A DNA stretch of 64,000 nucleotides from IMGVR_UViG_3300044796_000662:186001-250000, one strand, 5' to 3'; positions 1 through 64,000 are shown, counted from the stretch's first letter. A program made the numbers and translations. Notes: generated by a model not told the origin, from the letters alone.

Positions 1-690
1 CGCCATGACCACACCGGGCAGTGTCTTGAAGTCCGAGACGTTCCAAAAGAACGGGATCGGACCAAGGGACGGGACCGAGTAGCGGTACTCCGCCATGACC
101 CTCGCCCCGGGCTTGAAGCGGGTCTTGAAGACAATCGCTCCGGTCGAGTAGTTGACAACGTAGTCAGTACCCTCCGTGAGCAGCCAGTTGCCGTTCTCGT
201 AGATCCGGAGCGTGCCCTTCGAAGGAGGGTTCTGAAGCTGACCCTCAGTCTCGATGCCGGTCTGAAAGAAGAGCAGAGGTTCTTGGGGGACCGTGATGAG
301 GGGGTCAATCGTGTACATGCCAGGCTCGGAGGCGTTCTTGGGCACGGACAAGATCTCGATGTAGTAGACCCCAGGCAGGATCGGCATCTGCTCTTGGTTG
401 TTCGCGAGGACAGCCTGATCCTCGCGAACCCACTCGATAGGATGCGCGGGCGTACCAAAGTAGAAGAGACCCACGTGGCTCTCGACCGTCCCCATGAAGT
501 TGTCGCCAGCTAGGGAGATCTTGTTGGCACTCGATCCCTTGACGATGATCCCGTACTGCGGACGCTCGTTGAAGCTGTACTTGTTCTGGATGTACGGAAC
601 GATCTTGCTGTAGATGGGGTGGCGCGAGAACGAGTCTTTCAACTCGTTGATGATGCGCCGCTTGAGAGCCCCAATGATGTAGTAGTACAC
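1..690 (-). CDS. Virion structural protein, 3'-truncated by window edge (possibly tail-completion/neck-associated)
   Basis: Not in the ORF track. Manual translation from GTG at 690: MYYYIIGALKRRIINELKDSFSRHPIYSKIVPYIQNKYSFNERPQYGIIVKG...GTDYVVNYSTGAIVF...; open to position 1. DYxVNYxxGxIxF is typical of virion beta-domains. Confidence 0.65.
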   Translation of the reverse strand, partial: MYYYIIGALKRRIINELKDSFSRHPIYSKIVPYIQNKYSFNERPQYGIIVKGSSANKISLAGDNFMGTVESHVGLFYFGTPAHPIEWVREDQAVLANNQEQMPILPGVYYIEILSVPKNASEPGMYTIDPLITVPQEPLLFFQTGIETEGQLQNPPSKGTLRIYENGNWLLTEGTDYVVNYSTGAIVFKTRFKPGARVMAEYRYSVPSLGPIPFFWNVSDFKTLPGVVMA

Positions 691-697
691 GTGGGCC

Positions 698-1711
698 TCA
701 GGCGTGTTCCTCCATCGCCAGGACCAGGAGGCCCTCTGCGACAGCGGTCATGGGGTCCTTCGCCATCCGGATCTCGCTGATCTCGATGGGGAAGCCCTTC
801 TTCTTGATCTCGGAGAACTCCGACTTGAAGACCTCCTCGAAACCGATGGCCTTGCACGTGCCGCCGGAAACGACGAACGGGATCGGCCCTGGCAGCTCAA
901 TGCTCGACTGCGCCTTGCGGAACTGGATGGCGATGTTCTCCAGGCAATGGCGGATGAGCGCGCGGATGTAGAGAGAGATCGCTTCGGCGTCCCGATCATC
1001 ATCCTTGTGGTTGATGAGGTCCACGCCCTTCTCCTTGATGGTGCACATGCGCGAGGCCGTAGACCCGGTCGCCTTGGCTGCGTGGGAGTCGATCCAGTCG
1101 CCGCCACGTGCAAGAGAAAACTCCAGACCCTTGATGGTCTGATAGGAGAGCGCCACGTTGCACATGCCCGAACCGAATGACACGGACAGGCCCGAGAATG
1201 TCTCGTCGGCGCACTGGCTGTAGATGATCGCCATCGCCTCGTTCATCGGGTGCGCCGTGAACCCGTGCTCGGTGATGATCTTGCGGAAGATCTCCGTGTG
1301 GTAGACGACGTCCTGGTCCGGCATGTCCACGGGCGCCGCGGGGACGCTGTAGAAGCAGTGCTCGTCCTTGCAAGACGGCTCTTCGAGTACACTCTTGACG
1401 AGGAGACTCAGGATCTGCTGCGCCTTGAGTTCCCCGGCCGCGATGACGCCGTTGCTCAGGGGACGACGCACTTCCCTCTTGAAGAGGTTGGCCATCGTCA
1501 GAGCTGAATCGCCGATGACGACGAGCTGGCCGTCGCCCATCTCGATGTAATCGACCTTCGAGAGCCGGAGCTGCTTCTTGGCCTCCGATTCGAGGTCGAT
1601 GAATGCGTCGCGGATGCGGTTGGTCGAGACCTTGTCGCCGACCTGGCGTGCCGAGACGATGTTCATGGTCCCAATGTCGAGACCAATGCCCTTCCTCTTG
1701 TCCGTGCTCAT
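698..1711 (-). CDS. Actin-fold ATPase (MreB/MamK/FtsA superfamily)
   Basis: Phosphate-1 GLDIGTMN, connect-1 NEAMA, phosphate-2 SFGSGMCN, GGDWID, adenosine VSGGT, connect-2 DPMTAVAEG. Confidence 0.9.
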   Translation of the reverse strand: MSTDKRKGIGLDIGTMNIVSARQVGDKVSTNRIRDAFIDLESEAKKQLRLSKVDYIEMGDGQLVVIGDSALTMANLFKREVRRPLSNGVIAAGELKAQQILSLLVKSVLEEPSCKDEHCFYSVPAAPVDMPDQDVVYHTEIFRKIITEHGFTAHPMNEAMAIIYSQCADETFSGLSVSFGSGMCNVALSYQTIKGLEFSLARGGDWIDSHAAKATGSTASRMCTIKEKGVDLINHKDDDRDAEAISLYIRALIRHCLENIAIQFRKAQSSIELPGPIPFVVSGGTCKAIGFEEVFKSEFSEIKKKGFPIEISEIRMAKDPMTAVAEGLLVLAMEEHA

Positions 1712-1754
1712 CTGGGTCCTCTTTCATCTGACCGGGCAACGTGCCCGGTGAACT

Positions 1755-2534
1755 TCATTTGATCTTCCAGTCGGAAGCAGTCTTCACGCTCTTCGAAGCA
1801 ACCCGGCCGCCCGCACGCTGCTTGAGCAGGTACACGAACGACTCGTTCACGTCAGCGATGCCCTGGAGAAGGTTGTCAATGCCGTGCGAGAGCATCCCCT
1901 TCTTTTCCAACAGCTCGTAGCCGATACGCAGAAGCACGAGGAACCGGAGCACACCCTTGAGCGAGATGAGAACGCACTGCTCGGGCGCGGCCTGCATAGG
2001 GGCGGCGTTGTACAGATCCTTGACGATGAGGAGCTGGTGCGTGCTCTGGATGACCGGGTTCACGAGCACGGGAGTGCCGGCGCCCACTGCGCGCTCTCCA
2101 AGGCTGTCGATGAGCGGCTGCGTCTCGTTGTAGAGGCGTTCGAAGAGCAGGTGATCGGCGTAGAAGGCCGTGCCCTGCGTCTGCCAGTGATGCGTCTGGT
2201 GGATGAAGGAGAGCGCGCGAAGGTAGGTGAGCAGTGCCGCAAGCTCCGCCATCGACTGCTCGCCGTAGTCGAGCAAGAAGTGCGCGAGCACGTTGGCCAC
2301 GTCCTCGTTCGCGGCTTCTTTGGCCACCATCGCGCGGACCTCGGCCAGAGAGTCCTTGTCGGGAATCGACGAGGCACCCTTCGGACGACCCACTGCCTTC
2401 GAACACGAGGCATCCGGAAGATAGGGGGGACCCATCTTCAGGTGGTCGTATGTCGTGGGGTCGTGCCAGACTGCGTAGATCGAGTCGGCGTGTTCCCCAG
2501 AGTACGGGTCGATGACGGCGCGTTTGCCGCTCAC
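1755..2534 (-). CDS. Ferritin-like / Dps-like protein
   Basis: HQTHHWQTQGTAFYADHLLFERLY...IDSLGER matches the Dps ferroxidase signature HWxxxGxxFxxxHxLFExxY...DxxxER. Confidence 0.8.
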   Translation of the reverse strand: MSGKRAVIDPYSGEHADSIYAVWHDPTTYDHLKMGPPYLPDASCSKAVGRPKGASSIPDKDSLAEVRAMVAKEAANEDVANVLAHFLLDYGEQSMAELAALLTYLRALSFIHQTHHWQTQGTAFYADHLLFERLYNETQPLIDSLGERAVGAGTPVLVNPVIQSTHQLLIVKDLYNAAPMQAAPEQCVLISLKGVLRFLVLLRIGYELLEKKGMLSHGIDNLLQGIADVNESFVYLLKQRAGGRVASKSVKTASDWKIK

Positions 2535-2539
2535 AGCGC

Positions 2540-3055
2540 TCAGCCCTTCTTCTTGTGGATGCCGTGCGTGAATTCGAGGCTGCCCATACCGCCCGCCGAG
2601 GTGGACTTGATGCGGTGCTCCAGCTCATAGGGGCCCATGCCCTCCTCGTTGAGCTTCTTGGCGTCCTTGGGGTCGTAGCCGTGGGCTTCGAGGATGGCCT
2701 CAAGCTCCTTGAGTTCCCCAGGATGCGCTGCGCCTTCCGCCTGCCAGTCGGCCTTCTTGCGCTTGTTTTGTGTCTTGCCGCCAGGCCCAGCACCCCCGGG
2801 GAGCGCCGCCTTGGCCTCCTCACGCAGGTCTTGACCGACACCCGAGGGCGTCTCGCGCTCCGGCTTGGCGGTGAACGTCTTGCCCGTGTACGGAGAGCGG
2901 ACGGTCAGCTTCTTCTCCTTGAGCCAGAACTCGTTGCCCGTGGGATCCACGTACTTCCAAAGCATGCCGCCCTGGCCCTGCTTCTTGTCACCCTTGGCGA
3001 GCTTCTCGGTAAGCTCACTGGCCTGCTTCTTGAGCTGCTCTTGGATGGGGTGCAT
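2540..3055 (-). CDS. Hypothetical protein (probably virion-associated)
   Basis: Clean ORF with SD (AAGGAAG) and an upstream TTATC motif. Confidence 0.7.
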   Translation of the reverse strand: MHPIQEQLKKQASELTEKLAKGDKKQGQGGMLWKYVDPTGNEFWLKEKKLTVRSPYTGKTFTAKPERETPSGVGQDLREEAKAALPGGAGPGGKTQNKRKKADWQAEGAAHPGELKELEAILEAHGYDPKDAKKLNEEGMGPYELEHRIKSTSAGGMGSLEFTHGIHKKKG

Positions 3056-3094
3056 GGTCTTCCTTCTGTAACGGCCGAGGGGATAAGAGGAAGT

Positions 3095-3700
3095 TCAGGG
3101 CTTGGCCTTGCGCCGAAGCTCCCGAAGCTTGTCCGAAGCGCCCGAAAGGGTGCTATCCGACTCGGTTTTCTTGGCCTCGATGCGACTCTCGGTGTTTTCG
3201 GGCCTGATCGTCGCTGGGATGAACGTCGGAGTGTTGTCCTCGGGCACCGCCGCACGCACCAGCGGGCCGCCGTTGCCCTGGACCTGGACGATGGTCGTCG
3301 TCGAGGGACCCTGCGTGCGAAGAAGCTCCAAGATCGTGTCCAGCTTGACCGTGGCCCGCTGTTCAGCCGCCAGAGCGTCCTGGCGTTGCTTCTCAAGAGC
3401 TTCCCGCAGACGCTTGTTCTCTTCTTCGAGGGCCTGCTGGCGAGCCGCAAGCGAAGGGTCCGGAGCCGCTGCAACGGGCTCGGTTGAGCCCGGGGGGATG
3501 ATGACGTTTCGCTGGACGTAGGGACCCGACTGGATGAGGCAGATGTACTTCTGCCCGATAGCCCGCCAGAGATCCTTGGACTTGTTCGCTTTGTCCGCCG
3601 GGATCGTGACCGTATGGCCGTGGGGAACACCCACCCCCAAGTCCGTGATGAAGTGGATCCCGGCGACGAGGCCGAAGACGGTGACATCGCTCACGGCCAT
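3095..3700 (-). CDS. Hypothetical protein with central coiled coil
   Basis: ORF abuts neighbours; heptad segment LAARQQALEEENKRLREALEKQRQ. Confidence 0.7.
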   Translation of the reverse strand: MAVSDVTVFGLVAGIHFITDLGVGVPHGHTVTIPADKANKSKDLWRAIGQKYICLIQSGPYVQRNVIIPPGSTEPVAAAPDPSLAARQQALEEENKRLREALEKQRQDALAAEQRATVKLDTILELLRTQGPSTTTIVQVQGNGGPLVRAAVPEDNTPTFIPATIRPENTESRIEAKKTESDSTLSGASDKLRELRRKAKP

Positions 3701-3701
3701 G

Positions 3702-4211
3702 TCAACGACCCTTCTTGTTGTGGAGGGTCTGTCGGAGCTGGAGCATCACCTCACGGGTCATGCGCTCCTTGATGAACTTCTTGGCCTCTTGCTTGGCCTT
3801 CGTGATGAAGTCCACACGACCGCGGCCGGGGTGCCACCAGCTCCCGTTCTCCATCGAACGAGGCGTCGCCCAGCGGAAGATCATCTCGCCCGAGTCGAGG
3901 ACGATGGGGATCGGGACCTTCGCCTTCGTGAGCCACTTCATCTGCCTCTTCTCCTGTCCGAAGACGAGAGGCTTGAAACCGGGGTGACTGGTCGTGATGA
4001 CGAGGCTGTTCGGGAAGATCTTGATCCGGAGCGACTTCGACAGCGACTTGCGGGCGCGGTCCGAAAAGGTGGGAATGTTCTGGAACTTGGCCTTGAGGCG
4101 CCGGTTCAGCTCGGCCTTGAGCTTGCGCAGCACCCCTTCTGGGTTGACGTTGAGGTTCTCGCCGATGAGGGGTTTGGCGTAGACACCGCTGACACGCGTG
4201 GGGGCGCCCAT
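3702..4211 (-). CDS. Basic neck-region protein (possibly HK97 gp10/Ne1-like)
   Basis: ATG at 4211 coupled to upstream stop (TGATG); basic, WWHPG..DFITKA motif; follows adaptor/closure genes. Confidence 0.5.
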   Translation of the reverse strand: MGAPTRVSGVYAKPLIGENLNVNPEGVLRKLKAELNRRLKAKFQNIPTFSDRARKSLSKSLRIKIFPNSLVITTSHPGFKPLVFGQEKRQMKWLTKAKVPIPIVLDSGEMIFRWATPRSMENGSWWHPGRGRVDFITKAKQEAKKFIKERMTREVMLQLRQTLHNKKGR

Positions 4212-5575
4212 CAGTATTCCGTGTTCTCCCAAGCGTCGGTCTCTCCACGGAGCTGGCGCTCTGCGGGGATGTTGGGCTTGTTCGTGATCTCCGAGCTGGC
4301 TTCCTGGTCAGGGCCCATCGGAGCGAACTCGACGGCCGGGAACCTGACAGGATTGTCCACGGGCACCTTGTTGCGGATGTCCTTCTCGTCGAAGTGACCC
4401 ACCGTGAAGTGCTGTTGCAGGATCATGCCTCGGCTTGTAGGCATCCGAACGGCGCCGATCGAGTATCGTTCACCGTTGATCTTCACGAAGAAGTCACGGT
4501 GTGCAAGGAGCGGCGTCGGTCCCGTCCAGGACTCGTACGTGTGCTCGACCGTGCGACCGCGATCCTTCTGTGTGATGCGCTTCTCAGAGTCATCCGGCGC
4601 GATGATGATGTCGTACGGTCCGTCGTAGCCGCCGATGATCCCCGTACCGAAGCAGAGGGGATCGTCATTGATTGGTTGCTTGTGGATGTCGTCCTGGAAA
4701 CAAGGGCACGGCGTGCCCACCTGCTTGCGCAAGAAGACCTTCACGCGCTCGCCCGCCTGCTCAAGCAGCCAGCGGTTTCGGCGTGCGGCCTCCTTCCAGA
4801 TGTAGTCGATCTTCTCCATCTCGTAGGAGTTCGTGGCCGTCGCGTACTCCAGCGGCGTCTCCATGACCTTCTGGGACTGGACAACGCTCGTGGCGTGGTT
4901 GACGGGGATGCCCACGGTCGTGACGAGATAGAAGACCCTCTGAACGAGGTCCGTGCGCACGAGCTGCTTCGTGTACCTGTACGAGCAGGTCACGACGCTC
5001 GTTGAAGAAGGGACCACCGTGGGCAAGTAGTTCTGCGTGCCCGTGTCGGGGTAGCGCCGGACGTCGATCTCGATCTCGCCCGTCTGACCATCGACACGCA
5101 GGACCGGAACGATCTGGCCATCGACGATGACCTGCACGTCCTCGGCAGAGTTGGCGTAGACCTCCTGCGAGGCTTCCTTGACGATGGGCCGAAGCAGCGT
5201 GCGGAAGACGTAACGAGGACCATAGCCGGCCATGCCCGTGCTCTGCTCGCCGAAGATGACCCACTGTTGAGGGGTGATCTGCTCGTCGGTAACGAGGACG
5301 TTGTTGGTCTGATCGCGCCAGTAGCGAGACCCGATGGGCAGGCTGTTCACGCGCTCGAACGGTCCGAACTCCGAGTCGAACGCACGGTAGATGTTGACCC
5401 CCAAGATGGAGAACCGACCGTTGAGGGTCAGGATCCCGGGGCTGTCCCACGTGAGGTCGAACACACCAGGCCGGTACCCACTCCTCACGAAGAAGTTGAG
5501 GGGTGAGACCGGCCACGGAGCCCGGACGTACTCCAGCTCACTGGGGTTCCGGTCGCGATTACTTGCATAAGGCAT
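4211..5575 (-). CDS. Head-closure/neck protein with N-terminal Fn3-like region and Cys motif
   Basis: GERVKVFLRK...CPC...CFGTGIIGGYDGP motif; LTWDSP...GVNIYRA Fn3-like start; directly after adaptor. Confidence 0.55.
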   Translation of the reverse strand: MPYASNRDRNPSELEYVRAPWPVSPLNFFVRSGYRPGVFDLTWDSPGILTLNGRFSILGVNIYRAFDSEFGPFERVNSLPIGSRYWRDQTNNVLVTDEQITPQQWVIFGEQSTGMAGYGPRYVFRTLLRPIVKEASQEVYANSAEDVQVIVDGQIVPVLRVDGQTGEIEIDVRRYPDTGTQNYLPTVVPSSTSVVTCSYRYTKQLVRTDLVQRVFYLVTTVGIPVNHATSVVQSQKVMETPLEYATATNSYEMEKIDYIWKEAARRNRWLLEQAGERVKVFLRKQVGTPCPCFQDDIHKQPINDDPLCFGTGIIGGYDGPYDIIIAPDDSEKRITQKDRGRTVEHTYESWTGPTPLLAHRDFFVKINGERYSIGAVRMPTSRGMILQQHFTVGHFDEKDIRNKVPVDNPVRFPAVEFAPMGPDQEASSEITNKPNIPAERQLRGETDAWENTEY

Positions 5576-5612
5576 GGAGGCTCCCCCAGATCAGCCCCCA
5601 TAAAGGGAAGAA

Positions 5613-5930
5613 TCACTGCGGTGCTTGCGCACCTTCACCCTGGGCGTTGACGAAGCTGATCTGCCCTGTCTTGGCGTCCACCTCGACAGGTGTACCCGGG
5701 TTGAGCCCACGGTCGGTCAACTCCTTGGCGAAGAGACGCTGCTTCTCCTCGTCGAGCTGCCTGGCCGAGACGAGGATCTTGATCTTCTCGTGCTCCAAGT
5801 CGAGGAGCTGGTCGCCAAGCTGAGACCTGGCAGCCGAGACCTGTGCCATTCTTTTCAGCACATCTGGCGAGATCGGGTCGTTCGGGGTCAGCTTCTTCTC
5901 GGTGCTCATCTTCATCCTCCGGTGGCGCAC
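5613..5930 (-). CDS. Small coiled-coil hypothetical protein
   Basis: ORF fills the gap; heptads; start may be a downstream ATG. Confidence 0.65.
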   Translation of the reverse strand: MRHRRMKMSTEKKLTPNDPISPDVLKRMAQVSAARSQLGDQLLDLEHEKIKILVSARQLDEEKQRLFAKELTDRGLNPGTPVEVDAKTGQISFVNAQGEGAQAPQ

Positions 5931-5985
5931 AAACGCGCGCCCGTCCTACAGGAGGGGATGGCATAAGAGGACTAGACAGCTTGGG

Positions 5986-6903
5986 TCAGAAGCCGACGAA
6001 CTTGCGAGGAGAGAGCACACCTCGGCCGGCGTACGGACCGAATGCCGAACGGATGCCGGTACCAAACTTGGGCTGCTGGACGCCCTTGATGTAGTTGACG
6101 GTCGCCTTGCCCTTTTCGAGCTGCGTCTGGAAGTGCTCACTGGCGGCTTGCTGAGCGCCTTCGTACTTGGCGGCCTTCTCCAGGTTGAGCGAGACACCGC
6201 CGATGCTGTAGTCGAACTCGTCGGCGATCCAGTTGATGCGCATGGCCTGGAGCGCGTAGTACGTCGCGCCCGTCAAGAGCATCGTCCTCCACTCGGGATG
6301 GAGCTGCACCATCTGAGCGATGTTGGCGAAGGGAGTCTTGGGGGGCGCCGCGATGATGTCGTCGAGCGCGTTGTACATGTACTCGACCAGCTCGTGGTCC
6401 TCCCAGATGAAGCCGAAGACCTTGCTGAACTGCGTAACCGTCTCTTCGTGGGCCGGCGGACGGAAGTGGTAGTTGCGGTCGGGGTTGTTGTCGCGGAGCA
6501 GGTTGCGCAAGCGGCGCATGAGTTCCCGCTCGTGGTGGTCCATCTCGCCACCCTCACCCCCACCGGGGCCGAACCCACCCGGTTGGACCCGGTCGATGAC
6601 CGCGAAGTTCATGACGACCTGTTGCAGCGGCCCTCCGACGACCTCACGGAAGGTCCAGCGGATGCGGTAGGCACCGATGTTGGCGTCAAGCGGGATGAGC
6701 AGGCTCGCGTAGTATTCCCCGACAGACGGGTTCACGGGCACACGCATGCTCGGACCGACGAGGACTTCGCTGCCGGTCGTGAAGTCGTAGAGGGCGTAGC
6801 TGATCTCGGCGGCGTTGACGGGCGTGCCGTTGACGTTCGTCAGGTAGATGTTGAGGTCGTTCCTGCCGAGGAGCTGACCCTTGTAGAATGCGGTGGTTGC
6901 CAT
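5986..6903 (-). CDS. Head-tail adaptor/neck protein with N-terminal Ig-like domain
   Basis: LRNLLRD...IWEDHELVEY..ALDDI...DYSIGGVSL resembles adaptor (Ad1/gp6-like) pattern; N-terminal beta-sandwich. Confidence 0.55.
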   Translation of the reverse strand: MATTAFYKGQLLGRNDLNIYLTNVNGTPVNAAEISYALYDFTTGSEVLVGPSMRVPVNPSVGEYYASLLIPLDANIGAYRIRWTFREVVGGPLQQVVMNFAVIDRVQPGGFGPGGGEGGEMDHHERELMRRLRNLLRDNNPDRNYHFRPPAHEETVTQFSKVFGFIWEDHELVEYMYNALDDIIAAPPKTPFANIAQMVQLHPEWRTMLLTGATYYALQAMRINWIADEFDYSIGGVSLNLEKAAKYEGAQQAASEHFQTQLEKGKATVNYIKGVQQPKFGTGIRSAFGPYAGRGVLSPRKFVGF

Positions 6904-6906
6904 GCT

Positions 6907-9900
6907 TCAGTCCCATCCGCGCTTGCGGCCTCGTGGCGTCTTGTCGTCGGGGAAGTGCGCCGAGACGGCGTCGAGCACCTCGAAGTAGTAGTCCTTCGTG
7001 AAGGACTGGCTAAAGAAGGTTTCTTGAACGGTCCAGCGGACCATCCAGATGCCCGGCTGGCCACCTTCGCCAACGACACCCGTGACGTAGAAGTGTCCCA
7101 CACCGGGGCCGTGCGCCGGCTCGCGAGCGTCGGGCCCGACCGGCATGAGGAACATGTCCTTCACCTGGTAGAGGGCGAACGTGACCTTGTAGGGTTCGAC
7201 CGGGTGACGGCGCTTGTCGTCGTCCTTCTCGTAGACGTAGAGCGGCAGATGGTGCGGCTCGAAGAACGTGGCCCAGTACGGGAACGCGACGAGCCGCGAG
7301 GTCGTGCGAGTCCTGAGGATGGGCGGCAGAACCGGGGCTTGGTAGTTGTAGCCCGCGATGATCGCGCTGATCGGCGGTAGCGAGACGTACTGCGCCGGCG
7401 GCTGGACGTAGATGAAGGCGTTCTGCGAGGGAACACCGTAGCCCGCGAAGATCGAATCTTGGGGCGGGAGGTCTGCAACCGGGGGGAGAGCCGCAGGAAT
7501 GATCTGCGCGTTCTGTGGTGGGAACCCGAAGCCCGCGAAGAGGTACTGCGGGGGCGGGAGGTCCGGAACGAGCGGGGCCGGGATCGTCGGGATGATCTGC
7601 GGTGCTTGCGCCGCCTGGCCGTAGCCGACCACCAGCTCCGGGATCACAGTGGGGTACGGAGCGCGAGCGTCGTACGCCTGGAAGAGCTGTGCGACCTGTG
7701 CAGGGAAGCCGAACCCAGGGATGACGTACTGAGGCGGCGGAAGATCCGGTACGAGCGGGGGCGGTACCGCAGGGATGATCTGAGCAACCTGTGCTGCCTG
7801 CCCGTAGCCTGCCAGCACGTAGTCCGTAGGCGGCAAGAGCGCAGCGGGGGCGGGCACGCCGATGTAGATGGCGGGGTTCTGCGCGGCCTGTCCGAAGCCT
7901 GCGAAGAGGCTGTCGAGCGGGGGCAGAGGGACGTAGTCTGCGGGGGCTGCCTTCGAGATGAAGGGCGCCTGAGCGGCCTGCCCGTAGCCCGCGAACAGGT
8001 AGTCCGTGGGCGGGAGCTGCACGTAGGGGGACGGCGGGGGCAGCGAGAAGACCACTGCGGACTGCGCGGCCGTTCCAGCACCACCCGTGAGAGCACCACC
8101 GGACGTCGCATAGAAGGCCGGCGGCGGATCACCCGAGCTGAGGAGCAGCGGCGGCGGGATGAGGTAGTACGCGTGCGGGGCGACGGGCGGAGCGATGATG
8201 ATCTGCGCGTTCTGCGCGGCCTGACCGTAGCCCTTGAGGACGTAGTCCTGAGGGGGGAGCTGAGCACTCGGCGGGAGAACGAAAGGTTGGAACAGCTCGG
8301 GGCTCTGCGCTGCCTGGCCGTGTCCTGCGAAGACTGCGTCCTCCGGAGGGAGCTGGGTGAACGGTGGCACGAGTGGCTGCGTGTAGACCACGGCCTTCTG
8401 AGGCGGGAACCCGAAGCCAGCGAAGATGGAGTCCAGCGGAGGCAGTGCAGCGCTCGGCGGGAGAACGAACGGCTGGTAGAGAGCGGCGTTCTGAGCCGGA
8501 CGTCCAAAGCCCGCGTAGATGCTCTGTGGGGGCGGCAGCACCTCGGTTGGAGGCAGCACGAACGGCTGGACGAGGGTCGGTGCCTGCGCCGCCTGACCGA
8601 AGCCCTTGAGGATGTAGTCGGTCGGAGGCAGTGCAGCGAACGGCGGGACGAGCGGCTGCGTGTAGATTGCCGGGTTCTGTGGCGGGTAGCCGAAGCCCGC
8701 GAAGATCGAGTCCTCGGGCGGCAGGACAGCCGAGGGCGGCAGCAACGTGGGCTGCACGAAGAACGGCGCTTCGGCGGGCTTGCCGTACCCCGCATAGATG
8801 TAGTCCTGCGGCGGGAGTACCTCGGTCGGAGGCAGGATCGTCGCCTGAACATGGAAGGGTGCTTCCGCGGCCTGGCCGTACCCGGCGAACACGTAGTCCT
8901 GCGGAGGCAGATTGGCGCTTGGGGGAAGCAACGTGGGCTGCACGAAAAAGGGCACTTCGGCGGCCTGCCCGTAGCCTGCAAAGATCGAATCCAGCGGGGG
9001 AAGAGCAGCCGAGGGCGGAAGAACGAACGGCTGGAACAGCGCTGCGACCTGTGCAGGCTTGCCGTAACCGGCGTAGATGCTCTGCGGCGGAGGCAGGGCA
9101 GCCGAGGGCGGTAGGACGAACGGCTGTACGAAGAACGGTGCCTGAGCAGCCTGACCATACCCAGCGTAGACGTAGTCTTGCGGAGGCAGGTTCGCAGCGG
9201 GCGGCGGAACCCCAATGATCTGGACCGCCACTTGTGCAGGCTTGCCGAAGCCTGCGAAGATCGAATCCTCGGGCGGCAGGGCCACGTACGGGGGCTGCGG
9301 TTGCAAAGTGAAGGGGATGTTCGAGAGGCTGGGGGTTCCGTAGCCCGCGAAGATCGAGTCCTCCGGGGGCAAGATCGCGCTGGGGGCCGGGAAGAGCGAA
9401 GGGTAGAAGACCTCGGCGATCTGCGCAGCTTGACCGTAGCCGGTGACCACGTAGTCCTGCGGAGGCAGCGTCGCGCTCGGAGCAACGAGCGGTTGGGAGA
9501 TGGTGAACGCGTTGAGCGAAGGCTTGCCGTACCCTGCAACGAGGAAGGTGGGAGGGGGCAGGAGTGCAGACGGCGGCAGGACAAACGGCTGGAAGAGCGC
9601 TGCGTTCTGTGCCGGTTGACCGAACCCGGCGAAGATGCTTTGGGGTGGGGGCAGATCCGGAACCCTGGGCGGCGGGATCGCAGGGAGGATCTGTGCGACT
9701 TGAGCCGGCTGACCATACCCAATGAAGATCGAGTCCTCCGGGGGCAGAACCGCGAAGGGTGGGATCTGCGCCGGAACAACGGACGGGGCTTGTGTTGCCT
9801 GACCGAAGCCCTTGAGGATGTAGTCTTGCGGCGGAAGCTGAACGTAGGGGGCGGGGGGCTGTACCAGGAGTTGGGCGACCTGCGAGGGTTGACCGTATCC

Positions 9901-12900
9901 AGCGAAGATCGAGTCGAGCGGCGGGAGCGTTGCCGAAGGTGGGATCTGCGCCGGGACGATGAACGGCACTTGTGCCGCCTGTCCGAAGCCCGTGTAGATG
10001 TAGTCGGTAGGCGGGAGGATCGCGCTCGGAGCAGGAACCCCAATGAACGTGGCCGCTGCCTGTGCAGCTTGACCAAAGCCAGCGTACACGGACGTGGGAG
10101 GGGGCAGAGCAGGAACAACTGGCGGCGGAATCGCAGGAATGATCTGCGCGGCCTGCGTCGGGAAGCCGAATCCCGCGAAGACGTAATCGGTCGGCGGGAG
10201 CTGTGCGCTCGGCGGGAGGATCGTCGGCTGGACGAAGAACGGTGCCTGCGAAGGCTGGCCGTACCCCGCATAGACAGAGTCGAGAGGAGGCAGGCTCGCA
10301 TTCGGCGGGAGTACGAAGGGCTGAACGAGCTGTGCGTTCTGAGCAGGCTGGCCGTACCCAGCGTACACGTAGTCCGTGGGAGGGAGCAGAGGTACGAATG
10401 GCGGCGGTGTTCCAACGAAGGTCGCTGGGGCCTGAGCTGCCTGACCGAAGCCCGCGTACACGTAGTCCGTGGGCGGAAGCAGCGGCACGAAGGGGGGCGG
10501 AACCGCAGGGATGATCTGCGCCGTCTGCGAAGGTTGGCCGTATCCCTTGAGGACGTAGTCAGTTGGCGGAAGCAGCGCGAGTTGAGGGAGGTTGAACGGC
10601 TGGTACAGCGCTGCGTTCTGCGGGGGTTGGCCGTATCCTGCCAACACATAGTCGGTGGGCGGTAGCTGCGCGTTCGGCGGAAGCACAAACGGTTGAACGA
10701 AGAACGGCGCTTCTGCGGGTTGACCGTACCCGGCCAGCACGTAGTCGGTCGGAGGAAGCACCGCGGACGGCGGCAAGACCACCGGCTGGACGAGAGATGC
10801 ATTCTGGGAGGGTTGGCCGTATCCCGTAAGAACCGCGTCAAGCGGAGGCAGGATCGCGCTCGGCGGGATCACGAACGGCTGCACGAGCTGCGCGTTTTGC
10901 GAGGGTTGGCCAGCACCCGTGTTGGTCTGCCCGCCGAACGCGCCCGTGATGCCGATGGGCTCCCCGTTCTCAATCGCCTGGAAGAGCGGCAAGTCCGCTA
11001 CTAGGGGCGGGAGGAACGAGTTGCCATAGACGTACCCCACGAGCGGATTGGCGCCCTGTCCGAGAGCGCCGCCCGAAGTGGCGTTGAACGTACCACCATC
11101 CGAGATGTACACGGTAGGCGGTTTGGTACGGTAACGCTCTGCCGGAGCCTCGATGTCGAACTCCGTGAAGGTGATGACAGGAGGTTGTGCGGCTTGGCCG
11201 GCACCTTGACCAAGAGCACCGCCTGAGGTGGGGTTGAAGGACCCACCGTCCGAGATGTACACGTGCGGCGGCTTCCCACGGCCACGCAGCGCCTCCGCGT
11301 CGATGTCCAACTCACTGTAGAGGGTAATGGGCGAAGGAGGCGGCCCCGGCTGGCCGTACCCAGTGTTGGTCTGCCCTCCGAACGCACCCGTGATGCCGTT
11401 GGGTTCACCGTTCTCAAGAGCCTGGAACGGAGGCAGGTCGGCACGGATCTGATTGAAGATCTGCTCCTGCGCGTTGAGGTTGATGGTCGTCGCAAGCCCC
11501 AGGGGCTTGAATGCGGCAACCGCAGCGCTCCAGTTGTAGCTCGACGTGAACGTACAGCCTGGCGAGTAGGTGCCAGGGGCGCCCGCGAGCTGGTCTTGCT
11601 CCATCGCTGCGCCGGAGTTGAAGTTGTACCTGGTGATCGCACCGCCCGTGGGCACGTAGCCGGTGCTAGACCCGTTCGTCTCGATGACCGTGAACAGGAG
11701 GTCCGTGCCTACCGTTGTCGTGATCGGCACTGACACGGAGGTGCTTGCAGTGGTGCCGATCGCGGTCGCCACATCAAGGGGATCCGACGTGTTCTGGACA
11801 CCGGAGTATTCCACCACACTGAGTTCGTAGTAGTTGGATCCACCCCAAGTCGCGGTGACGGCGTTGCTAGCGTGGGCAGCGATGTTCCAAGCGTAGTAGA
11901 TAGCGACGATACCCCCAGGACTGACCACTGCCGAGTGGTACACGTTGCCAGCGGTATCAGTGACCGAGATGGGACCACCAGTGGGCGAGAACACCGCCGC
12001 CACAAGCAGGTTGCCCGCTGTGTTCGAGCCGGTGAACGTAGCCGTGACGCTGGTACCTGGGGCGACGTTGTTGCTCGCCACCTGGACGTACGTGGGAGCC
12101 GTGATGCCGGGGTTTCCCGCGATGCTCAACGAACCAAACTGACCACTGATGTTGAGGTACCCCGTAAGGGTAACAACATCGAGTCCCTTCAAGATCGTTT
12201 GCTGCGTTGGGGGAAGCCCCCACGGCTGCATCGCGGGGGACAGGACATCCAAGGGGCTCGCGTAGATGGTCCCCTTCGCCGGCACGATAGAACCGGCCCC
12301 TGCGTGGAGAGCTATGCTGTAGGGCAGCACCTCGGGAGCCTTGAAGGGCGATGAGTGCGAGACGTACGCGACGCCTGGCGATTGACCGTACCCGGCCTTG
12401 ACGCCTGTTGTCGCCGGAAGCTGTGGCGACTCGCTAACCGAGGGTCTGGTGATTGTGTTGATGTTCGACAGACCCGCAAAGCTCTGTGCCTTGAAGGTCA
12501 CAATGCAAGAGACAACCGAACCGCCCGACGACGCGATCGTGGAAGTGCTGCTGTAGGCCCCGGTCGATGTGACTACACGATCGGCCACACCATTCCACGG
12601 ACCGTTGCCACCGAGACCTCTGGAAGTCCAAGTGGGGTCCAACGCTGAAAGGTTGTTACCCGCCCAAGCGAGCCAGTTGAACAGAAGCTCGGTGGCTTGG
12701 GTTGTTGTGGGGGTAGGACCCGTTGTGAAGCTCGTACCAGACGAACCCGTGTAGGTATCGACAGAAACGTCTGGACCAGCAAGCCCGCTGTACTCCAAGG
12801 CCCACACGTAGAAGCTCTGCATGCCTCCCGTGGTGTACGTGACCGTGATGTGCGTGGCGCCCGCGATCGTGATCTTCGAGTAGTAGACCCCCGTCTCGTA

Positions 12901-15186
12901 CGTGCTCGCGTCGTCGAACGTGGTGAGGGCCGGATAGTACGAGTTGCCCTTGTCGTCGGTAACCGAGACGAAGCTTGAAGGGTACTGCCCGCTCCAGGCG
13001 ACGATCACGGTGTTGCCCACCGTGGCCGCCACGGGGAGGATGGCCGTAACGGAGGTGACCGCGGTGTAAGCCACACCCGCTACAGGGGCCTTTTGAATGA
13101 ACGTTGGGTTCGCGTACCCCAAGCCCAGTTGCTGTGTGAGTGTGCCAACAGCACCCGTGACGTTAAGGCCACCGTAGATCGGTTGGAACGAGCCACCGCT
13201 TAGCGCGCCACCTGTCGTTGGCTCGAAGGTCCCGCCGTCTGCGAGCTGCACCGCGGTCAACGAAGGCAGATCAGCGGGAGCAGGTCGCAGACGGTTGTAG
13301 ACCGAGGACTGGATAGCCGAAGGGTTGTTCCAGTAGAAGTTCGCCGCGATCATACCCCAAGAGGCGTTGCCAGCGAGCGTAACTCCCGCGCTGTTGGTAC
13401 CGATCGTCGCACCGATGTCATCTTCAATGATCTGGTCGAAAATAGAAGTGACCAGGCGTTGCGTGTACCCAGAACCGGGCGTCGTCGTCGGTTGCGAGCC
13501 GCTCCACCCGGTAGCGATGATGGCGCCGAGCTTGCTGGTCGTGAAGTTGCCCGTGGATGGCGTGGAGGTGAACAACGAGTTCGTGCTCGTGTCCATCGCC
13601 GCGCCCGTATCGTAGGCGTTGATGCCCGAATACTCGGCCGCGATCACGGTCATCGCGTTGACGTTGGTCGTGGTGAAAGCGACGCTGACCTGATTGCCCG
13701 AGCCGCCCGTGATGCCGAAGGCAACGTAGACGGCCATCGACACGGCGCTGTAGCCGCTGCTCGCCGTGCCCGCCCAGCTCAAGACCTGTGTGTAGGAGTT
13801 CCCTTGGGTATCGGTCACGCCCGTGCCCGGGAAGCCGTTGGCCGGATAGACCATGCCGCACATGACGAAGACCACGATGGCGTTACCCGCGGTGTTCGCC
13901 GATCCGAAGGCTGCCGTCGTCGCTGGGCTTGCAACGCTACCGCCGGGCTCTTCGAGATACGCTCCCTGTTTGAACGTGACGGCCGGAACCGACACGGGAG
14001 TGCCCGACAGGACCATGGTCCCGAGGTTGCCCGTGACATTCAGGAGGCTGAATATGTTGGACGGAACGCCAAGCGTCGTCTGGCCACCAAAAGCACCCGT
14101 GATGCCCGTTTGATTGGCGTGCTGAAGGGTTTGGAACGGAGGCAGGTCCGGAACCACCGGAGGCAAGAAGATGTTGTCGATCTCGTATCCGATGGTGAGC
14201 GGAGGCGGCGGGGTAAACGGACCCGGCGCGACTTGACCGCCAAAGGCGCCCGTGATCCCGTTGTTGTGGCCCGTAGGGATCGCCTGAAACGGCGGCAACA
14301 ACATCACATCGGTCGTAGGCGCGGCCGAAGCTTCCAGGGCGTTGATGACCGATTCGTCCTGTGCTGCGTAGAACCCCGCCGCGACGATCCCCCAGGTCTG
14401 AGCGGTCATGGTCGCAATGGCCGTCACGGACCCCGCAGCACCAAAGACCGCGTACTCCAGAATGTCTGCGTATCCGCTCGTCTTCTGAATGAGCCTGAAC
14501 CCACCACCAGCTCCCGTCGCCGAACCAGTGTTGATCGTCGCTGCGAAGACAATGCACTGGCGGTGAGCGAGGTTGAAGGGCCCAGTGGTGGCGTTTGCCG
14601 TCGTACCCGTAGCCCCAGCGCCGTTGTCGTAAGCAGTGATACCCGCGACCTCGAAGCAGTAGATGGCGGGCGAGGTCATGCTGCCCGTAGCCGTAAAAGA
14701 CACCGCGTTGGAAGCCCCGCCCACCACATTGAAGGCCACGTAAACGGCCATCTGCGTGCTGTTGGGTGTGCTCGATACGGAGGCACCCGGGCAGGCGACG
14801 TATGTGTTGCCTTGAGTGTCCGTGACCGTGTTAAACGTGACGCCCGTGGAGTTCTGGTTGGCGAGGATAACGACGATCGCTCGTCCCGGCTTGACGGTGG
14901 CTCCGAATGTTGCTGTCTGCGTAGACTCCCCGACCGCCACCTGAATGTACTGCGGCGCTTGCGCCATCGAGTTGCTGAACAGCGTCCCGATCCTGCCAGA
15001 CACGTTCAGACCCGCGAGCACCCCTAGATTGGCACCCGTGTTGACCTGGCCACCAAAGGCGCCCGTGATGCCGTTGGACTCGCCGTTATCGATCATCTGA
15101 AGCGGCGGCAAGTCCGCCGTCAAAGGAGGCAGCGAGTGCGTGTGGAACAAAGAGGTGGGCCGCAACGGCGGCGCACCGAAGCCCAC
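6907..15186 (-). CDS. Giant repetitive virion fibre/appendage-like protein (~2759 aa)
   Basis: Open frame 6907-15228; probable start GTG 15186 (GGAG 7 nt upstream). Four Thr/Ser/Gly/Ala-rich beta domains, ~38 Pro-rich repeats, C-terminal Ig-like domain. Confidence 0.8.
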   Translation of the reverse strand: MGFGAPPLRPTSLFHTHSLPPLTADLPPLQMIDNGESNGITGAFGGQVNTGANLGVLAGLNVSGRIGTLFSNSMAQAPQYIQVAVGESTQTATFGATVKPGRAIVVILANQNSTGVTFNTVTDTQGNTYVACPGASVSSTPNSTQMAVYVAFNVVGGASNAVSFTATGSMTSPAIYCFEVAGITAYDNGAGATGTTANATTGPFNLAHRQCIVFAATINTGSATGAGGGFRLIQKTSGYADILEYAVFGAAGSVTAIATMTAQTWGIVAAGFYAAQDESVINALEASAAPTTDVMLLPPFQAIPTGHNNGITGAFGGQVAPGPFTPPPPLTIGYEIDNIFLPPVVPDLPPFQTLQHANQTGITGAFGGQTTLGVPSNIFSLLNVTGNLGTMVLSGTPVSVPAVTFKQGAYLEEPGGSVASPATTAAFGSANTAGNAIVVFVMCGMVYPANGFPGTGVTDTQGNSYTQVLSWAGTASSGYSAVSMAVYVAFGITGGSGNQVSVAFTTTNVNAMTVIAAEYSGINAYDTGAAMDTSTNSLFTSTPSTGNFTTSKLGAIIATGWSGSQPTTTPGSGYTQRLVTSIFDQIIEDDIGATIGTNSAGVTLAGNASWGMIAANFYWNNPSAIQSSVYNRLRPAPADLPSLTAVQLADGGTFEPTTGGALSGGSFQPIYGGLNVTGAVGTLTQQLGLGYANPTFIQKAPVAGVAYTAVTSVTAILPVAATVGNTVIVAWSGQYPSSFVSVTDDKGNSYYPALTTFDDASTYETGVYYSKITIAGATHITVTYTTGGMQSFYVWALEYSGLAGPDVSVDTYTGSSGTSFTTGPTPTTTQATELLFNWLAWAGNNLSALDPTWTSRGLGGNGPWNGVADRVVTSTGAYSSTSTIASSGGSVVSCIVTFKAQSFAGLSNINTITRPSVSESPQLPATTGVKAGYGQSPGVAYVSHSSPFKAPEVLPYSIALHAGAGSIVPAKGTIYASPLDVLSPAMQPWGLPPTQQTILKGLDVVTLTGYLNISGQFGSLSIAGNPGITAPTYVQVASNNVAPGTSVTATFTGSNTAGNLLVAAVFSPTGGPISVTDTAGNVYHSAVVSPGGIVAIYYAWNIAAHASNAVTATWGGSNYYELSVVEYSGVQNTSDPLDVATAIGTTASTSVSVPITTTVGTDLLFTVIETNGSSTGYVPTGGAITRYNFNSGAAMEQDQLAGAPGTYSPGCTFTSSYNWSAAVAAFKPLGLATTINLNAQEQIFNQIRADLPPFQALENGEPNGITGAFGGQTNTGYGQPGPPPSPITLYSELDIDAEALRGRGKPPHVYISDGGSFNPTSGGALGQGAGQAAQPPVITFTEFDIEAPAERYRTKPPTVYISDGGTFNATSGGALGQGANPLVGYVYGNSFLPPLVADLPLFQAIENGEPIGITGAFGGQTNTGAGQPSQNAQLVQPFVIPPSAILPPLDAVLTGYGQPSQNASLVQPVVLPPSAVLPPTDYVLAGYGQPAEAPFFVQPFVLPPNAQLPPTDYVLAGYGQPPQNAALYQPFNLPQLALLPPTDYVLKGYGQPSQTAQIIPAVPPPFVPLLPPTDYVYAGFGQAAQAPATFVGTPPPFVPLLPPTDYVYAGYGQPAQNAQLVQPFVLPPNASLPPLDSVYAGYGQPSQAPFFVQPTILPPSAQLPPTDYVFAGFGFPTQAAQIIPAIPPPVVPALPPPTSVYAGFGQAAQAAATFIGVPAPSAILPPTDYIYTGFGQAAQVPFIVPAQIPPSATLPPLDSIFAGYGQPSQVAQLLVQPPAPYVQLPPQDYILKGFGQATQAPSVVPAQIPPFAVLPPEDSIFIGYGQPAQVAQILPAIPPPRVPDLPPPQSIFAGFGQPAQNAALFQPFVLPPSALLPPPTFLVAGYGKPSLNAFTISQPLVAPSATLPPQDYVVTGYGQAAQIAEVFYPSLFPAPSAILPPEDSIFAGYGTPSLSNIPFTLQPQPPYVALPPEDSIFAGFGKPAQVAVQIIGVPPPAANLPPQDYVYAGYGQAAQAPFFVQPFVLPPSAALPPPQSIYAGYGKPAQVAALFQPFVLPPSAALPPLDSIFAGYGQAAEVPFFVQPTLLPPSANLPPQDYVFAGYGQAAEAPFHVQATILPPTEVLPPQDYIYAGYGKPAEAPFFVQPTLLPPSAVLPPEDSIFAGFGYPPQNPAIYTQPLVPPFAALPPTDYILKGFGQAAQAPTLVQPFVLPPTEVLPPPQSIYAGFGRPAQNAALYQPFVLPPSAALPPLDSIFAGFGFPPQKAVVYTQPLVPPFTQLPPEDAVFAGHGQAAQSPELFQPFVLPPSAQLPPQDYVLKGYGQAAQNAQIIIAPPVAPHAYYLIPPPLLLSSGDPPPAFYATSGGALTGGAGTAAQSAVVFSLPPPSPYVQLPPTDYLFAGYGQAAQAPFISKAAPADYVPLPPLDSLFAGFGQAAQNPAIYIGVPAPAALLPPTDYVLAGYGQAAQVAQIIPAVPPPLVPDLPPPQYVIPGFGFPAQVAQLFQAYDARAPYPTVIPELVVGYGQAAQAPQIIPTIPAPLVPDLPPPQYLFAGFGFPPQNAQIIPAALPPVADLPPQDSIFAGYGVPSQNAFIYVQPPAQYVSLPPISAIIAGYNYQAPVLPPILRTRTTSRLVAFPYWATFFEPHHLPLYVYEKDDDKRRHPVEPYKVTFALYQVKDMFLMPVGPDAREPAHGPGVGHFYVTGVVGEGGQPGIWMVRWTVQETFFSQSFTKDYYFEVLDAVSAHFPDDKTPRGRKRGWD
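7354..10917 (-). repeat. Coding tandem repeat, ~38 units of 30-32 aa (~93 bp): G[YF]GQ[PA][AS]Q-x10-PP-x3-LPPxD[YS][IV][FY]A
   Basis: Units counted by hand in the translated ORF. Confidence 0.9.
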
Positions 15187-15514
15187 GCCCGGACTCCGCG
15201 ATCGTCTCGAACGATACTTCGAACGCATGACGAGCGTGGACGGCCTTGTCGTAGGCTTCCTTCGCCATGTTGAGGGCGATCTCGACGTCCTGGAAGAGCG
15301 AGCGTCGGTTGGCTTCGGCCTTCGCTGCCGAGAAGTCTTCGTTGTTCCAGGTGTTGTCCGCCTGGCGCTGCACCGTCTCGACGAGGGCCTTGTCGAACTC
15401 GGGCACTTCCCCCTTCATGTACTGGAGGTAGTTGTGCAGGAGTCCGAGCACCTCAAGGGAAACACTCGGAGGGTCCTCGGGAGGACGATTGACGAGGTTG
15501 CTCATGGTGACCAT
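15086..15514 (-). CDS. Hypothetical protein (accessory, probably leaderless)
   Basis: CGGTGTAG motif 9 nt upstream of ATG; 3' end overlaps start of the giant gene. Confidence 0.6.
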   Translation of the reverse strand: MVTMSNLVNRPPEDPPSVSLEVLGLLHNYLQYMKGEVPEFDKALVETVQRQADNTWNNEDFSAAKAEANRRSLFQDVEIALNMAKEAYDKAVHARHAFEVSFETIAESGRGLRCAAVAAHLFVPHALAASFDGGLAAASDDR

Positions 15515-15523
15515 GCCCGCCTT

Positions 15524-15531
15524 CTACACCG
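15524..15531 (-). promoter_or_regulatory. CGGTGTAG candidate promoter element
   Basis: Intergenic, 9 nt before ATG 15514; same motif at 26035, 26796, 28027, 55880. Confidence 0.65.
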
Positions 15532-15548
15532 CGATGGGCCCAAGCGGC

Positions 15549-15878
15549 TCAAGTTTTCTTCGCCTGGGACAGCGCCTCGAACTCGCTCATGGGCCGCTCG
15601 AAGAAGCAGAGCCGTTTGGCCCCGCTCTCGTCCGCGAGGGAGACGCCGCGGATGTAGTGCTGGACGCCCTTGTCATCGGGCCACAGGGGAAGAGGGCACT
15701 CGTCTACCCAGAAGAGCGCTCCTGAGGCCAGAACGATGAGGTATTCCTCAGGCTCCGCCCCAACCGCCGTCGTCGTCGCCTTCGTCACGGTCTTGACCGG
15801 GATAGCGTCGGTGATGCCCTGGTCCGGAGTCGTGCCATTCGTCATCGTGCCGTTCGTCGTCTTCATCTTGGTGCTCAT
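15549..15878 (-). CDS. Hypothetical protein
   Basis: Typical codon usage; overlaps 3' end of upstream ORF by 131 bp. Confidence 0.6.
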   Translation of the reverse strand: MSTKMKTTNGTMTNGTTPDQGITDAIPVKTVTKATTTAVGAEPEEYLIVLASGALFWVDECPLPLWPDDKGVQHYIRGVSLADESGAKRLCFFERPMSEFEALSQAKKT

Positions 15879-16350
15879 TTTCGAACTGCTCGTATTGCTC
15901 TCGACGGTAGATCTCGTCGAATCGAACCCAGACCCTCATCCACGGTTCCCGAGGGTTGTAGCGTAGGTAGCGCAGCCGTACCCCGCCACCACGGTACCCA
16001 TCATGGCAGTGACAGCCGCACTCGTGATGGCAGTGCGGCCGACAGATGGGACAGGGTACATGGACAAGATCTGCGAAGCCCGCAAGGATGCCTACACCAA
16101 TCGCTGGGAGCGGGACTGAAGCGATCAAGTCGCCGTGCCCCGAAACCCGGCTTCCAAGGAGGTGTATCTCCTTGACGACCTGCCCGTAGAAGGTCGCCGC
16201 TCCCGCAGCCGTGCCCCCAGCGAGAAACTGGTAGTCATAGGCAAGGGTTCCCACGCCGGCTGCGCGGCCGGTCATGAGGACCACATTTTGCGTGGAGCCC
16301 GTCAGGGTACCAACGCCACTGGCCTTGCCGGAGACGTTGAGGGTCGCCAT
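15748..16350 (-). CDS. Gly/Ala-rich virion accessory protein with Cys/His cluster
   Basis: GxAxGxGTL repeats, then CPICRPHCHHECGCHCHD. Confidence 0.6.
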   Translation of the reverse strand: MATLNVSGKASGVGTLTGSTQNVVLMTGRAAGVGTLAYDYQFLAGGTAAGAATFYGQVVKEIHLLGSRVSGHGDLIASVPLPAIGVGILAGFADLVHVPCPICRPHCHHECGCHCHDGYRGGGVRLRYLRYNPREPWMRVWVRFDEIYRREQYEQFENEHQDEDDERHDDEWHDSGPGHHRRYPGQDRDEGDDDGGWGGA

Positions 16351-16361
16351 CCGCTACCCCG

Positions 16362-16745
16362 TCAGGTTTCGGTGACGATGAGCTGTCCCGTGGGGAACAC
16401 GATCTGGTCGTTGACAAGAACGACGCGAGACGAACTCAGGGAGCTGAAGTAGAGAAGGTTGCCGCCCGACACGGAGTCAAGGAGGCCGAACGCTACAATC
16501 GTACCCCAAGAGCTGCTAGCGATGGGGAAAGAGACCGTCGTAGCGTTGTTCGTCTGCCCGTTGGTGGGAGAGACGAAGGTCACGGTCTGACGAGCGTAGC
16601 TGCCGCCCGTGACCTCAGTGCCCGAGGTGGTCGGTGTGGGGGACACCGTGTAGAGGGCCACGTAGATGGTCGTGGGCGCGACGAATACGCCGTTGAGCAG
16701 CACGTAGTTGAGGACGTTGTTGTCGAGGTACGTGCTCTTCGGCAT
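16362..16745 (-). CDS. Small virion/tail-fibre-associated beta protein (paralogue of 17641-18051)
   Basis: YVALYT..PT...GTEVTGGSYARQ.VTF...FP.A...WGTIVAFGL.D...GGNLLYF, a common phage structural family. Confidence 0.75.
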   Translation of the reverse strand: MPKSTYLDNNVLNYVLLNGVFVAPTTIYVALYTVSPTPTTSGTEVTGGSYARQTVTFVSPTNGQTNNATTVSFPIASSSWGTIVAFGLLDSVSGGNLLYFSSLSSSRVVLVNDQIVFPTGQLIVTET

Positions 16746-16749
16746 GGTC

Positions 16750-17145
16750 TTACCGAGGGGGCTTCATAAACGAAGCAACGAGGCCCGGAGTGGGCGTGGA
16801 GAGATTGTTGACCACGTCGTAGTCCTGCGCCTGAATCTGCGGGACTGACGTGTACGTGAGAATCACCCGCCAGTACCCCACGCCGATCGGCCGAAACCGA
16901 ACATTGTAGAACCCAGCGCTGCCCGGGATCTCGTTGAAGTACACGTTGCCAGACGCGACCTGCGCGTCAGGGACAGTCGTGCCATCCACAAGGCCCCACG
17001 GCTGGATAGCGTTGTTGAAGAAGAGCTGAAGGGTGAGCTGGCTTGGCGTCAGACCCGAAAGGCGTGTGAAGCCGTCCGACTGGAAGAAGTCGGGCTGGTC
17101 GATCACCGTCGCGTTGTTCTGAACGATCCTGCCACGCGTGCTCAT
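16750..17145 (-). CDS. Ig-like virion accessory protein
   Basis: EIPGSAGFYNVRFRPIGVGYWRVILTY beta-sandwich pattern. Confidence 0.6.
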   Translation of the reverse strand: MSTRGRIVQNNATVIDQPDFFQSDGFTRLSGLTPSQLTLQLFFNNAIQPWGLVDGTTVPDAQVASGNVYFNEIPGSAGFYNVRFRPIGVGYWRVILTYTSVPQIQAQDYDVVNNLSTPTPGLVASFMKPPR

Positions 17146-17148
17146 GGC

Positions 17149-17322
17149 TCACGGCCTCCGCATAGGGCGGAACACAACGACTTCCTCGGGCGCCGGCTGG
17201 TTGGCCAGCTCGGGCGGCGGATGCTTGCGCTTGATGTTGGCCCCAAGAGAGAAGGCCATCGACGCCCGGGTGTCCGTGGAAGCAGTCGCGATGAGGTTGG
17301 CCGAGAGCTGAATCTCGGCCAT
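17149..17322 (-). CDS. Small hypothetical protein (57 aa)
   Basis: Below ORF-track cutoff; MAEIQLSANLIATASTDTRASMAFSLGANIKRKHPP...RPMRRP* exactly fills the gap. Confidence 0.65.
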   Translation of the reverse strand: MAEIQLSANLIATASTDTRASMAFSLGANIKRKHPPPELANQPAPEEVVVFRPMRRP

Positions 17323-17323
17323 C

Positions 17324-17623
17324 TCAGGTCTTCCGGGTCGGGATGCTGAGCTGCTGCGGGAAGGTGGGCTGGGCGATGACCCGAAGAGGGGTCGCCGTAA
17401 GCACCACAGGCGGAAGCGGAGTCACGTGGTGCGCAACCGACATGAACACCGGCCCAAAGTAGGCTTCTGCCGAGATGTGTGCGATCTCCCCTGCCTTGTC
17501 GGAGAGAGACGCGCCCACGCTGGCGCTCGCAGAAACGGTGGAGTGGAGCGCGAAGTGCTCCGTGGCCCCCGCCGTAACGGTGGCCCCGGCGATGATGGTC
17601 GAGGCGATGAAGTAGGCGGTCAC
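17324..17623 (-). CDS. Ala/Ser-rich virion accessory protein
   Basis: Repetitive A/S/T pattern; between structural genes. Confidence 0.6.
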   Translation of the reverse strand: MTAYFIASTIIAGATVTAGATEHFALHSTVSASASVGASLSDKAGEIAHISAEAYFGPVFMSVAHHVTPLPPVVLTATPLRVIAQPTFPQQLSIPTRKT

Positions 17624-17640
17624 GTGCAGCCCTTACCCGG

Positions 17641-18051
17641 TCACTGCTCAGTGACGGAGAGCGAGGTACCCGCGAAGGAGACCGTGTCTCCGGAGCCGAC
17701 CGTCTTCGAAGACGTCAGGTTGCCGAAGTAGAGGATCGTCGAGTCAGGCGAGCCCGAGGCCGTCGCAGCGTTGCAGATGGCGCACGCCACGATGGTGCCC
17801 CATCCCGCGCCCGTCGCGGTCGGGAACGTGACCGTACCCGAGTTCGAGGTGCTGCCTCCCGAGGGAGCCGAGAACGTCACGGCCGTGCGGGCGTAGCCCG
17901 TACCCGAAGACGTGACCTCAGTGCCCGAGGTGGTCGGCGTCGGAGCGACCGTGTAGAGGGCCACGTAGACCGTCGAGGTGGACGTGTACGTACCGTTGGT
18001 CAGAAGCAACGCGAGCATCGCGTTGTCGAGGATCTGGGACTTGGCGGCCAT
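17641..18051 (-). CDS. Small virion/tail-fibre-associated beta protein (paralogue of 16362-16745)
   Basis: YVALYTVAPTPTTSGTEVT..GYARTAVTF...FPTAT..WGTIVA; SD and TTTATG upstream. Confidence 0.75.
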   Translation of the reverse strand: MAAKSQILDNAMLALLLTNGTYTSTSTVYVALYTVAPTPTTSGTEVTSSGTGYARTAVTFSAPSGGSTSNSGTVTFPTATGAGWGTIVACAICNAATASGSPDSTILYFGNLTSSKTVGSGDTVSFAGTSLSVTEQ

Positions 18052-18164
18052 GGTGGTTCCTTCTCTGAGCCAGCGAGCGGCATAAAAGAAAGCGGGCGCT
18101 GCCCAACGTCAGTGGTTGCGAAACTTCGACAGAAGAGCGAGGGTCTGGAGGAGCGACTTGGCGC

Positions 18165-18449
18165 TCAACTCATGTGACAGACCGACTTCAATGACTTAAT
18201 AGCGTTTGCGTAGGGCAGCGCTGCGACTTTTCCCTGGTTGTTGAACCAGGCGGTCTTCAGCTCTTCGATGTTGGAGACCGAAGTGTCGAAGACGAAGAAG
18301 ACGCGCCCGTTTTCTCTGTCCGTGCGCTTCATCTCCACCCCTGCGGTCTGGAGATACGCTGCGAAGTAGAGGTCCGGCGTGCGGAACGTGTTGTCCTCGC
18401 CGGGGGCGAACTTGTGGCCTGGTCTCTGCTGGCTCATCTGATTCCTCAT
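18165..18449 (-). CDS. DUF5659-like small protein
   Basis: TPDLYFAAYL..G...RVFFVF...V....Y..AIK.LK pattern. Confidence 0.6.
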   Translation of the reverse strand: MRNQMSQQRPGHKFAPGEDNTFRTPDLYFAAYLQTAGVEMKRTDRENGRVFFVFDTSVSNIEELKTAWFNNQGKVAALPYANAIKSLKSVCHMS

Positions 18450-18533
18450 CTTGGCTCCCCCAAGATCTGGGGGAGCCAGGAAACGTCTTTCCGATCCGAA
18501 TCTGGGTATGAATCTTTGCGGCCCTGCGGCCGA

Positions 18534-20054
18534 TCAGGTGACGGTGAACGCGATCGGGGCCGACAGGCTCCAAACGAGCGAACCGCTGCTCGTGTCAGGC
18601 AGGAGCGCGTTGGGGTTGAGGATCTTGACGCTCGACGACGAGATGTACGACGTCACGAGGAAGGATCCGTTGTTGCGGGTCGGGTACTCCGAGCCGTTGA
18701 TCGTCAACTGCGAACCGACCGCAGCGGACGTCATGTTCGTGAGGCCCGTCACGGTGACGTAGGTCCCGTCGAAGGACGAGAGCGTCGCCGCCGCACCGTA
18801 GACGGTGTTTGCCAGCGTGGTGAACCGCAGCTCCACCGTGGAGCCCGCGACGCCGAGCGCCGTGCCCGCGGAAGCAGGAACCGCAGGGAACGGGTGACCG
18901 GGCGGGTTCACCAGGAGCAGCGAAGCCGGGATGACGATCGAGGTCGGGGTGACCGAACCCTGAGTGCCGCCCGTCAACGTGTGGTTGATGAGCTTCTGCG
19001 ACAGCGTGACGGACGGAGCCTTGAGGCCGGGTCCGGGGCTCACGCCGGTCACGATGACCTTCGTGGAGTCGAAGTACTCGGTGACGCCGAGACCGACGCC
19101 CGTGATGGTGATGTCACCCGCGTTCGGCGTGTTGTGCACGGCGCCCGTGATCTCGGGGAACGCGAACGTGTAGGCCGTGTGGCCGTCGTTCTGCACCACC
19201 TGGATCGCCGGACCGTAGGCCGGAAGCGGGATGAGACGCGGGTTGGGGTTGAAGGACGAGCGCAGGAAGCCCGCGAGGTTGCCGATCGCGAAGCTCTTCT
19301 GGGCCACGTCCGTCTCGTTGAACTGCGGCGCGATGAGGTTCGCGATGTTCTGAGCGGCCGGAGCAGCTCCGAGGGTCGAAGTGATGGTCGCGGCGCGAAC
19401 GTCGATCGCACCCGTTGCCGGGGGGACCTGAACAGGGTTCAGGGCCGTGATGATGGCCGTCGCCGAGGGCATCGTGAAGTTCGCACCGCTCGTAGAGAAG
19501 CCGAGCGTAGCGTTGGCCGTCGAACCGTTGCCGTTCGTGTCCAGCCCGATGTACGACCCTACGCCAGGGACAGTGCTCTGAAGAACGAGCAGGGTGCCCG
19601 TGCTGTCCTGAGTCGCCGTGACCCCGACCCCCGCCGTCTTGAGGGCTGCGTTCACAGCCGCCAGAAGCGTGGTCATGGTGGCGTAGACGCCGTTGGCAAT
19701 CGTGGCCGCCACGAACGACCCCGTGGAGGTGTTCTTGACGCGGAGCACGTTGTTCGGGCTGCCGCTGCTCACGATGGTGACAGAGAAGGACACCGCCGTG
19801 CCTTCGATGCCTGCCGGCACGCCACCCGCGCCGAACTTTCCGGCCGGGATGGGGATCGTGATCGCCGGAGCCCCGTCAGGGGTGTCCGACGAGTACACGC
19901 CGGCGAGGAAGTTGGTGATCGCCGTGGCGTTCGGACGCGAGATGTAGCGCGTCTGAGTGACGGGATCGACCGGGAAGTTGGACTGGCTGGTGGGCTCCAG
20001 GTCGGACAAAAAGACCGGACCCGGCAGATCTCCGCGAATGACTCCGACGCGCAT
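18534..20054 (-). CDS. Virion structural protein (Thr/Gly/Ala-rich, IPT/Ig-like segments)
   Basis: Composition and beta-strand pattern; partial similarity to 20445-21062. Confidence 0.65.
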   Translation of the reverse strand: MRVGVIRGDLPGPVFLSDLEPTSQSNFPVDPVTQTRYISRPNATAITNFLAGVYSSDTPDGAPAITIPIPAGKFGAGGVPAGIEGTAVSFSVTIVSSGSPNNVLRVKNTSTGSFVAATIANGVYATMTTLLAAVNAALKTAGVGVTATQDSTGTLLVLQSTVPGVGSYIGLDTNGNGSTANATLGFSTSGANFTMPSATAIITALNPVQVPPATGAIDVRAATITSTLGAAPAAQNIANLIAPQFNETDVAQKSFAIGNLAGFLRSSFNPNPRLIPLPAYGPAIQVVQNDGHTAYTFAFPEITGAVHNTPNAGDITITGVGLGVTEYFDSTKVIVTGVSPGPGLKAPSVTLSQKLINHTLTGGTQGSVTPTSIVIPASLLLVNPPGHPFPAVPASAGTALGVAGSTVELRFTTLANTVYGAAATLSSFDGTYVTVTGLTNMTSAAVGSQLTINGSEYPTRNNGSFLVTSYISSSSVKILNPNALLPDTSSGSLVWSLSAPIAFTVT

Positions 20055-20071
20055 GTCAGGCTCCGTTTTCC

Positions 20072-20437
20072 TCAGGTGGTTGAACCAAGCTGACCCCGAA
20101 GGAGATCGAACTTGAGAAGTCGAAGGATCGCCCCGTAGTCCGAGTAGAACTGCGTGACCGCTTGGATGAACCGAAGCTGATCCGCCTTCCAGGTGAAGGT
20201 TGCCGTGCGCAAGTCGAGGCGCATGCGGCGAAGAAACTTGATGTATCGGTCACGACGATCGAGCTTGTCCAGCTCCGGCTCTGCTTCTGAGAGATGCTCG
20301 AAACGATGTTCGAGGTCGTGGATGAGCACCCGCACCTGCGCGCCCATGAGGAGGTTCCTTGGGCGCCAGCGGTTCTCGATCTGCATGAAGGCATCGCCTT
20401 CACGATCGATGAGCTGTCGGAGGAGCGGGAAGTCCAC
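20072..20437 (-). CDS. Hypothetical helical protein
   Basis: Fills gap between structural genes. Confidence 0.6.
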   Translation of the reverse strand: MDFPLLRQLIDREGDAFMQIENRWRPRNLLMGAQVRVLIHDLEHRFEHLSEAEPELDKLDRRDRYIKFLRRMRLDLRTATFTWKADQLRFIQAVTQFYSDYGAILRLLKFDLLRGQLGSTT

Positions 20438-20444
20438 GTCATCA

Positions 20445-21062
20445 TCAGGTCAGGGTGAAGGTGTTGCTGTTCTGCTCGTTGGCGTTGACGACCACGGTGT
20501 TGCCGGCAACCGTTGCCTGCCCCGTGAAGAGGGCAGCGGGGATGGTGATGGAGGTAGCCGTCACCGTGCCGCCTCCCCCGATGATCGCGGCCTGCGTGAA
20601 GACAGCCGGCGAAGGGGTGGTGCCCGCCGAACCCTTGGCGAAGGTCACGGTCGTGGTGTCCGGAGAGACCGAAGTGAGGGTCGTCCCAGTGACCGTGACC
20701 GGGCTCGCGCCGTGGACACAGGCCGTGACCACCGGAGCCGCGATCGATGCGGACGTGATGGTCGTCACCGTGATCAGCCCCGCCTGCTGGAGCTTGTAGA
20801 TCTTGCCGGTGCCCGCAGACATCGTGATGCGGGGGGTCTGGTTGACGTTGATGTACCCCTGCGTGCCCGAGTACCCGTACGCCTTGCGGGTGTACGGGAC
20901 GTAGCAGGACTGCTTGTCAGCGCCCGCAGCGCCGTTGCGCTTGAATGCCTTCTTGTCGGCCTGGGACCCGAGGCGATAGACTTCCTTGTTGGGAAGCCCG
21001 TCGTCGATGTCATCGACCAGCAGGGCACCTACCACGGTCTGGTTGTGAATGAGACGCAGCAT
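20445..21062 (-). CDS. Virion structural protein with C-terminal IPT/Ig-like domain
   Basis: VTVTGTTL...VTF...TATSITIP...VVVNANEQNSN.FTLT; SD GGGAG and TTATG upstream. Confidence 0.65.
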   Translation of the reverse strand: MLRLIHNQTVVGALLVDDIDDGLPNKEVYRLGSQADKKAFKRNGAAGADKQSCYVPYTRKAYGYSGTQGYINVNQTPRITMSAGTGKIYKLQQAGLITVTTITSASIAAPVVTACVHGASPVTVTGTTLTSVSPDTTTVTFAKGSAGTTPSPAVFTQAAIIGGGGTVTATSITIPAALFTGQATVAGNTVVVNANEQNSNTFTLT

Positions 21063-21158
21063 TGTCGCTCCCTACGGTGGTCCGTTCGATCTTGATCGAC
21101 GCATAAGAAGGAAAACGAGAGGAACCCGGTGAGTTTGGATTACTACCGGGTGCGAGCT

Positions 21159-21821
21159 TTACCTCGGGTTGGCCAGTGTGCAGGTCGCCGAGAAGTTCAC
21201 CGCACCACCCCCGCCACGAACCCAGAGGCTCCCCTGGACGCCCCAGAGCGTCTGATAGCCCGCGAACCCGAGCTTCGGGCCGACTTCCACTTCGGGTCCA
21301 CCCGCCTCGGTCGAGACGTAGAGGGTGTTGGTCCCGTCGTTGTTGGTGATCTGGAAGTTCTGCATCAAGCGAGGCAGATCGATCTGAAGCGAGTTCGCCG
21401 AGGCCGCTCCGCTCGGGGCGTTGCCCTGGATGGTCACGATCCCGATGCCGTGGTTGGCGCTGTCGGGAAGTACGAGCGTGGGGGCGCCCACGAGCGTCTC
21501 GGACCCTCCGGTGACCTGCGCAAACTGGAGCCAGAACGAGCTGGTATCCGTGATGCCGAAGGTCGCCGGGTTGAACACGATGCGGATGTTCCGGCCGCCA
21601 TTGCTCGCCGTGCCGCCCATAGGCTGCGCATCCACCACATTGGGGTTGATGCCGGGGTCAAGGTAGCCGACATTCGAGGACGTCAGGAACGTCGTGAACG
21701 ATCCCGAGTCGAAGTTGGCCGCCCACTTGAGGCGATAGCCGGTGACGCCATATGCGAACGGCGTCTGGATGTCCACGTAGTTTGGACGCCTGCGGATCAT
21801 ACCGAAGAGCCGGTTCATCAC
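21159..21821 (-). CDS. Probable virion structural protein
   Basis: Beta-rich; ITNNDGTNTLYVS..GGPE motif typical of small capsid accessory domains. Confidence 0.6.
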   Translation of the reverse strand: MMNRLFGMIRRRPNYVDIQTPFAYGVTGYRLKWAANFDSGSFTTFLTSSNVGYLDPGINPNVVDAQPMGGTASNGGRNIRIVFNPATFGITDTSSFWLQFAQVTGGSETLVGAPTLVLPDSANHGIGIVTIQGNAPSGAASANSLQIDLPRLMQNFQITNNDGTNTLYVSTEAGGPEVEVGPKLGFAGYQTLWGVQGSLWVRGGGGAVNFSATCTLANPR

Positions 21822-22246
21822 TTGGTCCCTTCTACAAGCGGATCATACGTTTGAGCGACCAGCTTCGCGGCGCTCTCCCCCAGGGTCTTTGAGGTCTCCA
21901 CCCGGGCGAACTCCCGGGCGTCCTTCCAGGTCCCAGTCTCGATGCCCTGGTAGTTGGCCTGGAGCTTGGGCTTGAACACATGGTCCCGCTCCCGACGCGC
22001 CATGACCTCACGGTGACGTGCGCGCCAAGCGTTCTCCTTCATGGCCTTGCTCTGCCAACCGCCAGACTCCCCGTCCTTCATGACGAACTGCACGCTGCTC
22101 GGATCGAAGAGGATCTGGCAGTGGGCGTCGCACTTGTTGCAGACGAGGTTCTTGGCACCCTTCTGGATGTCGTCGTAGTCGGCAAACGAGAGGCGAAGGT
22201 CGCCCGCGTCACCGCAGCCCAGGCATTGTGTCGTATAGACCGGCAT
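21818..22246 (-). CDS. FmdB-like zinc-ribbon protein
   Basis: MPVYTTQCLGCG...CNKC...F...GW. Confidence 0.75.
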   Translation of the reverse strand: MPVYTTQCLGCGDAGDLRLSFADYDDIQKGAKNLVCNKCDAHCQILFDPSSVQFVMKDGESGGWQSKAMKENAWRARHREVMARRERDHVFKPKLQANYQGIETGTWKDAREFARVETSKTLGESAAKLVAQTYDPLVEGTK

Positions 22247-22249
22247 CGT

Positions 22250-23143
22250 TCATTCCTTCGATTTGGGTTTGGATTTCGGGAGCTGCCACTTCTGAATCGT
22301 CCGTAGAACGGCCGCCACGTGCTTGCAGACGCGGTTCTGACCCTCAGGGTCCCGAATGACGGGCTCAGAGGCCGTTCCGCGGGGCTTGCCGTTGATGTAC
22401 CCCTCGCCCTTCGACCAGTGCTCCGGACCGAGCCACCGCCAGGCTGGGCACGAGCAGGCGAGGTGCAGGTCCATCTTCGTGACCTTCACGGCCTTGCCGC
22501 GCTCCGCCATGAGCTTGACGGCTCGGGGTCCGTTGCCGCAGTTCACGGCGAAGATCCAGCGCATGTTCGGGATGTCAGCGCGCTTGAGGTCCACGCTGCA
22601 CGAGTGCGAACGCTCGATGAACTTGGGGTTCAACCCCTCCTCGATGGCGTCCATCCGGGTTGCCACTCGGATGCCATGGCCGGTCTCTGCGGGAACAACC
22701 AGCTCGTGAGCTGTTCGGAGCAGATGAGCTTCGACCACATAAGCGACTGAGGCGTAGTGCTTGTGCTTCCGGTCATCACGGTAGGGGTAGTCCGTGACCG
22801 TGGGGTCGCCTTTCGGACGGCCGCCAGGACCCGTGTACGTGGGCTTGAAGTCCTCGTGATGCGGCCGATCCCCCTCGGGGTCATCCTGGGGCTTGGCCAG
22901 GTCGTCCGGACCGTCCTTGCGGTAGATGGACCCCGGCTCGGCCTTGTCGAACTCCCGGATGTCACCCTCAGGCTTGTTGAAGGTGCTCGTGCCCGGGATG
23001 TCCTTGTCCAGCGAGCGCCCCTTGTCAGAGGGACCGCCGCCTGGAAGACCCGACTCCGCCACGGACGGGGGCATCCGCTTCTGACCGTAGGCTGGTCGAG
23101 AAACGAGAGGCTGCGTCAACGTAGCGGAGCGGTCCTCTCCCAT
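22250..23143 (-). CDS. SWIM-type zinc-finger protein with disordered N-terminus
   Basis: ACSCPAWRW...RVCKHVAAVL (CxC...CxH). Confidence 0.75.
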   Translation of the reverse strand: MGEDRSATLTQPLVSRPAYGQKRMPPSVAESGLPGGGPSDKGRSLDKDIPGTSTFNKPEGDIREFDKAEPGSIYRKDGPDDLAKPQDDPEGDRPHHEDFKPTYTGPGGRPKGDPTVTDYPYRDDRKHKHYASVAYVVEAHLLRTAHELVVPAETGHGIRVATRMDAIEEGLNPKFIERSHSCSVDLKRADIPNMRWIFAVNCGNGPRAVKLMAERGKAVKVTKMDLHLACSCPAWRWLGPEHWSKGEGYINGKPRGTASEPVIRDPEGQNRVCKHVAAVLRTIQKWQLPKSKPKSKE

Positions 23144-23146
23144 ACG

Positions 23147-24196
23147 TCACTTGTGCTGGTTCTTGACGACGTCCTTGTTCTTCTCCCAGTGATCCGCCGC
23201 CTCTTCGAGCTGCGCGTCCGTCATGGCAGGGTTCGCGTCCTTGAAACCCTTCATGACGTCCTCACGGGACGAAGCCTGCTGGTAGATGGCCGCCGCCACC
23301 TGAGCGCCGACTTGCTGCATCTGCTGCTGCGACTGTTGCTGCATCGGCTGGATCTGGTCCGCGATGACGTTGCGGAGCATGTTCGCGAGCGCGAGACGGC
23401 TCGGAGCCTTGCCCTCTTGGGGGTTGAGCAGGCCGGCAGCGACCTCACGAAAAACCGCAGCGGCCTTTGCTGCCGGAACCGAGGCGCGCTTGGTGTTGCC
23501 TTCGAGGGCGCCAAGCAGGGCCACGACGCGGTTCATCGGAACCTTGCCCGTACCTTCGGTCTGCGCCGCGAGGGCGAGGAACTGTTCAGCAGCTTGCTTC
23601 GGAGTCATCATCGGAGTGCCCTTTCCAGTTGAAATAGGGGTGTCACCCCCAGCGGTTTTCGCAGCACCAACATCGGTGCCCTCACTCATGTCCTTCGGCT
23701 CGCCCTCGACGAGGCGGCGAACCCCCACGGTCGGCTCCGTGCCGGCCCACTCCGAAGAGCGGCGCTTCAAATAGCGAAGGCGAACGTCCTGGAGCGCATC
23801 CTCCAGCTCGTCCGCCTTCTCCGGCTTGAGCGTGTCCTTGATCTCTTCGTAGTCGAGACGGGCGGCAGCGAGCGCGGATGCGTCGAGCGCCTTCTCCATC
23901 TTGAAGAGGGCATCGGGGATGCCGTGGATCAGGTGGGCGGCAACCTCGAAGAAGTGGTCCCGTTGAGGGGACTTCTCGATGAGATCGGTCGCCTCCTTGA
24001 CGTACTTCTTGAGCTGGGCGCAGCGCAAACGCGCATCCCCCAACTCCTCCAAGAGGTAGACCGTGATTCCGGCCGCGACCTTGTCAGCGGCGGCCTTGTC
24101 CACCCCGTGGGCGACGAGGTACGAGGCAAGACGGGCAGGCAACGTGGTGCTGCCTGCCGCTGTCTTGTTCATGCAACGCTCGATGTCGTAGGGCAC
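23147..24196 (-). CDS. Hypothetical helical protein (putative internal head protein)
   Basis: SD GGGAGAGG and TTATC upstream; several K-x-A motifs. Confidence 0.65.
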   Translation of the reverse strand: MPYDIERCMNKTAAGSTTLPARLASYLVAHGVDKAAADKVAAGITVYLLEELGDARLRCAQLKKYVKEATDLIEKSPQRDHFFEVAAHLIHGIPDALFKMEKALDASALAAARLDYEEIKDTLKPEKADELEDALQDVRLRYLKRRSSEWAGTEPTVGVRRLVEGEPKDMSEGTDVGAAKTAGGDTPISTGKGTPMMTPKQAAEQFLALAAQTEGTGKVPMNRVVALLGALEGNTKRASVPAAKAAAVFREVAAGLLNPQEGKAPSRLALANMLRNVIADQIQPMQQQSQQQMQQVGAQVAAAIYQQASSREDVMKGFKDANPAMTDAQLEEAADHWEKNKDVVKNQHK

Positions 24197-24239
24197 CGCA
24201 GACCTCTCCCGTTCACGGAGAGGGAGCTGATAAGGTGTT

Positions 24240-25520
24240 TTACGATGCGGAAGCTTCGAACGCCTTCGGGAACTCCTGAAGCAGGAGCGCCTTCATGTCG
24301 TCCGTCTCGGCCGCGTAGACGGCCTTGAGGACGTCGTAGCGATCCTCGTAGTCCGCCTGGAGCCGCGCCAACTTCTTCTTGGGCGACAGGGTGAAGTCGT
24401 AGTTCTCCGGGAACTCCGGGCAGACCATCTTCGCGATGGCCCGGCGGGTGTCCAGATTGGCCGGGACGGGCGGGGGCGCTTCAGCCGAGGCCACGACAGC
24501 CTGCGGAGCCTGAGGCGCTGCCTGGCGCTGGTTCTGAGGCCGGCGCGGGCCGTTGGTCGTGGTGAAGCGCATCCCCTCCTGCTCGAAGGTCTCGACGCGA
24601 TCCTCCTGAACGTGACCGACCACGATGCCGTCCGACTCGTCGCCGATGGCCGTTCCGCCGCCGACGCTGTTCGTGAACTGCATCCCCTCGCCGTGCCCGT
24701 GGCGGTTGGACTGCACGCGGGCGACCACCTGACGGTGGGGCGGGCGAGGCTGCGACTGCATCGGAGGCGCCTCGCTCACGTACTGAGCGCGGAGGGCCTC
24801 CTTCTTGGCGATGTACTCCTCTTGCTGCTCGGGAGACATCCGCTGCATCATGTCTTCCTCGGTCTGGCCCACTCCGGGCACCACCTTGGCGTCACGTGCA
24901 ACACGAAGCGCGCGGGCGGCCTTCTCGCTCGTGAGGTCGAGCCGCTCCTTGGACTTCTCGCCGGCGGGCGTCGAGAGCTGGCGATCGAGTTCGATGCCGT
25001 CCTGGACCTCGACCTCCATGACCCCGCGTTGGGTCATGACCTTCGTCCCAGGCTGGACCACGTTCACGGGCGTCTGCCCGCGGACGAAGTTGCGGTTCTG
25101 CGTCTGCGTCTGCTGCGAGTGCGCCCGAACCTGCGTCACCTCACGCTCATCGGACACCGTGGTCGCAATGGCCATCCGCTGCTGAGGCTGGAGCGGGTTG
25201 CCGCCGTCACGGGGACGGACCTGGATGTTGGCCGACGTGCGGCGCTGGTAGTTCGGGTCGTTCGGGTCGTACTCCTCCGCGAGGACCATCCAGCCGGCCT
25301 TCACGGCTCCGCGAAGGAAGGGGAGAACGTACTCGGATCCTTCGACCTCGGCATGCGTGCCATCGAAGAGGATCTCCGTGCCCGACCGGACCTGCACCCC
25401 GGTCTGACCGAGAGTGAAAGGCCGCGTCGTCACGAAGAGCATCATCTGCCCGGCGCGGAACTGAAGGGCTCCTGGCTGCGGGGCGCCACGGTACTGATTG
25501 GGGTACGGGTTCGGGTTCAT
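24240..25520 (-). CDS. Hypothetical protein (Gln/Pro-rich)
   Basis: Long ORF, SD AGGAG. Confidence 0.75.
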   Translation of the reverse strand: MNPNPYPNQYRGAPQPGALQFRAGQMMLFVTTRPFTLGQTGVQVRSGTEILFDGTHAEVEGSEYVLPFLRGAVKAGWMVLAEEYDPNDPNYQRRTSANIQVRPRDGGNPLQPQQRMAIATTVSDEREVTQVRAHSQQTQTQNRNFVRGQTPVNVVQPGTKVMTQRGVMEVEVQDGIELDRQLSTPAGEKSKERLDLTSEKAARALRVARDAKVVPGVGQTEEDMMQRMSPEQQEEYIAKKEALRAQYVSEAPPMQSQPRPPHRQVVARVQSNRHGHGEGMQFTNSVGGGTAIGDESDGIVVGHVQEDRVETFEQEGMRFTTTNGPRRPQNQRQAAPQAPQAVVASAEAPPPVPANLDTRRAIAKMVCPEFPENYDFTLSPKKKLARLQADYEDRYDVLKAVYAAETDDMKALLLQEFPKAFEASAS

Positions 25521-25522
25521 AT

Positions 25523-25560
25523 CTGCTCCTACGGGACGAAGAGGTCCCCGTATGGAGCAG
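25523..25560 (-). promoter_or_regulatory. Hairpin occluding the SD of gene 24240-25520
   Basis: CTGCTCCATACGGGGAC-CTCTTC-GTCCCGTAGGAGCAG; AGGAG lies in the 3' arm. Confidence 0.5.
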
Positions 25561-25575
25561 TCAAAAAGTAGATCC

Positions 25576-26025
25576 TCAGTTCTGCGGGCTGTCCGGAACG
25601 TCTTCCTCGGCAGGAGGGACCTCTTTGGCCATCTCCTCCATGGTCTTTTCCCCTGACTCGAAGGCCAGCGGGGGCAGGTTGAGGATAGCCAGGGTGCTCT
25701 CCAGCGCGTTGACCTGGAACTTCGTGCTCTCGAACTCCGCCTGGAGGTGCTCCCCGATCACCTTGAGGGCCGCAGCGGCGCAGATCTCGGGAGTGGCGGC
25801 CGCCACCTCCCAGATCTTCTCCCGAGTCGGGACCACGTTGCCTTCGGTGTCGTGCTTGTCGAAGTCGTCGAAGGACATGAGCTTGACGGTCAAGCTCCAC
25901 TGATCGACCCCAGGAACGTCCGAGGGATCGTGCTCGAAGTGGATGTGGACCTTGGGGATCGCTCCCGTCGTGTCGCTGTTGGCGTAGCTCGTGAGGACGT
26001 GAGCGAGCTTGGAGAGCACCTTCAT
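25576..26025 (-). CDS. Hypothetical acidic protein (accessory, probably leaderless)
   Basis: CGGTGTAG 9 nt upstream of ATG. Confidence 0.75.
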   Translation of the reverse strand: MKVLSKLAHVLTSYANSDTTGAIPKVHIHFEHDPSDVPGVDQWSLTVKLMSFDDFDKHDTEGNVVPTREKIWEVAAATPEICAAAALKVIGEHLQAEFESTKFQVNALESTLAILNLPPLAFESGEKTMEEMAKEVPPAEEDVPDSPQN

Positions 26026-26034
26026 GGCCCTCTT

Positions 26035-26042
26035 CTACACCG
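26035..26042 (-). promoter_or_regulatory. CGGTGTAG candidate promoter element
   Basis: 9 nt before ATG 26025. Confidence 0.65.
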
Positions 26043-26049
26043 GGTCCGT

Positions 26050-26412
26050 CTACTTTTTCTTCGCCCGCTCGGTCATTTCCTTGACGGTGCGGACGACCAT
26101 CGCGATGCGGCCCGCTGCCATCCGGGGAGTGTTCTCGATCTCGTGCTGCCAGATGCGGACTACAGCCCAGCCCTCTTTGCGCAGCTTGGCGTCCCTATCG
26201 TTGAGCCTCTTCCATAGAGCCGCAGTGGACTTCCTCTTGGGACCGTGCCACGGACAGTGCGACTCTTCGCAACCGTCCACGAAGACCGCGATCTTGCAGC
26301 TCGCGATGACGAACGAAGGCGTGGAGTTGAGGACGCGTTCGTTCGCACGAAAGCGGACACCGAACTCCCAGAGGGTCGCTCGGAGCAGCTTCTCCGCAGA
26401 CGTTGCCGACAT
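26050..26412 (-). CDS. vsr: Vsr-family endonuclease-like protein, degenerate active site
   Basis: T..EKLLR..LW..GVRFR.N...P.FV....KIAVFVDGC...L...GW.VVRIW.HEI. Confidence 0.75.
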   Translation of the reverse strand: MSATSAEKLLRATLWEFGVRFRANERVLNSTPSFVIASCKIAVFVDGCEESHCPWHGPKRKSTAALWKRLNDRDAKLRKEGWAVVRIWQHEIENTPRMAAGRIAMVVRTVKEMTERAKKK

Positions 26413-26486
26413 CTTGCACTACGTTTTTCGATAAGAAAAACGCGAGGCTATGGCGTACACGTAGCGAATGTGTGCGGTCGTCGCGC

Positions 26487-26786
26487 TCACTCGATGCAAG
26501 GTAGGGTCAGCTCGAATTGGCTCCCGCTCTGGTAGCCGATGTCCGTCCGCGTGTAGCACTCGATGAACTTGAGCTGGTAGAGCAGCTCGCCAAAATGCCC
26601 CACATCCAGGTGGACCCTCTCGGTCTGCCAGATGGCCGGCTTCGGGTCGTCCAGCGGACGGAACCAGTTGGTCCAGAGGAGCTTCTCCTCTTCGAACATG
26701 AAGAGCTGGAATCCGACAGGCTTGAGCCAGACCTTGGGCCTCAACTCGTGGTAGCCCATCGCGGCGAGCGCCTCAGGGAGCGTCAT
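26487..26786 (-). CDS. Hypothetical protein (accessory, probably leaderless)
   Basis: CGGTGTAG 9 nt upstream of ATG. Confidence 0.7.
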   Translation of the reverse strand: MTLPEALAAMGYHELRPKVWLKPVGFQLFMFEEEKLLWTNWFRPLDDPKPAIWQTERVHLDVGHFGELLYQLKFIECYTRTDIGYQSGSQFELTLPCIE

Positions 26787-26795
26787 GCCCAGGCA

Positions 26796-26803
26796 CTACA
26801 CCG
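26796..26803 (-). promoter_or_regulatory. CGGTGTAG candidate promoter element
   Basis: 9 nt before ATG 26786. Confidence 0.65.
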
Positions 26804-26804
26804 T

Positions 26805-27059
26805 CTACGCGCTACCCGTGATCGCGAGGCTGAAGATCATCCCGTCCTTGACCCGCACACTTTCGCTCGGAGCGAGGCAGCCATCCTGCTTGGGGCAGTG
26901 CCCGTGCTGGTAGACAATCGTGATGACCGCCCCAGGCAGCTTGGACCAGGCGATCATCTTCGGTCTGTCCTCGTAGGCGATCTCCACGACGTCCGCGTAG
27001 GACAACTCGGCAGCCGCGGTCTCCACCTTGCGCGTGTTCACAGTGATGATCGCCATCAT
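26805..27059 (-). CDS. Ubiquitin-like (multiubiquitin-domain, beta-grasp) protein
   Basis: IITVNTRKVE....LSYADVVEIAY...ITIVY..G.....G.L.P.ESVRVKDGMIFSL..T matches the bacterial multiubiquitin-domain pattern. Confidence 0.75.
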   Translation of the reverse strand: MMAIITVNTRKVETAAAELSYADVVEIAYEDRPKMIAWSKLPGAVITIVYQHGHCPKQDGCLAPSESVRVKDGMIFSLAITGSA

Positions 27060-28018
27060 CCGGACCCTCCCACAAAAGCCTTCGGGCGACCCACTGTGCG
27101 TGGATGCTCGATGCCGAACTCCTTGAGATAGCGGCTGACGGTGTTGTATCCGACGTTCAAACGTCGCCCGATCTCCCGAAGAGGCACTCCTTCGGTTGCT
27201 AGCTCTTGGAGTGCCTCTCTGGTGAGGGTCTTCCGGACCTGGTAATGCGGCCCCTGGAAGCCAAACGTCAACTTCTTAGACGTCATGCACTCCGGCATGT
27301 GCGGCTTGACAAGGGAGATGAAGAGGTGGGCCTGCTCCTCCCCGTCGAAAATGAAGTCGCCAGTAGTCTCTGTGTGCCACTCCCACCTGGGATACAGGCT
27401 GAACTTCGCGAAGATGTCGAACGCGATCTGACGGCTCTCAGGAGACAAGCCAAACGTGATGCGAGGCCACCAGCCGATGGACCCATCGTCCATGTACCAG
27501 ATAGCCAGGGCGAACGCGTCCACGTACTGGATGACCTCAGGGCGGAGTCTCTTCACGGTGCTAGTGCCGTAGAACAGATCGAACCACTGGTTGAGGAGCC
27601 GATGAGCAGCCGTCTCGAAACGCCACCCCTGAAAGTCCTTCCCCTTGAGAGTCCAGGTGACCGACTTCACTCCAGACTTCACCCAGGTACCCCACTCGGA
27701 GACCTTCCACTGAAGGTACTCCTTCTGATCGTTGCCATGGTTTTCGCGGAAACGGGTCGAGTGCGTCAGTCGTTGTAGACTACCATCGCCCAACATCGAG
27801 CCCACGAGAAACGATCGAAGGCGGCCTTCAATGGGTACCACCTCATGACGCTCGGTTCTCTGGACCGTCTCGATACAGAACCTCTTCCTCCAGGAACGAA
27901 CCCTCTTGAGAGTCACGTCAAGCCCGAGACGATCAACGATCTCGGCGTCAGTCAGTTTCTCTTCTCGATAGAGCCGGTGCAGTTCCTCTGCGGTAACAGG
28001 GCAAGGTATAGGTCGCAT
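27056..28018 (-). mobile_element. Free-standing LAGLIDADG homing endonuclease with terminal HTH domains
   Basis: Motif 1 FLVGSMLGDGSL, motif 2 LAIWYMDDGS; HTH LREIGRRLNVGYNTVSRYL; more AT-rich than flanks. Confidence 0.85.
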
Positions 28019-28026
28019 GTTGGTAC

Positions 28027-28034
28027 CTACACCG
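28027..28034 (-). promoter_or_regulatory. CGGTGTAG candidate promoter element
   Basis: 8 nt before ATG 28018, just downstream of the capsid terminator. Confidence 0.65.
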
Positions 28035-28063
28035 ATCAGATAGGGACATTATGCAGAAAGCAC

Positions 28064-28103
28064 AAAAGCGAAAGGGCCACCTCTTTCGAGGTAGCCCTTT
28101 CGC
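28064..28103 (-). terminator. Rho-independent terminator after major capsid gene
   Basis: GCGAAAGGGCTACCTC-GAAA-GAGGTGGCCCTTTCGC-TTTT. Confidence 0.9.
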
Positions 28104-28133
28104 CTGGTTAGCTGCTTTTACAGCTAGTTACGC

Positions 28134-29015
28134 TTAGAAGCGTGTGACAACGAGGCGGGTCAACCCACGTGGGTTGAAGGCACCGATGCCCACATTTTCA
28201 AAGCACGAGAAGCCGATGGTGCGGGCCTTGGGGTCGTCGGCGCTGAGAACCGTCAGCTCCGTACGGACGGGGAAGCGTCCGAAGTTTTCCGGCTCGGCGC
28301 ACACGTAGACGAAGCCCACGGGCACGAGGCGGGAGATGATGATCTGAGCGCCCCAGAGGACCGCTTGCAGACCCGTCTTGAGCAGCGTCGCCTGGCTCTC
28401 GATGTCCAGGATGTCGCGGCCGAACTTGCGGATGTCCGCGTAGTCAACCGCGTTCATGTAGATACGGGCAACCCGGAGGTCGTTCCGCTCCACCTCTGCG
28501 AACGCGTCAGCGAGGACGCTCGGGCTGATCGGAGCAACCACCGACACGTCGGGGTTGGTCTGACCGGGGAGGGTGTCGAAGCCCGAGACAGCGATGCTGT
28601 CCAGAACCGCGAACACGCGCTCGTCCTCGGCGGCCTGAATCTGCGCCTTCGCGAGATCCTGGGCGCGCTCGATCAGGTCGAAGCGACGCTCCTTGATCTG
28701 CGTGAGCGGGATTTCCGGGTTCGAGGCGACCTCGAACAGCGGGAAGATCACGCGGCGCGGCTTCTGGATCGCGAGGATGTTCTCGCCTTCCTCGCCGACG
28801 ACGAAGGCCGTGACTTCCGGGTCCTTGTCGTAGATGGGGAGAGCGCCGTCAGGAAGCTGCTCGACCAGGAAGGTCTTGCGGCCGACTGCGGTGTAGTCGC
28901 GACGCAGCCGAAGCGGCTGGATCATCGACGCGGCCAGCTTGGAGCGACCGGCAGCGGTCTTGATGTACTCCGAGATGATCGCCTGCTTGGTCTCGTTGGA
29001 AACGGTGGGCATCAT
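28134..29015 (-). CDS. Major capsid protein (HK97 fold)
   Basis: E-loop LPIYDKDPEVTAFVVGEEGE, FDLIERAQDLAKAQIQAAEDERVF helix, LWGAQIIISRLVP, FENVGIG..NPRG; follows protease-scaffold-decoration genes; strong terminator; highly biased codons. Confidence 0.88.
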   Translation of the reverse strand: MMPTVSNETKQAIISEYIKTAAGRSKLAASMIQPLRLRRDYTAVGRKTFLVEQLPDGALPIYDKDPEVTAFVVGEEGENILAIQKPRRVIFPLFEVASNPEIPLTQIKERRFDLIERAQDLAKAQIQAAEDERVFAVLDSIAVSGFDTLPGQTNPDVSVVAPISPSVLADAFAEVERNDLRVARIYMNAVDYADIRKFGRDILDIESQATLLKTGLQAVLWGAQIIISRLVPVGFVYVCAEPENFGRFPVRTELTVLSADDPKARTIGFSCFENVGIGAFNPRGLTRLVVTRF

Positions 29016-29055
29016 GGCTTTTCTGGGCTCCTCTTCTTGTCCTTGGGGATCTTCT

Positions 29056-29682
29056 TCAGATCCTCATGTCGATCACGAGGAGCGACGAGTTGGCGTCCGG
29101 GGCGACCTTGACGACGCCGATGAGCGTCGGAGCGGGGTTGCCGGACACGTTGTACTCATACGCGTCCGTGCTCAGGTTCGTGATGAGCCCGTTGACGGAA
29201 GCGTAAACCTTGTCACCGGGGTTGTAGGTGACGGCCTGGCCAGCGGTGACGCTGCCCTGGGTGATCTGACCCTTGGTCTCGTAGACCGAGAGGGCGACGC
29301 ACGAGCCCGTGCCGCAGACGTACGGACCACGGCCGCTGGCGACGCCAGGGGTGTTCTCGTACGCGTTGCCGATGGCGTCGTTCAGGAAGATGCCGAGAGG
29401 CTGGCAACCCGACGCGTAGGACGTCGTGTTGGGGCCCCCGTGGTAGCCGTTGCCGTAGTCGGGGCGCGTCATGGCGACGGTGCCGCCGAGGACGCCGACC
29501 TTGGTGATGGATGCGAGGGTGGAGGAGACCTGGCTGGTGACCTTGCAGGGGTTCGCTTGCGTGAACGCGTCCGGCGTCAGGAGGCCCAGGGAGTTCCTGG
29601 TCACGACGTGGAGGAGTTGAACGCGAGCCGAAGTCTCCTTGAAGTCACCCGAGCCCTGGCCGCCGATTGCGAAGGTCGTCAT
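29056..29682 (-). CDS. Capsid decoration/cement protein
   Basis: Immediately upstream of MCP; PLGIFLND...YET...YNPGDKVYASVNGLIT...IGVV. Confidence 0.7.
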   Translation of the reverse strand: MTTFAIGGQGSGDFKETSARVQLLHVVTRNSLGLLTPDAFTQANPCKVTSQVSSTLASITKVGVLGGTVAMTRPDYGNGYHGGPNTTSYASGCQPLGIFLNDAIGNAYENTPGVASGRGPYVCGTGSCVALSVYETKGQITQGSVTAGQAVTYNPGDKVYASVNGLITNLSTDAYEYNVSGNPAPTLIGVVKVAPDANSSLLVIDMRI

Positions 29683-29746
29683 GTCGATCTCCTAGATGCG
29701 AACAGGCGTTGAGGTTGGGTGATCTGATTCGATCTTCATCTACTGA

Positions 29747-29779
29747 GTTGGGCCCAAGTAGTAAACTATTGGGCCCAAC
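29747..29779. repeat. Intergenic inverted repeat made of two TTGGGCCCAA palindromes
   Basis: GTTGGGCCCAA-GTAGTAAACTA-TTGGGCCCAAC. Confidence 0.8.
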
Positions 29780-29791
29780 CAGGGAGTTGCT

Positions 29792-31153
29792 TCACTTGAT
29801 GCCGAAGTGCTCGCGGACGTCGGGAGCCGACGACCAGAGGTTCGACAGCTTGTCGATGTCCGAGGAGGCCGTCTTCACTGCCGGGGCGCTGGCGCCACCG
29901 ACCTTGGAGACACCCTGCGAGGGACGCGTGCCGACCGTGCGAGCGGCGGGCTGTGCGACCATGGATGCCTGCTTCTCCTGGCCCTGGCTCATCTGCTGAG
30001 CCTTCTCGGCGTCCTGCGACTCCTGAGTGGCGAAGAGCGTCTTGAGGACGTCGTCATCCGGTCCGAGCTGAACCTCGCCCATGTCCATGGTCGGGGGTTC
30101 GAGTTCGATGTCGCCGATGCCGGGACCCATGTCACCACCGGGGGCGGGGGCGAGCATCTGGTCGAGGAGGGCGTCATCGCCCGCCTGCACCTGGATCTGC
30201 TCCTGCTCCTGGATGGGGGCCTGCTCCTGTTGCTGGCCCTGACCCTGTTGCTGCATGAGGGCCTGGATTTGTTGCTGGACGGCTTGCTGCACCATCTGCT
30301 GCATCGACTGTTGGTCCATGCCCGCTTGTTGGACCTGGTCCTGTTGCTGCGCGACGGGTGCCGGCGCTGCCGCTTGCTGTTGCTGCGGCTGACCACCCTG
30401 GCCCTGGCCGCCCTGCTCCTGACCCTGGTCCTGAGCCTTCTTGCTCGCGACCGGGTTGTTCTTGCCCCACTGGCCGCCGGGGAAGTCGGCCTGCGAGCCC
30501 TGTTGCTGCTTCATGGCCTCTTGGACCATCTGCTGCACGGCGCCCATCATGGCCTGTTGGTCACCTTGCTGCATGGCCTGCATGCACTGCTCGGCAGCCG
30601 ACTGGTAGCTCGACGCTTGCTGTTGCTGGTCCTGCGCCTGAGCGACGGGAGCCGGCGCGGCAGCCTGTTGCTGCTGCGGCTGGCCCTGTCCACCCTGGCC
30701 CTGACCCTGCTCCTGATCCTGAGCGAGACGCTGGAAGGTCTCGATGAGGTCAGCGTCGGGGAGCGCCATGAGCGAGACCGCCTGGTCCTCGACCACGTTC
30801 TCGGCGACCTTGGGGCCGAGCATCTGGCGAGCGACCTTCACGCAGAGGTCGGCCTTCTTGACGAGAAGCTGCGTAGAGGCAGCCTTCGCAAGCTCCGGGT
30901 GGTTGAAGGTCTCGGGGCGGAAGTCGGCAAGACCGACCTCGTCGCGCTTGGTAGCGCCGCCCGAGTATTCCTTCTCCCACTCGTTGGGGGAGTGGACGTC
31001 CTCAGCCCAGCTCGACGGAGTACCGTTCATGTACTTGTCGGCGCGGGGGTTCTGGGACACGTGGTCCTGGTTCATGAGATAGGGGTCAGCGGTCTTGCCC
31101 ATGGCAGCCGTCCGCTGGATCTCGTTCCGGTTCCAAGTGGTGCGTTCACGCAT
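29792..31153 (-). CDS. Gln-rich scaffolding/core protein
   Basis: Between protease and decoration/MCP; low complexity; ATG 31153 has GGAG SD. Confidence 0.65.
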   Translation of the reverse strand: MRERTTWNRNEIQRTAAMGKTADPYLMNQDHVSQNPRADKYMNGTPSSWAEDVHSPNEWEKEYSGGATKRDEVGLADFRPETFNHPELAKAASTQLLVKKADLCVKVARQMLGPKVAENVVEDQAVSLMALPDADLIETFQRLAQDQEQGQGQGGQGQPQQQQAAAPAPVAQAQDQQQQASSYQSAAEQCMQAMQQGDQQAMMGAVQQMVQEAMKQQQGSQADFPGGQWGKNNPVASKKAQDQGQEQGGQGQGGQPQQQQAAAPAPVAQQQDQVQQAGMDQQSMQQMVQQAVQQQIQALMQQQGQGQQQEQAPIQEQEQIQVQAGDDALLDQMLAPAPGGDMGPGIGDIELEPPTMDMGEVQLGPDDDVLKTLFATQESQDAEKAQQMSQGQEKQASMVAQPAARTVGTRPSQGVSKVGGASAPAVKTASSDIDKLSNLWSSAPDVREHFGIK

Positions 31154-31199
31154 GGGAGGCTCCAACCTTTTCTCGAACACTCAGGGTTTATAGATAGAT

Positions 31200-32711
31200 T
31201 CACGACCCCAAAGCGAAGAGGCGGCCCTTGTCGATCAGGGCAGACGCTTCATCTGGGCTGAGGTCACGGCCCACGAACTGACGGCAAGCCGCCAAATACG
31301 ATGCGATGTCGTTGTACGCGCCCATCCCGTTAACCGCCAAAACAGCGCGGTAAATGCGGGATTCTCCCGCCATAGAGGAGCGCTTCATCATGTCCATCAT
31401 CCGAGATACGGCGAGAAGCTCACGCCCAGAGAAGCTGCCGGTCTTCACCAGCGAACTCCACCCGCCGCTCTTGTACAGCACAAGTCCCAAAAGGATTTTC
31501 TTGGCTGCCTTTGGATTCTTCACAGTCGCGATCACACCACGAGCGATTCCATTCCACTCGGGGGTCTTGAGCGCGGACTTGATGATGGACTCGTTCTCGC
31601 GGTTCTCGTTGAGGTCAGCGGCGTTGCCGGACTCACTCTTCGAGATCTCACTGCGGACCTTCTTGATGGCCTCTTCGCGCACCGCGTCCGCGAGATCTTC
31701 AATCGCCTTTTGAATGGGCGTCTTCTCGCTCTTGCCGGCGTCAGCCTTGGGGGTCTCTTCCTTGGGGTCGTCCATCCCAAAGTCCTGCGCGAGGATCTTG
31801 CGAACCGCGGGCGGGATAGCGACCTTGAGCTGACCCTGGCTGCGAGCTGCCTTCTGGATTCCAACACCCGGCTGCGCGACGCGAGCGGGCTGCGAGAAGG
31901 CCACCTGCATCTTGCCGTTGATGTTCTCGATGTCCTCGGCAGAGAGGATGTTGCGGAGCACCGCGCCCGTGAAGGCGGGGTTGGCTACCCAGCTCGCCTC
32001 GATGAAGCGAACGGAGCCCGGCTCCTCATCCACGTGACCGCACAGCTCGGCGACCTTGCGCTTCTTGCCGAACGAATCGTAGAAGTCCGAGCCCTTGAAG
32101 TATTTGACGTGGGGGCAGAGCTGCGTCTCGTCGTAGGCGACGTTGCCGCACTTGGTGCAGAGCGTGAAGCCGACCTGGCAGCCCATCGAAAGCGTCGAGA
32201 GCTGGCCGCTGGAGATGGCCTCGATGAGGGGCTTGTGCTTCCGATCCGTCGCGACGAGGATGTCCACGTAGATCGAGTCACCGATGTCACGCGCAGCGCT
32301 GTCGATGATCTTGCCCTTCGACAGCTCGGGGATCTGGATGTGCTCGACGTAGTTCTCTCCGCCCGTGAAGGTGCGGAACGACGAGAGCAGGAGCTTCTTC
32401 TCCCAGCAGTCGTTGTTGTTGTTGATGTACTTGAGTGTGTTGGGGGTGACCTGCCAGTCGGCGAACTTGCGCTCGATCTGGAAGCCGTCCACGACCATAC
32501 GGCCAAGCGGCTGATCAACCTTCTCGGTCTCGACCGAGGCGATGATCGTGCAGTGCGAGAGGAGGTAGCGCTTCGGGTCGTACTTCTCCAGAACGACCTT
32601 GGCGGCGTTGCGGCTGTTGAACCCCGTGGCCTTCGCGCACACCGCGTCCCATCCAGCGAAGGTGATCGCGGGCTTGACGAGATTGGCGTTTGCGTACTTG
32701 TTGAAGGCCAT
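31200..32711 (-). CDS. Prohead maturation protease (HK97/assemblin-type Ser protease with Zn insert)
   Basis: NNNNDCW, YVEH (His), KGKIIDS, LSMGC (Ser), CTKC...CPH insert, FIEASWVANPAFTGA. Confidence 0.8.
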   Translation of the reverse strand: MAFNKYANANLVKPAITFAGWDAVCAKATGFNSRNAAKVVLEKYDPKRYLLSHCTIIASVETEKVDQPLGRMVVDGFQIERKFADWQVTPNTLKYINNNNDCWEKKLLLSSFRTFTGGENYVEHIQIPELSKGKIIDSAARDIGDSIYVDILVATDRKHKPLIEAISSGQLSTLSMGCQVGFTLCTKCGNVAYDETQLCPHVKYFKGSDFYDSFGKKRKVAELCGHVDEEPGSVRFIEASWVANPAFTGAVLRNILSAEDIENINGKMQVAFSQPARVAQPGVGIQKAARSQGQLKVAIPPAVRKILAQDFGMDDPKEETPKADAGKSEKTPIQKAIEDLADAVREEAIKKVRSEISKSESGNAADLNENRENESIIKSALKTPEWNGIARGVIATVKNPKAAKKILLGLVLYKSGGWSSLVKTGSFSGRELLAVSRMMDMMKRSSMAGESRIYRAVLAVNGMGAYNDIASYLAACRQFVGRDLSPDEASALIDKGRLFALGS

Positions 32712-32714
32712 TGT

Positions 32715-33026
32715 TCAACCCCTGCCGAAGCGCTCCTTCATCTGGTTCGCGATGATCTCGCAGGTCTCGCCCAGGCCACGAATGGCGGGCTCCACATGCA
32801 GAAGGACCATCGTAGGATCTTCGGTCCGGCCGACTCCGATGCTCTTCATCCCCTTGGAACGCTTGTCGGCTTCCTCTATCGCCTTGAGGATGGCGTCAAA
32901 GCCCTTCTGGATAACCTTGATGGCCTCGTGCTCGGCCTTCTTCTCCAGGATCGCCGAAGCCTCTTCCCACTGCGCGGGACTGGAGGCGACCTTCATGACA
33001 GTTTGGACTGCTTCGCGGTTCTTCAT
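32715..33026 (-). CDS. Hypothetical protein (putative internal head protein)
   Basis: Tightly packed ORF; MKVAS, KKAE motifs. Confidence 0.65.
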   Translation of the reverse strand: MKNREAVQTVMKVASSPAQWEEASAILEKKAEHEAIKVIQKGFDAILKAIEEADKRSKGMKSIGVGRTEDPTMVLLHVEPAIRGLGETCEIIANQMKERFGRG

Positions 33027-33029
33027 CGC

Positions 33030-33641
33030 TCAGGTCCAGCCCATCTTCTTGAAGATCTTGCCGAGGGCGTCGTTGCCGTCTTGGACGGCCTTGTACGCTG
33101 CCTCGTAGTGCTTCTGCACCTCTTGGATCTCCGGGTGGAGTTCCTTGAGGTGGGCGTACTTGCGCAGAGTGATGTTGATCTCCTGAAGCGCCGTGAAGGC
33201 GTTCCACATCACCTTGCTCTGCATGCCGTAGAGCACGTTGGTTGCGGCACGAGCTTCCTCGCTCGCGGGTTCCTTACCCTCGGCGGCGAACCGACTGGCG
33301 ACTCGCTCTGCGATCGTCTTCTTGCTAGCTTCGCGGTCGTGCCAACCGGGCTTGATCTTGTACCCGAGAGAGGACATGTACTCGTCGTCCATGATCTTGG
33401 CGTGTGGGATCGCCAGAACACGGCGGCCTGGACCAAGCGAGCCGTCCTTCTTGACGGGGTAGTAGTAGTGCTCGTCAGGGAAGTCGTACTTGAGCCCCAC
33501 ATTCTTGTGAGGGAACTGGCTGACGGCCCTTCGCTGGTCTGTCGAGGACAGATCCTTGAACGCAACATAGGCATTCGCTCGGGCGTCACCCAGCAGCTTT
33601 GCCTCGTGAGGGCTCATGAAAGCAGAGTCCCAGTTCTTCAT
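33030..33641 (-). CDS. Hypothetical protein (putative internal head protein)
   Basis: TGATG-coupled start; AERVASRF motif. Confidence 0.7.
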   Translation of the reverse strand: MKNWDSAFMSPHEAKLLGDARANAYVAFKDLSSTDQRRAVSQFPHKNVGLKYDFPDEHYYYPVKKDGSLGPGRRVLAIPHAKIMDDEYMSSLGYKIKPGWHDREASKKTIAERVASRFAAEGKEPASEEARAATNVLYGMQSKVMWNAFTALQEINITLRKYAHLKELHPEIQEVQKHYEAAYKAVQDGNDALGKIFKKMGWT

Positions 33642-34375
33642 CACCACTCCACCGGCTCCCCGTCAGGACCAACCAGGTCAGACTGCTTGAGGAGGAAGAG
33701 GTCCTTCGGGCAAGCGAACAGACGAGCGCGAGCGCCCTTGTCCATCTTGTAGGTCGTCTTGCGCATCGCGGTGCCGCACTTGGGGCACGCCGGCTTGCGA
33801 GTGTCGAGGTCACCCGACGTTGCACGGTACTGACGGTTGGACGCAGCCCAGTACGCCGCCGTCTTCGCCGTCTTGTAGACGTGCTGTGTGATCCGGAGAT
33901 CCGCGAGGTTGTTCGCGACGAGGTAGAACTTCTGCACCTCGTCACGAACCGCCATGTCCTGCGCGCCCTGCGAGGCGTAGCGCCTCCACAGCTCGTCGTA
34001 GGCAAGCACCTCACTGGCACCCTTGGCCCAGAGAAACGCCATGTCCTGGTGGAAGCCTCGCGGCAACTCGGTCGTCTTCCAGAGCTTCTGCCCTGCCACC
34101 TTGCGGTCCTGGATGACGTCCTCGGACACGTACGTCTGATCGAGCGTCGGAGGGAACCAGCCCTGGATGCGCGAATCGACGCGGATCACGTCGTCGGGGA
34201 AGACGCGCTCGTTGCCGTACGGGAACTGCACATCAATGACCCCAAGACCACGATGGACGGCAGTCACGCGGCCCAGGAACGGGGAGAGGCCGAAACCGCC
34301 CATCCCTGGCCAGTACCGCATGACTGAGTCGCCGGTCTTGAAATCCCGGGTGAGCTTCCAGTAGTCGATCGCCAC
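33641..34375 (-). CDS. SH3-like plus zinc-ribbon protein
   Basis: FKTGDSV...GRVTAV...IDVQF; CPKC...ACPKD. Confidence 0.65.
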   Translation of the reverse strand: MAIDYWKLTRDFKTGDSVMRYWPGMGGFGLSPFLGRVTAVHRGLGVIDVQFPYGNERVFPDDVIRVDSRIQGWFPPTLDQTYVSEDVIQDRKVAGQKLWKTTELPRGFHQDMAFLWAKGASEVLAYDELWRRYASQGAQDMAVRDEVQKFYLVANNLADLRITQHVYKTAKTAAYWAASNRQYRATSGDLDTRKPACPKCGTAMRKTTYKMDKGARARLFACPKDLFLLKQSDLVGPDGEPVEW

Positions 34376-34402
34376 GGGTTCCTCGCGACGGCCTTGCCGT
34401 GA

Positions 34403-34801
34403 TCAGGTGCCGGAGGTGAACGGTCCGTGCCCCGGAGCGAGCTTGCGGCCCGTCGAGTCCATGCCGTGCTGAACGACGCTGGACTGGTCCGGCATGTTGT
34501 AGCGCTCCATGTACGGCTCATCAGCGTCACGCTGGTGAACCTCCATGGGGTTCTTGAAGGTCTGCATGTAAGGCTCGTCCGCCTCACGCTTGATGACCTC
34601 GGCCTGTCGCTTCGTGAACGACTCCTTGCCGAACGACGCGAGTTCAACCGCGTCAGCGGTCTTGTCGAGATCGTTGACGACGGCCTTCGCGACTTCGAAG
34701 GGCATCCCCCACGACTCGTAGTTGGCCTGGATGGTCTGAGCCATCTTGTCGAGGCGGGTGAGGATTGCCTCGGCATCCTGAGCTGCGAACTTGGGCATCA
34801 T
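34403..34801 (-). CDS. Hypothetical head-region protein with tandem RxADEPYM repeats
   Basis: Start MMPKFAA at 34801 (GGAG SD); upstream extension in ORF track overlaps another gene. Confidence 0.7.
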   Translation of the reverse strand: MMPKFAAQDAEAILTRLDKMAQTIQANYESWGMPFEVAKAVVNDLDKTADAVELASFGKESFTKRQAEVIKREADEPYMQTFKNPMEVHQRDADEPYMERYNMPDQSSVVQHGMDSTGRKLAPGHGPFTSGT

Positions 34802-34832
34802 GGTGCGTTCTCTCCGTGCGGTCTGAGGTGGC

Positions 34833-37800
34833 TCAGCCGAGCTTCTTGATGGTCTCCAGGAGCGGGCGGTATGCCTCGCGCAGGTGCGGGTTCGCCGCAG
34901 CCATCTTGATGACGGCGGAGCGGAGCTGGGTGTAGGACGCATCCTTCTGCTGTCCCTGACCCTGCTCATCCTTCTTCTCGCCGTCTTCCTTCTTGCCCTT
35001 CTGGTGCTCCAGGAACTCGGGCGGGAGCTGGGCCTGCTTCTGTTGCTGACCCTGCGACTCCTCTTGCTGCTCCTGCTCGGCGACCTTCATGGACAGATCG
35101 ACGAGGTCGTAGGCGACCACGGGGTTGCTGGACGCATACTTCGACGCGAACTGGCGGATGATGGCCGAGGGCTTCATGGGGTGTCCTTCTCCTGCTGTGG
35201 AGTGATAAAGAGACTCTGACGCCATCTTGGCGCCCGTATCGACTGTGATTGGACCCTTGATGTTGCTGCGGTCGGGCAGAAGAGCGTACGGATCCGACTC
35301 TCCCGTGAGCCGCGCGAGCAGCATGTTGTAGATCGGCGGCTGAAGGCCAACCGAGTACCGGCCGTTCTCGTGATCACGGATGGCCAGTTCCAGAGCCGCT
35401 CGAACCTGCGTCTCACGGTAGATGCCGTTCATCGCAGTCGAGAGGACGGGGGTCTTGAGCCACTCGCGGGCCGCCTTGACCAGGGAGTCGAAGTCCTTCT
35501 CCCCAAGGTCACGCTGGTGCACCTGAGTCCAGGGCACATACGGCGTGTTGACGGCCTTGTCCTTGGGGTACGGTTCAACGCCCCAGTAGACAGCCGCCTT
35601 TGCACGCTCCGCTACGCGGATGGAAAGCGAGTCGCCCATCGCCCAATGGGGCTTACAAGTAGAAACTCCGCTCACTCGGGCTACGACGCGCGCCAGAGTG
35701 GAGGCGGTCTTCAGGGCCGAATCCTGGTCCTTCAAGCGGTCGTAGAGCTGTTTGCGGGCGTCCTTCACATCTCCCGGCTCCCCGCGCGCCTGACCGTAGC
35801 CTGCCGGTCGTGGTGGGGGCTGGGGCAGATCCGCAGGTACGCCCTCACCCTGGCGGTAGGGGTCGCTGACGCGGTCCTTGTGCTTCTTGACGGCCTTGTC
35901 GTAGTCGTCGCCCCACTTCTTGAGCTTGTCCTCGTACTCGTCGTACTCCTTCTCCTTGATGTAGGAGTTGACGAAGGGGTACTTCTCCGGGGCCAGCGTG
36001 CGGATCTTGTCGAGGACGCGGTTGCGGAAGTTCTGCTTCGCCGGGATCTGCCCGCGCATCTCCTTCGGGTAGCGCTTGTCGGCCTTGTCGAAGAACTCGT
36101 CAATGCGCTTGAGGCCCTTGACGATCGCGCCCGGTGACTCGTGCTCCGAGATCGCGCTGGGCGAGTCATGGGAGAGGAACTCCTTCTGCGCACGAAGGTA
36201 GTCGTTGGCCTGCGCGTAGCCGACCGCAAGCCGCTGCGCTGCCGGATCGTCCTTGAGCTGATCGAGGAGCTTACCGATCTGCTTCTCGCTGATTTCCTTC
36301 GGCGCGGGGCGCTTGGGTAGCGCCTTGTCTTCGCTCTCGTCGTACTCCTCGCCGCGGTCCCTCGCCTCTTGGGTGTGCTGCTCAATCAGCATCTCCCTCT
36401 TGCGTTGCCAGCGAGCGTACTTGTCGGCGTCATCCTCCATGAGGCCACGCTCGACAGCATCCTTGAAGACGTGCTTGGCCATCGTGGTTGCGCGAGCATC
36501 ACGATCCTCAGGCGTCTCGTTCGGGTGCTTGCGAAGCATGAAGTCGGCGATGTGCCCCAGAAGCTCATCGGGGGCGTTCGTCTTCTTCCGGAGCTTGTCC
36601 ACCTGCTTCTCTCGGGCAGCAAGGCTCATCCCCAGAACGAACATGCGGTGCTTCTGCATCGCATCGGCCTTCTCGCCTTCGGACAGCTTCTCGAAAGGCA
36701 CTTCCTCGCCGTAGCGGTTCAGTCCCTTGGCGGGCGGGCGGACCTTCTCCGGATCCGTCTCGTAGTGTCCCTCGACGGCCTTGATCAGGCTGTCGCCACT
36801 CTTCTCCCCCATCGCCATCGAATGCGTTTCCACGAGGTCACGCACATCGTCCGGGTGAAGCGGGGGATCAGACTCAAGCAGGCGCTCGGCAACATCCGCC
36901 GGCATCGTCTCGATGATCTGACGCTTGGCCTTGTCCTGCTCCTCAGGGGTGACCTCACGCCGACTTGGTTGCGGAGGCAGGTGGTGCATCTCCGCGGCCG
37001 CCGCGAGCAAGTCTCCTACGGTCTTGACGCCAGGGGGAAGGTCGGCATCCCGCAGCTCGGGGATCGACTTCTTGATGCTCTGGTACTCCAGCCTGCCACC
37101 CTGCTCCTTGAGACGCTCGCGCAGGTCGCTATGGGGGTTCGCCAGATCCTTCAAGGTTCGCGAGAGTTCGGGATTCGTGACCGCCTTCTCACGCAGACCC
37201 TTGAGGTTCTCGTTGATGGCTTTGGACCGCTGGAAGCGCTCCACCCAATCGGCCTGCGCACGTGGGGGGAGGCTCTCGAAGGGAACGTGCTTCTTTTTCT
37301 TCTCGTCCGGGTAGAGCATCTCCCCGGAGTCGTCGCGGACGGTGCTGGAGTCCTCGTCCGCCCAGTCCTGAAACTCGGGCGTCTTGTGCTTCTGTCCCTT
37401 GATGAACTCGGCGGTGGCCGCCTCTTCCTCGGAAGGCTTGACCTTCGGGCGCTCGGACTTCTCGTCCTTCTTCTTGCCCTTCGGCTTCTCTTCCGGCGGA
37501 GGCTCGGCGATGGTCTTGAGACCCTCGGCAAGCTGCTCCTCCGAAGGCTTTCCAGCCGGCGCGGGCTGCTCCTTCGCTGCCGGCATCGGCTGCGTCGGCA
37601 TGGGCTGCGTCTTCGGCGTCGGGCGAGGGACAGGGGGCTTGGCAGCGGGCGGAGCCCCTGGCTTGGCACCTGGGGCCTGTCCTGCGGGAGCCTGACCGGG
37701 AGCCGCCTGAGGAGGGGCCTTGGGCGTAGGACGTGGGACAGGGGGCCGCGCCGGCTTCGCTTCTGCGGCCGGAGGCTTGCCCTCTTCCTTCTTGGGTTCC

Positions 37801-38876
37801 GCCTTCGGCTCGGAGAGCTTGAGGGCGTTCATGAAGTCGCCAACGGTCTTGACGTTCTTCGGGAAGATGCCCCGCAGATGCTTGGCGATCTCCTCGCCGG
37901 GGCTCATCTTCTGGCGCAGACGTGCGAACGAAGCAGGGTCCGCCGAGTCGAACTGGTGAATGAACGTCCCCACGGCGGGGTCGTTCTTGGCCATCTCGCG
38001 AAGCTGCTTGCCGGACTCGGCGAGTTCGCCTTCCTTGGTCGGCTCAAGAGGGGGGCCGCCTGTCGGACCCTCACCCTTCGGCGCCTCTGCCGGCTTGCCC
38101 TCACCCTTCGCGGGTTCCGGCTTTTCGTTCTTCGGCTCGGCCTCGTCCTCTTCCTTCCAGCGCGCCTTGAGCTTCTCCTCGACCTTGTCAAGCTGCTTGG
38201 TCGCATTGATGGCCTGACGAAGGTCACCCATGGTCTTGAACGGCTTGAAGGCAGGATTCTTCTCGGTGTCGATGAGGGCCTTCGGCATCCGATCGAGCGG
38301 GATCTCGTTGCCCCACCCACGCAGCTCGCTCTTCGGGTCGATGAGCGACTTCGTGAAGGACTGGAGCGCCAGGTCGTCGTCGATGGCGTCCTTCAAGCCG
38401 TGAAGCGCCTGGAGCTTCTGCTCCTCCTTCTTGCGCTTCTCGTGCTTGGGCTCCCCCGACTCGGGCTTCTTGGCACCGGGCTCCCCAGGCTTCTCGACCT
38501 TGGGCTCTTCAGGCGCACCCCCCGCATCCTCCTCGCCTTCCTTCACGGGCTCGTAGTCGCGCCCGTTCTCGCTCTGGAGGAAGTCCTTCGTGACCTCGCG
38601 GGTCTGCCCCGTCTCCCGGTGACGGACCTTGACCTTCGGAGACTCCTCGGCCCACCGAGTGAAGGCCCGGCCGAGCACACGGGCCACTATCGAGGCGGCA
38701 GCGGCGTCCTTGTCGTGCTTCTCAGGCTCGTCGTCCACTTCGATCCGCTCACGCCGCAAGTCTTTGCGCGGCGGCTTGACCTTGGGCGAGGGACGAATGA
38801 GACGCTCGGTCTCTTCCGTCTCCCGCTCGAAGTGGTCCTTTGTTGAGCGGATCTCCACGCTCAGCCCACGCCACAA
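34833..38876 (-). CDS. Large charged protein downstream of portal (putative internal head/core protein)
   Basis: 1347-aa ORF, K/E/P-rich, internal repeats; start may be GTG 38858. Confidence 0.75.
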   Translation of the reverse strand: MWRGLSVEIRSTKDHFERETEETERLIRPSPKVKPPRKDLRRERIEVDDEPEKHDKDAAAASIVARVLGRAFTRWAEESPKVKVRHRETGQTREVTKDFLQSENGRDYEPVKEGEEDAGGAPEEPKVEKPGEPGAKKPESGEPKHEKRKKEEQKLQALHGLKDAIDDDLALQSFTKSLIDPKSELRGWGNEIPLDRMPKALIDTEKNPAFKPFKTMGDLRQAINATKQLDKVEEKLKARWKEEDEAEPKNEKPEPAKGEGKPAEAPKGEGPTGGPPLEPTKEGELAESGKQLREMAKNDPAVGTFIHQFDSADPASFARLRQKMSPGEEIAKHLRGIFPKNVKTVGDFMNALKLSEPKAEPKKEEGKPPAAEAKPARPPVPRPTPKAPPQAAPGQAPAGQAPGAKPGAPPAAKPPVPRPTPKTQPMPTQPMPAAKEQPAPAGKPSEEQLAEGLKTIAEPPPEEKPKGKKKDEKSERPKVKPSEEEAATAEFIKGQKHKTPEFQDWADEDSSTVRDDSGEMLYPDEKKKKHVPFESLPPRAQADWVERFQRSKAINENLKGLREKAVTNPELSRTLKDLANPHSDLRERLKEQGGRLEYQSIKKSIPELRDADLPPGVKTVGDLLAAAAEMHHLPPQPSRREVTPEEQDKAKRQIIETMPADVAERLLESDPPLHPDDVRDLVETHSMAMGEKSGDSLIKAVEGHYETDPEKVRPPAKGLNRYGEEVPFEKLSEGEKADAMQKHRMFVLGMSLAAREKQVDKLRKKTNAPDELLGHIADFMLRKHPNETPEDRDARATTMAKHVFKDAVERGLMEDDADKYARWQRKREMLIEQHTQEARDRGEEYDESEDKALPKRPAPKEISEKQIGKLLDQLKDDPAAQRLAVGYAQANDYLRAQKEFLSHDSPSAISEHESPGAIVKGLKRIDEFFDKADKRYPKEMRGQIPAKQNFRNRVLDKIRTLAPEKYPFVNSYIKEKEYDEYEDKLKKWGDDYDKAVKKHKDRVSDPYRQGEGVPADLPQPPPRPAGYGQARGEPGDVKDARKQLYDRLKDQDSALKTASTLARVVARVSGVSTCKPHWAMGDSLSIRVAERAKAAVYWGVEPYPKDKAVNTPYVPWTQVHQRDLGEKDFDSLVKAAREWLKTPVLSTAMNGIYRETQVRAALELAIRDHENGRYSVGLQPPIYNMLLARLTGESDPYALLPDRSNIKGPITVDTGAKMASESLYHSTAGEGHPMKPSAIIRQFASKYASSNPVVAYDLVDLSMKVAEQEQQEESQGQQQKQAQLPPEFLEHQKGKKEDGEKKDEQGQGQQKDASYTQLRSAVIKMAAANPHLREAYRPLLETIKKLG

Positions 38877-38888
38877 CTAGAAAACCAC

Positions 38889-40745
38889 TTACCCGCCGCC
38901 GAAGCGGTCGTTGGCGGCGTTGGGCTCTTCCTTGATCTTGAGGCCCAGGTAGTCGGTGATCTTGTCGGACAGGTCGGACTTCTCGGCAAGCGTCTGGCCG
39001 AGCGCCGAGTAAGCCGCACGGCTCATTTCGTTGAAGAGCGCGTCGTTGACCGTCCAGAGGTCGCGCTTGATCTTCGTCGCCGTGTCGTCCGGATCGATGT
39101 TGAACATCTCCAGGATGAGGTCGATCGAGATCGAGCCCTTCTGGTACAGGTTGTAGAGCGCGTCGAACGTGTCCTGGCTGTCGCGCAGCGGCAGACGCGT
39201 GAAGGAGAGCTTGGGGTAGAGGACGACTTCCTCGCCCCACTTGTCCTTCTCGACGAAGCCCTTGCGACGCGCAACCGGCTTGAACAGGTACTCCTCGACG
39301 TACTCCTGAAGGATCTCCCGAAGGAAGAGGTAGCGCTGGTTGATGACTTCGAGCTTGAGGCGGTCGCCCGAGTAGAGCGTTTCGCCAGAGAGCAGCGACT
39401 CAGTCACGCCAAGACCAGTGCGCAGACGGCGCTCGGTCTGCTCGTACTCCGTCGAGAGATCGAGAAGGCGGTCCTTGCTGCCCATCTCCTCCCAGTGGAC
39501 CTCGTAGTTGGCTACGATGGAGTAGTCGGGATCGACAAGCGACAGGTCCACCTGCTCACGGAGGTCGTCGGCGTCCGTGTCCGAGATGTCCTCAGCCCAC
39601 ACGATACGCTTGGGGGTCATCGCGCGGCTGGCGATCTGTGTCTGCGCCTGGCGAAGCTTCTCGCGGTAGTACAGGGTCCGGAGGCACCGATCGAGGATGC
39701 TCTGCCCAAGCTCCTCGCCGGCCTGCTTACGGCCCGAAAGCATGTAGACGAACGAACCCTCATCGGGGTCCGTGCCAAGCGGGATGAGGCGTCCAGAGCC
39801 GATGAACTCCCGGACTTCCTCGGGCATCTCAGCGGCCATCTCGGCGGCCACGGGATCGCCCATGTTCGCCTGCTCGATGAGCGCGCGGTCACGGTCCGAG
39901 GGGATCAGCTCGACGCGGATCTTGTCGGTGAAGCTGAAGGTGCTGATCTGCACCTGGTCGATCGGGAAGATGATGAGCCGGTCCCACCCCTTGTAGTTCT
40001 TGCGGTAGTGCTCCAGCTCTTCTTCTTCGCGGTTGTCCTTCTCCGTGTAGCCCTTCTCTTGCTGCTCGATCGTTTCGCCGTCCTCGGTCACAACCGAGCG
40101 GGTGACGACCTGCTCCTTGTACCCAACCTCGGGCGGGATGGGGACTTCGCTGTCCTCCGCGAAGATCGCTGTAGTTCCATCCAACCAGAGGTGGTGGACG
40201 CCCATGACGAGCTTCTGGAACAGCTTGAGGCGCTTCTCCATCTTCTGGAAGAAGCTCAGGATGTACCGACCGTAGTCCTCGGGGTCGTCGAACCCCTTGG
40301 GGCACGTACGAGGCTTGGGGGCCGCGAGGCGAACCTTGGAAAGGGGCAACTCCGTGTGCAGGTCGATCGACTGCGCGACGATCTCGTCGGTGTTGTAAAA
40401 GTGCCGATAGATCTCGCGCTTCTCGCGGATCGACTGCGGCAGTTCAAGGAAGTCCGTCGAGAGCTGCGGGGAGAAGAACGAGCTGGTCCCCGACATCATC
40501 GTGTCGGCGCTGCCTACCGGATCGATGCCGTAGGCCGCGATCTTCGTGCGGTTCGACTGGATGCCGAATGGATCGGTCTTCTGCTGGAACAGCTTCGCCA
40601 GACGGCGAGCCTCACGCTCACGCTCCGTGAGCGGCGCCATCTTGCTACCCTGAGGCCCAGCCGCGTAATGCTTCGTCTTGACAGACGGGGGCATCGGCGC
40701 CGAGTTGGCACGTACGTTCGAGACGTTCGTGAACTTAACGGGCAC
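38889..40745 (-). CDS. Portal protein
   Basis: YRHFYNTDEIVAQSIDLH, GQSILDRCLRTLYYREKLRQAQ..IA.R..TP.R; between terminase and protease. Confidence 0.8.
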   Translation of the reverse strand: MPVKFTNVSNVRANSAPMPPSVKTKHYAAGPQGSKMAPLTEREREARRLAKLFQQKTDPFGIQSNRTKIAAYGIDPVGSADTMMSGTSSFFSPQLSTDFLELPQSIREKREIYRHFYNTDEIVAQSIDLHTELPLSKVRLAAPKPRTCPKGFDDPEDYGRYILSFFQKMEKRLKLFQKLVMGVHHLWLDGTTAIFAEDSEVPIPPEVGYKEQVVTRSVVTEDGETIEQQEKGYTEKDNREEEELEHYRKNYKGWDRLIIFPIDQVQISTFSFTDKIRVELIPSDRDRALIEQANMGDPVAAEMAAEMPEEVREFIGSGRLIPLGTDPDEGSFVYMLSGRKQAGEELGQSILDRCLRTLYYREKLRQAQTQIASRAMTPKRIVWAEDISDTDADDLREQVDLSLVDPDYSIVANYEVHWEEMGSKDRLLDLSTEYEQTERRLRTGLGVTESLLSGETLYSGDRLKLEVINQRYLFLREILQEYVEEYLFKPVARRKGFVEKDKWGEEVVLYPKLSFTRLPLRDSQDTFDALYNLYQKGSISIDLILEMFNIDPDDTATKIKRDLWTVNDALFNEMSRAAYSALGQTLAEKSDLSDKITDYLGLKIKEEPNAANDRFGGG

Positions 40746-41238
40746 CGCGGACGATCTCCTTCCCGTACAATTTCATAAAATCTTCAAGAGGTTTATCGTC
40801 CCCCTTGAGCGGATTTGGGTTGTGCAGCGGGTCCACACGCACGGGCCGGTCGGCCTTCGGCTGAGCTTGTGGCATGGATGGCCTGGGCTCCAACTCGGCA
40901 TGCTGGCGCTGAGCCGAGGACAGCACCCGGTCGGTTGTGCTTGTCCTTCTGAGCCCTTGCTGCACGGCAGCCGCCAGCCGAGTCCAACCGTTGGCGTACG
41001 CAAGGTACGCTGGAGTCGTACTGTTGGCTCCTCCTCGCCGCACCTGGGCATAGAGAACGCGGGACAGCTCAATGACCCGCTGAGCTGCGAGGTTCATCGT
41101 CTCGCGGAGGGATGAGATCTCCTCCACGATGTCCTCGGGGGTCATCGTCTGCGCGTTGCGCGCACCCGAGGCGACCCGAGAACGGTAGATGTCCTCAAAC
41201 TGGCCGCGTCTGATCCGATCTTCTGTGTCGTTCGGCAT
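40735..41238 (-). CDS. Hypothetical protein
   Basis: Probable start MPNDTED at 41238; longer track ORF overlaps the upstream gene. Confidence 0.65.
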   Translation of the reverse strand: MPNDTEDRIRRGQFEDIYRSRVASGARNAQTMTPEDIVEEISSLRETMNLAAQRVIELSRVLYAQVRRGGANSTTPAYLAYANGWTRLAAAVQQGLRRTSTTDRVLSSAQRQHAELEPRPSMPQAQPKADRPVRVDPLHNPNPLKGDDKPLEDFMKLYGKEIVRGAR

Positions 41239-41246
41239 GTTGCCTT

Positions 41247-41786
41247 TCAGAGCTTCGTCTGAACCCCCAAGTACGACTGGTTGTACTGGTTGGGTACCTG
41301 AGAGACGAGCCCGCAATACAACGCCGGCGCGCGAGGATCGCCGCTCAGAGTCAGCTCGTCTTCCTTGGTCCAGTACCCTCGAAGCGACATGTACAGGGGG
41401 TCGCTCGCGTTGTAGACGAGAGGGACAAGAGGACCCGAAAGCCTCGAAGCGTACGTGTACTGCTCGTAAGTGCGCGTCGAGATGATGGCCCGACCTGCCA
41501 TGAGAACGCCGTAGTCGTAGTAGAGGAACTGACCCGTCATGGCCGTAAGCTGATCGGCTGTCTCGTTCGACCCCCAGAGCATGAAACCGCCGAAAAGCCC
41601 GGAAGAATAGGTCAGAATCGGCGTGTCCGGATCCGTGTACACGTCCCACTGCACGCCCTGACCGCCAACCCAACCGCCCTCCAGCATCGCCTGAGAGACC
41701 GTCATGGCATAGGCGTCCCCCTTGGAGAACACGATGCAATCGCGGTCTCGTAGAAGGTCGATGCCTTGGAAGTCGATCTTGAGCAT
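41247..41786 (-). CDS. Decoration-like protein, paralogue 3 of tandem triplet
   Basis: GFMLWGSNETADQ...ISTRTYEQYTYASRLSGPLVPLVY...SLRGYWT. Confidence 0.7.
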   Translation of the reverse strand: MLKIDFQGIDLLRDRDCIVFSKGDAYAMTVSQAMLEGGWVGGQGVQWDVYTDPDTPILTYSSGLFGGFMLWGSNETADQLTAMTGQFLYYDYGVLMAGRAIISTRTYEQYTYASRLSGPLVPLVYNASDPLYMSLRGYWTKEDELTLSGDPRAPALYCGLVSQVPNQYNQSYLGVQTKL

Positions 41787-41787
41787 G

Positions 41788-42303
41788 TCAGGTCTGTGTG
41801 GATACGCCGAGATAGTTCAAGTTAAGACTCGGATTGGGGACCTGCATGACAGAACCCACAACGAACCCGAGGCCCGATTCATCCTGAATCGTGAAGAGCC
41901 CTCGCAGAGAGAAGAACAGGGGCGCACCTATTGTGTAGACGTTGGGGACCAGTGGCCCTGCCATGCGCGAGGCGAGGGTGTACTGCTCGTAGGTGCGGGT
42001 CGAGATGCTCCAGCCGCCGAAGCAGTAGGTAGCGAAGGAGTACATCGGCTGGTTCTCCGTGTACGAGATGTACTGGTCCGCCGACTCGTTCGAACCCCAG
42101 AGCAGGAACCCGCCTGGGAGTCCTGCGGAGAAGGTGACGGTGAACGTGTCCGCCGCGGGGTTGTCAGTCCACGTCACGCCCTGCCCGCCAGCCCACCCCT
42201 GAGTCCTGAGGTTGGAGTCGATCATGGGGGTGAACGACGGACCCTTCGCGAAGACGATGACGTCTCGGTCGCGAACATCGGGGTCGAACGGTGCGAGCGT
42301 CAT
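41788..42303 (-). CDS. Decoration-like protein, paralogue 2 of tandem triplet
   Basis: ATGA-coupled start 42303; GFLLWGSNESADQ...ISTRTYEQYTLASRMAGPLVPNVY...SLRGLFT. Confidence 0.7.
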   Translation of the reverse strand: MTLAPFDPDVRDRDVIVFAKGPSFTPMIDSNLRTQGWAGGQGVTWTDNPAADTFTVTFSAGLPGGFLLWGSNESADQYISYTENQPMYSFATYCFGGWSISTRTYEQYTLASRMAGPLVPNVYTIGAPLFFSLRGLFTIQDESGLGFVVGSVMQVPNPSLNLNYLGVSTQT

Positions 42304-42827
42304 ATGGAGACCTGGATGGTCATGTAACCGCCCGTTGATGCAGACGGGACCTGAGACACGAAGCCCGTGTACAGGAGGTTCGGAGCACGGGGATCGAGAC
42401 TGAGCGTCCACTCGTCTTCCTTGGTCCATAGACCACGGAGGGAGAACCGCAGCTTGTCGCTCGGGTTGTAGACGATGGGAACCAGTGGTCCCGACTGCCT
42501 TGAGGCATACGTGTAGACCTCGTATTGAGGCGTCACGATGATCCAGCTCCCGTAGCAGAGGACCCCGAACCTGTAGTAGGGTTGGTTCTCGGTCATCGCC
42601 GTGAACTGGTCGCTCGACTCGTTAGAGCCCCAGAGCAGGAACCCGGCCACGTAGCCGTTGGACTGCGTGACCATCAACTCGTCCTTCGAGGACGTGGTCC
42701 ACTGCGCGCCGATGCCACCCGGCCAGCCCGAGGTCACGAAGTTGTTGTCCACGGTGACCGTGATCGTTTCACCCTTGACGAGGGTGTAGCAGTCGCGAGT
42801 ACGCGGGATCTCGGTGTCCACCGCCAT
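42300..42827 (-). CDS. Decoration-like protein, paralogue 1 of tandem triplet
   Basis: GFLLWGSNESSDQ...YEVYTYASRQSGPLVPIVYNPSDKLRFSLRGLWT. Confidence 0.7.
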   Translation of the reverse strand: MAVDTEIPRTRDCYTLVKGETITVTVDNNFVTSGWPGGIGAQWTTSSKDELMVTQSNGYVAGFLLWGSNESSDQFTAMTENQPYYRFGVLCYGSWIIVTPQYEVYTYASRQSGPLVPIVYNPSDKLRFSLRGLWTKEDEWTLSLDPRAPNLLYTGFVSQVPSASTGGYMTIQVSI

Positions 42828-42828
42828 G

Positions 42829-43080
42829 TCAGATCACCCGGTCCGACTTCTTCTCGTGGGGCAGCTTCGACCAGCCGGTAACGACCTTCGTGAGCAGGTC
42901 CATTTGCTGCATCGAGCCCAGTCCTAGCTGGTCCCAGGACCCGCCAAGCGTGCGGAAGACCACCCGGATCGCCGAGTAGTCGTCAGCCTTGACCTTGAAC
43001 CCGTCTGCGAACAGGTGGTCGATGAGCTGCCGGATCACCTTGTTGGCGAAGATGCGCGGAGGCTTGGGGCGGTCGTCCAC
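42829..43080 (-). CDS. Small hypothetical protein
   Basis: Fills gap after terminase. Confidence 0.6.
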   Translation of the reverse strand: MDDRPKPPRIFANKVIRQLIDHLFADGFKVKADDYSAIRVVFRTLGGSWDQLGLGSMQQMDLLTKVVTGWSKLPHEKKSDRVI

Positions 43081-43104
43081 ACCAGGGCCTTCGCAAAAGA
43101 GCTT

Positions 43105-45129
43105 TCAGCGCACGCGACCGCGAACCCGTCCACCACCGCCGCCCCGGGGTCTCATCCGCTCTGTAAACACACCATGTTTACGGGCTCGGCCCATCTGGTA
43201 GGCCGCGAGCGTCGGTCCGACGTTCGCGTGTAGCCGGTCAGGGTGTGAGTTGTAAACATGCTTCATGTTGCCGAGGCGCTCGTGCGAGAGCCAGATGGCA
43301 CGGATGAGAGCGTCGCTCATGTCGTCGTGGTAGCCCGGGTGCTCAGGGGCGCTGACGACAGTGACGTTTCGGGAGAACTGCTCGGCCTGAAGAGTCAGAA
43401 GCTCGGCGATGAGGGGCGAGTGCTTGACCTGCGCCCCCGCCACTGCGGCAGGGTAGTCGTACAGGACCAGCTTGTGGTCCCACATGAGCGTCTTGACCGC
43501 CTGGTACATCTTCGAGGTCACGTCGCGCGTGAAGAATTCGGCCCGCATCTGCGTGAAGCCCTTCTTCATGAAGGTCTGCTCCATCGACATGCCCTGCCAC
43601 TGGTCGTAGAGCCCGTCCGTGATGTGGAATCGCTTGCTCAGCGACATGACCCAGTTGACGATCTCGTCGAAGTCCAGCCGGTCCACGTTCTGGAGCGTCC
43701 TGGCGTAGTCGGTTGGGTAGTTCGACCCGAGATGCGGGTTGCTCTCCCGCCAGTCCACGCCCGCCTGCCAATACTCGTGGTAGGCGAGAACGATCTTGTC
43801 CCCATCCGGGTATGTGATCGCGATGGCCGTACCGTCGTTGATGACACCGACGTCCATCCCGAGCTGGTGCGGGTAGCGCGGGGTGCCGATGGTCATGGGC
43901 ACGCGTCCAGGCTCGACGCAGTCCATGAGATCCTGCTCACGCTCGATCCAACCGCGAACACGGTCCGAGAAGTTCGCCCCGTGCTCTGTCGAGAAGGTGG
44001 CGGGGTCCTCGTGGTACTTGTCGCGGTAGTAGTCCGGCGAGATGGTCGGGTTGATCTCCCAGGTCGGGGCCTGGATGGCGAGCTTGTTGGCCGCAGCGTC
44101 GCCGCCGCGCATCGCCTGGTGGAACAGCTCATAGAACTTGCCCGCCTTGTTGAGCGGGGAGCTGATGCAGATGATCCGGCCCTCGTTCGGCCCGATGGGG
44201 TTCGAAGTGTTTTCCGGATCCTTCGGCGAGAAGGCCGCCTTGCTCGGCGAGATCGCGTCGTAGATCTCCTTGGCGCTCGACTGACCCTCGTCGATGAAGT
44301 GCGCCATCTCGTCGAGGATGATGACGATGTTACCGGCACCGCGGAGACCCTTGGCGACGCACGACTTGAACGTGACGCGCAGAGTGGCCTTACCGTTGAG
44401 GGACTGGAACTTACCGTCCTTGAAGCGCGTGATGACACCGAACCGCTCGATGTCGTAGGGCGTCCTGAACTTGATGTCCGAGAGGGTGCTGGACGCGATG
44501 TACGGCTTGAAGTAGTCGCAGCGCGCCAAGTGCGCGGTCACCTCGTTGAAGAGCAGTGACGCCTGGTCCTTGTCGGTAGCGACGGAGATGATCTGGATGC
44601 GGTTGCCGGGCGGCAGACCGTAGTAGCCCTGCGGGTGGTTCAGGTTGAGTAGACGGTAGACCTCGTAGCTGGCGAAGATGCCCGAGAGGGTCGTCTTGCC
44701 GCCACGGCGCCCGATCGCGAGGATCAGCTCCCGTCGCTCGTGGTCCTGCTCGCCGATGTTGCAGCGGCCTTCGTTGAAGAGGAACTGGAGGTATTCCTTC
44801 TCCGTGAAGTGGTACAGGACACGCGTCTTGAGCATGTCCGTGACTTCGATGGTCTTGTTCTTGTCGTCGAGCGGCAGATGGTAGTAGAGCTTCACGATGA
44901 AGCGCTGCACCGGATACAGGTGCATCGAGAGGCCCCAGTCGCTCTCGATGTACTCCAGAATGTTGAAGATGTGCGGCTGCTTAGCCCTCGGCTGGACAGT
45001 TTCGCCGCCGATCTCCGAGAGCAGACCAAAGGCTTGGTCGTCGAGGACTTCCTGAGCCTTGATCTTCGCCTGTTGGCCCGCAGCCCTGAGAAGAGCCGCG
45101 ATACCGCCACCGTTATTCGACGCTGCCAT
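43105..45129 (-). CDS. terL: Terminase large subunit
   Basis: Walker A GRRGGKTT, Walker B IILDE, ISSP coupling motif, RNase H-like GMDVG..DGTA and HDDMSDA. Confidence 0.92.
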   Translation of the reverse strand: MAASNNGGGIAALLRAAGQQAKIKAQEVLDDQAFGLLSEIGGETVQPRAKQPHIFNILEYIESDWGLSMHLYPVQRFIVKLYYHLPLDDKNKTIEVTDMLKTRVLYHFTEKEYLQFLFNEGRCNIGEQDHERRELILAIGRRGGKTTLSGIFASYEVYRLLNLNHPQGYYGLPPGNRIQIISVATDKDQASLLFNEVTAHLARCDYFKPYIASSTLSDIKFRTPYDIERFGVITRFKDGKFQSLNGKATLRVTFKSCVAKGLRGAGNIVIILDEMAHFIDEGQSSAKEIYDAISPSKAAFSPKDPENTSNPIGPNEGRIICISSPLNKAGKFYELFHQAMRGGDAAANKLAIQAPTWEINPTISPDYYRDKYHEDPATFSTEHGANFSDRVRGWIEREQDLMDCVEPGRVPMTIGTPRYPHQLGMDVGVINDGTAIAITYPDGDKIVLAYHEYWQAGVDWRESNPHLGSNYPTDYARTLQNVDRLDFDEIVNWVMSLSKRFHITDGLYDQWQGMSMEQTFMKKGFTQMRAEFFTRDVTSKMYQAVKTLMWDHKLVLYDYPAAVAGAQVKHSPLIAELLTLQAEQFSRNVTVVSAPEHPGYHDDMSDALIRAIWLSHERLGNMKHVYNSHPDRLHANVGPTLAAYQMGRARKHGVFTERMRPRGGGGGRVRGRVR

Positions 45130-45132
45130 AGG

Positions 45133-45813
45133 TCACCGGACCAGTTCTGCTGCGTTCTCCTCCCACCCTTCCATCGACGTGGACAGGCGGTTGAAAAGCA
45201 GGTCGATCTGTTCCGGACGCATCCCGATCTCCACGCACATCTCACGGAAGTGACCGATGAGGAGACCGAACACCTTCTGGAACTTCTCGGATTTCAGGTT
45301 GATCACGTCCGCACCCATCTTCTTGATCTCCAGCTCGATGCCGGCGATCTTCGTGAGGGCGTCGATACGACGTGTGGACACCTGGGCTGTGTCCTTGCCC
45401 AGCTTCTCGTTCTCGATTCGCTGGAAGTGCAGCGCCGCCGCCTCTTTGGCGACTTCGTGCTTGATGATGCGGAGCATGTCTACGGCGTCAGAACGGGCTC
45501 CGATAGCCTTGACGACCGGGTCACTCTCGATGAACCCGACCTTCTCCTCGGTCATCGCCTGGTGGTATTCCAGGTCCGTCTGGTTGGGCTTGCGCGTGAT
45601 CTGACGAGGACGTCCCACGCGCCGGGTGATGTTGGGGCCACCGGCTGCATGCACAGGGAGCAAGGTGATGAGCTTGGCGGTGCGCTGGCGGTCATCCACC
45701 GGCTCATCGGTCTCCTCGATCTCCTCGGCCCCAAGCAACGAGGCTTCCTCGACCTCCGATGCCTCGTCCCCCTCAACTACGTCGTTGCGCTGTCCCTTGT
45801 TGTTCTCGCTCAT
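45133..45813 (-). CDS. Putative terminase small subunit
   Basis: Directly upstream of terL; helical; VGRPR motif; positional inference. Confidence 0.45.
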   Translation of the reverse strand: MSENNKGQRNDVVEGDEASEVEEASLLGAEEIEETDEPVDDRQRTAKLITLLPVHAAGGPNITRRVGRPRQITRKPNQTDLEYHQAMTEEKVGFIESDPVVKAIGARSDAVDMLRIIKHEVAKEAAALHFQRIENEKLGKDTAQVSTRRIDALTKIAGIELEIKKMGADVINLKSEKFQKVFGLLIGHFREMCVEIGMRPEQIDLLFNRLSTSMEGWEENAAELVR

Positions 45814-46190
45814 GACTTCTTGCCTGCGGGTTTGCCGTCCCCGCCTCCTTGGGTCCGAATCAAGAACTGCGACAGGTTGTAGACCGTGTCGTAGCCCTTA
45901 TCTCTCGGGACTCCCTTGTCGATTGCGTGCTGTAGATCCTTGCCCGTCTCGACGTAGTTCAATACCCCAGCGTTATTGGGGGTCAGATTGAACACGTCAG
46001 CCGGCTGGATGTCTCGGCGGTTGATGATGGGGTGATCCATCATGTACTCGCCGTTTTCCTTGACGATCTCCTTGGAGATGCCCTTCGGGGCGTTGACGGG
46101 CTTCGTCAGACGCTTGGCGTGCTGACGCCCGCCTGGGGCTTGATCGGCCAGGCGTCGCTGAAACCTCGCCGCGACGCGAAGAGCGATCAT
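45810..46190 (-). CDS. Hypothetical protein (N-terminal RVAARF motif)
   Basis: ATGA-coupled ORF. Confidence 0.65.
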   Translation of the reverse strand: MIALRVAARFQRRLADQAPGGRQHAKRLTKPVNAPKGISKEIVKENGEYMMDHPIINRRDIQPADVFNLTPNNAGVLNYVETGKDLQHAIDKGVPRDKGYDTVYNLSQFLIRTQGGGDGKPAGKKS

Positions 46191-46432
46191 AGCCGGTTCA
46201 GGGCCTCGATTGCCTTGAGGGCATCCACGAGGATGTGCTCCTGGCGTTCCTTGACGAACACCTCGCGGGGCACCTCGTCAGCGAGGTGCCTCACGATGAT
46301 GGCGCCACCCTCAGTCTCGATCTCGATGTTCTTCTCCCAACCCTCGTCCAGATGGTGCTGCGAGAGCCACTTCGAGACCGGATGGTCCTCGTAGCTGACC
46401 TTCCACGCTGCGCTCTTGACGGAGACAGGCAT
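46187..46432 (-). CDS. Small hypothetical protein
   Basis: Tightly packed ORF. Confidence 0.6.
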   Translation of the reverse strand: MPVSVKSAAWKVSYEDHPVSKWLSQHHLDEGWEKNIEIETEGGAIIVRHLADEVPREVFVKERQEHILVDALKAIEALNRL

Positions 46433-46433
46433 G

Positions 46434-48437
46434 TCAGACCTTCACCTTCGCGCGGCCCATGACGATCTCGAACGAGGTGGCGGGCTTGGCCTCGTCAACC
46501 TCGACCGTCATGCCGCCGTTCTGGAGCTGGTACTCGGCGACCATCGAGAGCCCCGTGCCCTGCATCAGGCTGGGGAGGTTGGTCTCCGTGGCAGCGCCAG
46601 AGTTGAGCATCGCGTGCTGTTGCGCGGTCTTGTCCACGTACGGCGGCTCGTGGACGAGCGCCTTGCCGAGCTTCGAGCACGTGTTGTTCACGTTGTGGAC
46701 GCAACCCGTGCACTTGGGACCGATCTTGGCGTACTTGACCTGCTTGGACTTGTAGAGGCGCGAGACCTCTTCGCAGCCAGCGCCGTAGTCGGAGTACGGG
46801 GCCGGATCGATGTAGTAGATGCCTTGGAGACCCTGCTCGGCGAAGACCGCCTTGAGTTCCCCACGGGCAGCCTGGATCTCCTCAGCGGAGAAGGCCAGAC
46901 GCATCGTACGCACGAGATCCTCACCGTAGAGTCCCTCGTTGAGGTACTTGCGGGCGGCCGCGACGATCGGACGAACGACCGGCCTCTGAGGTTCACGGGC
47001 AGGTGCCCCGTGGAAGGCCCGGACGATGTCCAGACGACCCGATGCTTGGACGGGGGGCGCCTCACGCGCGACAGACTGGTAGATGCCCTTGAGCTGCTCG
47101 CGAGGAGTGTTGCCCCACGAAGAAGCAACCCTGCCATCGACCGGAGGCAAGCGGCCGGCGGTGCGAAGCTCCAGGATGACAGCGTTGACGGTCTGCGGCG
47201 TGTACAGGTCGCTCGCCTCGCGAATGAGGGGCTTGCCGTACAGCATGCAGCGGCCGATCTTGTTGTAGATGCACGACTCGCACTTCGAGCCCGTGACGAT
47301 GCCACGGATGCCGAGGTTGTGCTTCGCCACGAAGTCCGCGCCCTCGTGGCAGTCGTCGAACGAGTCCTGCGTCGAGTAGACTCGACCATAGAGACCCGCC
47401 TCACGGAAGTGTGGCTCCCAGACCGAACGCGTCCTCGCCAGGTCGTCCATCGAGAACCGAACTCGAAGGGACTCGCCGACTTCAGCGGACGTACGACCCT
47501 TGAGCATCTCGCGACGGATGAAGGCGACGATCGGCGTGGCCTTGTGGTCCAGCGCCATCTTCTCGTCGCGCTTGCGCGTCAAGTTGCTGGCCGCCACGAG
47601 CTGGTCACTGAGGCCCTCGGTCGAACCGCCAACAGGCTTGGGGAACTGGTTCTCGCCCACGCCACGATAGACGGCCTCACGCTTCGGAGTCTCCGCGAGC
47701 ACCGCCAGACGGATGCGCTCCTTGGGGGCTGCCGTTGAAGCCTGGATGACCTTGCCCTGCATCCGCTGGAGCTGCTCGACCTCGGCGGCGAGCTGCTCCG
47801 TGTACGGCACGTTGAGGACGACTTCCTTGTGGAAGACGGCGCAGTTGGTGGTGCTGCCGATCTTCTTCGCATGGATGCAGTTGTTGCACTGCGGCTTCGC
47901 GACGATGTACTTCGCATCAGACGCGTGCCGGCGCACGAAGAGCTGCGGCGTCTTGGGCGAGTTATGGCAGCTTGGGAAGTCCGAAGCCACGATGTAGACG
48001 CGCCCGAGAAGACCCCGCTCCTGGAGAGCCTGAGCGATGACGTCGCGGTTCGCTTGAAGCGTCTGTGCGTCGAACTTGGCGGTGAGCGTCCGACGAAGGG
48101 CGTTCAAGTCCGAAGACTGGATGAGGGCGTAGCGCGTGACCTTGGCCACGTCTTCGGCCTTCGCACGCAGGGGGCCATGCGCCATGGACAGGTCGCCCAT
48201 GGTGTGGACTTCACCCGCGCCGGGGAACGGCTTGACCGGCCCCGTGTTCGGGACGAGGTGGTTCGTCGAGGGGTCGTCCTCGTGAGCCCAGAGCGCCTGG
48301 AGGTCCGGTGCGATGTCCAAGTTCTGCTTGGGCAGCACGGACTCCTTCTGGTACTCCTTCTCGTCAACGTCGAGCCAATCGAGGTTGGCGACGCTGCCCT
48401 CCTTCAGGAAGTTGCTGAGGTCACCTAGATCAGCCAT
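46434..48437 (-). CDS. Protein with three Cys4 repeat domains
   Basis: 3x ExGLxGxxY...C...CxxC...C. Confidence 0.75.
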   Translation of the reverse strand: MADLGDLSNFLKEGSVANLDWLDVDEKEYQKESVLPKQNLDIAPDLQALWAHEDDPSTNHLVPNTGPVKPFPGAGEVHTMGDLSMAHGPLRAKAEDVAKVTRYALIQSSDLNALRRTLTAKFDAQTLQANRDVIAQALQERGLLGRVYIVASDFPSCHNSPKTPQLFVRRHASDAKYIVAKPQCNNCIHAKKIGSTTNCAVFHKEVVLNVPYTEQLAAEVEQLQRMQGKVIQASTAAPKERIRLAVLAETPKREAVYRGVGENQFPKPVGGSTEGLSDQLVAASNLTRKRDEKMALDHKATPIVAFIRREMLKGRTSAEVGESLRVRFSMDDLARTRSVWEPHFREAGLYGRVYSTQDSFDDCHEGADFVAKHNLGIRGIVTGSKCESCIYNKIGRCMLYGKPLIREASDLYTPQTVNAVILELRTAGRLPPVDGRVASSWGNTPREQLKGIYQSVAREAPPVQASGRLDIVRAFHGAPAREPQRPVVRPIVAAARKYLNEGLYGEDLVRTMRLAFSAEEIQAARGELKAVFAEQGLQGIYYIDPAPYSDYGAGCEEVSRLYKSKQVKYAKIGPKCTGCVHNVNNTCSKLGKALVHEPPYVDKTAQQHAMLNSGAATETNLPSLMQGTGLSMVAEYQLQNGGMTVEVDEAKPATSFEIVMGRAKVKV

Positions 48438-50178
48438 CGATCTCTCCGTTGGGCTTTGCGTAGGGCCCTTCGTTATCCCGCTGGCTCATCCAGTCAGGCC
48501 GCATGTTGTGGGTAGAGTCGTCCCACTTCGTGTAAGGCTCATCCATCTGCTCGTAGCGGTAAGCCGAACCTGGTTGCATGTCCTTGTCGAACTCGGTGGT
48601 TGCGGACCCACCATCGCCAGGGAGCTGCGTCGTAGCGAACTCGAACTCGCCGAAGTGGGACGGGCGAGGAATCAGCGGGCGAGGCGGAGAGGGCGGGCTG
48701 CTCTGCGGCAACTCGCTCTCAGCGACCCCTGAAAGCACCGGGTTCTCTGTCGGACCCTTGATGGTGTCGATGTCGTTGTCCTTCGGACCCGTGTAATAGT
48801 CCGAGCGGGCGACTCCCTGTTGCTCATCCCCAGGTAGGCTGGTCAGCGCGGGCGGGCCAACGAAAGTTCCGAGGATAGCTTGCAGTCGCTCTCGGGCCAT
48901 CTTGACCGACTTGTTGATGCTTTTCTCGACCGCGGGCGTCGAGTCGGGGTTCTCGTTGTCGTGAACCTTGCCGCCCGGGTCGTTGGGCAGACCGGACTCG
49001 GGGCCATAGACGCCCTTGTCGCCCATGCTGGGGCTCGACTGACCGTAGCCGCCCGCGCCCTGGCCGTGCGCATCGTTGCCGTTCCCTCGGCCGATGCCGA
49101 AGTCGTAGCCCTCAGTGCGTGTGTCGAAGCTCGTGTTCGAGTCGGGCATCGCGGACGTGCCGACAGGTGCCTGCTGCGGGGCAGCGTTGCGGCCGCCGTC
49201 GTACTGGTAGGCAGGCTGGCTTCCGTAATCCTGGCTCATGGGCTCGCCGCTGACGCCCTCATCCTTGCCCCAAGGGTCTTTCGGAAGGCCCGGCTCGCGC
49301 TGGTTGACCGCGCCGCCCCAGCCCGTTTGATCCGTGTCTGCGCGATCGAGGTGCTTGACGCGAGGGCCGCCGAGAGAATCGGGGTTCACCGAAGAGTTGG
49401 CGAGGATGTCGAAGACGATCTGAGCGGCCATGCGCTCGACCGGCGAACGGTAGTCGTAGCTCGACTGCTTGTGGTTCTTGTTCTGAGCCGGCGGCTTGGC
49501 CTTCTGCACGGTCTCAGCATCACCACCATCGGGCAGGTCGGAGGCAGGCTTGCCTTCCTCCTCGCCTTCCATCTGCTTGACCCACGAGGTGCTGGGCTTG
49601 CCCTTCTTCTCGACCTCGGCCTCGTCGTCCTCGATGTCTTCTTCGGGGTTGTCGAGGATCGATTCGGACTCGCCAATGAGGCGCTCGATGCTGACGAAGT
49701 CTTCCTTGGTCAGCTCGCCGAGCTTGGGCTTCCAGTGCGGGGCGTTGACCTCGTCGTGAATCGTGTCGGAGACAGCGGACAGTGCCTCGCAAGCGTCATA
49801 GAGGCGCTGGCGAAGGTCCGTGACCTTCATGATGTACCCACGGCCGCCGACCATACCGTCCGGAGAGACGGTGCTCGACTTGACGCGGTTGAAGAGGCGG
49901 TACGCTTGAAGTGCGTGCCCGAGGCTCACGCTCATCGCCCACAGCATCTTGGCGAGAGGCTTGAGCGCCTTGGGGTCGTACTTGTGGTCCGAGGGGATCT
50001 GGCGGTTCGCCGGTCCGTTGGGGCCTTCGATGGGCATTCCATCCGCACCGGGAGGCATCATCTGCCCCGGCTGCGCTCCGCCCTTGGGCGGCGGGGGCGG
50101 CGGTCCCTTAGCCACGCGGACGCCATCGGCCTTGGCAAGGGCCGCTCGAACGTGAGTGCGGAAGTCCTTGTCGCCCAT
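48430..50178 (-). CDS. Hypothetical protein, helical N-domain plus long disordered G/P/D-rich tail
   Basis: Long ORF in head gene block. Confidence 0.75.
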   Translation of the reverse strand: MGDKDFRTHVRAALAKADGVRVAKGPPPPPPKGGAQPGQMMPPGADGMPIEGPNGPANRQIPSDHKYDPKALKPLAKMLWAMSVSLGHALQAYRLFNRVKSSTVSPDGMVGGRGYIMKVTDLRQRLYDACEALSAVSDTIHDEVNAPHWKPKLGELTKEDFVSIERLIGESESILDNPEEDIEDDEAEVEKKGKPSTSWVKQMEGEEEGKPASDLPDGGDAETVQKAKPPAQNKNHKQSSYDYRSPVERMAAQIVFDILANSSVNPDSLGGPRVKHLDRADTDQTGWGGAVNQREPGLPKDPWGKDEGVSGEPMSQDYGSQPAYQYDGGRNAAPQQAPVGTSAMPDSNTSFDTRTEGYDFGIGRGNGNDAHGQGAGGYGQSSPSMGDKGVYGPESGLPNDPGGKVHDNENPDSTPAVEKSINKSVKMARERLQAILGTFVGPPALTSLPGDEQQGVARSDYYTGPKDNDIDTIKGPTENPVLSGVAESELPQSSPPSPPRPLIPRPSHFGEFEFATTQLPGDGGSATTEFDKDMQPGSAYRYEQMDEPYTKWDDSTHNMRPDWMSQRDNEGPYAKPNGEIDG

Positions 50179-50180
50179 GA

Positions 50181-50564
50181 TCAACCCTTGAGGGGCTCCC
50201 CGTTGTCGTCGAACAGGCGCTCGATGAAGAAGTCCCCGCCCTCGCGCTTGAGCGTCCAGAGATCCCTCTGGCTCTTGTGGATGAGCGTCTCGTTCGAGAC
50301 ACGCACGAAGTTCGACAGGTCACCGAGCGAAGCGACCTTCTTGCGGCCGGTTTTGTGGGCCGAGACGATGTGGGGTTCACGCTGGAAGAGCGCGTCGATA
50401 CCCGTGGCCTCCGAGCCCTGGATTTCCCCCAGCTCGAAGTTGGGCTTCGAACCGACCTCGATCTTCGTGAGGATGGAGCCCTTCGTGAAAGGGCCACTCT
50501 CGCTCGCGCCCGACAGGAAACCGTCGATGTCAGCACCGTTGCTCAGGTCTTCGATCTTCGCCAT
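50181..50564 (-). CDS. Hypothetical head-region protein
   Basis: TLIHKSQRDLW...IERLFDDNGEPLK C-terminal domain after KKVAS. Confidence 0.7.
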   Translation of the reverse strand: MAKIEDLSNGADIDGFLSGASESGPFTKGSILTKIEVGSKPNFELGEIQGSEATGIDALFQREPHIVSAHKTGRKKVASLGDLSNFVRVSNETLIHKSQRDLWTLKREGGDFFIERLFDDNGEPLKG

Positions 50565-50571
50565 GGGTTCC

Positions 50572-51471
50572 TCAGGTGACAGTCAGAGTGACCGACAGGT
50601 CTTGGTAGGAGTTGCTAGAGAAGCCGCTGACCCGGAGCGTCTCCGTGTACGTGCCCGGCTGAAGGTTGCAGGACGTGGACACTGCGACCGACACGTTGAC
50701 CGCACCGCTCGAAGCGATGGTGCCAGACGACGGCGTGAAGCTGGTCAGCCAGGGCGACAGCCCAATGAGCTTCTGCACCTGGAAGTTGAGGATCGAACCC
50801 GCGGGCCCCGTGTTCTGCACCTGGAAGGTCTGTGCGGGGATGGGGACAGGCGGATTGCTGAACGCGATCCCGTTGAACGAGAGCGCCGTGGGAGACAGGG
50901 TGATCGTCGCTTGCGGTAGAACCGTGATCGTGACCGGGATGGTCTGGGGGTTGTTCGTCGCGTTCACGTCTTGGATGGTGACAGTCGCCGTGTAGGGGCT
51001 GTTGAGTGCAAGCAGGTCAGTCCCATCCACGGACACGTTGGTCATGCCCGAGGCGCCGAAGGCGATACCGCCCATGTTCGCCGGCGTCGCCTGCAAGTAG
51101 TCCGCTGACGTGGTCACGGAGGGGGACAGGAGCGAGCCGTACACGCCACTGTTCGTGACCGTGATGATCTGGGGCGTTCCGAACCCCTGCCCCTGCGTCG
51201 TCGTGAACGCAAGCGAAGTCGGCGCTGCCACGATGAGCGGAGCGAACGCCGATTGCAGCTCCGTGATGCTGTTGCCCATGGCCGTGACCACCGGGCCGGG
51301 CAACGGGATGTTGTCCCGAAGCAGCCCGAACGGGCTCACGATGTCCCGGACTTGAAAGGACACCACCGCCCTCGACACGTCAACGCGTGTCGTCCACCGC
51401 CACGTCCCCTGAGGAACCTGGATGGCGTACTGGTAGTCCTGAGTCTGTAGGTTGGACGCGAGGCTCGGCAC
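50572..51471 (-). CDS. BACON/Ig-like domain virion protein
   Basis: Two repeats of PTxLxF...Q...V.N.G..GS.L...W/YL...P..G. Confidence 0.75.
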   Translation of the reverse strand: MPSLASNLQTQDYQYAIQVPQGTWRWTTRVDVSRAVVSFQVRDIVSPFGLLRDNIPLPGPVVTAMGNSITELQSAFAPLIVAAPTSLAFTTTQGQGFGTPQIITVTNSGVYGSLLSPSVTTSADYLQATPANMGGIAFGASGMTNVSVDGTDLLALNSPYTATVTIQDVNATNNPQTIPVTITVLPQATITLSPTALSFNGIAFSNPPVPIPAQTFQVQNTGPAGSILNFQVQKLIGLSPWLTSFTPSSGTIASSGAVNVSVAVSTSCNLQPGTYTETLRVSGFSSNSYQDLSVTLTVT

Positions 51472-51530
51472 TGTATGGACGCTCCGGTGCTCACGGAACG
51501 TGGCCGATAAAAGAAACCGCGCCGGTTCGG

Positions 51531-51749
51531 CTAGTTGGGCCGGGTCGGAAAGACCTGTTTGGCCACAAAACGCGACAAACCGTCGAGGCGATGCATCGCC
51601 CGAAAAAGCCGGTGACGCACGCGACCCTGCGTCAGCCCCAGGGCGGCGGCTGCCGCCTTGATGGGGTAGGGCTCGTTCCGACTTCTCATCTCATCCAGGG
51701 TCCGAAGGATCTGGACGTCCATGTCGTCGATGATGTCAGAGGACTTCAT
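51531..51749 (-). CDS. Small HTH protein (copy of second HTH of upstream gene)
   Basis: Start MKSSD 51749; DVQIL...AAALGLTQGRVRHRLFRA. Confidence 0.7.
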   Translation of the reverse strand: MKSSDIIDDMDVQILRTLDEMRSRNEPYPIKAAAAALGLTQGRVRHRLFRAMHRLDGLSRFVAKQVFPTRPN

Positions 51750-52371
51750 CACCGCCACGATTGGCCCACTGGGGGAGTTTGACCTCGCGGAGGATGTTGA
51801 AGCGCTTCGAGCTGATCGCGTTGAAGACCTTGTGGTACGGGATGAACTTCCCATCCTTGGCGGCGGCGTCCTTGAGGGTCTTGACCGCCTTGAAGAAGCG
51901 GTGTCTCACGCGCCCCTGTGTGAGCCCCAGGCGGCTGGCCACCTCACTCTGGCAGGTCGTCTGCCACATGCCGATGAGGATGTCCACGTCGATGTCCTTG
52001 AAGACTTCGGGCAGATCGCGCCGCAAGTCCTCTTCGGTCACGGGCGGGATGCTGAGCAGGAACTTGATGCGCTGCAAGCCTCGATCGAGTCGATAGCTGA
52101 TCGCAGCCTGCGTCACCCCGAAGATCTCGGCGATGTCCGCCTGACGCTTCTTCTGGATGTAGTAGAGCTGGATGAGATCCGCCTCCCTTTGGGGGATGCG
52201 ATTGAGCAGAGGCATGATGCGGTCTTCGTAGTCCCCGTCTTGGAGGATCTTCTCGACCGTATCGTCCTCGGGCTCTTGTACCGGCTCTTCGTCGCTGTAG
52301 GGATCGTCGTTGGTGGCAAAGCGGTTGGCGAGTTCGGACGGGTCAACCGGAATCACGTAGCCGATGGTCAT
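51736..52371 (-). CDS. Tandem sigma70 region-4-like HTH protein
   Basis: LNRIPQREADLIQLYY....QADIAEIFGVTQAAISYRLDRG and QSEVASRLGLTQGRVRHR; ATG 52371 with GAGGGA SD. Confidence 0.8.
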   Translation of the reverse strand: MTIGYVIPVDPSELANRFATNDDPYSDEEPVQEPEDDTVEKILQDGDYEDRIMPLLNRIPQREADLIQLYYIQKKRQADIAEIFGVTQAAISYRLDRGLQRIKFLLSIPPVTEEDLRRDLPEVFKDIDVDILIGMWQTTCQSEVASRLGLTQGRVRHRFFKAVKTLKDAAAKDGKFIPYHKVFNAISSKRFNILREVKLPQWANRGGDEVL

Positions 52372-52408
52372 GTGGGTTCCCTCACGCGCGGGCTGCGCGG
52401 TTGCGGCT

Positions 52409-54385
52409 TCACCGAGCGCGTTCGTTGAAGAACACGGCCAGGATAGGCTCGGCCTGTACATCCACATCTGTGAGTCGCTCAGCGGCGACCTTCTGATCTG
52501 GGTTTGGCACGACCTCCGTGAGGGGAACGTCCCGGAGGGTCATGATGTCGAGGTTCAAACGAACCTGTGCTTCAGCGTCCCGGAGGCACTGATAGCGGAG
52601 CTTAGTCAAGCCTGCCAGATTCGAGGCGTAGATGCCATCTATGGTTCCGTAGAGCTGGACCAACCCCAGAAGCACCTTCTGTGGAACGGTCGGAACCCCA
52701 GGCAGGTTGTCTGACGAATCCCCAAGCAGTGCGCGAAGAGTCACGATCTGTGACGGCCCCACACCCCACTCCTGCGTCAGTGCGTCGATGTCGTACAGCA
52801 CTTCCTTTCGCTTACCTTGTGCCGGCGTCAGTAGACGGTCGGTCTCTGTCACGAGCTGTAGAAGGTCACGGTCCGAGGAGAGGACCACGTTGTTCTGGCC
52901 CTTCAAGGTGCCACGCAGGAGGCTTGCGATGGCATCGTCGGCCTCCTCCCCCTCGTTGTAGAGCTGTGTAACCCCCAGAATCGGGAGCACCTCGCGCAGC
53001 CAGGCCACCTGGTCCCAGCGCACGCCCCCTGTCTCTTCTTCCGCGAAGCCGCTCGAACGGTTGGCCTTGTAATCGGCGTACTTGGCCTTGCGGGTTCGAT
53101 TCGAGCCATCCCAGACCACGTAGATGCTGGCCCCTGGGAACCGCTTGAGCAGGCTTGCGGTCGAGCGCAGAAAGCCGAAGAGCACGCCCGTGTGCCTCTG
53201 TTGCGTGTCCCGCATGTCCGACATGCCGGGCGCGTAGAAGCAGCGATAGGCGAGGTTGAAACCGTCGATGATGACGTTCTGGACTTCCACGCTGGTCTCC
53301 TCAATCTCGCGCTCGATCTCCGAGACGTCGTCTGACAGGTTGTCCAGGCTCTCTTGCAAGTCCTGCAACGTGAGCCACTTGAAGTACCGTCCCTCGATCT
53401 CCGAGAAGGGCGTCTCGACGAGGCTCTCGCGGACAAGGGGTACGAGACCGTCCCAACGCTGTGTGAGACCATCAAGCAGGATCGCTCGGTCCCCTTGCTC
53501 CTTGAGCTTGCTCGCATCGAGGGGGATGTAGAACGACCGAACGAGGTTGGAGCGATGCTCCAGCCCCTCAGCCCAGTCGTTCAGTTGCGTATAGACGTCG
53601 AGTCTCGGACGTATCCGGGTGATGAGCGTGGGCGCGGTAAGTGCTGTCTGGATGGTCGTGAAACTCTCGACCTTGGACACCCAAGACTGGAACTGGAGAT
53701 ACTCCTGGTAGTGCTTGTTCAGGCGCGCGAAGCCGACGAGCTTTGGGGCCTTGAGCAGATCGTAGAAGTCGTTGAACCAGTCACGGACGCCTGCGAAGCG
53801 GTCCATGGCCGGAGCCTTGGGCGCCTTGGAGACGAGCCGGAGGAAGCTCCGGGGCAGCGTGATGATCGAGTCCTTGGAGCGTAGAAGAACCCGTACCTGG
53901 ACCTTGTCCTCTTCGGGAATCTCCTCGATGACCTTCGCCTGGATCTGGCGATAGGCCCCTGAGGTGATGAGAACCGTGTCGTCGATACCGATCCCCTGGT
54001 CGGTCTCGACATGGATCTGCCGCTTCATCTTGTCGATGGCGGAGTTCTCGACGAAGGCTAGCTGCCGGACAGGACGCCCCCCGTTCTCGGGTCGGACGAT
54101 CTTCGTGAGCACCTTCTGGACGTACTTGGAGTTGTCCAGTCTGTTGTAAAGCGTATCGGGGTGCTTGTGCCGAATGAACGCGTAGCCATCGACGAGGTAG
54201 TGCACTACCCGGTCCTCACCGATCTGCGTGACCGCAGCCGGAATGAACACTTCGGCGCCCTTCACTGCGTAGGTGATGGAACGCCGGACGATGTCCGGGT
54301 CCTCCCCTTCGGCCTTGGAACTCAGTTCCAAGATGACCCACTGGTTGGGATCGCTCGTCACAACGACTACGCCCTCCTGGGCCAT
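52409..54385 (-). CDS. NusG (NGN+KOW) fused to Pol I-type 5'-3' exonuclease/flap endonuclease
   Basis: N-term WVIL...EVFIP...LVDGYAFI...V.ITSGAY....AKV.E; C-term IIDGFNLAYR, VVWDG, YKANR, EADD, SSDRDLLQL, GDSSDNLPGV. Confidence 0.85.
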   Translation of the reverse strand: MAQEGVVVVTSDPNQWVILELSSKAEGEDPDIVRRSITYAVKGAEVFIPAAVTQIGEDRVVHYLVDGYAFIRHKHPDTLYNRLDNSKYVQKVLTKIVRPENGGRPVRQLAFVENSAIDKMKRQIHVETDQGIGIDDTVLITSGAYRQIQAKVIEEIPEEDKVQVRVLLRSKDSIITLPRSFLRLVSKAPKAPAMDRFAGVRDWFNDFYDLLKAPKLVGFARLNKHYQEYLQFQSWVSKVESFTTIQTALTAPTLITRIRPRLDVYTQLNDWAEGLEHRSNLVRSFYIPLDASKLKEQGDRAILLDGLTQRWDGLVPLVRESLVETPFSEIEGRYFKWLTLQDLQESLDNLSDDVSEIEREIEETSVEVQNVIIDGFNLAYRCFYAPGMSDMRDTQQRHTGVLFGFLRSTASLLKRFPGASIYVVWDGSNRTRKAKYADYKANRSSGFAEEETGGVRWDQVAWLREVLPILGVTQLYNEGEEADDAIASLLRGTLKGQNNVVLSSDRDLLQLVTETDRLLTPAQGKRKEVLYDIDALTQEWGVGPSQIVTLRALLGDSSDNLPGVPTVPQKVLLGLVQLYGTIDGIYASNLAGLTKLRYQCLRDAEAQVRLNLDIMTLRDVPLTEVVPNPDQKVAAERLTDVDVQAEPILAVFFNERAR

Positions 54386-55860
54386 GTGCGCTCGAATTCC
54401 CGTCGCCAGTCTTCCGGCGTCAGAATGCGATTCATCTCGTCCTCTGTTCCTTGATGGAAGGACAGCGGAACGTCAATGTTGCCTGGGTTGGAACGGCTCC
54501 GAGGCCGCCCCAACGGCACAGCCTTGTGGTCTTCGGAGGTGAGAGCGTAAGGGTCCCCTGAGCCGATAGCTCCGATGCCGTCCGCCCGCATCTTGCCGTT
54601 GCCCCCATTGGTTGCCGCGTGGACGATGGGGACTTGGGGTGCCGGAGAGGGGGAGGGTGGCGCCGCCGTTGTCACGGGAGACGGTGCAGACACCGGCTGT
54701 GACACCGCAGGAGGCGTTGAGGGGGTAGCTTGAACCGCTGCGGTCTGAACAGGGACCGAAGCGACGGCCATGGGTGCAGACACGGACAGCACAAGAGGCT
54801 GCGCCCCCATCTGTTGGGGAACGGCGCCGTTGGACTGCGCGAGGCTCACGATGTCGCAGACAAGGCTGATCCGCGACACTGCCCGATGCCGAAGGAAGTA
54901 TTCGGCCAGCTTGGTGCACCCCGTGGTGAACCGCTGGTAGACCTGCTCGGCCAGTTGCCGGTCCACGTACACGAAGTCGGCCGCCATGTTGTTGGCAAGC
55001 CGGAACGAGTTCATGGCCGCCTCGGCAAGACCTGCGGCCACCTGGTCAGCGGGCACTCGCTCGCATGCCTGGTCCACGAGTTCGAGAGCCTGCTTGGGGT
55101 TCCCGAGCGCAAGGAGGATCTGGTAGTACGTCGAGACGACACTGAGGTGTAGGTACTCTCGAACAGACTCGACCGTGACCGACCCCATCTGGGCGATCAT
55201 CTCCAGCTTGTTCAAGATGTCCCGGACGTGCCCGCCCGAGTGATCGATCACGATCAACACCGCGTCGTCTTGGTACTCGACCTTCTCGGTTTCGAGCACC
55301 ATTCGCATCCGCCCGAGCACGTCCTCACGAGTGACCTTACGGATCGGGTACGTCTCGCAGCGGCTCTGGATGGTCCCGCGGATGTTCTGAGGCTCGGTCG
55401 TACAGAAGATACCGAGGAGCTTCTTCTCCTCGATGGGCTTGAGCAGGACGTCCTGAGCCTCCTTGCTCATCCGGTGCGCCTCGTCGAAGAGGTAGATGCG
55501 GATGGGCGCCCCCATGGGCGGCATGTACGGGAGGTCTTCGAGCAGGTCACGGACGTTGGCAACGCCGCCGTTACTAGCCGCGTCGCGCTCCGTGAAGGCA
55601 CTGGGCTGGTCCTCCAGAATCGCGAGGCACTGCTCGCAGACGTTGCAGGGCTCCCACTCCTCACGGTTCAAGTTCTGACAGAGGGCCGCCCTCGCCAGCA
55701 CACGGGCAAGGGTGGTCTTGCCCTGCCCGTGACCGCCCGCGAAGATGTAGGACGTGTTCAGGATGGTCCCGTTCCTCAAGCGAGCCTTGATGAGCTGGAC
55801 GGATCCCTCCTGACCGAGCACCTCGGAGAACTTGCGCGGGCGGTACTTAGTGTCCCACAT
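54367..55860 (-). CDS. dnaX: DNA polymerase III gamma/tau-like clamp loader subunit
   Basis: KYRPRKFSEVLGQ, GGHGQGKTT, C..PCNVCEQC Zn module, DEAH, SRC, Pro-rich C-terminal linker. Confidence 0.92.
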   Translation of the reverse strand: MWDTKYRPRKFSEVLGQEGSVQLIKARLRNGTILNTSYIFAGGHGQGKTTLARVLARAALCQNLNREEWEPCNVCEQCLAILEDQPSAFTERDAASNGGVANVRDLLEDLPYMPPMGAPIRIYLFDEAHRMSKEAQDVLLKPIEEKKLLGIFCTTEPQNIRGTIQSRCETYPIRKVTREDVLGRMRMVLETEKVEYQDDAVLIVIDHSGGHVRDILNKLEMIAQMGSVTVESVREYLHLSVVSTYYQILLALGNPKQALELVDQACERVPADQVAAGLAEAAMNSFRLANNMAADFVYVDRQLAEQVYQRFTTGCTKLAEYFLRHRAVSRISLVCDIVSLAQSNGAVPQQMGAQPLVLSVSAPMAVASVPVQTAAVQATPSTPPAVSQPVSAPSPVTTAAPPSPSPAPQVPIVHAATNGGNGKMRADGIGAIGSGDPYALTSEDHKAVPLGRPRSRSNPGNIDVPLSFHQGTEDEMNRILTPEDWRREFERTWPRRA

Positions 55861-55879
55861 GGTGCTTGGTTCGTGTCAG

Positions 55880-55905
55880 CTACACCGTTCAGGAATCCTG
55901 AACGG
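55880..55905 (-). promoter_or_regulatory. CGGTGTAG motif overlapped by a 21-bp palindrome
   Basis: Motif 55880-55887; CCGTTCAGGA-A-TCCTGAACGG at 55885-55905. Confidence 0.55.
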
Positions 55906-56380
55906 TTTCCTCTGCGATGCTGGCGCTGACGACGTCGTTGACCAAGTCCTCGATCTTGACGTCCTTGGCGATCGAAACGAAGCCGTTCAGCTCCTCATTC
56001 CAGGCGCCGTGACGCTGAAGGATGGACGAGAACTCCTGGACGTCCGGCTTGCGGATCTTCCAGGACATCTCCCCCGACTTCTCGTCTTCCTCGCCGTAGC
56101 AGCGCTCCAGGAGGTGGTCGATGAGAGCCGTCCTCTGTTCGACGCCCAGCTCGTTGAACTCGTCCAGAGCGACTTCGATCAGGAAGTCCACCTCCAGAAG
56201 GAACTGAAGAACGCCAGAGATCTTGCGGACCTTGCCCAGGACAGGGCGACCGGACTCCTTGGAGGCCGTGTCCACGTAGATGTACTTGACGCGGGCCGTG
56301 GCCAGCTCGGGGTGGTAGCTCGGGATGAGCTTCAACGCGATCTGCTCCACCGTGTCGGCAATTCCGTAAACCTTAGCCAT
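55889..56380 (-). CDS. Phage metallopeptidase-like protein (HExxH degenerate)
   Basis: VLGKVRK...DFLIEV....F..L..EQR.ALIDHLLER...IRKPDVQEF..I..RHG.W. Confidence 0.75.
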   Translation of the reverse strand: MAKVYGIADTVEQIALKLIPSYHPELATARVKYIYVDTASKESGRPVLGKVRKISGVLQFLLEVDFLIEVALDEFNELGVEQRTALIDHLLERCYGEEDEKSGEMSWKIRKPDVQEFSSILQRHGAWNEELNGFVSIAKDVKIEDLVNDVVSASIAEETVQDS

Positions 56381-57101
56381 CGTTTCTCTCCATCAGGCGG
56401 TTGAAGGGCTCTACACCCTCCCGAATGAATTTGCCGAGATACTCTTCACCCCGAAGCTCCCAGAGGTCCCCTGGGTCCTTCGTCATCTTGCCGTTGGGCA
56501 TGGGCAACTTGGCCCAACGGATGCCCTCGATCTGGTACTCACGCCCATGCTCCTTGTAGAAGCTGGCGGCGGCCTTTTGGCCAGTGGTGTCATTATCATA
56601 CGCAAGCACGATACGCTTGCATGTTCTCCGCAGCGTGGCGAGAAAGGGCCCAACGACACGTGCGGTCATGGTCGCGACCACCGCTGGGGAATGCCTCTGG
56701 ACCGGGAACAGGTCGTTGGCCCCCTCAACGAGGGTCACCGATTCCGTGGCCCAAATGTGCGGCATCGCCTGCCCGAGTCCGAAGAGGATCGGCTCCCCGG
56801 TATCGAGCATGAAGTTCGAGTTGAACTTGCGGCTCCTGTCCACGGGGCGGAACTGCACCCCACGGATCTCCCCGAGCGCGTTGGTCAACGGATAGACGAA
56901 CACGTCGTCAAGAACCGTCCCCGAACCGTACTGTTTGAGGAACTTCGGATCGTAGTCCAACGGCGGAAGCGTCCGCTTCAAGTAGCCGATGTTGTACTCC
57001 CTGATCTGCTCGTCGGAACAGCCGCGGACGTTGAGCGCCTCGACCACCCGCTCTGTCATGAGCGAGCGGGCGTACTCGACTAGTTGATCAAGCCACGCCA
57101 T
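56373..57101 (-). CDS. dnaG: DnaG-type DNA primase catalytic core (TOPRIM), no Zn-binding domain
   Basis: LFGL, LVEGANDL, LAYDNDTTGQKA, KDPGD. Confidence 0.85.
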   Translation of the reverse strand: MAWLDQLVEYARSLMTERVVEALNVRGCSDEQIREYNIGYLKRTLPPLDYDPKFLKQYGSGTVLDDVFVYPLTNALGEIRGVQFRPVDRSRKFNSNFMLDTGEPILFGLGQAMPHIWATESVTLVEGANDLFPVQRHSPAVVATMTARVVGPFLATLRRTCKRIVLAYDNDTTGQKAAASFYKEHGREYQIEGIRWAKLPMPNGKMTKDPGDLWELRGEEYLGKFIREGVEPFNRLMERNDG

Positions 57102-57723
57102 CGCCGACCACCATGATTGCCCGATCCGCCCTCTGGATCATGAGCCCCAGGTAATCGCCCACGCGCGTATACAGGCCCGCGAACTCCGGGTGTGTCGAGA
57201 CCAACGCTGCCCCGGGGGGGAGGTCGGCCGTCATCACCTGCATGTCGTCCACGGTTGCCACGTATCCTTGCGCCTTCATCATCTGGGAGGCCCACTTGGG
57301 ATCGAAGTCTGGACCGCAGATGTCCGGGAGAACGCTCTCTGGGACAACCAGAAGAGCCGGTTCAAGACCCAACCCTCGTAGGCGGGTGACCGCCTCTGTT
57401 ACGCTGTTACACCGATTGCCCCACTGATTTTTCAGGGAAAAATCGAGCAGTGACATGTACAGCTCGATGACGAGCTGCTCCTCTTCGTCCACTGGAACCT
57501 CGGAGAAACCGTACCGAGCCGTCCCGCGAACAGAGCTTCGTCGCGTCTGTACGAACTGACGCGCTGCGTTCGTGGACAGAAGCGGCTCTACGTCATCGGG
57601 GACCTCAAGCTCATTCAGTGCCGGGCGCGAGGAGACCCCCGACCGGATGGAGGCTTGAAGTTTCTCCGGCATCCGCATGTTGCGCCGCTCGGGCACGAAG
57701 AGGCGCCCCAACACCGTTGCCAC
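57088..57723 (-). CDS. Hypothetical protein; C-terminal half resembles part of the capsid (HK97) fold
   Basis: By-eye alignment to this window's MCP (see findings). Confidence 0.55.
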   Translation of the reverse strand: MATVLGRLFVPERRNMRMPEKLQASIRSGVSSRPALNELEVPDDVEPLLSTNAARQFVQTRRSSVRGTARYGFSEVPVDEEEQLVIELYMSLLDFSLKNQWGNRCNSVTEAVTRLRGLGLEPALLVVPESVLPDICGPDFDPKWASQMMKAQGYVATVDDMQVMTADLPPGAALVSTHPEFAGLYTRVGDYLGLMIQRADRAIMVVGDGVA

Positions 57724-57726
57724 GGG

Positions 57727-58293
57727 TCACTCCTCGACGATGGGCAGCGACGGCTTGGACTGAACAGGCTCCCACGGAGGTAGAAGCTTCTCCGGGTCCT
57801 CCGGCTGGCTCAAGGGTTCGACCTGGATGCGCAGGAGCTTGTACCAGAGGCGCTTCCACCAGGGGATGTCCGGCACCTGCATCTTGTTGATCGCCCATAG
57901 CAACCCGTAGACCTCGGGCATGTTGACCCTGAGCCAGTCCGGATCCTTGAGCTGTTGCGCGAAGTCGTTCCAGATCGTCTTCTTGTTGGCCTTGGGGTTG
58001 AAGTACGGGCAGCGCTGAGCGTCGATGGGCTCCTCGCAAATCGTACCCGGCCAGTCCTCGACGCTTGAGGCGCCGAGCATGCAAAGACCCATCGACGGCG
58101 TTCCAGGGGACGTCCCGATGCGGTTGTAGTTCTCGTTGACCTCGCCCGCGATGCGCTTGCGCACGTCCAGCGGGTGCCGATAGTTGTGCGTACAGAGGTG
58201 CGGGAGCCGGTGCTCCGCGAGCTTCACTCTGGCGGTCAGCTCTTCTACGAGCAGAAACCTGATCCGCGCTTCGATCTCGGTTGCATCTCTCAT
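57727..58293 (-). CDS. Cys-rich hypothetical protein
   Basis: CTHN...C...C...CPYF; ATGA-coupled. Confidence 0.7.
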   Translation of the reverse strand: MRDATEIEARIRFLLVEELTARVKLAEHRLPHLCTHNYRHPLDVRKRIAGEVNENYNRIGTSPGTPSMGLCMLGASSVEDWPGTICEEPIDAQRCPYFNPKANKKTIWNDFAQQLKDPDWLRVNMPEVYGLLWAINKMQVPDIPWWKRLWYKLLRIQVEPLSQPEDPEKLLPPWEPVQSKPSLPIVEE

Positions 58294-58952
58294 TTGGGTC
58301 CTCGGAGCCGTTTCAGGCCCAGTGACCAGGTTGTATCAGAAGATTGCTCTTCGAAGCCCTGGTAGGCAGACTTCGCGTGGTCCAAGAACGCCTGGTTGTG
58401 CGTGACGAGAAGGATCGGGATGTTCGTCGTTTCCGACAACTTCCTGAGGAACTGGCCGGTCTGATCCACGTAGTAGTCACTGACGGCCGACAGAGTCTCA
58501 TCCAGGAACAGGACAGGGAACTTCTTGAGGCGCATGAGCGCCAAGAGCCGCAGCGTCAAAGACGCGATGCTCGACACACCACCGCCCGTTGTTTCTAGCG
58601 GCGGTCCGACGATCTCGATGTCGTTCTGCGTGCGCTTGACGAGCAGGTCGATGGAGACCTTCCCTCGGGACTGACCGACCTCAGCCTGAAAGGAGAGGTC
58701 GATGTCGAAGAAGATGGACTTGAGCCCCTCGGTCACGATGGACTCGATGGCCTTCACCTGGTCCATGACCAGCTTGTCCATGAGCAGGCGAAGAAGCTCC
58801 CCTGTTTTGGAGAGCTTCTCCACCCGCTCGGACAACACCGTGATCTCCCTCGCCGTCTTGTCCCGCTGCTGGACAAGGGAGTCCCTCCGCGTCTGAACAC
58901 GGGTCGCGGAGGTCTTGAGTGCTTCAACCCTGGTCTTCCAGGCGTCGGTCAC
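58290..58952 (-). CDS. sbcC: SbcC/Rad50 C-terminal half
   Basis: GTGA-coupled start 58952; coiled coil, signature-like TGGG, Walker B LFLDE, H-loop LVTH. Confidence 0.85.
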   Translation of the reverse strand: MTDAWKTRVEALKTSATRVQTRRDSLVQQRDKTAREITVLSERVEKLSKTGELLRLLMDKLVMDQVKAIESIVTEGLKSIFFDIDLSFQAEVGQSRGKVSIDLLVKRTQNDIEIVGPPLETTGGGVSSIASLTLRLLALMRLKKFPVLFLDETLSAVSDYYVDQTGQFLRKLSETTNIPILLVTHNQAFLDHAKSAYQGFEEQSSDTTWSLGLKRLRGPK

Positions 58953-60259
58953 TCGTACGACGGCATGAACCGAGTCACCGTGCATGAGATTGCTCCTGCC
59001 GGAACCTGCCCTCCCTCGGGCAGTTCACCGGCCACCGTCTTGCCCTCGGCATCGAGGTAGAACCTGTCGATGGTCCGGAGGTAGGCGCCACCCTTGGGGC
59101 GCTTCTCGCTCGGGTCGATCGGGTAGACCCGAAGCTCGACGGTGCCACCCTCGGCGTCCTTGAACAGCGAGAGGAGCTGCTTGCGGTTGATGAACGGCTC
59201 CAGGGTACGGTCGGGCTCCGCCAGCGACGAGTCCTTGCCGACGCTGATGAACATGCTCTTGATGCCCTTGGCGTTACCCTCGGCCGCCTCCAACTGAAGA
59301 GTGTTGGAGTCCTTGTTCCAGAGGAGCCGCACCTTGTCGTGCTTGTCCCCCAGCTCCTCGCCCATGTAGCCGAGCGCGTCGATCATCTCGGCCTTGGGGA
59401 TCTTGAAGACGAACTTGTCGCCGCCGAGCCCGTAGTACGAGTGCTTGGCGTGCAGCTTCGTGGTGTGCGTCCAGCCGAAGACCCGGCTTTCCGACTCGTC
59501 GCAGACGAAGGTCTTCGTGTCCGTAGACTTGATGACCGCCGTCCCCTCGATCTTGCCGAGGAAGCTGAGAAGCAGACCGAGATGCTCGGCCTTGAGCGCG
59601 AAGCTCTTGCCCTTGAACGCCTCGCAGTCGAAGTAGAACGCCTGCGAACCGTTGGCAGCGTAGAGCACGCCGTCACCCTTCTCGTAGGGCTTGATCATCT
59701 GACCCTTGTTCTTCGGGTCCTCGACCTCCGCGTCCTTGTCGAACATCTGGATGGTCTTGTGCTGATCCTCGGCACGGGGATTGTTCTCCCCGTGGAAGTC
59801 CTTGGACAGACTGAGAGCCTTGCGAAGGACGGCGGCGGGGAACTTGCCGGTCTCCTTGGCGGCCTTCAGCTCCTTGTCGAAGGTAGCCAGCCACTTCGGG
59901 TCGAAGGCGGGGCGGGTGCCGCCGGCCCCACGCCCGGGGTCGTAGCTGACGCTGAACTGGTCGCCATCCCTCTTGGACTCGAAGCTGATCGGGCCCGAGA
60001 AATACTTGAACGCCCCGATCGATTCGTACGGGTAGGCGAAGACGCCCTCACCATCCGCGTCGAAGATGTCCATGCGTGCCCGAGCGACATGGTTCGCGTC
60101 GGCCGAGTACATGTACCCCTCGGTCGAGTTGCGGATGTAGAAGAGGAAGCCCGTGTCCCTCTCCTTGTTGCACGCCCTGGGGACCACCGTCTGAACGGCG
60201 TCGATCGCGGCGTTCAGGTGGGCGGCTTGCACTGAGAACTTGATCATGTTCATCCTCAT
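58949..60259 (-). CDS. dnaN: DNA polymerase III beta sliding clamp-like protein
   Basis: IKFSV....L..AI..V..VVP start, three-domain periodicity (LYAANG, FINRKQLLSL), size and context near DnaX. Confidence 0.65.
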   Translation of the reverse strand: MRMNMIKFSVQAAHLNAAIDAVQTVVPRACNKERDTGFLFYIRNSTEGYMYSADANHVARARMDIFDADGEGVFAYPYESIGAFKYFSGPISFESKRDGDQFSVSYDPGRGAGGTRPAFDPKWLATFDKELKAAKETGKFPAAVLRKALSLSKDFHGENNPRAEDQHKTIQMFDKDAEVEDPKNKGQMIKPYEKGDGVLYAANGSQAFYFDCEAFKGKSFALKAEHLGLLLSFLGKIEGTAVIKSTDTKTFVCDESESRVFGWTHTTKLHAKHSYYGLGGDKFVFKIPKAEMIDALGYMGEELGDKHDKVRLLWNKDSNTLQLEAAEGNAKGIKSMFISVGKDSSLAEPDRTLEPFINRKQLLSLFKDAEGGTVELRVYPIDPSEKRPKGGAYLRTIDRFYLDAEGKTVAGELPEGGQVPAGAISCTVTRFMPSYE

Positions 60260-60528
60260 TTCTTCTCGTAGGCCGAGAAGGCTGACTCGGTCTTCGTCAA
60301 GTCGGACTCGTACTCACCGAGCATCTGTTCGAGTTCCGCTTTGGCCTTGTCCCGCTCCCCCACGAGAGTCTTCGGGTCGTAGCCGGCGGCCTTGATCTCC
60401 TTGATCAGAGCCGCCAGTTCCTCTTTCTTGGCCTGAAGCTGGCCGCCGAACTGGGCCTTTTTGGTAGCCACAGCGTCCGTTCGCTTCTGAAGGTCGTCGA
60501 TCTTCTTCTTGATCTCGTCGGGCGTCAT
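60256..60528 (-). CDS. Small coiled-coil protein (possible middle piece of split Rad50)
   Basis: Helical hairpin with central GYDP turn. Confidence 0.65.
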   Translation of the reverse strand: MTPDEIKKKIDDLQKRTDAVATKKAQFGGQLQAKKEELAALIKEIKAAGYDPKTLVGERDKAKAELEQMLGEYESDLTKTESAFSAYEKK

Positions 60529-60546
60529 GTGTCTTCCTCTGTCGGC

Positions 60547-61434
60547 TTATTCGTCGATAGCGACATCCTCTACACCTGACGCTGGGGAAATCTGAGGACG
60601 ATTTTCAGAGGTCATTACCTGGCCTTCCGGGCACGCGAAGACGAACGGGCAGAAGCCGCAGGCACCCTTCTTCGCCCTGGCGGGGAACGCCTGTGCGGCA
60701 ATCGGCAGCCTCTTTCGCTGTTCGATCTCCTCGATGGTACGTATGACCGTCTCTTGCAGCTCGTCTACGGCGTCCCGCGTGGGGACTGACCAGTCCACAG
60801 CCTCGTCGGGCGGGAAGCGCCAGAAAACGAACGCCACCTGGTCGGGGAGCGACCCTGTCTTGCGGCGGTGAAGCATCGAGTACCAGTGGAGCTGCTCGAT
60901 GTCCACGTACTTGTCCCGGTGCCTTGAGCCCTTACCATCGAGGATGATGAGGTCCCCGAGGGGGTGCAGACGTCGCATCCGGAAGTCACAGCGTCCCCCG
61001 AGCATGTGCCCGCTGATCTCGGAGTCCAGCTTCACCTCTGCGGCCGCATCCGTACCGAGCAGCTTGAACTTGCGGATGATGGCAAGGCTGTTCGGGATCG
61101 CCTCTCGGATCTCCTGTATGACCTGGTCCAGAGAGTGCGGGCCGTTCTTCTTGAGCTTGGGATCCTTCCAGTTGAAGATCCCGCCGCCCTTGATCTCGTT
61201 ACGCATCGTCTCGGCAACGACAGAGGACACCCGACTGAGCATCTCTTTGGCGGGATCGGGGAGCTTCCACATCTTGTCGCGGTAGAAGTGCTCGACGATG
61301 ATGCCGATGCAAGACCCGTAGAGCATGTTCACCCGGTTCTCGGGCGTCGGCACCTTGGTCTTGTTGACGTACGAGTGCCAATACTGCCTGGGGCACTCCC
61401 TGTACTTCTTGAACCCGGAGTAGGAGAGGTACAT
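60547..61434 (-). CDS. PD-(D/E)XK RecB/Cas4-like nuclease with Fe-S cysteines
   Basis: LSYS....Y.ECPRQY, GRCD, IILDGK, QLHWY, CGFCPF...C. Confidence 0.88.
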   Translation of the reverse strand: MYLSYSGFKKYRECPRQYWHSYVNKTKVPTPENRVNMLYGSCIGIIVEHFYRDKMWKLPDPAKEMLSRVSSVVAETMRNEIKGGGIFNWKDPKLKKNGPHSLDQVIQEIREAIPNSLAIIRKFKLLGTDAAAEVKLDSEISGHMLGGRCDFRMRRLHPLGDLIILDGKGSRHRDKYVDIEQLHWYSMLHRRKTGSLPDQVAFVFWRFPPDEAVDWSVPTRDAVDELQETVIRTIEEIEQRKRLPIAAQAFPARAKKGACGFCPFVFACPEGQVMTSENRPQISPASGVEDVAIDE

Positions 61435-62420
61435 TAGCCCACGCCCGTTTCTGCTCTTGCGCGTTCCAGGTAGTCGATGGCGAGCTGCTTGACGTCGGAA
61501 GCGAACGAGAGCCCCTGGATGTTGGCCTCGATGGTCTGCGACACGTCAAAGGACGCCTCGCTCTGCAACCGCTCAATGAACTGGTCGATGTTCTCGTGCT
61601 CGCGCTCTGCGCGTTCCTTGCGTTCGAGGTCGAACACTTCGGACGCCGGCGCGACGGACAGCAACAGAGGAGTAATCTCGGCACGCCCCGGCTCGAAGCC
61701 CAAGAGTGCCACCTTTGGGGATCGCTGAAGGTTCTCGTTGATGAGAGCCCCGCGGCTGACAGCACCGAGATTGACGAACTGCTTGCCCCCGAGCTGAACG
61801 ATCCCCTGATCCTTGTGCCAGTGCCCGAAGCACCACACATCTGGACCGTCCTTCGTGACAAGCTGGTCGTACCGGAAGACAGGCTCGTTGAAGAATTCGC
61901 GCACGTTCGGGGGCGGTTCCTCTCCTGCCAGCGAGTGCACGATGGCCACGAGGAAGTCATCACCCGGCTGCTTCTGAATGGCCCTCAGGTCGTCAGCGGT
62001 ACGGTTCGCACTGTAAGGCACCCCGACCACTCGCACGCGCATCCCGCCGTCCTCGAAGACCGTGCTCCGCAAGTGCCGAAAGACCCCCGTCTCGTAGAGA
62101 ACACCCAGAGGTTGACCGGCCACGCTGTCGAGTCGGTTGTAGGCGATGTCGTGGTTGCCCTCGACGCAATACGTGGGCACCCCATACGTGTTGTGCACGC
62201 TAGCCGTTTCCACAACGATCGCGTGGGGGTTGCGACTGGCAGCCTTGATGTGGAAGTAGTCGCCCCCATCGAGGACGGCCTTGACCTCATGCTCCTTGGA
62301 GAAAGCCCCGATCTGCCGGAGGTTGGACCAGATCTCCGCGGGGTAGTCCGCCTTCCAGGAGGAAGGGCTACGGTCGCAGAGATGGGTGTCTGTCCGGTAG
62401 AGCAGAGAGACGCGCGGCAT
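61434..62420 (-). CDS. sbcD: SbcD/Mre11 metallophosphoesterase nuclease
   Basis: DTH, GGDYFH, GNHD, GHWH, NLGA. Confidence 0.9.
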   Translation of the reverse strand: MPRVSLLYRTDTHLCDRSPSSWKADYPAEIWSNLRQIGAFSKEHEVKAVLDGGDYFHIKAASRNPHAIVVETASVHNTYGVPTYCVEGNHDIAYNRLDSVAGQPLGVLYETGVFRHLRSTVFEDGGMRVRVVGVPYSANRTADDLRAIQKQPGDDFLVAIVHSLAGEEPPPNVREFFNEPVFRYDQLVTKDGPDVWCFGHWHKDQGIVQLGGKQFVNLGAVSRGALINENLQRSPKVALLGFEPGRAEITPLLLSVAPASEVFDLERKERAEREHENIDQFIERLQSEASFDVSQTIEANIQGLSFASDVKQLAIDYLERARAETGVG

Positions 62421-62421
62421 A

Positions 62422-63666
62422 TCAGGCCAGCTTCCTCTCCTCGTGGCTGTGCCCGATCTTGACGGGCTGTGCGCACGAAGGACAGAAAGGCAGGGACTTG
62501 ATCTCTCCTACCAGTACCTTCTCGTCAGCGAGAGTCTTGTCGTAGTTGTTCTCCAGGTTCGAGATGGTCTCTTCGAGCGAGGCCATTCTCGACGCGAACG
62601 ACGAGAGCTGGAGGAGTCGATCCCTGGCCACCTTGAGGCCCGTGGGGTCCGGCGTCGTGACGTTCTCGACCCCCTTGAACTTGACCCACTGATCCTGCAA
62701 GCTCTGGAGCTTGTTCGTCCAGGTCGAGAGCTTCTCGAACTTGTCCGCGGCAGCGACGACAGGAGCGGCGATCGGCGTCGGGATGGTCTCGACACCCATG
62801 AGCGACTTCACAGCCGTCGCGCGATCGATCACATCGGACTGGTAGCGGGAGAGCTTCTCGAACTCACTGCGCTTGGCCAGCACTGCGTCGATGGTGGGGA
62901 CTGGCGTTTCGACAGCCTTCTTCAGGGTATCGACGCGGAAGCCGATCGCTCGCAGTTCCTCGATGTAGGAGTCGAGAGACTCGACTGCCTCCTGAACGAC
63001 GGTGATCTGCCCGAGCTTCTTCTCGACCGCGACGACTCCCGCCACGGCCTCGTCGAGGCCCTCGTACTCGTTGATCTGATGCGTTAGCTCGGTCATGTCC
63101 TTCTCCCGGACCTTCCTTGTGGAGACGGCCTCTTTGCGGTCCTTCTCGACGAACCTCATCGCGACGTTGATGCGGTCAAGATGGGCAACGTCGGAGAACA
63201 CGTCAGCGACAACTCCGCCCGACTGGTCGAGCAAGAAGATGTTGTCGAACTGGTCAGCGATCTGGAGCAGCTTGGCGTTGGGCCCGATCTGCACCATCCC
63301 GAAGTCCTTGGCGAGCTTGGGCCTCTCCAAGAAGTCCGGGGTCCCTCTGTTGGGGACCCCGTAGTCCTGACCGTTGAACGTGTAGCTGTTGCGCTTGTCC
63401 CCCTTCTCCCACTTGAGGTCGAAGCCCTCCGTGCGGAGGTGCACCGAGCAGTAGCATTCGCAGGTCTTGGACCCGCGCAGACGCCTATGACAGGCGACAC
63501 CATGACGGACGAACGAGGTCCCAGTCGCGCCCGTGAGGGCCGCGCGAACGGCCCTCACGATGGCGCTCTTGCCGATGTCGGACTTCCCGACGAGGGCGGT
63601 GAACCCGTCGATGTTGATCGAGACGTGCTCGATCGATTGGAAGTTCCGGACCTCTACGTCGATCAT
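62422..63666 (-). CDS. sbcC: SbcC/Rad50 N-terminal half
   Basis: VRNFQS, Walker A GKSDIGKS, Q-loop, coiled coil ending in CPSC hook. Confidence 0.88.
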   Translation of the reverse strand: MIDVEVRNFQSIEHVSINIDGFTALVGKSDIGKSAIVRAVRAALTGATGTSFVRHGVACHRRLRGSKTCECYCSVHLRTEGFDLKWEKGDKRNSYTFNGQDYGVPNRGTPDFLERPKLAKDFGMVQIGPNAKLLQIADQFDNIFLLDQSGGVVADVFSDVAHLDRINVAMRFVEKDRKEAVSTRKVREKDMTELTHQINEYEGLDEAVAGVVAVEKKLGQITVVQEAVESLDSYIEELRAIGFRVDTLKKAVETPVPTIDAVLAKRSEFEKLSRYQSDVIDRATAVKSLMGVETIPTPIAAPVVAAADKFEKLSTWTNKLQSLQDQWVKFKGVENVTTPDPTGLKVARDRLLQLSSFASRMASLEETISNLENNYDKTLADEKVLVGEIKSLPFCPSCAQPVKIGHSHEERKLA

Positions 63667-63668
63667 GA

Positions 63669-64000
63669 TCAGGACTCGCCGGTTCCGCCGTCGATGTCCT
63701 CCGAACCGGGCACCTCATCGTCGCTGTCGAAGGCAGCGTCGTCGCCGAGGTCGGACTCGATCTCCGCGATGAGGGCGTCGTCCTCGCTCTGCTGCTCGGC
63801 AGGGTTGACCGCGGTCGCCGTCGAGAACATGGCCGCCGTGACCTTCGCTTGCAGCTCGGCCAGCAGCTTGGGGTTCTCCGTGAGAACCTTCTGGAAGGTC
63901 TCCTGACCGTGGTAGCGCTGACCGTCGTAGATCAACCAGCCAGCGGCCTCCTTCTTGATCTGCTTGAACCGGATGCCGTTCTCGATGATCGAGTACGTGT
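63669..64000 (-). CDS. recA: RecA recombinase C-terminal domain (5'-truncated by window edge)
   Basis: Manual translation TYSIIENGIRFKQIKKEAAGWLIYDGQRYHGQETFQKVLTENPKLLAEL plus acidic tail. Confidence 0.75.
   Translation of the reverse strand, partial: TYSIIENGIRFKQIKKEAAGWLIYDGQRYHGQETFQKVLTENPKLLAELQAKVTAAMFSTATAVNPAEQQSEDDALIAEIESDLGDDAAFDSDDEVPGSEDIDGGTGES

Follow-up and report, generated by a model that had tools for sequence, protein, structure and literature searches.

HK97-fold proteins are known almost only as shell builders, making up phage and herpesvirus capsids, gene transfer agents, satellite capsids and encapsulins. Classical encapsulin shell proteins (Families 1-3) are cell-encoded proteins of about 260-300 aa or longer that form closed icosahedral shells within enzyme operons and have defined cargo-loading peptides. 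The Family 4 "A-domain" encapsulins (PF08967/DUF1884; Andreas and Giessen 2021, PMC8346489) are truncated proteins of about 100 aa that consist of the A-domain only, are missed by sequence annotation, and are encoded in thermophilic archaea and Bacteroidetes in tight operons downstream of metabolic enzymes, for which they are proposed to serve as structural partners; one forms a complex with GAPDH. Diverged paralogues or homologues of a major capsid protein (MCP) with specialized capsid roles include the T4 vertex protein gp24 and SaPIbov5 Ccm, a capsid-protein homologue that redirects assembly (PMC8569155), both encoded with morphogenesis or satellite packaging genes. The phage-G-type MCPs (phrog_2522) include phage G gp27, Tunturi_5 gp334 and the MCP of the huge soil and peat phage examined here.

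The DNA analyzed is a 64,000-nt stretch (IMGVR_UViG_3300044796_000662:186001-250000), referred to as the window, which is coded entirely on the minus strand. This phage and many of its relatives carry a small, unannotated protein with a predicted HK97 fold, here called HK97L, that is encoded within the replication operon rather than with the head genes (Table 1). The original prediction, made by eye from the sequence alone, was that this 211-aa protein overlaps the primase gene about 28 kb from the MCP gene and aligns with the MCP in two segments of the same order and similar spacing. This observation is confirmed: the open reading frame is present with a GAGGAG Shine-Dalgarno sequence 7 nt upstream of its start, all four peptide segments are present, and the overlap with the primase and the distance to the MCP gene are as described.

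Table 1. Coordinates of HK97L, its sub-regions and associated features within the window.
Position (strand)	Feature	Supporting observations
57088..57723 (-)	HK97L, 211-aa CDS with GTG start; predicted miniature HK97-fold protein	Homologues, selection, model and structural matches as described in the text
57427..57492 (-)	Codons 78-99; predicted 22-residue helix interpreted as the HK97 spine helix, followed by the conserved W-x-N-R-C loop (residues 101-105)	DSSP of the model; W101, N103, R104 and C105 invariant in the 20-sequence alignment; spine-helix assignment inferred from HK97 topology, not from residue-level superposition
57178..57402 (-)	Codons 108-182; predicted A-domain, containing both segments aligned by eye to the MCP	Profile columns 104-181 aligned to MCP 168-248 by hhalign; secondary structure of the model
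57319-57405	First HK97L segment aligned by eye	
57169-57267	Second HK97L segment aligned by eye	
57136..57177 (-)	Codons 183-196; beta-hairpin with motif G-x-Y-T-R-V-G-D, the most conserved element of the family, interpreted as the P-domain hairpin	G183 and R187 invariant in 81 sequences; highest mean conservation, 0.62
57088..57101 (-)	14-nt overlap of the HK97L stop and the primase ATG (translational coupling)	Read directly from sequence; same overlap measured in related loci L001, L002, L012 and L013 and present in the called genes of L019 and L020
56373..57101 (-)	Toprim (DnaG-type) primase catalytic protein, 242 aa, with no zinc-binding domain of its own	PF13155 Toprim_2, E 3.3e-7; phrog_47 DNA primase, E 5e-15, matching profile positions 138-334 only
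57727..58293 (-)	orf188, unannotated protein with four invariant cysteines (C34, C71, C86, C95), always immediately upstream of HK97L; stop 3 nt before the HK97L start	Alignment, synteny and junction sequence; no family hit in any library searched
52409..63666 (-)	Conserved replication/recombination block containing HK97L	Pfam, PHROGs and NCBIfam hits; same order in all loci long enough to show it
28134..29015 (-)	MCP, 293 aa; inferred distant paralogue of HK97L	phrog_2522 major head protein, E 2.5e-51; weak PF05065 hit; 38% identity to phage G gp27 major head protein, E 4e-60
28431-28517	First MCP segment aligned by eye	
28272-28373	Second MCP segment aligned by eye	

HK97L has no hit in Pfam, PHROGs, NCBIfam, PADLOC or PDB sequences, and PDB sequence searches with profiles of 20 and 81 homologues returned nothing meaningful. 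Homologues were identified in 20 clusters at 90% identity and 185 clusters at 50% identity, almost all 190-212 aa in length and on contigs of up to 570 kb, however none of 81 diverse members hits any capsid Pfam family, such as PF05065 or PF25209, at E up to 1. Against two close relatives, HK97L has a dN/dS of 0.10-0.16, within the 0.04-0.42 range of its neighbours, indicating a constrained, functional gene under purifying selection.

An AlphaFold2 model built on 20 homologues is confident, with a mean pLDDT of 89, a pTM of 0.85 and all five models at 87.5-89. In a Foldseek search of PDB, all 50 rows listed are HK97-fold capsid or encapsulin shell proteins or close relatives, many at probability 0.99-1.00. 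An independent VIA-align scan of 48,161 representative chains gave 32 chains at Z 8 or more; all 50 rows listed are HK97-type, the best at Z 10.3, with alignments spanning residues 1-209. Several encapsulins are among the top matches (Z 8.1-9.5, including 9.5, 8.8 and 8.7), as are T4 gp24 (Z 8.3) and the procapsid of Ccm (Z 7.5). Searches of BFVD, AFDB clusters and the ESM Atlas agree, with TM-scores of 0.60-0.61 by query in the Atlas, while a feature search of the ESM Atlas gave only sub-threshold, irrelevant rows, such as tubulin fragments at 0.79. By its predicted structure, HK97L therefore belongs to the HK97-fold superfamily (Pfam clan CL0373), defined by a long spine helix packed on a P-domain beta-sheet with an alpha/beta A-domain, although sequence-profile membership in a capsid family was not found. 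The secondary structure is read as a short N-terminal helix, four short strands including a 4+4-residue hairpin at residues 48-60, the spine helix, the A-domain, the conserved hairpin and a final strand, which makes the model a miniature whole HK97 fold and not an isolated A-domain. The N-arm, E-loop hairpin and P-domain strands appear much shorter than in lattice-forming MCPs, however this is inferred from the secondary-structure string without superposed coordinates, and residues 11-30 are of low confidence. A model of the window's MCP reached a pLDDT of only 37, as all 23 aligned MCPs are at least 84% identical, and provides no element-by-element comparison.

The interpretation offered with the original prediction, an exapted HK97 A-domain protein acting as a decoy for capsid-sensing defences, an assembly modulator or a ring scaffold for replication proteins, is partly supported. 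A predicted structure unrelated to the HK97 fold had been named in advance as grounds for refutation, and the model did not refute the idea. The capsid fold, the placement in the replication operon and the faint signal to the phage lineage's own MCP are supported, while the restriction to an A-domain is not supported. Of the three proposed functions, the scaffold fits the context best, though without direct evidence, and the decoy and assembly-modulator roles are weakened but not excluded.

The best viral structural match to HK97L is phage G gp27 (E 4.6e-8, TM 0.57 by query), an orthologue of the window's MCP. BLASTP of HK97L against the MCP reproduces the by-eye alignment, but only at E 0.78 for a single pair, so that this match alone is not above chance. 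Profile-profile comparison by hhalign recovers the same register with a signal that grows as the profiles deepen: 20 homologues against 23 close MCPs gave P 7.4e-4, 81 homologues against the same 23 gave P 2.2e-4, and 81 homologues against a more diverse lineage MCP profile of 29 sequences gave P 7.7e-5 (probability 62%). With the 81-sequence profile, P was 4e-4 for the window MCP alone, 5e-4 for the LR745208 MCP and 5e-3 for phage G gp27, compared to 0.16-0.33 for HK97 gp5, lambda E and T7 gp10A and at least 0.15 for reversed-sequence decoys. The signal is absent for the Tunturi_5 MCP of the same lineage (P 0.35), showing how thin it is. The resemblance is therefore weak but real, and specific to this MCP lineage, which favours an old duplication within the lineage. 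All genomes checked that carry HK97L and are long enough also carry this MCP lineage 24-27 kb downstream on the same strand, including a complete 398-kb genome with terminal repeats. HK97L is 82 residues shorter than the MCP.

The replication/recombination block encodes, in order, a Rad50-like N-terminal half, an Mre11-like nuclease, a PD-(D/E)XK nuclease, a 90-aa coiled-coil protein (orf90), a 436-aa clamp-like protein, an SMC-like C-terminal ATPase half, orf188, HK97L, the Toprim primase, a PF18894 metallopeptidase, a clamp loader and a NusG-like domain fused to a 5′-3′ exonuclease, followed by a sigma-70 region 4 protein. In 13 of 13 related loci, including members only about 29-32% identical and contigs of 130-570 kb, HK97L lies between orf188 and the primase, and the full order is kept wherever the contig is long enough. 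The 14-nt overlap with the primase recurs in most loci, and orf188 and HK97L overlap or nearly abut. Promoter-like and terminator-like sites within the block are no more frequent than in shuffled sequence. Jumbo-phage DnaG-type Toprim proteins are often accompanied by a standalone zinc ribbon (Iyer et al. 2021, PMC7824862), a part that orf188 might play by analogy alone; if orf188 were the primase's missing zinc-binding module, HK97L would lie between the two halves of a split primase. By contrast, the MCP gene lies with protease-like and other head genes, so HK97L lacks the head-module placement of a major capsid protein.

Across the same pairs of more distant genomes, the MCP is 91-98% identical, HK97L 42-61% and the replication proteins 31-76%, indicating that HK97L diverges at the pace of the replication block and is decoupled from the MCP. 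Unusually fast evolution of HK97L is not upheld among close relatives, where it is 81-88% identical and the primase 66-73%; at long range it is among the more diverged proteins of the block but not an outlier. Phages that share the MCP lineage but have other replication modules, namely phage G, Tunturi_5 and LR745208, have no detectable HK97L, so it is not essential to primases in general. In LR745208, a 180-aa ORF lies in the same position between an orf188 homologue (E 3e-5) and the primase, however it could not be tied to the family (hhalign P 0.027) and is an orphan with no homologues from which to build a profile.

Taken together, the best explanation, held tentatively, is that HK97L is an ancient, strongly diverged paralogue of the phage-G-type MCP of this huge-phage lineage that has become a fixed core gene of the replication/recombination operon, translationally coupled between orf188 and the primase, and that probably no longer builds the virion shell. 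In this view, its most likely role is as a self-associating structural partner, a platform or chaperone-like scaffold, for primosome or recombination proteins made from the same operon. The analysis itself establishes a real and constrained gene, an HK97 fold at the level of a confident model, a conserved placement with translational coupling to the primase and a pace of divergence like that of the replication genes. The rest is inference: descent from the lineage's MCP is somewhat more likely than not, a non-virion role linked to replication is about as likely as not, and the scaffold mechanism is doubtful. There is no direct evidence for binding to the primase or orf188 or for self-assembly, and conserved gene order in a conserved core genome does not prove a functional link. 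A complex prediction of the window's primase, orf188 and HK97L from single sequences left HK97L unfolded (pLDDT 31-34) and is evidence neither for nor against binding. The family median pI is 6.3 and that of the window protein 4.9, with only a mildly basic N-terminal arm, which does not favour a nucleic-acid-binding role. One peat metatranscriptome holds the locus, but as 12.5-kb contigs of flat depth (28.7 over the replication block and 32.6 over the head genes) that may include DNA and carry no timing information.

The closest precedent is the Family 4 A-domain encapsulins, which HK97L resembles in its truncated fold, its invisibility to sequence annotation and its conserved tight pairing with an enzyme. 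This is an analogy of arrangement only, as HK97L is phage-encoded, lies upstream of a primase rather than downstream of a metabolic enzyme, appears to keep the spine helix and a P-domain sheet, and has no DUF1884 hit. No paper describing an HK97-fold protein in a phage replication module was found in the incomplete literature that could be searched, so the setting of this apparently reused fold seems not to have been described before. If HK97L works in replication, it would extend what this fold is known to do, give a second example after A-domain encapsulins of a cut-down capsid fold serving an enzyme, and might bear on how very large phage genomes, here of 400-600 kb, organize replication. 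Structure prediction can thus annotate a large family that Pfam, PHROGs and NCBIfam all miss, and a capsid-fold hit in a phage genome is not always the capsid gene.

Of the alternatives, a minor virion protein encoded outside the head module, such as a specialized penton or vertex subunit like T4 gp24, survives best but is unlikely. The full-length HK97 fold, the match to T4 gp24, the single direction of transcription with head genes only 25-28 kb downstream, and the possibility that huge capsids need a dedicated vertex protein are consistent with this role, and virion association cannot be excluded as no member of the clade is cultured; the nearest cultured phage by MCP infects the acidobacterium Tunturiibacter. 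However, divergence to 42-61% identity is unexpected for a tight lattice partner of so conserved an MCP, the gene is fixed between orf188 and the primase in all 13 loci, phage G has no detectable copy although its capsid uses the orthologous MCP, and the interlocking elements are inferred to be short.

It is also possible, though improbable, that HK97L self-assembles into a closed encapsulin-like shell or capsomer-like ring that encloses or concentrates replication or recombination proteins as a phage-encoded nanocompartment. HK97-fold proteins generally self-assemble, encapsulins rank among the best structural matches, the gene shares an operon with enzymes as encapsulin shells do, and a conserved C-terminal short motif in orf188 could, speculatively, be a docking peptide. 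Against this, HK97L has no hit to PF04454 or other encapsulin families, is phage-encoded on contigs of 130-570 kb with phage head genes, has no demonstrated cargo-targeting signal, is shorter than the shell-forming chains among the matches (roughly 230-300 aa), and has interlocking elements that look shortened, again by inference. The boldest form of this idea, unlikely but not excluded, is that a clade of huge phages has turned a copy of its capsid protein into a self-assembling ring or shell that organizes or encloses its primosome and recombination machinery; this would be a virus-encoded, encapsulin-like replication compartment or platform and the first HK97-fold protein with a role in DNA replication.

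An anti-defense role, as a capsid-like decoy or inhibitor made early to blunt host sensors of the MCP, is similarly improbable. Capsid-sensing defences exist, for example CapRel (PMC9712102), the replication genes are probably expressed before the head genes, and HK97L is among the more diverged proteins of the block at long range. However, it is a fixed core gene of invariant position in every relative examined, unlike typical patchy accessory anti-defense genes, is under purifying selection with no sign of an arms race among close relatives, has no PADLOC hit, and shows almost no sequence resemblance to the highly conserved MCP it would have to mimic. Less likely still is modulation of capsid assembly, such as size determination or nucleation, by co-assembly with the MCP as for Ccm; Ccm is among the structural matches and huge capsids need accurate size control, but HK97L lies outside the head module, its tempo is decoupled from the MCP, and it is absent from phage G, which builds a very large capsid with the orthologous MCP. 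A prediction artefact or convergence in an unrelated small alpha/beta replisome protein is very unlikely. The fold rests on a predicted model with moderate TM-scores (0.57-0.61 by query) and sequence methods alone see nothing in Pfam or PDB, but all five models are confident, two independent aligners and five libraries return only HK97-fold proteins at the top, and an independent profile signal specific to the lineage's MCP falls in the matching region.

A possible natural fusion of HK97L with the primase N-terminus was also considered in one related locus, L027, where a 245-aa HK97L precedes a 183-aa Toprim gene. This reading is rejected, as the extra 57 residues are a low-complexity read-through in the frame overlapping the true primase N-terminus, and the primase had been truncated by the gene caller.

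A Rad50/SbcC-like ATPase within the replication and recombination block appears to be split into separate genes (see table). A 414-aa N-terminal half hits the RecN/Rad50 N-terminal head, and a 231-aa C-terminal half matches the SMC C-terminal head; signature-like, Walker B and H-loop motifs were seen in the latter upon inspection by eye, however no Walker A motif was seen. Located between these two halves are genes encoding an Mre11-like nuclease, a PD-(D/E)XK nuclease, a 90-aa coiled-coil protein and a clamp-like protein. This split arrangement is conserved in relatives.

The orf188 product contains four invariant cysteines (C34, C71, C86 and C95), which are conserved even in the distant homologue from LR745208, as well as a conserved C-terminal short motif (E-P-L-x-P...K-L-L-P). 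This protein has no family hit in any library, and it is possible that it functions as a metal-binding partner of the Toprim primase, which lacks a zinc finger, or that it carries a docking peptide. A PF18894 "putative phage metallopeptidase" (E 1e-24) is fixed between the primase and the clamp loader in all relatives, although its role in a replication operon is unexplained. The 5'-3' exonuclease (FEN/RNase H type) carries an N-terminal region that weakly matches a transcription-antiterminator family in the window, with a weak NusG Pfam hit in a relative, and is followed by a protein with sigma-70 region 4, an arrangement that may link replication and transcription control.

Location of additional features. 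Coordinates are those of the window unless another sequence is named.
Feature	Coordinates	Strand
Apparently split Rad50/SbcC-like ATPase arrangement	58290-58985, 60256-60528, 61434-62420, 62422-63666	minus (all)
orf188	57727-58293	minus
PF18894 putative phage metallopeptidase	55889-56380	minus
5'-3' exonuclease and protein with sigma-70 region 4	52409-54385 and 51736-52467	minus (both)
Major capsid protein (MCP)	28134-29015	minus
LAGLIDADG homing endonuclease	27056-28018	minus
ORF of 2773 aa	6907-15228	minus
ORF of 1347 aa	34833-38876	
Second short match to the MCP in G001, a relative of the window's phage	G001:C1:363779-363874	
Extended HK97L frame in the relative L027	L027 5001-5744	
Window within its IMG/VR record	186001-250000	

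The window is part of a 362,937-bp IMG/VR record that is labelled "provirus" and estimated at 76% complete. Identical sequence occurs in peat metagenome and metatranscriptome runs, and relatives occur in soil, lake water and rhizosphere. The "provirus" label looks doubtful for a phage whose relatives reach 398-570 kb, one of them with terminal repeats.

In comparisons of the window with the relatives L029, L030 and L031, the MCP is 91-98% identical between genomes whose replication proteins are only 31-76% identical; the MCP is either under extreme constraint or is exchanged between these phages. Directly downstream of the MCP gene lies a gene encoding a LAGLIDADG homing endonuclease with a C-terminal helix-turn-helix domain, which is probably a mobile element parked beside the highly conserved capsid gene. 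In G001, a second short match to MCP residues 40-71 (E 6.9e-13) lies inside a 209-aa open frame far from the real MCP gene, and may represent an MCP N-terminal fragment or a fusion in this related genome. The structural part of the window also encodes giant proteins of unknown function, namely a single ORF of 2773 aa and another of 1347 aa with no Pfam hit.

In L027, the frame encoding HK97L, the predicted HK97-fold protein that neighbours the primase, lacks its usual stop and reads 57 codons further, across the primase N-terminal coding region in another frame. The gene caller therefore truncated the primase to 183 aa, and the apparent joining of the two genes in this relative is an annotation trap rather than a fusion.
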